Positions 1 through 16,743 of a DNA stretch of 16,743 bases are shown piece by piece. Position numbers and translations under genes: made by a program. Origin of the DNA: Clostridia bacterium (GTDB lineage: Bacteria; Bacillota; Clostridia; RGIG6154); the NCBI GenBank assembly GCA_045589295.1, contig JAZNOU010000009.1:1-16743 (forward strand), written 5' to 3'. Numbering within the stretch: position 1 is the stretch's first letter; every line of letters begins with the position of its first letter. Under the pieces are notes generated by a model. It was given only the letters and a program-made list of their open reading frames with translations, was not told where the DNA came from and did no database searches.

Positions 1-297
1 GTGAATGTTGAAAACATTATGCCTGTCTTTATGGGAGTTTTATTTTTAGTTCTCGGTTTTATTCTCCCAAAATGCAAACAGAATTACACAATAGGAATCA
101 AACTCCCATGGACATTACACGATGAAGAAAATTGGGATAAGACACACAAACTTGCAGGAAAGATTTGGATAGCAGGCGGTATTATAATGACGATAGCAGG
201 ACTATTTAATTTAACATTTCTGTTTATGGCAATAATCTTTGCACTTGTTATTATTCCGACTGTGTATTCGTTTCTGATATACAAAAATAAAAAATAA
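1..297 (+). CDS. SdpI/YhfL-family membrane immunity protein, C-terminal part (5' end outside window)
   Basis: Motif LPKCKQNYTIGIKLPWTLHDEENWDKTHKLAGKIW between hydrophobic TM segments is typical of SdpI-family proteins; the ORF is open at the window edge. Confidence 0.85.
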   Translation: MNVENIMPVFMGVLFLVLGFILPKCKQNYTIGIKLPWTLHDEENWDKTHKLAGKIWIAGGIIMTIAGLFNLTFLFMAIIFALVIIPTVYSFLIYKNKK

Positions 298-333
298 ATT
301 TTTAAAAAGCATTATATTCTATATGGATAAAAA

Positions 334-354
334 GGCACGGATTTTCTCCGTGCC
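334..354. terminator. Hairpin / probable intrinsic terminator
   Basis: GGCACGGA-ttttc-TCCGTGCC perfect 8 bp stem, preceded by AAAAA (U-tract on the minus strand), just downstream of the sdpI-like stop. Confidence 0.55.
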
Positions 355-607
355 GTAACTTTTAAATGTGTTATACAGTAACCAAAGGAAAGCCAAATTG
401 TATTTGGGGAAATGATATCTGCAAGAATTAAAAATATTTTTGCAGAATTGCTCTCTATAGCAGAAATTGACAGAATTGGCGAAATCAAGTGATGCTAAAA
501 TGATGATGTAGCAGACGGAACGCTCCGAAACAGATGCAACCGTATGCGAAATTGATGCTTGTGTTAAGCGGAATGAGTCAATATTATAAGAAATAAAAAG
601 CATAAGA

Positions 608-640
608 AAAACGGCTTAAACGCAATGTTTAAGCCGTTTT
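608..640 (-). terminator. Intrinsic terminator downstream of tRNA-Trp
   Basis: AAAACGGCTTAAAC-gcaat-GTTTAAGCCGTTTT 14 bp inverted repeat, 5 nt past the tRNA CCA end, followed by T-rich sequence on the minus strand. Confidence 0.75.
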
Positions 641-645
641 ATACG

Positions 646-721
646 TGGCAGGGGCAGAAGGACTTGAACCCTCGGCACGCGGTTTTGGAGACCGCTGCTC
701 TACCAACTGAGCTATACCCCT
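646..721 (-). tRNA. tRNA-Trp (anticodon CCA)
   Basis: Reverse complement AGGGGTATAGCTCAGTTGGTAGAGCAGCGGTCT-CCA-AAACCGCGTGCCGAGGGTTCAAGTCCTTCTGCCCCTGCCA: 76 nt cloverleaf with D-loop, TTCAA T-loop and encoded CCA end. Confidence 0.97.
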
Positions 722-754
722 ATATTAATCTTTCAAAATTTTAAAAATATCTTC

Positions 755-785
755 AAAGCTACCTTTTTACATAAAAGGTAGCTTT
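755..785. terminator. Hairpin between rpsT and tRNA-Trp
   Basis: AAAGCTACCTTTT-tacat-AAAAGGTAGCTTT 13 bp inverted repeat, 17 nt after the rpsT stop. Confidence 0.65.
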
Positions 786-802
786 TATGAACATTTTATC
801 AA

Positions 803-1069
803 TTAAGCACCTAAGGTGTTGAATTTTAAAGTAAGCTGAGATTTCTTTCTTGAAGCTGTATTCTTCTTGTAGATGCCTTTTGCAACAGCCTGGTCAATTT
901 TCTTAACAGTTGCTCTGTATAATTCCTGGCTTAATTCCTTATCGCCCTTAGTAACAGCTGCATCAAACTTCTTGATAAAAGTTTTGATATTTGTTTTGAT
1001 TACCTGGTTACGAAGTGTTTTTGTAGCGGCAACCTTAACTCTTTTCTTTGCAGATTTAATATTTGGCAT
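803..1069 (-). CDS. rpsT: 30S ribosomal protein S20
   Basis: MPNIKSAKKRVK...LRN...IDQAVAKGIYKKNTASRKKSQL signature; true start is ATG 1069, preceded by GGAGGTG RBS. Confidence 0.97.
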   Translation of the reverse strand: MPNIKSAKKRVKVAATKTLRNQVIKTNIKTFIKKFDAAVTKGDKELSQELYRATVKKIDQAVAKGIYKKNTASRKKSQLTLKFNTLGA

Positions 1070-1102
1070 ATTTTCACCTCCATTTTTCATCAAGCGAACT
1101 AT

Positions 1103-1131
1103 ATTGTATCATTTTTTTTAACAAAAATCAA
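1103..1131 (-). promoter_or_regulatory. SigA-type promoter of rpsT
   Basis: TTGATT-17 nt-TACAAT with a TG extended -10 on the minus strand. Confidence 0.65.
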
Positions 1132-1179
1132 TAGTTTATTTAAAATTTTTTAATTTTTTTTTACTTTTTTAACCAAAAT

Positions 1180-2055
1180 CTATCCTCTTGGGTGATATTT
1201 AGAGTAAACTTCCTTTAATTTGCTGCTTTTTAAGTTCTCATAAAACTTTGTTGACGCCATTGCAGAATGCCCCATAAACTCCTGCAGCAACTTTATATCC
1301 ACTCCATTTTCAAGCAGATGAGTCGCAAATGAGTGCCTTAAAATTTTAGGGCTTATCTCCTTTTCAATACCTGCACTTTTTTTGTACTGTCTAATTATTT
1401 TCCAAAATCCCTGTCTTGTAAGAGGTTTGCCGTAGATGTTTACAAACAGGTATTCACTCTGCTCTTTTAATCCATTATGAAATGGTGAAACCTCCAGATA
1501 TTTTTGAAGCGCTGTTTTTGCGAGCGTCCCAAACGGCAAAGCTCTTCTGTCTGAACCCTCGCACCTTAAAATTTCTTTTTCCGGCTCAATGTCATCTACC
1601 TTGATTTCAACAAGTTCTGAAACTCTTATTCCCGTCGCATATAAAAGTTCAAGCATTGCTTTATCACGCACGTTTTTGAAGTCGTCACCATCAGGCTGTG
1701 ACAAAAGTCTGTCAACTTCTTTTATCGTAAGTATTTCAGGAAGCTGTCTTTCCGACTTTGGTGAAGAAATTCCACTTGTTGGATTTCTTTTCATTCTCTC
1801 TGTAACATTTAAATATTTATAAAAGCCCCTGATTGACGCTAAATTTCTTGATATCGTCTGTGCGCTCTTTCCCTCTCTTTGCAAAAGAGAAAGATATGCC
1901 ACAACAGTTGCTTTTCTAACTTTTAATGCAGTAGAGTTGTTAGCTTTAAGATATTCCAAATAGCCGTACAGATCATGCTTGTACGACATAAGTGTATTAT
2001 ATGAAAGCTTTCGCTTATTTTCCAAATAACCTAAATATGTATCAATCAATTCCAT
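1180..2055 (-). CDS. xerD: XerD-like site-specific tyrosine recombinase (atypical catalytic motifs)
   Basis: N-terminal SAM-like domain (LSYNTLMSYKHDL), RDKAMLELLYATGIRVSEL, LTRQGFWKII, LRHSFATHLLENG, GH..STKFY; conserved spoIIM-xerD adjacency. Confidence 0.85.
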   Translation of the reverse strand: MELIDTYLGYLENKRKLSYNTLMSYKHDLYGYLEYLKANNSTALKVRKATVVAYLSLLQREGKSAQTISRNLASIRGFYKYLNVTERMKRNPTSGISSPKSERQLPEILTIKEVDRLLSQPDGDDFKNVRDKAMLELLYATGIRVSELVEIKVDDIEPEKEILRCEGSDRRALPFGTLAKTALQKYLEVSPFHNGLKEQSEYLFVNIYGKPLTRQGFWKIIRQYKKSAGIEKEISPKILRHSFATHLLENGVDIKLLQEFMGHSAMASTKFYENLKSSKLKEVYSKYHPRG

Positions 2056-2073
2056 TTTACTGCCTCTTTAATC

Positions 2074-2103
2074 ATTATACAGATATTTTACAACAAATAT
2101 CAA
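2074..2103 (-). promoter_or_regulatory. Putative SigA promoter of xerD
   Basis: TTGATA-18 nt-TATAAT on the minus strand, just upstream of an AGAGG RBS. Confidence 0.5.
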
Positions 2104-2122
2104 CTTTTGTAAATAGTTTGAA

Positions 2123-2692
2123 TCATGTAATATTTACCTTCAACAGTGTTTCTGCCAAGCCACCTAAAAATGCTGCTACAAGTGACAGCATAAAGCAAAT
2201 TGCAAGTTTCAAAACAAATTTTTGACCTTTTCCGGTTTGCTTGTTAAAAACAATGGTCTTGCACACAGAAAGCGAGCACTCAAGACTAGCCTGTGAAAGC
2301 AACACTGTCCCAAGCACAGTACAAGCTATATAAGGAATAACGCTTATTACTGCAACAAACTTATTTGCACTTTCCAAAGCCATTATCGAGTAAACTGCTG
2401 CAGAAATATACGCACCCTTTGAATACAAAAGATATATAATAACAGGAACTCCTACACTATTGAGCCCCCAAACTGCAATCCACGTAAAATATTTCATATT
2501 TTCAAGGAAAGATGTAATAATTATTTGATTTTTGTCCGCTTCTATGTGCTGAAAAATTTGTATGTTTTCTGCTCGCAAGGCGCCGAATGAACCTGATATT
2601 ACCCCGGCACAAATTGATGTGAAAACCACAAAAAACATATATCTGTTACGTTTAAAATAATGAGTAGCTTTCCTTTTAAAAATCAAAAACAC
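2123..2692 (-). CDS. spoIIM: Stage II sporulation protein M-like membrane protein
   Basis: Multi-TM 189 aa protein with SFLENMKY..IAVWGL..VGVPVIIYLLYSKG and terminal GLAE, resembling SpoIIM; located directly upstream of xerD as in other Firmicutes. Start uncertain (GTG 2692 or TTG 2686). Confidence 0.65.
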   Translation of the reverse strand: MFLIFKRKATHYFKRNRYMFFVVFTSICAGVISGSFGALRAENIQIFQHIEADKNQIIITSFLENMKYFTWIAVWGLNSVGVPVIIYLLYSKGAYISAAVYSIMALESANKFVAVISVIPYIACTVLGTVLLSQASLECSLSVCKTIVFNKQTGKGQKFVLKLAICFMLSLVAAFLGGLAETLLKVNIT

Positions 2693-2737
2693 CTCTTTTC
2701 ACACTTCTTTTTGAAAGTATATGTGAAAAAGGTGTTT
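2687..2737 (-). terminator. Long hairpin after proC overlapping the spoIIM RBS/start, with a SigE-like -10 in the loop
   Basis: Arms 2687-2703 and 2722-2737 pair over 16 bp with one bulge, followed on the minus strand by TTGATTTTT; CATATACT at 2723-2716. Confidence 0.55.
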
Positions 2738-2741
2738 CAAA

Positions 2742-3521
2742 TTACATATTTTTACTCATAGAAATTGCTTTATTAGTACAAGCTTTCATTGCTTCAATAA
2801 TAGCATCTTTAAACCCAAGCTCAGAAAGTTTATTCATTGCCTCTATAGTTGTTCCGCCCGGCGAACAAACATTATCAATAAGTTTTTCTGGGTGAACATC
2901 GGTTTGTAAAACCATTAGTGCACTTCCCACAACAGTTTGTGCTGCAATTTCAAGTGCCTTATCTTTTGGTATCCCAAGCACAGCTGCACCATCTGCAATA
3001 TCGTTAATAAGCTCATATACAAACGCAGGACTACTTCCTGAAAGTGCTACTCCTGCATCCATTTGACTTTCGTCTAAAAAATACACGCTTCCGCAGGTTG
3101 AAAGAAGTTTTTCAACATCTTCATTCTCTTCTTTTGTGCCCGCTACCAAAAACACACCCTTACCTATAAGTGCAGGAGTGTTTGGCATCGTTCGTACAAT
3201 CCTGGCATCCCCAATCATTTCCTTCATTTTGTCTATAGTAATTCCTGGGGCTACTGTAATAACTGTTTTTTTATATCCTGCTTGTTTTAATTCAACGCAC
3301 ACCGCTTTATAAATAGCAGGTTTTACTGTTAAAACAACTGCATCAACATTCACTGAAAGCTCCGCAATTGAGGTGCAAACCCTTGCACCCTCAACCTCAA
3401 ATCCTTTGGCACTTTCGGTATTTAAGTCAAAAACGAAAACATTGTAGTTACCCGCCTTTAAAATACCGCTTATGAGTGCACCACCCATATTCCCCGTACC
3501 TATAAAGCCAATATTTTTCAT
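2742..3521 (-). CDS. proC: Pyrroline-5-carboxylate reductase
   Basis: IGFIGTGNMG Rossmann motif, RTMPNTPA, SGSSPAF and VCSPGGTTIE signature. Confidence 0.96.
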   Translation of the reverse strand: MKNIGFIGTGNMGGALISGILKAGNYNVFVFDLNTESAKGFEVEGARVCTSIAELSVNVDAVVLTVKPAIYKAVCVELKQAGYKKTVITVAPGITIDKMKEMIGDARIVRTMPNTPALIGKGVFLVAGTKEENEDVEKLLSTCGSVYFLDESQMDAGVALSGSSPAFVYELINDIADGAAVLGIPKDKALEIAAQTVVGSALMVLQTDVHPEKLIDNVCSPGGTTIEAMNKLSELGFKDAIIEAMKACTNKAISMSKNM

Positions 3522-3530
3522 AAAACCACC

Positions 3531-4715
3531 TTACTGATTTAAGAACTTTTCAAGTCTGTCAAGGCCTTCTTTGATGTTTTCCATAGAAGTTGCATAAGAC
3601 CATCTTAAATACTTATCAGCACCAAAACCGCTACCTGGTACCAAAGCAACCTTTGCATTTGTAAGAAAAGCCTCTGCAAACGCATCAGAACCTGTAATAA
3701 CTGTTCCTGCAATAGTTTTCCCGATAAGTTTTTCAATGTTCATCATAATATAGAACGCACCCTGTGGCATTGTGCAAGAAACACCTTCAATAGAGTTAAT
3801 TCTGTTTGCCATATAATCACGACGCTCTTTAAACACAAGACGCATTTCTTCAACTTCATCCTGAGGACCTGTTAATGCTGCAAGTGTCGCTGCCTGAGCG
3901 ATAGAGTTAGGGTTTGATGCAGCATGTGACTGAACATTTGCCATAATCTTTGCAATTTTGTCGTTTGCTACTGCAAAACCGATTCTCCAACCTGTCATAG
4001 CATAACTTTTCGACACGCCGTTAATTGTTATTGTAAGGTCTTTGATTTCATCATTAAATGATGCAATGCTGATATGCTTACCTTCATAGATAAGTTTTTC
4101 ATAAATTTCATCAGCAATAACAAAAATTTTGTGTTTAACACAAACATCAGCGATAGCTCTTAATTCTTCTTCAGTATACACCATACCTGTTGGGTTTGAT
4201 GGACTGTTTAAAACAAGTGCTTTTGTTTTAGGGTTAATAGCTTCTTCCAAATCTTTTGCGCTGAATTTAAAGCCATTTTCTTCTGTTGTGTTTAAAATAA
4301 TAGGTGTACCATCTGCCATTTTAACCATTTCAGGATAACTTACCCAAAAAGGTGCAGGAACGATTACTTCATCACCAGGATTTAAAATTGCAGAAAATGC
4401 GTTTACCAAAGAATGTTTAGCACCATTTGAAATAACAACATTTTTAGCTTCATAATCAAGACCATTGTCTTTTTTGAATTTTGCAGCTACTGCCTTTTTA
4501 AGTTCAAGTGTACCTGATGCAGGTGTATATTTTGTAAATCCATCATTAATTGCTTTGATAGCAGCATCTTTAATATACTGAGGTGTATCAAAATCAGGTT
4601 CTCCGCAACCGAAACCAACAACATCTTCACCATTTGCTTTCATTTCTTTAAATTTAGCATCTATTGCAAGTGTCGGTGAAGGCGCTATTGCCATATTTTT
4701 TACTGATAAATCCAT
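3531..4715 (-). CDS. PLP-dependent class I aminotransferase (aspartate aminotransferase, AspB/AspC-like)
   Basis: GEPDFDTP, KYTPASG, NSPSNPTG, DEIYEKL, SKSYAMTGWRIG (PLP lysine) and PQGAFY motifs. Confidence 0.93.
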   Translation of the reverse strand: MDLSVKNMAIAPSPTLAIDAKFKEMKANGEDVVGFGCGEPDFDTPQYIKDAAIKAINDGFTKYTPASGTLELKKAVAAKFKKDNGLDYEAKNVVISNGAKHSLVNAFSAILNPGDEVIVPAPFWVSYPEMVKMADGTPIILNTTEENGFKFSAKDLEEAINPKTKALVLNSPSNPTGMVYTEEELRAIADVCVKHKIFVIADEIYEKLIYEGKHISIASFNDEIKDLTITINGVSKSYAMTGWRIGFAVANDKIAKIMANVQSHAASNPNSIAQAATLAALTGPQDEVEEMRLVFKERRDYMANRINSIEGVSCTMPQGAFYIMMNIEKLIGKTIAGTVITGSDAFAEAFLTNAKVALVPGSGFGADKYLRWSYATSMENIKEGLDRLEKFLNQ

Positions 4716-4755
4716 AATAAAATTCTCCTTTTTTATATTTCAAATTATGTACTAT

Positions 4756-4784
4756 ATTTTATTACAACTTTCATAAAAACGCAA
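4756..4784 (-). promoter_or_regulatory. SigA-type promoter of the aminotransferase-proC operon
   Basis: TTGCGT-17 nt-TAAAAT on the minus strand; AAGGAG RBS upstream of 4715. Confidence 0.6.
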
Positions 4785-4806
4785 GTTCTTTTTGTAAAAA
4801 ATTTCA

Positions 4807-5730
4807 TTAAAAAGTACTTTTTATATAATTTTTCACGTTTTCCCCCATGATTTTTGCAATTATCGCATCAGAATAATTTAATTTTGCAAGTTCACTTGCA
4901 ATTTTATCCACATCATTTATTCCAGTCATTCCTTTAGGGAGCGCATCTACTCCGTCAAAATCCCCACCAAGACACACTGCATTTTCTCCACCAAGCGCCA
5001 TAAAATGCTCAATATGTTTAATAACGCTTGAAATAGTTGCACTTCCGTTCGATTCTAAAAAATCAGGTACATAGTTTATTCCAACTAACCCATCACAATC
5101 TTTGATTGCAACAAACTGTTCATCAGATATATTTCTAAAAAAATCACAAACCGCTCTGGAATTAGAATGAGTTGCAACTATTGGTTTTTCCGAAATTTCT
5201 ATTGCGTCCCAAAAACCGGCATCAGAAAGATGTGAAACATCAACCGCCATGCCAACATTATTCATTTCCTTTACTACCGCTTTACCAAACTCTGTAAGCG
5301 GACCGCGATTACCCCAGGGCACATTACTCTCTCCAAGCTGATTTGTATGATTCCACGTAAGTGTCATAAATCTTACGCCAAGATTGTAAAAATACTTAAC
5401 TCTTTCAATCTTTCCGCCCAGTGCTTCTCCGCCTTCAATTCCAAGAATGGCAGAATTTTCACCTTCATTTATATTATTTTCAAAACTTTTCTTGTCGGTA
5501 ACAAGTTTTATATTGGTTTTCTCAAGTTGCTTTTTGAAATTCAGAATCATAGAGTTTACTCTGTCAAACGGATCATCAAACTTGTACTTATCCACATAAC
5601 TTGCAAACACCTGAACATAAGTATGCTCTCTTTTTAATTTATCTTCCGACCAATGACAGTTGTTGGCTGCAATCGTCTCGCCGTCAATTACTTTATCCGG
5701 CAAATCGCAGTGCAAATCACATATAAGCAT
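4807..5730 (-). CDS. Membrane dipeptidase family (peptidase M19)
   Basis: DLHCD, IEGG, TLTWN, DVSH, ATHSN, RNISDEQ and GGDFDG motifs of the renal-dipeptidase-like amidohydrolases. Confidence 0.92.
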   Translation of the reverse strand: MLICDLHCDLPDKVIDGETIAANNCHWSEDKLKREHTYVQVFASYVDKYKFDDPFDRVNSMILNFKKQLEKTNIKLVTDKKSFENNINEGENSAILGIEGGEALGGKIERVKYFYNLGVRFMTLTWNHTNQLGESNVPWGNRGPLTEFGKAVVKEMNNVGMAVDVSHLSDAGFWDAIEISEKPIVATHSNSRAVCDFFRNISDEQFVAIKDCDGLVGINYVPDFLESNGSATISSVIKHIEHFMALGGENAVCLGGDFDGVDALPKGMTGINDVDKIASELAKLNYSDAIIAKIMGENVKNYIKSTF

Positions 5731-5740
5731 ATATATCCCC

Positions 5741-6085
5741 CTAAAATGCGTTTTCTATATAATTTATCTGATTTTCGTTTATGTATACCTCTGCAACATC
5801 AAACCGCATATTATCCACTTTATGCTTTTGTGCATACAAAATTGCAGCTCGTTTGATTTTGTTTTGCTTTTTACTGTCAACCGCCTCTGCGCCAAATCCA
5901 AAGCTCTTATCTGTTCTTGTTTTTACCTCAACAAAAACTGTCACGTCGTCCTTTTTGACAATAATATCAATTTCTCCGCCATGATTTTTAAAGTTTCTTT
6001 TAATTATTTTATATTTTTGTTTTTTAAGATACCGGCAAACTTTCGTTTCGCCGGCATCTCCTTTTATCTTATTGAATATTTTCAT
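5741..6085 (-). CDS. yraN: YraN (UPF0102) family putative endonuclease
   Basis: G..GE..V..YL, RNF...GGEIDII, VFVEVKTR, RFDV and YIENAF; conserved position after rnhB. Confidence 0.93.
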   Translation of the reverse strand: MKIFNKIKGDAGETKVCRYLKKQKYKIIKRNFKNHGGEIDIIVKKDDVTVFVEVKTRTDKSFGFGAEAVDSKKQNKIKRAAILYAQKHKVDNMRFDVAEVYINENQINYIENAF

Positions 6086-6678
6086 TTTTCTAATATTTTT
6101 TTCAAAAACGTTCTTCTGTGAATAGGCGAAATGCCATACTTTTCTATCATCTCATAGTGAAGCTTTGTACCATAACCTTTGTGCTGTTCAAATAAATACT
6201 CAGGAAATTCCCTTGCCATTTCAAGCATAAATCTGTCCCTTGAAACCTTGGCGAGTATTGATGCCGCACCAATGCAGTTGCATTTAAGGTCACCCTTTAC
6301 CACACATTCGTGAGGTATAGTCATACCTGAAATTGCGTTTCCGTCAATTAAAACGTAATCAGGCTTTTGTGAAAGCCCATTAACCGCTTCATTCATAGTC
6401 TTAAATGTTGCATTCCTGATATTGATTTCGTCAATAATTTTTTCATCAACAGCGGCTATCGAAAAAGCTACTGCTTCTTCTTTTATTTTTTCAAAAAGAT
6501 AGTCTCTTTTTTTCTCACTTATTTTTTTAGAATCAGTCACTTCTTCAATAAACTGACCATTTTTCAAAACTACTGCAGCAGCAAAAACAGGTCCAGCCAA
6601 CGGTCCCCTTCCCGCCTCGTCGACACCGGCAAGATAGTTAATTCCGTTTTTATATAATTCATTTTCTATTTCAAACAT
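6082..6678 (-). CDS. rnhB: Ribonuclease HII
   Basis: AGVDEAGRGPLAGPV, DSKK, LIDGN, AASILAKVSRD, HKGYGT, HRRTF; probable start ATG 6678 overlapping the rbgA end. Confidence 0.96.
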   Translation of the reverse strand: MFEIENELYKNGINYLAGVDEAGRGPLAGPVFAAAVVLKNGQFIEEVTDSKKISEKKRDYLFEKIKEEAVAFSIAAVDEKIIDEINIRNATFKTMNEAVNGLSQKPDYVLIDGNAISGMTIPHECVVKGDLKCNCIGAASILAKVSRDRFMLEMAREFPEYLFEQHKGYGTKLHYEMIEKYGISPIHRRTFLKKILEK

Positions 6679-7528
6679 TATTCTCACCCGGAAACTCCAA
6701 CGATATATTACCAAGCTTTGACGCTCTGAATTCGTCCAACAGAATATTGGACGCCCTGACAGTGTCTACACCACCGCCACTTATAACACAGCCTCTTTTT
6801 CTGCCTAAATCCTCTAAAACATCATAAGGATGTTTGTCAAAATCAGAAAGCCCATATCTATCTGTTAATGCAGACGGATATTTATTAAGCAAAAATTCAA
6901 CAAGATGTACTGCAAGCTCTTCAACATCCATAATTTCGTCCTTAATAGCACCAGAAAACGCAAGTTTAAGCCCAACACTTTCATCTTCAAACTTTGGCCA
7001 CAAAATCCCTGGAGTATCTAAAAGTTGGAACCCATTTTTTGCTGAAATCCATTGTTTTGACTTTGTAACACCGGGACGGTCACCCGTCTTTGTACTTGCT
7101 CTACCCGAAAGCTTATTAATTAATGTCGACTTTCCAACATTTGGTATTCCCACAATCATAACTTTAATGCCGCCACCGGTAATGCCTCTTGCTTTTTTTG
7201 CCTCAAGTTTTTCGCTTAACATATTTTTTGTCTCTTTTTCCAAAACATCAAGCCCGATGTTTTTTGGACAAGATACCAATACCGCCTTTATTCCCTGCCC
7301 TTTAAAATAATCAAGCCAAAACTGACTGGCGTTACTATCGGCAAGGTCGGATTTATTTAAAATAACAATTCTCGGCTTTTGGTTTAAAATTTTATCAATT
7401 TCAGGATTTCTGCTTGAAAGCGGAAGACGTGCATCAACAAGCTCGTAAACAACATCTACAAGCTTTAAGTCCTCAGTTATTTGCTTTCTTGTTTTGGTCA
7501 TATGACCCGGAAACCACTGTATATTCAT
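6671..7528 (-). CDS. rbgA: Ribosome biogenesis GTPase RbgA/YlqF
   Basis: IQWFPGHM, DARLPLSSRNP, NKSD, GIPNVGKSTLIN, PGVTK and LLDTPGILWP (circularly permuted GTPase); ATG 7528 overlaps the lepB TGA. Confidence 0.97.
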   Translation of the reverse strand: MNIQWFPGHMTKTRKQITEDLKLVDVVYELVDARLPLSSRNPEIDKILNQKPRIVILNKSDLADSNASQFWLDYFKGQGIKAVLVSCPKNIGLDVLEKETKNMLSEKLEAKKARGITGGGIKVMIVGIPNVGKSTLINKLSGRASTKTGDRPGVTKSKQWISAKNGFQLLDTPGILWPKFEDESVGLKLAFSGAIKDEIMDVEELAVHLVEFLLNKYPSALTDRYGLSDFDKHPYDVLEDLGRKRGCVISGGGVDTVRASNILLDEFRASKLGNISLEFPGENNV

Positions 7529-8109
7529 CAAAACACCTTCACATCAGAAAACGGCAAAAATCTTAATACCGCTTTTCCTAAAATATCATCATAATCAACG
7601 CAGGCAACATCGTTAAATCTTGAATCCCTGCTGTTGTTTCTGTTGTCACCTAAAACAAAAACCTCATCTTCTCCAACAGTTACAGGAAAATTAACATTGC
7701 CTCTTAATTTTGTAGGCTCGTTGATATAATCTTCTTCTAAAGCCACTCCGTCAACATAAACGGTAGAGGTTTCAAAATCAATATCAACAGTCTGCCCTTC
7801 GTTTGCAATAACTCTTTTAATGTATGGATTATGTCCTGCCTGATGCAAAACTATTATATCACCATTTTCGGGCTTGTAACCTAATCTCCAAACAATAAGC
7901 CTGTCGTTATGATTAAGTGTCGGAAGCATTGACTCTCCGTCAACACGCACAACCGTAAAAACAAAATTTCTTATAACCAGTGCAAGTACCACCGCAACTA
8001 AAATGGAAACAACCCATTCTAAAATTTCGCTTTTTGCAGATTTTTTCACAGGTTTTTCTTCTATTACTTCGTTATTTGTTTCATTATTAAATTCACTCAA
8101 AACAGTCAC
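7528..8109 (-). CDS. lepB: Signal peptidase I
   Basis: TM anchor followed by VDGESMLPTL (catalytic Ser), YIKRVIA (catalytic Lys) and GDNRNNSRDSR. Confidence 0.95.
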   Translation of the reverse strand: MTVLSEFNNETNNEVIEEKPVKKSAKSEILEWVVSILVAVVLALVIRNFVFTVVRVDGESMLPTLNHNDRLIVWRLGYKPENGDIIVLHQAGHNPYIKRVIANEGQTVDIDFETSTVYVDGVALEEDYINEPTKLRGNVNFPVTVGEDEVFVLGDNRNNSRDSRFNDVACVDYDDILGKAVLRFLPFSDVKVF

Positions 8110-8134
8110 CCCTTAATTATTTTTAAAAAAAATC

Positions 8135-8161
8135 GCCGAACATCATTAAGTGATGTTCGGC
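8135..8161 (-). terminator. Intrinsic terminator after rplS
   Basis: GCCGAACATCA-5 nt-TGATGTTCGGC 11 bp stem followed by a long T run on the minus strand. Confidence 0.75.
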
Positions 8162-8181
8162 TTTGGTTTGACATTTGTAAG

Positions 8182-8523
8182 TTAGATTCTTTCTTTAACT
8201 TTAGCCGCTTTACCCACTCTGTCTCTTAAGTAGTACAGCTTAGCACGACGAACTTTACCTTTTCTTACAACTTCGATTTTGTCGATGTTAGGTGAGTTAA
8301 CAGGGAAGATTTTTTCAACCCCAACGCCGTAAGATAAACGTCTTACTGTCATGGTCTGTGCGATACCTGAATGTTTTTTAGCAATGATGGTACCTTCGTA
8401 AACCTGAATTCTTTCTCTTGTGCCTTCTTTAACCTTGATATGAACTCTTACTGTATCACCGATAACAAGCTTAGGTAAGTCAGTTCTGATCTGGCTCTGT
8501 GCAACTGTGTCAACAATATTCAT
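8182..8523 (-). CDS. rplS: 50S ribosomal protein L19
   Basis: [36 protein letters not shown] and [12 protein letters not shown]. Confidence 0.98.
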
Positions 8524-8545
8524 TTGACATTCTCCTCTCTGAATC

Positions 8546-8584
8546 AGATGTTCGTTAAAGCCACTGCTTTAAGAGGACCACCCT
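8546..8584 (-). ncRNA. L19 ribosomal protein leader (cis-regulatory RNA)
   Basis: GGGUGGUC-CUC-UUAAAGC-AGUG-GCUUUAA-C-GAACAUCU two-stem hairpin with an internal loop, between promoter and RBS of rplS; fits the Firmicutes L19 leader pattern. Confidence 0.8.
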
Positions 8585-8597
8585 TAATAACCATTGC

Positions 8598-8626
8598 ATT
8601 ATATCACAACATCAAATAAAATGCAA
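8598..8626 (-). promoter_or_regulatory. SigA promoter of rplS
   Basis: TTGCAT-17 nt-TATAAT with a TG extended -10. Confidence 0.8.
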
Positions 8627-8653
8627 GAGTTTTTTTCAAAAAAAGGAAACTTT

Positions 8654-9088
8654 TTATAAATATTGCTTAACATTTTCTAAAAGAGTGTTTTCAAGGTCAA
8701 TAATTTTGTAAGCGATATCCTTGATGTTTTCATCAGCTTCCTTATACTCATTAAGATAACCATTGATTGTTTTAATACCCATATTGCATCCGTCTGTTAT
8801 AAGACCTGCAACAGTTTTGTCGCTTTCATCAATCCCAAGCATAACATTTGTCTTAATCCAGCTCATACCTTTTGCCATAATATTTGGTTCTTTTTCGCTG
8901 TCACCATATTCATTTAAAAGCATTTGTGTTTGTGTTTCCAGTTCCTCGTGCTCATTTTTACTTTTTTTAAGTTTTTCTTCCAAATCCTTACTGTCAATCT
9001 TGTCCAAAACATCATTTAAGGAGCCGATTCCCATTTTAATACCCAGATTGCACTCTCTTAAAAGTTTTACTGTATCTTCTTTTACCAT
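8654..9088 (-). CDS. Hypothetical helical protein, possibly ferritin-like four-helix bundle (DUF2383-like)
   Basis: 144 aa all-helical pattern with repeated C..GIKMG / GCNMGI motifs; strong AAGGAGG RBS. Family assignment is from recall only. Confidence 0.6.
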   Translation of the reverse strand: MVKEDTVKLLRECNLGIKMGIGSLNDVLDKIDSKDLEEKLKKSKNEHEELETQTQMLLNEYGDSEKEPNIMAKGMSWIKTNVMLGIDESDKTVAGLITDGCNMGIKTINGYLNEYKEADENIKDIAYKIIDLENTLLENVKQYL

Positions 9089-9102
9089 TTTTGTTGTCCT
9101 CC

Positions 9103-9131
9103 TTGATTTTTATGCTTTTTTGTGCTACAAT
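9103..9131 (+). promoter_or_regulatory. SigA promoter of ddh
   Basis: TTGATT-17 nt-TACAAT with a TG extended -10. Confidence 0.65.
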
Positions 9132-9182
9132 ATTATATATTTTTCCAAATAGGCAATAATATACATTAAAAGAGGCGATTTT

Positions 9183-10166
9183 ATGAAAATAAGAATAGGT
9201 ATTTTGGGCTACGGAAATTTAGGCCGTGGCGTAGAATGTGCAATAAAGCAAAACACCGACACAGAGCTTGTAGGCGTTTTTACAAGACGTCCGCCTGAGA
9301 GTGTAAAAACTGCAACAAATGCAAATGTTTATAACATTAACGACCTTTTAAGCTTTAAAAATAAAATTGATGTTTTAATCATTTGCGGAGGTAGTGCAAC
9401 AGACCTTCCTGTGCAGACACCCGAATACGCAAAAATCTTTAACGTTGTAGATAGCTTTGACACCCACGCAAAAATTCCCGAGCATTTTGCAAATGTTAAT
9501 AAATCAGCAACAGAGAGCGGAAAAATCGCAATGATTTCAGTCGGCTGGGACCCTGGAATGTTCTCACTTAACAGACTGTACGCAGAAAGCATTTTGCCTT
9601 GCGGAAAAGACTATACTTTCTGGGGCAAAGGCGTAAGTCAGGGACACTCTGATGCAATAAGACGAATTGACGGAGTTTTAGATGCCAAGCAGTATACAAT
9701 CCCCGTAGAAGATGCCTTAAATGCAGTAAGAAGCGGTCAAAACCCCGACCTTAGCATAAGGCAAAAGCACATAAGAGAATGTTTTGTTGTAGTAGATGAA
9801 AATGCCGATAAAGAGCGTATTGAAAATGAAATAAAAACTATGCCGAACTACTTTGCGGACTATGATACAATAGTTCACTTTATTTCGGAAGAAGAACTTA
9901 AAAGAGAGCATAGCGGTATTCCGCACGGCGGATTTGTAATAAGAAGCGGTAAGACAGGACTTAATAATGAAAACAGCCATATTATAGAGTACAGCCTAAA
10001 GCTTGACTCAAACCCTGAATTTACAGCCTCTGTTTTAGTAGCACTTGCAAGAGCAGCATACAAGATGAATACAGAGGGAATGAAAGGCTGTAAAACAATT
10101 TTTGATGTTCCGCCAAGCTATTTATCACCAAAAACTCCTGAAGAGTTAAGAAAGAATTTATTATAA
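9183..10166 (+). CDS. ddh: meso-diaminopimelate D-dehydrogenase
   Basis: GYGNLGRG, CGGSATDLP, VDSFDTHA, SVGWDPG.FSLNR, TFWGKGVSQGHSDA, PHGG and NPEFT motifs. Confidence 0.96.
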   Translation: MKIRIGILGYGNLGRGVECAIKQNTDTELVGVFTRRPPESVKTATNANVYNINDLLSFKNKIDVLIICGGSATDLPVQTPEYAKIFNVVDSFDTHAKIPEHFANVNKSATESGKIAMISVGWDPGMFSLNRLYAESILPCGKDYTFWGKGVSQGHSDAIRRIDGVLDAKQYTIPVEDALNAVRSGQNPDLSIRQKHIRECFVVVDENADKERIENEIKTMPNYFADYDTIVHFISEEELKREHSGIPHGGFVIRSGKTGLNNENSHIIEYSLKLDSNPEFTASVLVALARAAYKMNTEGMKGCKTIFDVPPSYLSPKTPEELRKNLL

Positions 10167-10179
10167 TAACATTTTAAAA

Positions 10180-10430
10180 GGGGATGTAAAAAAAACCCAG
10201 ACCACAAAAATGGCTTGAAATCAATTTGAAAGGATATAACTAAACCTTAAAATTGTGTACAGAATGCAGAAAAATCTCGAAATAATCGAGATTTTTCTTT
10301 TTTTAAGCCCTTTTTGTTACGAAAAAACTTCGCCATTCGACGTATCCATATACGCCTTCAGGTGACCAAAAGCGAGCACAGCTCTGCTTTTGCTCAGTTT
10401 TTCCGTTCTGAATATTTTTTCCTATCCCCC
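10180..10430. mobile_element. Putative MITE-like non-autonomous structured element
   Basis: Imperfect terminal inverted repeats GGGGATGTAAAAAA (10180) / TTTTTTCCTATCCCCC (10415-10430) enclose several nested inverted repeats; no ORF. Confidence 0.45.
10268..10304 (+). terminator. Hairpin/terminator downstream of ddh
   Basis: AGAAAAATCTCGA-aataa-TCGAGATTTTTCT followed by TTTTTT. Confidence 0.65.
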
Positions 10431-10431
10431 C

Positions 10432-10465
10432 AAAAAAATTCCCGCAAGAAAATTCTTGCGGGAAT
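10432..10465 (-). terminator. Intrinsic terminator of the large secreted protein gene
   Basis: ATTCCCGCAAGAA-aa-TTCTTGCGGGAAT followed by a T run on the minus strand, about 20 nt after the stop. Confidence 0.8.
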
Positions 10466-10486
10466 AAATTTGTTTAAGATTAAATC

Positions 10487-13400
10487 TTAAAATTCAAGTT
10501 CTGCAGCCTTATGATATGGTTTCATATTTGTGTATGTATCCCATACAAAGAGCTTAACAGCTTTAACGTTTGAACCATCTTCTACATTGATTGTAACATC
10601 AACAGGTCCTGTTACGCCTACCGGAATTTCTCCGTTTGTAACTGCAACCTGGCTGCAACCAAGCATCTGGTTGTATTCGCCATAAGCTGCAACTACTGCC
10701 CAAACTTTCATTGCATCTGATTCTGGGTTAGTAAATGTTACTTCTGTTGTAACAGCATTACCTGAAATTGTAGCACTTGTTGCTTCAGCAAATACACTTG
10801 TATATGCAGAAATTGTAACATCAACTGCTGTCTTCATCTTATAATAGTCTGGCAAATATGCATCAACTGCTGCCTTATAAGAGCCATTATAAGTTAAGTA
10901 TGCAGGTGTATCACCTATTTTTGGTGTATAAGTACACTCCCATTCCTTTGAATTAGCAATGTCACTTACCAAATACACGTTAGTTGTTCCCTCTTTCAAA
11001 GGATAGATGTCAGCAATTGGATAGTCGTAATAATGATACTGAGTTTTAATGCTATAACCATCTTCATCAGTTAATTCTTTCTTTAACTTGATAGTAAATG
11101 TTTCATTAGCCTGTAATGTATTAGAAAGCTTAACTTCCAATTTATAACCGCCATCTAAAGGTGTAACAGACTCAATACCACCTGATACTTCTTTGCCATC
11201 TTGACCAAGCAAAACAATGTTTGCGTTTGCTGTAGCAGTATCCACATTTACAGGTTTTGTGAATGTAAATGTAACAGCACCTTTAGCTACATTAAATACC
11301 TCGCTTGCACCTGTAACACTTTCAACCTCAAATGCGTCTACAAGATAAGCTTTGAAGTTGTCAATGTAAATTGTTGTAGGTGAAGATGAAGTACCAACTA
11401 CCGCACTCCAGATACCAAACATACCTTGAGCATCACCAACTGTGTTCATATCAAATTTTCGGCCGTACTTATCACCATTTGCAAAATCATAATTTGGACC
11501 AAAATCAAAACGGTCTTCGTTGTTCATTTCATGACCTACTATTTTTGCAACGTCGCCAGCCGGTCTCTTAATCAATTTGCCATCTAAATATATTCTCATT
11601 GTATCAAGTTCAGTTGACTGGTCGATAACTATTCTGAGTTTTTTAGGAGATGTTGTAATCAAATCCGGAGACTCACCTGAAGAATAAGCCCTTGCCCATG
11701 CAGAAACAGGACCATAGGTTCCAAAGTTGGTGCCATAGTGACCACCCTCTGCATAATACTGACCATTATTAAAATTGTTAGCCCATACACCGCCGCCAGT
11801 CGTAACGTTTATGGTGTCTTTTGTTAAAGAAGGTAAAAAGAACGGAGCGGTAGAGCCCATGCTTTCTGCATAAACATCAGCTTCATAAACAAGCTGTTTG
11901 CCTGCATATTCACCTTCTAATTTGAAAGGTGTACGATCAGTACTGAAGTTTCTTCTGAATGAAATAGTATTGTCACTGGTAGTTCCTGAATTTTCTGCGC
12001 TATGGATTTTAAGAACATTTCCTTTTAATCCACCTTCTACACCTGCTGGTGCCTCTACAACTCCGATAAAGCTGATATTAGGATCTTCCGTAGCAGCATT
12101 ATCCACATTATTATCTGGACGCTGTACGTCCCAATTACCAACTCGACGTCTGCCACCACTCCAATTAGCTAAGCTGTTGTCTTTTGGTTGGTCAAACCAG
12201 TTACCTGTAGGATAGGTAAATCCTGAGTCTGACTCAAAGGTTTCGTTAAAGAGTTCTATTGGCTTAGCTGCTCCCAGAATTGTAATATAAAAGCTACCGG
12301 TGAAAATTAAACCGCTGGCTGACACAAGGTTACCGTTTGTTGTAACAGTGTAGTCTGCAGTAGGAAGGTCAGTAAAATCAAAGATAACTTCTTTTTTGTT
12401 TGCACCAAATTCAGCAGTCCAACCCTGGTCTCTTGCAATTACTTCCTGTGTCTCTGTGTTTTTAACAACGATACTATTTGTAATAGCATCATCTTCAACT
12501 TCATGTGTGAATGTAGCAGTAACTTTTGTTTCTCTGCCTGTTTTAAACTTTGTAATAGTATCTTTTGAAAGATCTACTACAAAATCTACTATATTTTCAT
12601 TAACATGCACGTCTATATATGTAGCTTTTGAGTTGTTTTCAAGGCCCTGACCATGTTCGTCAATAAGTTTCGGGTCAATAACAATCTTATAATCTGCACC
12701 TTTAACTAAAGCGCCCGGGTTAATAGTAACTGTTTTATCGTCAGCAGCTAAATCAACTGTAACTCCTGAAACTGTATTACCGTTTTCATCTACCAACGAG
12801 AAGAGTTTATCATAAGTATAGCTTCTATTAACGTTAGCACCGTTGTCGTTTCTTTCCCAAGTACCAACTTCTCTCCTAATTTTCTGGTTAAATACAAGTT
12901 TAATATTTCCACCCTGATAATCTGCTGCGTTGATAGCATCAAATGCAAGTGCATCAATCCAGTAAGCTTCTAAATCATCAATGTAATATTTTGAGTTATT
13001 TCTATCTTGATAATTATAACTGGTAATAGTAAACTGGTTACCCCAGAATGTATCACCCATTGATTTATATCCGCCTTCTGTTAACGTACCATTAGGTAAA
13101 TAGTCAATCACTAAATCGCCTTGAGCCATAGTGTATTTACCATTTTCGCCATGATTAACCGCATCAGCAGCTTTACTAATAACAAGTGAATCGTCTAAGT
13201 AACCTCTTGCTGTATCAGAGTGAGTAGCAGAAAGCGGTTTAGAAACGTCAACAACATGCTTGATTTCAACCCACTTCCCACGTACATCAAAAGCGATTTT
13301 TGTTGACCCCATAGCTATGGGATAAACACATACAGGACTAGTAGTAGATTGCATAACGCTACCTAAGGTTGCACTAATACCAGACGGGCCGTTTTCTCTT

Positions 13401-13933
13401 GCATAATCTTCGTTAGCCGGGTTAACTAAGAACATTGATTCATACTTTGTGAAACCCGCAGGCATATAAATTTTTGCTTTATAAACAAGCTTTTTACCTA
13501 CACCCATTGTAGAACGTGCAATACCATTTTTGTTTTTTGACGCGTTGATTCTGATATGTGAAGCATAACCTTCTTTTACAAATTTGTCACGAAGATCGGG
13601 ATCCCATGCATCAAGTGCCAAAACCGTATTTGTTTCATCAAGTGGGTCTTTAACTATTTTTGCTGAATGTGTTTCATGACCAGAATCACCGAATGGTATG
13701 TTTGCTGTGAAAGCACCTTCTGCAACGCCTTCAGCTTTAACATATCTGTTTGAATCTCTAGATGTTATCCAGTTTGTGCCGCCGATTTCATAATCAAAGC
13801 CTTCTTGGTAAAGATATTCAAGCTGACTTCCCGCATTAGACGCAACAGTTTCTGCAGAAGCGGGAATTACGCATGCAGACATTGTGGTCAAAAGCATAGT
13901 TATTGCGAGCAAAGACGCTAAAATCTTTTTCAC
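10487..13933 (-). CDS. Large secreted/surface modular protein (signal peptide, two lectin/jelly-roll-like domains, three Big_5-like Ig domains, unnamed C-terminal domain)
   Basis: MKKILASLLAITMLL...PASA signal peptide; GAGGAGG RBS; internal repeats (KKLVYKAKIY/KQLVYEADVY, YIDDLEAYWIDA/YIDNFKAYLVDA); Ig-like F....I/V...Y.I.I...L.D..G..L pattern. Confidence 0.8.
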   Translation of the reverse strand: MKKILASLLAITMLLTTMSACVIPASAETVASNAGSQLEYLYQEGFDYEIGGTNWITSRDSNRYVKAEGVAEGAFTANIPFGDSGHETHSAKIVKDPLDETNTVLALDAWDPDLRDKFVKEGYASHIRINASKNKNGIARSTMGVGKKLVYKAKIYMPAGFTKYESMFLVNPANEDYARENGPSGISATLGSVMQSTTSPVCVYPIAMGSTKIAFDVRGKWVEIKHVVDVSKPLSATHSDTARGYLDDSLVISKAADAVNHGENGKYTMAQGDLVIDYLPNGTLTEGGYKSMGDTFWGNQFTITSYNYQDRNNSKYYIDDLEAYWIDALAFDAINAADYQGGNIKLVFNQKIRREVGTWERNDNGANVNRSYTYDKLFSLVDENGNTVSGVTVDLAADDKTVTINPGALVKGADYKIVIDPKLIDEHGQGLENNSKATYIDVHVNENIVDFVVDLSKDTITKFKTGRETKVTATFTHEVEDDAITNSIVVKNTETQEVIARDQGWTAEFGANKKEVIFDFTDLPTADYTVTTNGNLVSASGLIFTGSFYITILGAAKPIELFNETFESDSGFTYPTGNWFDQPKDNSLANWSGGRRRVGNWDVQRPDNNVDNAATEDPNISFIGVVEAPAGVEGGLKGNVLKIHSAENSGTTSDNTISFRRNFSTDRTPFKLEGEYAGKQLVYEADVYAESMGSTAPFFLPSLTKDTINVTTGGGVWANNFNNGQYYAEGGHYGTNFGTYGPVSAWARAYSSGESPDLITTSPKKLRIVIDQSTELDTMRIYLDGKLIKRPAGDVAKIVGHEMNNEDRFDFGPNYDFANGDKYGRKFDMNTVGDAQGMFGIWSAVVGTSSSPTTIYIDNFKAYLVDAFEVESVTGASEVFNVAKGAVTFTFTKPVNVDTATANANIVLLGQDGKEVSGGIESVTPLDGGYKLEVKLSNTLQANETFTIKLKKELTDEDGYSIKTQYHYYDYPIADIYPLKEGTTNVYLVSDIANSKEWECTYTPKIGDTPAYLTYNGSYKAAVDAYLPDYYKMKTAVDVTISAYTSVFAEATSATISGNAVTTEVTFTNPESDAMKVWAVVAAYGEYNQMLGCSQVAVTNGEIPVGVTGPVDVTINVEDGSNVKAVKLFVWDTYTNMKPYHKAAELEF

Positions 13934-14023
13934 AATAATTCCTCCTCTTTTAAATGTTAATTTTTTTGTTGAGGTGTTTCTTTAAAACAAGGGCATTAGT
14001 CTAAAGTACACCGATACAGAATT

Positions 14024-14052
14024 ATTATAAATCTTTTTCCTATAAATGTCAA
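14024..14052 (-). promoter_or_regulatory. Perfect-consensus SigA promoter of the large secreted protein gene
   Basis: TTGACA-17 nt-TATAAT on the minus strand. Confidence 0.85.
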
Positions 14053-14104
14053 GTGTTAATTTGTGTTTTTTTTAACGTGTTTTTTTGACATTGATTATGC
14101 ATTA

Positions 14105-14132
14105 AAACGGCGAGTGAAACCACTCGCCGTTT
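14105..14132 (-). terminator. Intrinsic terminator after the clp gene
   Basis: AAACGGCGAGTG-aaac-CACTCGCCGTTT 12 bp perfect stem, 14 nt past the stop. Confidence 0.8.
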
Positions 14133-14146
14133 ATACATTTTTCTAC

Positions 14147-16741
14147 CTATTTAATTATAACAAATTTTTCACCATTATAATCTATACTTATGCTGTCTCC
14201 TTTTAAAACCTTGCCCTCAAGCATTTGCTCTGCCAACAAATCCTCTATTTCTGAGGTTATTGCGCGACGCAAAGGGCGCGCCCCGTAAACGGGGTCAAAG
14301 CCTGTTTTTGCAAGATGTGAAACTGCTTCCTTTGTAACTGTCATTTCTATTTCGTTTTCTTTAAGGCGGTTTATTAATCCTGCAAGCATTTTTTCAGCTA
14401 TCTGTTCAATTTCTTCTTCTACAAGCTGTTTGAACACAATTATATCATCAATTCTGTTCAAAAACTCAGGGCGGAAGGTATTTTTAAGCTCAGAAAGAAC
14501 TTTATTTTTGATATCCTGATAGTTTGTGTCTGTTTTTTCATCGCTTTGTGCAAACCCAAACGCTTTTGGTGTTTCGGTTATTCTTAATGCGCCAACGTTA
14601 GACGTCAATATTATTATTGTGTTCTTAAAGTCGATTTTTCTTCCCTGTGAATCTGTCAAAATCCCGTCCTCTAAAATTTGAAGCAGAATATTAAACACAT
14701 CGGGGTGGGCCTTCTCTACCTCGTCAAAGAGGACCACACTGTAGGGCCGGCGGCGCACGGCCTCCGTCAGCTGGCCGCCCTCCTCGTAGCCCACATAGCC
14801 GGGAGGGGCGCCGATGAGCCGGGACACGGCGAATTTTTCCATATATTCGGACATATCGATGCGGACCATGTTGCTCTCGTCGTCAAAGAGGGCACCCGCC
14901 AGGGTTTTGGCCAGCTCCGTCTTGCCCACGCCCGTGGGACCCAGGAACAGGAAGGAGCCGATGGGCCGGTTGGGGTCACTGATGCCCGCCCGGCTGCGCT
15001 GGATGGCCTCGGTGACGGCGGTGACCGCCTCGTCCTGACCCACCACCCGCTGGTGGAGGGTCTCGTCCAGCTTCAGAAGCTTTTCCCGTTCGCCCTGCAC
15101 CAGCCGGGAGACGGGGATGCCCGTCCACCGCTCCACGATCTTGGCGATCTCCTCGTCGGAGACGCGGTCGCGGAGGATGCTGTTTTCCTTTGCCGCGGCG
15201 GCCTTCTGTTCCTCGCGGATAAGCTGCCGCTCCAGCTCCGGACGGCGGCCGTATTTCAGCTCGGCGGCCTTCTCCAGATCATACCGCTGCTCGGCGGCCT
15301 CGATCTGGCGGCTCAGATCCTCCAGCTGCTCGCGAAGCTGCTGGACATGGCCGATGGCGGCCTTTTCATTTTCCCACTGAGCCTTGCGGGCGTTGAAGCT
15401 CTCCCGCTCCTCGGCCAGCTCCTTCTGCAGGTCAGCCAGCCGGGCACGGCTCAGGTCATCCTCTTCCTTCTTCAGCGCGGCCTCCTCGATCTCCAGCTGG
15501 ATGATCCGGCGGGATACGGCGTCCAGCTCACTGGGCATGGAGTCCATCTCCGTACGGATCTGGGCGCAGGCCTCGTCCACCAGGTCGATGGCCTTGTCCG
15601 GGAGAAAGCGGTCGGTGATATAGGGGTGGGTGAGTGTGGCGGCGGCGATGATGGCGGAGTCCGCGATCTTGACGCCGTGGAAGACCTCGTACCGCTCCTT
15701 CAGACCCCGCAGGATGGTGATGGTGTCCTCCACCGTAGGCTCATTCACCAGCACACTCTGGAACCGCCGCTCCAGAGCCGCGTCCTTCTCGATATACTGG
15801 CGGTACTCGTCCAGGGTGGTGGCACCGATGCAGTGGAGTTCGCCCCGGGCCACCATGGGCTTGAGCAGGTTGCCCGCGTCCATGGCTCCGTCGGTCTTGC
15901 CCGCGCCCACGATGGTGTGCAGTTCATCGATAAAGAGGATGATCCTGCCCTCGGACTCCTTGACCTCGGTCAGCACGGCCTTCAGCCGCTCCTCGAATTC
16001 GCCGCGGTATTTCGCACCGGCGATCAGCGCGCCCATGTCCAGGGAGAAGATGGTCTTGTCCTGGAGGGATTTGGGCACATCCTTTTTCACGATTCGCTGG
16101 GCAAGTCCTTCGGCGATGGCGGTCTTGCCGACACCGGGCTCGCCGATGAGGACGGGATTGTTTTTGGTCTTCCGGGACAGAATGCGGATGACGTTGCGGA
16201 TTTCTTCATCTCTGCCGATGACGGGATCCATCTTCTGTTCCCGGGCCCGCTTGACGAGATCGGTGCCGTACTTGCCCAGAGCCTCGTAGGTGCCCTCGGG
16301 GTTGTCGGTGGTGACCCGCTGGGAGCCACGGACGGACTGGAGGGAGCGCAGGGCGTCCTCCTTTGTCACCCGGTAGGTGTCGAGGAGGGTCTTGGTGATG
16401 CCCCGGGCGGTCTCCAGCAGTCCCAGGAACAGGTGCTCCACGGAAACGTAGTCGTCGTGCATGGCGGCGGCCTGATTTTCCGCGGCGGTGAAGGTCTCGT
16501 CCAGTGCGCTCGACAGGTACAGCTGGTCGGAGCCGCCGCTGACGGCGGGCAGCCTGGAAAGCTCCTGATTCACGGCGGCGGTCAGACTCTCGGTGACCAC
16601 GCCCATCTTCTTCAGAAGCTGGGGCACCAGCCCGCCCTCCTGGTTCAAAAGGGCGCGGAGCAGATGCAGCTGCTCGATCTGGGGATTGCGCCGGGTCCGG
16701 GCGATGGACTGGCTGAGCTGAACGGCCTCGATGGATTTCTG
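14147..16741 (-). CDS. clpB: Hsp100 AAA+ chaperone: ClpB (high-GC, about 14700-16743) joined in frame to a ClpC-type C-terminus (low-GC, 14147-14700); 5' end just outside window
   Basis: The frame stays open upstream of 16648 ([32 protein letters not shown]); two Walker A motifs ([16 protein letters not shown]) and a long ClpB middle domain; the tail has a ClpC-like TSNVGA...FGF loop. Confidence 0.85.
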
Positions 16742-16743
16742 GG

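Follow-up and report, generated by a model that had tools for sequence, protein, structure and literature searches.

An in-frame ClpB/ClpC hybrid at a contig end of a Clostridia genome is very probably an inter-genome assembly chimera

The window analyzed here, a DNA stretch of 16,743 nucleotides, is one entire contig (C9) of a 22-contig Clostridia assembly that totals 1,544,546 bases at approximately 35% GC, with an estimated completeness of 97.37% and an estimated contamination of 0.14%. Ordinary housekeeping genes with a GC content of 0.32 to 0.43 occupy the first 14.7 kb of C9, and the GC content of the remaining 21 contigs ranges from 0.337 to 0.375. At the far end of the window lies a hybrid open reading frame (ORF) on the minus strand (14147..16741), which comprises 864 open codons and is still open where the contig stops. 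By Pfam, this ORF is domain complete and reads as a complete Hsp100, with ClpB_D2-small at residues 773 to 853; no UVR motif was found in it by the same Pfam search.

The ORF is composed of two parts of different character. Its 3' part (14147..14681, minus strand, GC 0.365, stop codon at 14147-14149) is the native 3' end of a clpC-type gene and encodes the last 177 residues, consisting of the end of AAA-2 with a ClpC-type loop insertion, followed by D2-small. Read from the sequence, the codons of an FGF tripeptide (14552..14560, minus strand) fall inside this insertion, a 40-residue stretch running from TSN to FRPEF. Native DNA continues just downstream of the clpC stop codon, as seen at 13850..14092. 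The 5' part (14708..16743, minus strand, GC 0.64) is the head of a foreign clpB, encoding the N-domain, AAA-1, a long coiled-coil middle domain, and the greater part of AAA-2, and its 5' end is left open where the contig stops. Between the two lies a crossover zone (14682..14707) of 26 bases that are identical between C9 and a second contig of the assembly, C15 (C15:316-341), and that encode HPDVFNILL.

Composition changes abruptly across this zone. In 300-base windows, GC content stays at 0.32 to 0.43 from 11000 to approximately 14750, is 0.53 at 14600-14899, and reaches 0.60 to 0.68 from 14750 to the end, such that within one open frame it passes from approximately 0.37 in the tail to approximately 0.65 in the head. 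GC at third codon positions (GC3) is 0.33 in the tail and 0.86 in the head, and the native ORF beside the hybrid (10487-13933) has a GC3 of 0.255. The switch falls inside the codons of a conserved motif, and the reading frame is kept. When the whole genome was scanned in 500-base windows with a step of 100 and a threshold of 0.52 GC, 18 windows on C9 exceeded the threshold, all of them in the last 2 kb, together with one window at the start of C20 that corresponds to two tRNA genes. The GC-rich DNA is thus confined to the terminal 2 kb of C9 and is unique in this 1.54-Mb genome, and no other contig of the assembly was found to overlap it. Since no other 500-base window of the genome rises above 0.52 GC except the tRNA pair on C20, the flip is far beyond chance.

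An initial annotation of this DNA had described an abrupt flip from AT-rich to GC-rich DNA with G/C third positions, a switch within a conserved motif that caused no frameshift, a long ClpB-type coiled-coil M-domain in the GC-rich part, and a ClpC-type insertion with FGF in the AT-rich tail. These observations were borne out. The flip is present where it had been placed, and comparison with C15 narrowed the switch to 14682-14707. The M-domain is approximately 60 residues longer than that of the native ClpC-type gene, and the stretch from TSN to FRPEF that holds the FGF codons (14560-14552) measures 40 residues in the hybrid ORF versus 31 in 117 of the 120 best ClpB matches listed from a 5.8-billion-protein collection (36 in two others and unparsed in one).

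The native gene is best understood from related genomes. A search of the AT-rich tail against 31 genomes (G000 and 30 relatives) matched in all 31. Each of the three same-genus genomes (G001, G002, and G003) carries a single clpC-type gene with a GC content of 0.40 to 0.43, located after der, plsY, and gpsA, with an open frame of 868 to 869 codons and a product of 864 to 865 residues counted from the initiating methionine. The encoded protein begins with a Cys-rich extension (MICQICG...), followed by Clp_N repeats, AAA-1, a short middle domain with UVR, AAA-2 with the FGF-bearing insertion, and D2-small; it is a ClpC-type protein and not a ClpB. The N-terminal extension spans approximately 45 residues, contains two CxxC pairs, and is conserved in G001 to G003 and in G008, although it does not score above the cut-off of any Pfam family; the same four genomes keep FGF or LGF at the loop position. 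The UVR domain (PF02151, cut-off 21.5 bits) scored 30.9 bits in G002 and 28.5 bits in the ORF on C15. The FGF loop is presumed to be the ClpP-docking loop of the native ClpC, and we take it to correspond to VGF in Bacillus ClpC and to IGL in ClpA. The same-genus genomes yielded no clpB; the only matches in them were the ClpC type with its 868-aa frame, a Clp ATPase of 750 to 762 aa, and a weak ClpX-like match. In a protein search of the genome under study, C15 and C5 showed Clp ATPases and C8 showed a weak ClpX-like match; clpP is present at C8:29159-29698.

In this genome, the native gene is split over two contigs. On C15, the gene opens with the MICQICG... extension and is cut off by the contig start, and its first 684 residues align with residues 1 to 684 of the G002 protein at 90.8% identity with 0 gaps (86.0% for G003 and 87.4% for G001). 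The 177-residue tail on C9 takes up where this head stops, aligning with G002 residues 685 to 860 at 85.2% identity with 0 gaps, and with the same single gene of the other same-genus genomes at 81.8% (G003, 0 gaps) and 76.8% (G001). Joined, the 684 and 177 residues make 861, compared to 864 to 865 in the relatives, and the joined protein has the short middle domain with UVR and the FGF loop insertion that mark it as a ClpC. Both flanks are syntenic as well. C15:232-6447 is collinear with der-plsY-gpsA-clpC of G002 (80.4%), G003, and G001, and C9:13850-14092 matches the DNA directly after the G002 clpC at 84.8% over 243 bases by blastn, which anchors the C9 tail in its native context. The host therefore has one ordinary low-GC clpC-type gene of approximately 861 codons that is reported as two broken genes, one on C9 and one on C15. 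The 5' half of a native low-GC clpC, which the initial annotation had proposed to seek elsewhere in the assembly along with ctsR-mcsA-mcsB and whose presence it had set as evidence against a real hybrid, was found on C15, where the native part stops at the very same 26 bases; those three genes do not accompany it, as the gene sits behind der-plsY-gpsA.

These flanks also bear on whether the whole of C9 might come from another organism through a binning error, the hybrid then being that organism's own gene. Binned genomes may hold foreign contigs, a general point raised in PMC10523443. Against such an origin, however, C9 has the GC content of the genome over its first 14.7 kb and carries ordinary housekeeping genes there, the C9 tail and the DNA that follows it match same-genus genomes at 76 to 85%, and only the last 2 kb are foreign. 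We regard a binning error as exceedingly improbable.

The two contigs meet in a single word. The longest common substring of the C9 and C15 ends is 26 bases long, CACCCCGATGTGTTTAATATTCTGCT, and C15:316-341 corresponds to C9:14682-14707. Read in the coding direction, C15 is native before this 26-mer and foreign after it, and on C9 the order is reversed; on both contigs, the foreign part extends to the contig end, over 315 bases on C15 and 2,036 bases on C9. At the end of the C15 ORF, the final 104 residues share only 50.0 to 50.5% identity with the relatives' gene, with 9 gap positions. The C15 tip has a ClpB-type tail without the loop insertion, and it aligns over all 113 residues to clpB tails of Clostridia at 63 to 67% identity. 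Three classes of codon usage are present, namely, the native sequence (GC3 0.25 to 0.33), the C15 tip (0.55), and the C9 head (0.86). Because these classes differ, the tips of C15 and C9 come from two different donors and do not represent a simple reciprocal exchange, and with the second foreign tip on C15, the clp genes of at least three organisms met at the conserved motif.

Two other origins for the C15 tip were considered and rejected. The first was that it supplies the tail that the GC-rich clpB lacks, as in a reciprocal swap between two genomes. Its GC3 of 0.55 versus 0.86 does not allow this, nor does its identity of 60 to 69% to the tails of those proteins that match the C9 head at 91 to 93%. 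The second was that it belongs to a native paralogue. Among 12 other genomes searched, the best match was 62%, in a genome of the same class, and same-genus genomes matched only through clpC, at 58 to 59%, with no clpB found in the genus.

The GC-rich head of C9 resembles the ClpB of other organisms. Compared to the relatives' clpC-type gene, it is 48.1 to 48.7% identical with 75 to 80 gap positions (48.7% and 80 for G002). In a search of contigs representing one genome per species, from which 80 loci were kept, the best match was an uncultured Oscillospiraceae metagenome-assembled genome (MAG) at 78%, followed at 68 to 75% by other Oscillospiraceae, Ruminococcus, Lachnospiraceae, and Muriventricola aceti (72%). 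The hybrid protein was also compared with the best 120 matches listed from the 5.8-billion-protein collection, nearly all of which are 855 to 863 residues long. The 25 closest heads, 861-aa ClpB proteins from public assemblies, are 91.1 to 93.0% identical over 687 residues (24 of the 25 without gaps), and this identity together with the long middle domain places the GC-rich head, and only the head, in ClpB. The same 25 proteins match the C9 tail at 38 to 44%, with gaps. None of the 120 matches listed has a tail identity above 43.7%, and the hybrid architecture is absent from them. Separate comparison of the halves, as had been suggested earlier, thus assigned the head to the ClpB of other organisms (91 to 93%) and the tail to the gene of the genus (77 to 85%).

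Collectively, these data indicate that the hybrid ORF is very probably an inter-genome assembly chimera and not a natural disaggregase-protease hybrid. The junction lies in a stretch that is identical between the competing sequences, with the 26-mer at both switch points. The sequences on its two sides have different organismal origins, as seen from their GC3 (0.86 versus 0.33) and from their different nearest relatives. Furthermore, the true continuation exists elsewhere and restores collinearity, as the C15 head and the C9 tail align without gaps on the G002 gene and have syntenic flanks. The initial annotation had named a mis-join between clpC and another organism's high-GC clpB through their shared motif as the likeliest cause, and the native head on C15 and the shared 26-mer lend this view support.

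The sequences themselves show that the native gene is split at the 26-mer and that each of its broken ends runs on into the clp gene of another organism up to a contig end. The evidence fits the following course of events. The assembly path through the native clpC-type gene very probably broke at a highly conserved stretch that it shares with clpB genes of the community. Conserved Hsp100 motifs would be natural meeting points for the many genomes of a gut community. From the shared stretch onward, C9 would have picked up the 5' two-thirds of an Oscillospiraceae-like clpB of high GC, and C15 the 3' end of yet another clpB, each up to its contig end. In the true genome, the 26-base overlap would connect C15 with C9, and the hybrid protein would not exist. 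As an identity of 26 bases is enough for k = 21 and not for k of 27 or more, we infer that the mis-join arose at a branching node in a short-k step of a de Bruijn graph assembly. When the 26-mer was compared with the 80 species-representative clpB loci, exact matches reached at most 17 bases. Either the donor sequence must have been unusually similar at the 26-mer, or the effective shared word was shorter.

Three observations count against a chimera and should be kept in view. The join is perfectly in frame and yields a domain-complete protein, as would be the case in a real recombinant. A shared word of the length needed for a mis-join is uncommon, with at most 17 bases shared in the 80 species-representative clpB loci. 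Finally, the exact 41-base query described below matched nothing in metagenome_contigs, such that the native gene of this species was not seen unbroken in any independent contig.

Alternatively, the artefact may predate assembly, with a chimeric molecule produced by PCR template switching, ligation, or amplification and then assembled faithfully. Template switching uses short shared stretches and keeps the frame, in agreement with the 26-base identity seen here. However, C9 and C15 both leave the native sequence at this one 26-mer, each for a different foreign partner (GC3 0.86 and 0.55), and end soon afterwards, and rare chimeric molecules would seldom win the assembly path twice; such a pattern is that of a branching graph node. 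We therefore consider a library chimera unlikely, with only a small chance of being correct, and favor a mis-join during assembly.

The biologically most consequential alternative is a real recombinant in which homologous recombination at the conserved motif replaced the 5' 80% of clpC by a horizontally acquired high-GC clpB segment, giving a natural protein similar to BAP, an engineered ClpB that couples to ClpP. With its ClpB middle domain and ClpP-docking loop, such a protein would pass disaggregated proteins on to ClpP. The intact frame and complete domains are compatible with this, as is the presence of clpP in the genome (C8:29159-29698), and the engineered BAP demonstrates that a design of this type is functional (PMC4023160). 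Several findings nonetheless argue strongly in the other direction. The native clpC head was not replaced: all 684 residues of it are still present on C15, where it breaks at the same 26-mer and bears a foreign tail of its own, such that two reciprocal swaps with two different donors would be needed. The GC-rich segment shows no amelioration, and host DNA does not reappear before the contig stops, the sequence remaining GC-rich up to 16743 with the ORF still open and no overlapping contig. In addition, the architecture occurs in none of the best 120 matches listed from the 5.8-billion-protein collection, and all three same-genus genomes carry the plain native ClpC-type gene. We judge a recombination event of this kind very unlikely, and the natural BAP-like protein that the initial annotation had raised as a second possibility is left unsupported by the native head on C15, by the lack of host DNA upstream, and by an architecture that was not found in the matches listed. 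A variant of this explanation, in which the junction is real in part of the population and encodes a natural BAP-like Hsp100, with C15 representing either a coexisting strain or a second mis-assembly, is likewise highly improbable. If the junction were true, an Oscillospiraceae ClpB head with an Hsp70-responsive middle domain would sit on a ClpP-docking ClpC tail, and disaggregation would be coupled to degradation.

Contigs from other samples agree weakly with an assembly chimera. No public run contained at least half of the sampled words of 13700-15700, the best containing 0.37 of them (20 rows from 10 studies). Logan contigs from four runs, each of a different study (X1, X3, X4, and X6) and all derived from other samples, were aligned to 12700-16743 at 90% likeness, and the native tail was present in those of public gut runs at identities of 98 to more than 99%. 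Record 5 of X1 covers 14160-14693 with 2 differences to the native tail, record 20 of X4 covers 14429-14707 and then continues with 15 letters that depart from the window sequence, and record 9 of X3 reaches 14728 and ends 13 letters later. Among the matches listed for these four runs, no Logan record bridged the junction with at least 31 bases on each side. The GC-rich side was represented only by pieces of 90 to 160 bases at 90 to 95% identity, which fall in conserved blocks and stem from many organisms, such that the Logan depth on this side adds up many organisms and says nothing about the source genome; a lack of cover likewise carries no weight. An exact 41-base query of the native tail beside the junction returned 0 matches in metagenome_contigs.

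For the interpretation of this locus, the sequence evidence says that the two parts of the hybrid ORF probably never lay on one molecule. There is no natural ClpB-ClpP coupling at C9 and no real biological feature to be explained. A chimeric protein that is in frame and domain complete would nevertheless enter databases as a plausible novel Hsp100, which this one should not. Moreover, scores of 97% completeness and 0.14% contamination miss a chimera of this type, and the presence of foreign tips on both C9 and C15 should be attached to the genome as a quality flag. A composition flip within a conserved motif near a contig end, together with the break of another contig at the same shared word, provides a simple recipe for recognizing artefacts of this kind. 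GC content alone would not have revealed the C15 tip.

Placed beside known systems, C9 shares several properties with chimeric MAG contigs that combine different species, including a junction in a conserved coding motif, an abrupt change in composition and codon usage, a foreign part that is restricted to the tip, and a native continuation on another contig (C15) that breaks at the same word. It differs in that foreign tips from two donors are present, one on C9 and one on C15, and in that both joins are in frame, as a result of which gene callers return an unbroken protein that Pfam accepts as a complete Hsp100. The native gene itself resembles ClpC of the Firmicutes in its two Clp_N repeats, two AAA modules, short middle domain with UVR, FGF loop insertion, and D2-small, and in the presence of clpP in the genome. 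Unlike those proteins, it has an additional N-terminal extension of approximately 45 residues with two CxxC pairs, and it is located in a der-plsY-gpsA context instead of the ctsR-mcsA-mcsB operon, which is the usual setting of clpC in the Firmicutes. The C9 head is similar to the ClpB of Oscillospiraceae and other Clostridia in its long middle domain and its gapless alignment at 91 to 93% over 687 residues, but real members of that family end in a ClpB tail with the 31-residue stretch, whereas the hybrid ORF ends in the ClpC tail of the host. Finally, BAP is an engineered E. coli ClpB into which the segment of ClpA that binds ClpP has been introduced (Weibezahn et al. 2004, cited in PMC4023160). 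On paper, the hybrid ORF looks alike, combining the ClpB N-domain, AAA-1, and long middle domain with an AAA-2 end that has the hydrophobic-Gly-Phe loop of a ClpP-partnered Hsp100; however, BAP is a small loop graft, whereas in the hybrid ORF the whole of the last 177 residues comes from another gene.

The foreign sequence is not confined to the window, as contig C15, which carries the other half of the broken clpC gene of this genome, also bears a foreign tip (C15:1–341, locus L002/L003, including the 26-mer shared by the two contigs), identified by ORF reading, codon usage, and identity to ClpB tails. Past the shared 26-mer, the 315 bases of the tip code for a ClpB-type tail without the loop, with a GC3 of 0.55 and 63–69% protein identity to Clostridia ClpB tails; the ORF is open at the contig start and extends off the contig. 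Outside the GC-rich end of contig C9, GC content exceeded 0.52 in only one stretch of the genome, C20:1–600 (locus L106). Two tRNA genes (C20 332–404 and 476–547) account for this high GC, and this segment is therefore not foreign DNA.

ClpB appears to be absent from the whole genus. No ClpB was found among the Clp matches in the three same-genus genomes (G001–G003), the Clp set of each comprising only a ClpC type of the 868-aa frame, one Clp ATPase of 750–762 aa, and a weak ClpX-like match.

Immediately downstream of clpC in the window lies a 1148-residue ORF (10487–13933, minus strand) whose sole recognizable domain is Big_5 (residues 867–967); a different gene, encoding a 665-aa protein, occupies this position in G003. 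Close to the opposite end of the contig, a tRNA gene (649–721, minus strand) adjoins an XerC/D-like tyrosine recombinase ORF (1180–2055, minus strand; Phage_integrase and Phage_int_SAM_1 domains).

The native ClpC-type protein carries an N-terminal extension of ~45 residues with two CxxC pairs (MICQICG...CSECAAK; C15:~2230–2366, minus strand; also L022:4075–4210 and loci L023, L024, and L025), which is kept in G001–G003 and in a further relative, G008. A Pfam search of the extension returned no family over the cut-off, the top match being DUF7685 (E = 0.0028). The extension may be similar to the N-terminal zinc finger of McsA, and on the basis of this likeness the native protein would be a candidate McsA-finger/ClpC fusion.
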